Below the pieces are notes generated by a model that was not told the DNA's origin, did no database searches, and worked only from the letters and a program-made list of their open reading frames with translations. Made by a program: the position numbers and the translations under genes. Below, one piece after another: positions 1 through 566 of a DNA stretch of 566 nt. The stretch comes from Escherichia coli (lineage in GTDB: Bacteria > Pseudomonadota > Gammaproteobacteria > Enterobacterales > Enterobacteriaceae), in NCBI RefSeq assembly GCF_003334315.1, contig NZ_QOWR01000131.1; one strand, written 5' to 3'. Positions within the stretch are counted from its first letter, which is position 1, and each line of letters begins with the position of its first letter.

Positions 1-57
1 GTCCTTCATCGCCTCTGACTGCCAGGGCATCCACCGTGTACGCTTAGTCGCTTAACC
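1..57 (-). rRNA. rrl: 23S ribosomal RNA, 5' end (partial; continues beyond the window start)
   Basis: The reverse complement of 1-57 reads GGTTAAGCGACTAAGCGTACACGGTGGATGCCCTGGCAGTCAGAGGCGATGAAGGAC, which matches the conserved 5' terminus of enterobacterial 23S rRNA as I recall it. The mature 5' G maps to plus position 57. Position and orientation fit the 16S-tRNA-23S operon order on the minus strand. Confidence 0.95.
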
Positions 58-162
58 TCACAACCCGAAGATGTTTCTTGCGATTCATCATCGTGTTGCG
101 AAAATTTGAGAGACTCACGAACAACTTTCATTGTTCAGTGTTTCAATTTTCAGCTTGATCCA

Positions 163-177
163 GATTTTTAAAGAGCA
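163..177 (-). promoter_or_regulatory. Spacer boxA-like transcription antitermination element
   Basis: The reverse complement of 163-177 is TGCTCTTTAAAAATC. This resembles the rrn boxA consensus (TGCTCTTTAACAA) bound by the NusB/NusE antitermination complex. It sits immediately 3' of a hairpin on the transcript, in the boxB-boxA order typical of rrn operons. Exact element boundaries are approximate. Confidence 0.6.
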
Positions 178-180
178 AAA

Positions 181-214
181 CTTCGCAGTGAACCTTTGCA
201 GGTACACTCTGAAG
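181..214 (-). promoter_or_regulatory. boxB-like stem-loop preceding boxA in the spacer
   Basis: The minus-strand RNA reads CUUCAGAGUGUACCUGCAAAGGUUCACUGCGAAG. It folds by eye into an interrupted stem (CUUC/GAAG, AGUG/CACU, ACCU/AGGU) capped by a GCAA (GNRA-type) tetraloop. It lies 3 nt upstream of the boxA-like element. Assignment as boxB is by position and analogy, not by a computed fold. Confidence 0.45.
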
Positions 215-240
215 TATTTTTTATTTAATCACTACAGAGA

Positions 241-316
241 TGGTGGAGCTATGCGGGATCGAACCGCAGACCTCCTGCGTGCAAAGCAGGCGCTCTCCCA
301 GCTGAGCTATAGCCCC
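241..316 (-). tRNA. alaT/alaU/alaV: tRNA-Ala (anticodon UGC)
   Basis: The reverse complement is GGGGCTATAGCTCAGCTGGGAGAGCGCCTGCTTTGCACGCAGGAGGTCTGCGGTTCGATCCCGCATAGCTCCACCA, 76 nt. It has the G3:U70 acceptor-stem pair characteristic of tRNA-Ala, the anticodon TGC (plus 281-283), a T-loop GGTTCGATCC and an encoded 3' CCA. The three spacer copies in E. coli are identical, so the specific operon cannot be assigned. Confidence 0.97.
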
Positions 317-358
317 ATAACATGTAGTTAAAACCTCTTCAAATTTGCCGTGCAAATT
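317..358 (-). other. Inter-tRNA spacer between tRNA-Ile and tRNA-Ala
   Basis: 42 nt of non-coding sequence between the two tRNAs. It contains a duplicated palindromic octamer (see the repeat feature). Confidence 0.9.

Positions 359-360
<2 letters not shown>
340..360 (-). repeat. Tandem duplicated palindromic octamer CAAATTTG-N5-CAAATTTG (potential 8-bp hairpin)
   Basis: Seen directly: caaatttg at 340-347 and again at 353-360, separated by ccgtg. The octamer is its own reverse complement, so the two copies can pair as an 8-bp stem with a 5-nt loop. The 3'-most two plus-strand bases (359-360) overlap the CA of the tRNA-Ile CCA end. Confidence 0.7.
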
Positions 361-435
<75 letters not shown>

Positions 436-503
436 GTAGAGGTTTTACTGCTCATTTTCATCAGACAATCTGTGTGAGCACTGCAAAGTACGCTTCTTTA
501 AGG
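436..503 (-). other. Internal transcribed spacer segment between 16S rRNA and tRNA-Ile (16S 3' trailer)
   Basis: Non-coding sequence between the 16S 3' end (504) and the tRNA-Ile 5' end (435). The reverse complement begins CCTTAAAGAAGCGTACTTTGCAGTGCTCACACAG, which I recall as the 16S 3' flank of enterobacterial rrn operons. This flank contributes the 3' strand of the 16S RNase III processing stem. Confidence 0.9.
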
Positions 504-566
504 TAAGGAGGTGATCCAACCGCAGGTTCCCCTACGGTTACCTTGTTACGACTTCACCCCAGTCAT
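504..566 (-). rRNA. rrs: 16S ribosomal RNA, 3' end (partial; continues beyond the window end)
   Basis: The reverse complement of 504-566 is ATGACTGGGGTGAAGTCGTAACAAGGTAACCGTAGGGGAACCTGCGGTTGGATCACCTCCTTA. This is the universally conserved 3' terminus of bacterial 16S rRNA, including the anti-Shine-Dalgarno CCTCCT (complement of plus 506-511). The mature 3' A maps to plus 504. Confidence 0.97.

Follow-up and report, generated by a model that had tools for sequence, protein, structure and literature searches.

The spacer copy of the rrn boxB-like hairpin and boxA between tRNA-Ala and 23S rRNA in Escherichia coli

Between the tRNA-Ala and 23S rRNA genes of an Escherichia coli rrn operon lies a stem-loop that is closely followed by a boxA-like sequence. 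Is this pair the antitermination signal of the rrn spacer, and which of its parts matter? The original prediction was that a GNRA-capped hairpin and, 3 nt further on, a boxA reproduce the rrn antitermination arrangement, recruit the Nus factor complex, and keep RNA polymerase resistant to termination through 23S. We analyzed the whole 566-nt stretch of DNA in which the module lies (hereafter, the window) and conclude that positions 214..163 very probably constitute the rrn nut-like signal in its spacer copy, made up of a boxB-like hairpin, a linker, and boxA and working by the mechanism described below.

The window represents the tRNA-Ile/tRNA-Ala type of E. coli 16S–23S spacer, with transcription from the minus strand (Table 1). 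It matches many E. coli chromosomes with 100% identity over all 566 nt, at the rrnH locus, and these matches rule out a non-rRNA context. In strain SC516, the matching operon is flanked by gmhB and dkgB and runs in the order 16S, tRNA-Ile, tRNA-Ala, 23S, 5S, and tRNA-Asp; the gmhB–dkgB locus in K-12 is rrnH. Relative to MG1655 rrnH, the window has just two substitutions, neither of which falls inside the module. Matches to the window are found in 5426/5426 complete E. coli genomes, and the 76-nt module is present in 5409 of the 5426, at a median of 3 places per genome, which is the expectation from three Ile/Ala operons. The segment from tRNA-Ala to 23S comprises 183 nt, and boxA is in the rrn-transcribed (minus) strand, after tRNA-Ala (316..241) and before the start of 23S (57). 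Five open reading frames of 30–66 aa overlap the tRNA or rRNA genes and were dismissed as mechanical. Rfam matches to HPnc0260, Plastid-ycf2, OxyS, and ZNRD1-AS1_3 are far under their gathering scores, fall on tRNA antisense or spacer sequence, and were dismissed as chance.

Table 1. Features of the 566-nt window, in the order of transcription
Feature	Position	Strand	Evidence
16S rRNA 3' end (last 63 nt), cut by the window	504..566	-	Rfam SSU_rRNA_bacteria, model positions 1471-1533, 61 bits; 16S annotation at the identical E. coli locus
16S trailer strand of the 16S leader–trailer (RNase III) helix	440..503	-	Duplex prediction; context, outside the module
tRNA-Ile(GAU)	359..435	-	ARAGORN; Rfam tRNA, 66.3 bits
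tRNA-Ala(UGC)	241..316	-	ARAGORN; Rfam tRNA, 65.6 bits
boxB-like hairpin	181..214	-	Folding, RNAalifold, covariation
UUU linker between hairpin and boxA	178..180	-	Direct sequence reading
Spacer boxA UGCUCUUUAAAAAUC, presumed NusB–NusE/S10 binding site	163..177	-	Seven MG1655 spacers, leader core match, consensus
Pre-23S leader segment, Rfam StyR-44	65..173	-	RF01830
23S rRNA 5' end (57 nt), cut by the window	1..57	-	Rfam LSU_rRNA_bacteria, model positions 1-57; annotation at the identical locus

On the minus strand, positions 177..163 read UGCUCUUUAAAAAUC, and 177..168 (UGCUCUUUAA) match exactly the rrn boxA consensus UGCUCUUUA(A), as given by Dudenhoeffer et al. (PMC6614797). Neither boxA nor nut is represented by a family in Rfam. 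The 10-nt core TGCTCTTTAA is present once in the window; with at most one mismatch allowed, 0.06 chance matches are expected, and at least one match arises in 11/200 shuffles. The spacer boxA and the leader boxA agree at 10/10 core positions in all seven MG1655 leaders and at 13/14 over the first 14 nt. The boxA-like motif predicted at 163-177 is present as written, and when aligned to characterized rrn boxA elements it is identical to the spacer boxA in 7/7 MG1655 operons. The mean pairing probability predicted for 177..163 is 0.30, compared with 0.57 over the entire tRNA-Ala-to-23S segment, and boxA is predicted to be mostly single-stranded and accessible. The distance from boxA to the 23S start is about 105–106 nt.

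Position 11 of boxA (window 167) varies. It is A in the spacers of E. coli, Salmonella, Enterobacter, and Citrobacter (UUUAAAAAUC), while UUUAACAAUC is found in the leader boxA and, for many other Enterobacterales, also in the spacer boxA. An ACA triplet in the leader boxA has been reported as a MazF cleavage site (PMC12541390, 2025), and the A variant UUUAAAAAUC is without this triplet.

Upstream of boxA, the minus strand from 214 to 181 reads CUUCAGAGUGUACCUGCAAAGGUUCACUGCGAAG and folds as ((((..((((.((((....)))).))))..)))). The hairpin has 13 pairs, namely 12 Watson-Crick pairs and a U·U position that is paired in most relatives. Its stem is broken by a 2x2 internal loop (A210 G209 / G186 C185) and by the U204·U191 mismatch, and the cap, at 199..196, is a GCAA (GNRA) tetraloop. 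The hairpin has a free energy of −13.3 kcal/mol, compared with −5.5 ± 2.2 kcal/mol for dinucleotide shuffles (z −3.50), and an equally stable fold was obtained in 1/200 shuffles. Within the 183-nt segment from tRNA-Ala to 23S, the hairpin is also the solution given by both MFE and centroid folding, and the bases of its stem pair with probabilities of 0.85–1.0. It ends 3 nt before boxA (UUU, 180..178). Folding 181-214 of the minus strand had been proposed as a check; it returns the expected stable stem and tetraloop, so that the GNRA-capped hairpin (GCAA, −13.3 kcal/mol, z −3.5) and its 3-nt gap to boxA are both borne out.

A stem-loop that is followed by the U-rich run UUUUGCUCUUU, with 5 U within 8 nt after the hairpin, could also be read as an intrinsic terminator or a pause site after tRNA-Ala. 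We find this scarcely credible. The intrinsic (Rho-independent) type has a G+C-rich, uninterrupted stem and a U run, but here the stem is broken by the 2x2 loop and the mismatch and is G+C-poor near its base, and the U-rich run is the invariant boxA itself. In addition, the position is mid-operon, and 23S and 5S must be co-transcribed. A scan for terminators found no terminator-like site in the window on either strand.

We compared all seven MG1655 operons by aligning the region from the last spacer tRNA to 23S. The UUU linker, boxA, and about 70 nt beyond it are invariant in 7/7 spacers, whereas the sequences upstream of the linker fall into three unrelated hairpin classes. The Ile/Ala operons rrnA, D, and H have the hairpin of the window with its GCAA loop; rrnB, C, and E have AUAUCUCAAAACUCAUCUUCGGGUGAUGUUUGAGAUAU with a UUCG loop; and rrnG has a third version with a GUUA loop. 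Each of the three classes folds (−13.3, −14.9, and −9.4 kcal/mol; z from −3.5 to −5.4). The leaders of the seven operons are built in a similar manner, with two or three different boxB hairpins, then AC or AA, and then the invariant UGCUCUUUAACAAUUUAUCAGACAAUCUGUGUGGGCAC; the leader boxB variants also fold as hairpins. Because three unrelated sequences at one position all form a hairpin, the structure is kept and not the sequence or the GNRA cap. Conservation across the other rrn copies, a further check attached to the original prediction, is complete for boxA (7/7) and breaks down for the hairpin sequence and its GNRA loop (three classes). Since other E. coli spacers have UUCG or GUUA loops, the GNRA cap is not the defining feature of the module; among the E. 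coli operons, it is a feature of the hairpin class of Ile/Ala-type spacers. What is constant in the module is a hairpin of any sequence directly 5' of an invariant boxA.

The same alignment contains a variation closer to 23S. At alignment columns 164-179 (window ~94..79), rrnD and rrnG of MG1655 have a common 9-nt deletion and an altered sequence (CTC---TGAAGTG) upstream of 23S, and differ there from the other five operons and from the window. This variation cuts across the Ile/Ala and Glu spacer classes.

Beyond E. coli, we scanned species-representative genomes for GCTCCACCA (the tRNA-Ala 3' end) followed after 40–70 nt by TGCTCTTTAA, which yielded at least 120 loci. As the scan demanded the exact boxA core, it tests the hairpin and cannot measure the conservation of boxA. 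Among the matches listed, 87 have a tRNA T-arm upstream and represent 72 distinct sequences, and 33 are chance pattern matches in unrelated DNA with no upstream tRNA, which served as a negative control. The genera among the matches listed include Enterobacter, Salmonella, Citrobacter, Serratia, Pantoea, Erwinia, Photorhabdus, Xenorhabdus, and Providencia, as well as Vibrio, Photobacterium, Shewanella, Pseudoalteromonas, Halomonas, Idiomarina, and sulfur-oxidising symbionts. Again among the matches listed, the 3'-most predicted hairpin ends at most 5 nt from boxA in 65/72 distinct gammaproteobacterial spacers, compared with 16/33 controls, and the 45 nt that precede boxA fold with a mean free energy of −15.4 kcal/mol in the 72 spacers, compared with −6.7 kcal/mol in the 33 controls. 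In this same listed set, the distance between the hairpin end and boxA is 0–3 nt in 63/72 distinct spacers, and the tetraloops are GNRA in 28/49 and UNCG in 5/49.

We next aligned 30 distinct Enterobacterales homologues of the window hairpin and scored their covariation. Standard pairs are formed in 96.9% of cells, compared with 86.0 ± 1.0% in shuffles and 29–53% in slid registers. Compensatory changes on both sides of the pair occur in 7/13 pairs (48 cells). The covariation score is 0.473, compared with 0.250, and 0/500 shuffles reach 0.473; these homologues are phylogenetically related, which inflates such shuffle-based statistics. RNAalifold, run on the same 30 homologues, independently found the identical structure. 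A GNRA tetraloop is present in 20/30 homologues as aligned. The upper stem and loop vary freely with covariation, whereas almost no change is seen in the lower stem and internal loop; the internal-loop positions are A in 27/30, G in 29/30, G in 30/30, and C/U in 24/6 of the homologues. The hairpin is boxB-like in that it is a stable stem-loop directly 5' of boxA with a structure conserved without a sequence consensus.

In Rosenbergiella, Tatumella, and Dryocola (loci L012, L022, L037, L038, and L111), an AUAUCU..AGAUAU-type hairpin follows tRNA-Ala. In E. coli, this type follows tRNA-Glu (rrnB/C/E/G). Since it occurs after either tRNA, hairpin classes and spacer tRNA types are not strictly linked, which suggests recombination between spacer types.

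The hairpin at 214..181 might stand outside Nus recruitment and be conserved for some other reason. It could insulate boxA from tRNA-Ala and keep boxA single-stranded, it could serve tRNA-Ala 3' maturation or spacer turnover, or it could bind an unknown factor through the conserved internal loop. Its sequence and loop differ by operon and yet a hairpin is kept in 65/72 spacers among the matches listed, and the internal loop of the Ile/Ala type is nearly invariant while the upper stem covaries; both observations would suit such a role. However, neither the present results nor the cited papers assign one to it, the conservation of the loop may reflect shared ancestry within one order, and the contacts that NusA and SuhB make with nut-like RNA beyond boxA in the rrnTAC (PMC6614801) leave room for a contribution of the hairpin. 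On balance, we regard a separate role for the hairpin as possible but rather unlikely. More specifically, the conserved 2x2 loop (G·G beside A·C/A-U) might be specifically recognized by a subunit of the rrnTAC or by a processing enzyme, which we consider improbable. If true, it would give a function to the rrn boxB, which has been called 'puzzling' because the host has no N protein (PMC10250234).

The reading that we prefer, a hairpin accompanying a functional boxA, agrees with what has been described for E. coli, and the sequence itself offers no evidence to the contrary. A second boxB/boxA/boxC set is described upstream of 23S (PMC10250234), boxA and boxB are present in both leader and spacer in an order reversed relative to lambda (PMC6614797), and the two copies of boxA lie upstream of 16S and upstream of 23S (Singh et al., PMC4807359). 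The claim that the sequence reproduces the rrn antitermination arrangement accordingly finds its counterpart in the literature (PMC10250234, PMC6614797, PMC6614801), and the module is, as had been said, known biology. With regard to factor recruitment, boxA is reported to be necessary and sufficient (PMC10250234), whereas the rrn boxB has no consensus and is reported not to be required (PMC6614797). It follows that boxA alone would be the recruiting element. The predicted recruitment of Nus factors by the module therefore stands for boxA, on the strength of the literature, and does not extend to the GNRA-capped hairpin, whose cap is not defining and whose rrn boxB class is reported as dispensable. 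The doubling time of a Δ7 strain was not significantly changed when boxA or boxB was deleted from the leader (PMC10250234).

The module of the window corresponds to the E. coli rrn spacer boxB–boxA element, whose boxA is identical in all seven MG1655 spacers. It also resembles the rrn leader nut-like element (boxB–boxA–boxC, for example, the rrnGnut RNA of the rrnTAC structures), with which it shares the order, a linker of 2–3 nt, the identical 10-nt core UGCUCUUUAA, and a similar distance to the rRNA 5' end (about 105–135 nt). In contrast, the spacer has A and the leader has C at boxA position 11, the two sequences diverge completely after boxA position 14 with no alignment beyond it, and their hairpins have unrelated sequences. 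A search of the window for spacer boxC (TGTGTGGG, at most 2 mismatches) gave 6 matches where 5.0 are expected, and detected no GU-rich boxC after boxA above chance. On the minus strand, the stretch from boxA to 23S contains a single match, TGTGAGGT at 62..55, which departs from the leader UGUGUGGG at 2 positions. We thus detected no spacer boxC in the window, although PMC10250234 speaks of a boxB-boxA-boxC set upstream of 23S. The plus strand resembles the leader boxC (TCAGACAATCTGTGTGAGCAC, about 461..481), since the 16S trailer is complementary to the leader.

The lambda nutL and nutR sites are alike in that a linear boxA binding NusB–NusE lies beside a hairpin and that a Nus-factor complex forms on RNA polymerase. 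Lambda boxB reportedly adopts a GNRA-like fold (Legault et al. 1998, as cited in PMC10250234), and the hairpin of the window happens to have a GNRA loop. The differences are nevertheless clear. In lambda nut, boxA is 5' of boxB, and this order is reversed in the rrn spacer. Lambda boxB has a short stem and a conserved GNRA-like pentaloop that is recognized by N, and E. coli is without N protein; the hairpin of the window carries a 4-nt GCAA loop on an interrupted 13-bp stem, and its loop varies between operons. The reversed order, the long broken stem, and the non-conserved loop rule out a lambda-type nut site.

Downstream of the module, Rfam family RF01830 (StyR-44) matches 173..65 over the full model length with 123.3 bits, against a gathering score of 54. 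The match starts at the fifth boxA nucleotide and stops 8 nt short of 23S; it covers the RNA downstream of the module and overlaps only the 3' 11 nt of boxA. One might take the region for an independent small regulatory RNA, StyR-44, with the boxA-like sequence merely as its 5' end. The 123-bit match at 173..65 speaks for this, as does the cloning of a 109-nt RNA with a northern-blot signal in S. Typhi and E. coli (PMC2943607), but its discoverers described it as processed from longer precursors and maybe a metastable intermediate of rRNA maturation (PMC2943607), a promoter scan found no promoter-like site in the window on either strand, and the RNA sits exactly between boxA and the 23S processing stem. 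An independent StyR-44 gene is very improbable in our judgment, and StyR-44 probably represents an intermediate of processing rather than a gene of its own. Because the match starts inside boxA, the 5' end of the cloned 109-nt RNA falls in the presumed NusB–NusE site, and this end could reflect cleavage in boxA or protection by bound proteins.

The 3' part of 65..173 supplies the leader strand for the leader–trailer helix of 23S. Window positions 81..50 (~25 nt of the spacer end and the first 23S nucleotides) are predicted to form a −54 kcal/mol duplex with L001:7003-7058, which is the 23S 3' end and flank. This duplex competes with the local 3' hairpin of the StyR-44 Rfam model. On the other side of the tRNA genes, the 16S trailer (503..440) and the leader of its own operon are predicted to form a duplex of −67.8 kcal/mol, the known leader–trailer (RNase III) helix, a concept described in PMC10250234. 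The predicted 16S leader–trailer pairing reaches the leader boxA, where GAGCAGU (453..447) is complementary to ACUGCUC.

The mechanism that we propose for the module is drawn from the leader and spacer elements of E. coli. As the pre-rRNA emerges from RNA polymerase after tRNA-Ala, the hairpin would fold, and the NusB–NusE(S10) heterodimer would attach to the adjoining single-stranded boxA. Acting with NusA, NusG, SuhB, and S4, NusB–NusE would establish, re-establish, or reinforce the rrn antitermination complex before 23S, an untranslated gene of 2.9 kb. The resulting complex would be resistant to Rho, pause less, and elongate faster. The complex would stay tethered to boxA ~105 nt upstream of 23S and would thereby also keep the 5' strand of the leader–trailer helix of 23S close to the RNA exit channel until its 3' partner has emerged, to the benefit of folding and RNase III processing. 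In this mechanism, boxA would be the functional core and the hairpin its structurally conserved companion. NusB–NusE binding, antitermination, and chaperoning at this particular boxA are what we infer from the E. coli rrn literature. The function of the spacer boxA is said to be the subject of work by Berg, Squires & Squires in 1989 and by Pfeiffer & Hartmann in 1997 (as cited in PMC10250234, PMC6614797, and PMC4807359); in the latter work, mutation of the spacer boxA reportedly reduced 23S synthesis.

Which of these functions is the primary one has been argued in both directions. RNA polymerase is described as being modified at the boxA of leader and spacer (Dudenhoeffer et al., PMC6614797), and boxA- and NusB-dependent suppression of Rho termination has been seen in reporter and in vitro work (summarized in PMC4807359 and PMC6614797). 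Singh et al. (PMC4807359) argued that, at rRNA, ribosome biogenesis rather than protection from Rho is the principal task. In the 'delivery' model, which Huang et al. (PMC6614801) extended to the spacer nut-like element, the complex grips nut-like RNA and presents 5' regions to 3' regions that emerge later. On such grounds, the spacer boxA–Nus complex may act mainly as an RNA chaperone or processing aid for pre-23S and not as a device for termination resistance; the element and the proteins would be the same, and the primary function would be delivery or looping. We give this reading real, though not majority, credence. The delivery model is explicit for both leader and spacer elements (PMC6614801), the assembled rrnTAC raises co-transcriptional RNase III cleavage from ~3% to >30% in vitro on the 16S leader (bioRxiv 10.64898/2026.03.17.712431), and the 106 nt of RNA between boxA and 23S hold the leader strand of the predicted −54 kcal/mol duplex. 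Against its being the main function stands the Rho suppression in reporter and in vitro work (PMC4807359, PMC6614797). The chaperone and antitermination functions are, moreover, not mutually exclusive, and the anatomy of the module fits both roles. The lower 23S synthesis upon spacer boxA mutation, for which Pfeiffer & Hartmann is cited (PMC4807359), also weighs against a chaperone as the principal role. Of the predicted termination resistance through 23S, the modification of RNA polymerase at the spacer boxA stands on the literature, and its rank as the main role in vivo is disputed.

The module is real and intact in sequence and structure, as had been claimed for the spacer elements, and it is ordinary textbook biology that was already known. 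Its value is that of a positive control for a genome scan: the signals of an rrn spacer are recognizable from raw sequence. To the picture of the rrn spacer the analysis makes small additions, namely that no recognizable boxC accompanies the spacer boxA, that the GNRA cap is specific, among the E. coli operons, to the Ile/Ala type, that the hairpin has strong covariation support, and that its internal loop is conserved.

Follow-up and report, generated by a model that had tools for sequence, protein, structure and literature searches.

A hairpin adjoining the CCA end of tRNA-Ile in the 16S–23S rRNA spacer of Escherichia coli and its counterpart in a larger stem-loop of related bacteria

The spacer between the 16S and 23S rRNA genes of Escherichia coli carries, at the 3' end of tRNA-Ile, two copies of the octamer CAAATTTG, which is its own reverse complement. 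The copies occupy positions 340–347 and 353–360 of the window, which is the whole stretch of 566 nucleotides analysed here, and are separated by 5 nucleotides. The original prediction, made from the sequence alone, had recognized exactly this arrangement, and had described it as a duplicated octamer whose transcript could form an 8-base-pair A/U-rich stem affecting the maturation of tRNA-Ile. The locus raises the question of whether such a structure is formed by the rRNA precursor, how it originated, and what it may do.

The window is an E. coli-type 16S–23S rRNA spacer on the minus strand, as identified using ARAGORN and Rfam (Table 1). Of 5426 complete E. coli genomes, 5408 contain the 81 nucleotides around the hairpin with at least 95% identity. 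The median number of such sites per genome is three, and the annotation flanking them is always tRNA-Ile on one side and tRNA-Ala on the other. In a search with a permissive threshold, only the Rfam families tRNA, SSU, LSU, and StyR-44 reached their thresholds in the window, and positions 329–360 were left uncovered. The match to StyR-44, a known Rfam family, is full-length, with a score of 123 bits, over the boxA-containing leader of the 23S rRNA, and it is unrelated to the hairpin. The linker that constitutes the 5' leader of tRNA-Ala is single-stranded in local folds and in folds with a short leader; however, it pairs with the upstream leader in folds that include a 30-nucleotide leader. 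No RN↓WUU motif is present in the linker.

Table 1 Features of the window, long-form examples, and complementary leader/trailer pairs of related bacteria.
Feature	Position	Strand	Basis
16S rRNA 3' end	504–566	minus	Rfam
Leader strand UAAAACCUCU, ending 2 nucleotides before tRNA-Ile +1, pairs with 329–338	438–447	minus	folds, pair probabilities, cognate duplex test, covarying variants
tRNA-Ile(GAT), enclosed by the hairpin and the leader–trailer helix	359–435	minus	ARAGORN; Rfam tRNA, 66.3 bits
Hairpin 5' arm, RNA 5'-CAAAUUUGC-3'	352–360	minus	inverted repeat, fold, pair probabilities 0.985–1.0
Hairpin loop, ACG on the RNA strand	349–351	minus	fold
Hairpin 3' arm, RNA 5'-GCAAAUUUG-3'; G340 pairs with C75	340–348	minus	inverted repeat, fold
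Unpaired A between the hairpin and the leader–trailer helix	339	minus	constrained minimum-free-energy structures
Trailer strand AGAGGUUUUA	329–338	minus	folds, pair probabilities, cognate duplex test, covarying variants
Linker, 5' leader of tRNA-Ala	317–328	minus	folds
tRNA-Ala(TGC), downstream neighbour of tRNA-Ile	241–316	minus	ARAGORN, Rfam
StyR-44/boxA region	65–173	minus	Rfam
23S rRNA 5' end	1–57	minus	Rfam
Long-form examples	L036:225–334; L073:1428–1541	minus	
Leader/trailer complementary pairs differing between genera: AAAACCUCU/AGAGGUUUU; AAUCUCUG/CAGAGAUU; GUAAAACCUU/AAGGUUUUAC; AAUACCUUUAU/AUAAAGGUAU			
Further leader/trailer pairs across genera: ACGGUAUCUAU/AUAGAUACUGU; CGUUAUCGCG/UGUGAUAGCG; GUAAAACCCCGG/CCGGCGGUUUUAC; GUAUCAUU/AAUGAUAC			

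The hairpin at the CCA end of tRNA-Ile

Positions 360 and 359, which are covered by the second copy of CAAATTTG, are C75 and A76 of the CCA end of tRNA-Ile according to the end assigned by ARAGORN, and the overlap with the last two nucleotides of the tRNA had thus been predicted correctly. The true complementary arms are 9 nucleotides long, 100% complementary, and separated by a loop of three nucleotides. The complete hairpin reads 5'-CAAAUUUGC-ACG-GCAAAUUUG-3' on the RNA. The two copies of CAAATTTG are thereby shown to be the arms of a 9-base-pair hairpin in the rrn precursor, which starts from C75 of tRNA-Ile. The expected A/U-rich hairpin is present on the transcript; however, its dimensions differ from the proposed 8-base-pair stem with five nucleotides between the arms. 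The self-complementarity of AAAUUU is the sole reason why the octamer resembles a direct repeat.

The hairpin is confirmed as real and unlikely to occur by chance. Three or more matches to the octamer with at most one mismatch were found in none of 200 shuffled sequences. A perfect 9-nucleotide inverted repeat with a loop of 3–8 nucleotides appeared anywhere in the sequence in 58 of 5000 shuffles of the window that preserved the dinucleotide composition. The isolated 29-nucleotide segment folds with an energy of −8.4 kcal/mol, compared with −1.86 ± 1.64 kcal/mol for shuffled controls (z = −3.99), and none of 200 shuffles was as good. The folding energy is thus better than that of the controls, as the original prediction demanded of a genuine structure. 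When the minus-strand RNA comprising a 30-nucleotide leader, tRNA-Ile, and the spacer was folded, every pair of the hairpin had a probability of 0.985 or more under the cloverleaf constraint and of 0.97 or more when the fold was left free; therefore, the hairpin forms irrespective of the tRNA constraint. In E. coli, C75 and A76 are predicted to be paired with G340 and U341. The unconstrained fold of positions 317–370, in which the 3' strand of the acceptor stem is paired with the trailer, is an artefact of cutting the tRNA. An intrinsic terminator was also considered and rejected: there is no terminator-like site on either strand, and the A/U-rich stem is followed by AAGAGG and not by a run of U. 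For E. coli the hairpin is a modest finding: it is a sound and fairly ordinary structure of precursor RNA, of a familiar kind.

The helix formed by the leader and trailer of tRNA-Ile

The hairpin has a partner helix that was absent from the original prediction and that was first seen in the fold of a 210-nucleotide dicistronic precursor. The helix is formed by the leader UAAAACCUCU (447–438) and the trailer AGAGGUUUUA (338–329) of tRNA-Ile, and contains 10 base pairs with probabilities of 0.61–1.0 and a duplex energy of −11.0 kcal/mol. It is separated from the hairpin by the single nucleotide A339 and from tRNA +1 by positions 437–436, and A73 and C74 lie between the acceptor stem and the hairpin. 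The pre-tRNA-Ile is predicted to be held in a tight three-way junction, in which the helices are one to two unpaired nucleotides apart and the CCA end is partly base-paired.

Because MAFFT aligned the trailers poorly across genera, the conservation of the leader–trailer helix was assessed by comparing the energies of cognate and non-cognate duplexes and not by counting alignment columns. In the relatives of E. coli, cognate duplexes have a mean energy of −9.28 kcal/mol, compared with −5.53 kcal/mol for non-cognate ones, and the difference was reached in none of 5000 permutations. The leader of tRNA-Ile is complementary to its trailer, and the complementarity is kept across species by covariation, with pairs of strands that differ between genera (Table 1). 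The leader and trailer of tRNA-Ala also share a short complementary stretch, ACUACA and UGUAGU, at positions 323–328 and 231–236 of the minus strand; however, the signal is weak, with −6.41 kcal/mol for cognate and −5.79 kcal/mol for non-cognate duplexes at 81 loci, and 9 of 5000 permutations reaching the difference. The trailer strand at 329–338 contains the Shine-Dalgarno-like AAGAGG, and the leader strand at 438–447 the anti-Shine-Dalgarno-like CCUCU. This likeness is probably coincidental, because other genera carry unrelated sequences in these positions.

Two Xenorhabdus loci have spacers of 16–20 nucleotides without the hairpin. Leader–trailer pairing is clear in the locus with the 16-nucleotide spacer (L062), whereas the signal is much weaker in that with the 20-nucleotide spacer (L019). 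The persistence of the leader–trailer helix in L062 shows that it is more general and more widespread than the hairpin, which is an optional insert where this helix meets the tRNA.

The base helix and the long stem-loop in related bacteria

The comparative sample included at least 120 loci obtained by a contig scan that was anchored on one exact sequence, the last 25 nucleotides of the 3' half of tRNA-Ile. Among the matches listed, the loci belong mostly to Enterobacterales with a few from Oceanospirillales, and about two-thirds of the spacers are 100–139 nucleotides long, with a minority of 75 nucleotides or shorter. A conserved stem-loop of about 80 nucleotides is common to the long spacers, and its base, CCA-AAUU(Y)NNN paired with NNN(R)AAUU, follows directly after the CCA. 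Its interior of about 65 nucleotides contains the conserved motifs CUGCGUU, UCGCAUA, and GCCUUG and an apical helix GCAUAC/GUAUGC. When five long-form loci were searched with the permissive threshold, no Rfam family was found over the spacer between tRNA-Ile and tRNA-Ala.

The hairpin, leader, and trailer of E. coli align to the long forms, and the short forms lack the 65–70 interior nucleotides. The correspondence is illustrated by Erwinia, with AATTTGCACTCA...TGAGCACAAATT, and E. coli, with AATTTGCACGGCAAATT. In the alignment of the long forms described below, AAUUUGC and GCAAAUU of E. coli fall into columns 111–118 and 188–195. On the evidence of these alignments, the hairpin is shown to be homologous to the base helix of the approximately 80-nucleotide stem-loop that fills the Ile–Ala spacer, of 100–135 nucleotides, in most Enterobacterales and some Oceanospirillales. 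The position is the same, and the flanks (CCA-AAUUYNNN and NNNRAAUU) and the trailer are homologous; by contrast, the E. coli element has neither the interior motifs nor the GGU that follows the long stem-loop in relatives. The sequence comparison likewise shows, at the level of alignment, that the interior was lost and the base kept in the E. coli lineage and in some rrn copies of Enterobacter and Citrobacter. What had been taken for a duplicated octamer is instead an inverted repeat that remains from the base of a much larger spacer stem-loop. The conserved interior is absent from the window, and blastn found no match to the long form in 5426 E. coli genomes. The long form would most simply be the ancestral state, because it is carried by several families of Enterobacterales and by Nitrincola, Aliamphritea, and Neptuniibacter.

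Among the long forms listed, 36 of 68 have a GGU no more than 8 nucleotides beyond the stem-loop, compared with a background of 12%. Folding of the long forms predicts C74 and C75 as the pairing partners of this GGU. There is no such motif in E. coli, where only A339 lies between the 3' arm of the hairpin and the trailer helix.

Covariation of the long form was evaluated in a MAFFT alignment of 38 distinct sequences that was not fitted to the structure. RNAalifold identified 19 pairs with compensatory changes. In the named structure, 89.2% of the pair cells contain standard pairs, compared with 28.5–45.9% when the 3' partners were slid by one to three columns, and the covariation score is 0.516, compared with at most 0.156. 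Changes on both sides were found in 22 of 27 pairs, compared with 11–18 after sliding. None of 500 shuffles reached the observed percentage of paired cells or the covariation score. In the base helix, which corresponds to the hairpin of E. coli, seven of eight pairs change on both sides, for example, CG in 20 and UA in 14 sequences at one pair, and UA in 19, CG in 10, GC in 4, and AU in 2 at another. The direct evidence of covariation comes from this homologous helix of the long forms, and the sample contained only five distinct short hairpins of the E. coli type. Conservation and covariation among related spacers, which had been named as a check of the hairpin, were thus found, and the homologous helix is kept by compensatory changes.

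The loops of the short forms of the E. coli type vary while the stem is kept, with GAU in Citrobacter amalonaticus, GAA in Enterobacter sichuanensis, and ACG or ACC in E. coli. In E. asburiae, the hairpin AAUUCGC-CCU-GCGGAUU has a U-A pair swapped for C-G and contains a U·G pair. Other short forms have unrelated hairpins in the same place: GUUCAUUC/GAAUGAAU, AAUUCUU/AAGAAUU, and CCAAUU/AAUUGG, the last in Xenorhabdus. The 5' arm of the hairpin pairs with its own spacer with an energy of −6.06 kcal/mol, compared with −5.09 kcal/mol for spacers of other species, and none of 5000 permutations reached this difference. When 82 unique sequences were folded under constraint, 87% of them had a helix beginning between C74 and position +2, compared with 42% of shuffled ones, and some nucleotides of the CCA are paired in 71%, compared with 49%; the shuffled background of these statistics is high, since the controls pair fairly often.

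Within E. coli, exact copies of the 81-mer were found with the loop ACG in 3464 and with the loop ACC in 2388 of 5414 records. In three of three sampled E. coli records without an exact copy carrying the ACG loop, position 349 of the loop is the sole difference. The stem did not vary among the records seen, which within a single species is not by itself proof of selection.

Several loci are unusual. In one E. coli genome (GIMC1405:EC_Lstone01, NZ_CM139235.1, L124), an N and a partly duplicated segment, CAAATTTGGATGGTTTGTGNACGGCAAATTTG, are present in the hairpin region, and a tRNA other than tRNA-Ala lies downstream; this locus resembles an artefact of assembly in which two types of rrn operon were joined. 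The spacers of a metagenome-assembled "Bacillota bacterium" (L050) and of "uncultured Desulfovibrio sp." UMGS1580 (L112) are identical to that of E. coli, probably owing to contamination of metagenome bins. A second tRNA-Ile-like copy is present inside the Ile–Ala spacer of Neptuniibacter and Marinobacterium loci (L077, at approximately 135–212, L081, L093, and L094). The anticodon arm of this copy is CACCCC-ACTCTTTATA(T/A)AAAGAAAG-GGGGTG instead of CACCCCTGATAAGGGTG, and ARAGORN does not call it as a tRNA.

Candidate roles of the hairpin module

We infer that the hairpin module probably serves as a folding and processing scaffold, which closes tRNA-Ile into a domain of its own and masks the CCA end. 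The scaffold would insulate tRNA-Ile from the flanking rRNA precursor, and its helices would mask the CCA together with A/U-rich sites similar to those recognized by RNase E. Opening or cutting of the helices would then enable an ordered release of tRNA-Ile, by RNase P at the 5' end and by an endonuclease and 3' exonucleases at the 3' end. The hairpin of E. coli would be a minimal version of the element that still keeps the geometry of the junction. All six RN↓WUU motifs in positions 330–359 are located inside predicted helices; therefore, masking of these sites fits better than guiding of the nuclease to them. Against the scaffold stands E. coli itself, which has lost the interior and the GGU without visible cost, so that much of the element is dispensable. 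In the literature searched, including a search with the literal sequence, no description of the hairpin was found; it may have been drawn in the original sequence papers of 1979, such as that of Sekiya and Nishimura. No mapped ends, mutants, or cleavage data for the ileT–alaT spacer were found in the searchable literature.

The scaffold resembles several known systems. The leader–trailer stems of 16S and 23S rRNA in the same operon are similar to the tRNA-Ile helix in that the flanks pair and loop out the mature RNA. The rRNA stems show covariation across species, and maturation removes them. By contrast, the helix at tRNA-Ile has only about 10 base pairs, encloses a tRNA, and has no reported RNase III cut. 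The hairpin also belongs to the positional class of the V2 helix from the 16S–23S spacer of cyanobacteria, since it lies between tRNA-Ile and tRNA-Ala and the transcribed strand folds there into a local helix that is stable. The V2 helix is a structural landmark of variable length; however, it occurs in another phylum, where it is used for taxonomy, and it is likened to the hairpin by position and not by sequence homology. We know of no description in which V2 overlaps the CCA or belongs to a leader–trailer junction. The intervening sequences in helices 25 and 45 of enterobacterial 23S rRNA are stem-loops that are present or absent depending on the rrn copy or species, with the base of the helix retained. 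The spacer stem-loop is similar to them in that it is likewise extended and of uneven occurrence, with a base that is kept either way. However, the intervening sequences are located inside the 23S rRNA, from which RNase III excises them, whereas the spacer element lies outside any mature RNA and its interior is conserved in sequence across orders.

An alternative to the scaffold is that the hairpin is an evolutionary vestige, a functionless deletion scar of the ancestral stem-loop that is kept by concerted evolution of the rrn copies. An inverted repeat would have been left automatically, because the deletion fell inside a hairpin. The disappearance of the interior and the GGU from E. coli, together with the absence of the long form from the 5426 genomes, agrees with such a scar, as do the Xenorhabdus spacers that manage without any hairpin. 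Variation restricted to the loop in E. coli is compatible with it as well, but is uninformative on selection. However, the short forms of Enterobacter, Citrobacter, Kluyvera, Leclercia, Pectobacterium, Xenorhabdus, and Arsenophonus keep a helix adjacent to the CCA despite their differing sequences and loops, compensatory changes maintain the homologous base helix in the long forms, and the start of a helix at the CCA is about twice as frequent as in shuffled sequences. A mere scar is therefore unlikely, while retaining an appreciable chance of being correct.

It is possible, but doubtful, that the pairing of the CCA in cis and the leader–trailer helix constitute a timing device, which would keep the RCCA end and the geometry of the cleavage site hidden from both RNase P and CCA-binding factors as long as the trailer is neither cut nor unwound. 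Kirsebom and Svard reportedly described in 1994 the RCCA-GGU pairing of the 3' end of pre-tRNA with the L15 loop of bacterial RNase P RNA. The nucleotides of the tRNA that take part in this contact are the same as those paired in the spacer by the GGU of relatives or by G340 and U341 of E. coli; however, the pairing partner in the spacer is provided in cis, within the precursor. The CCA interaction is also a subject of PMC1874595. If the timing device were real, the processing of the spacer tRNA-Ile would proceed at the 3' end before the 5' end, and its release would be coupled to the processing of pre-rRNA.

The design of the tRNA-Ile helix, with its resemblance to the rRNA leader–trailer stems, raises the possibility that the hairpin stacked on the leader–trailer helix is a substrate of RNase III, which would cut it to release tRNA-Ile in the same manner as the 16S and 23S stems. 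The stacked length, with one unpaired A between the helices, is about 19–20 base pairs in E. coli and about 40 base pairs in the long forms, which are extended and mostly paired rods. However, the E. coli helices have only 9–10 base pairs each and are interrupted by the branch of the tRNA. Furthermore, the text of the in vivo map of RNase III sites in the rrn operons of E. coli lists sites 5' and 3' of 16S rRNA and 3' of alaT, gltT, 23S, and 5S, and names none between ileT and alaT (PMC6212723). Cleavage by RNase III is accordingly quite improbable.

The original prediction had proposed a narrower role, in which the hairpin is a barrier to exonucleases at the CCA or a guide for RNase E in separating the two tRNAs. 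The hairpin abuts the CCA, and AAAUUU fits the RN↓WUU preference of RNase E, which reportedly emerged from TIER-seq work in Salmonella. However, RNase E prefers single strands, and the motifs are all sequestered in the predicted helices. With C75 and A76 inside the stem, trimming by nucleases specific for single strands would stop short of the mature end and not at it, and other E. coli tRNAs mature without a hairpin of this sort. Such a barrier or guide is very improbable.

A role of the element at the level of DNA, as a palindromic protein-binding site, an internal promoter of tRNA-Ala, a terminator, or a recombination site, is suggested by the two copies of CAAATTTG, which is a perfect DNA palindrome, but is extremely improbable, because no sigma-70-like promoter or terminator-like match is present anywhere in the window, the relatives keep the pairing and not the sequence, with loops and arms that differ freely between genera, and G·U pairs are found only on the transcribed strand, the other strand having A·C in their place.

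The stem-loop of about 80 nucleotides has strong covariation and is distributed in Enterobacterales and some Oceanospirillales, and it is represented by no Rfam family. If the scaffold reading is correct, the spacer tRNAs are not passive passengers of the rRNA precursor; each would be held in a small processing stem of its own with a masked CCA end, similarly to the rRNAs. The scaffold would also provide a handle, testable by mutations, on the order in which tRNAs are released relative to the maturation of 16S and 23S rRNA.
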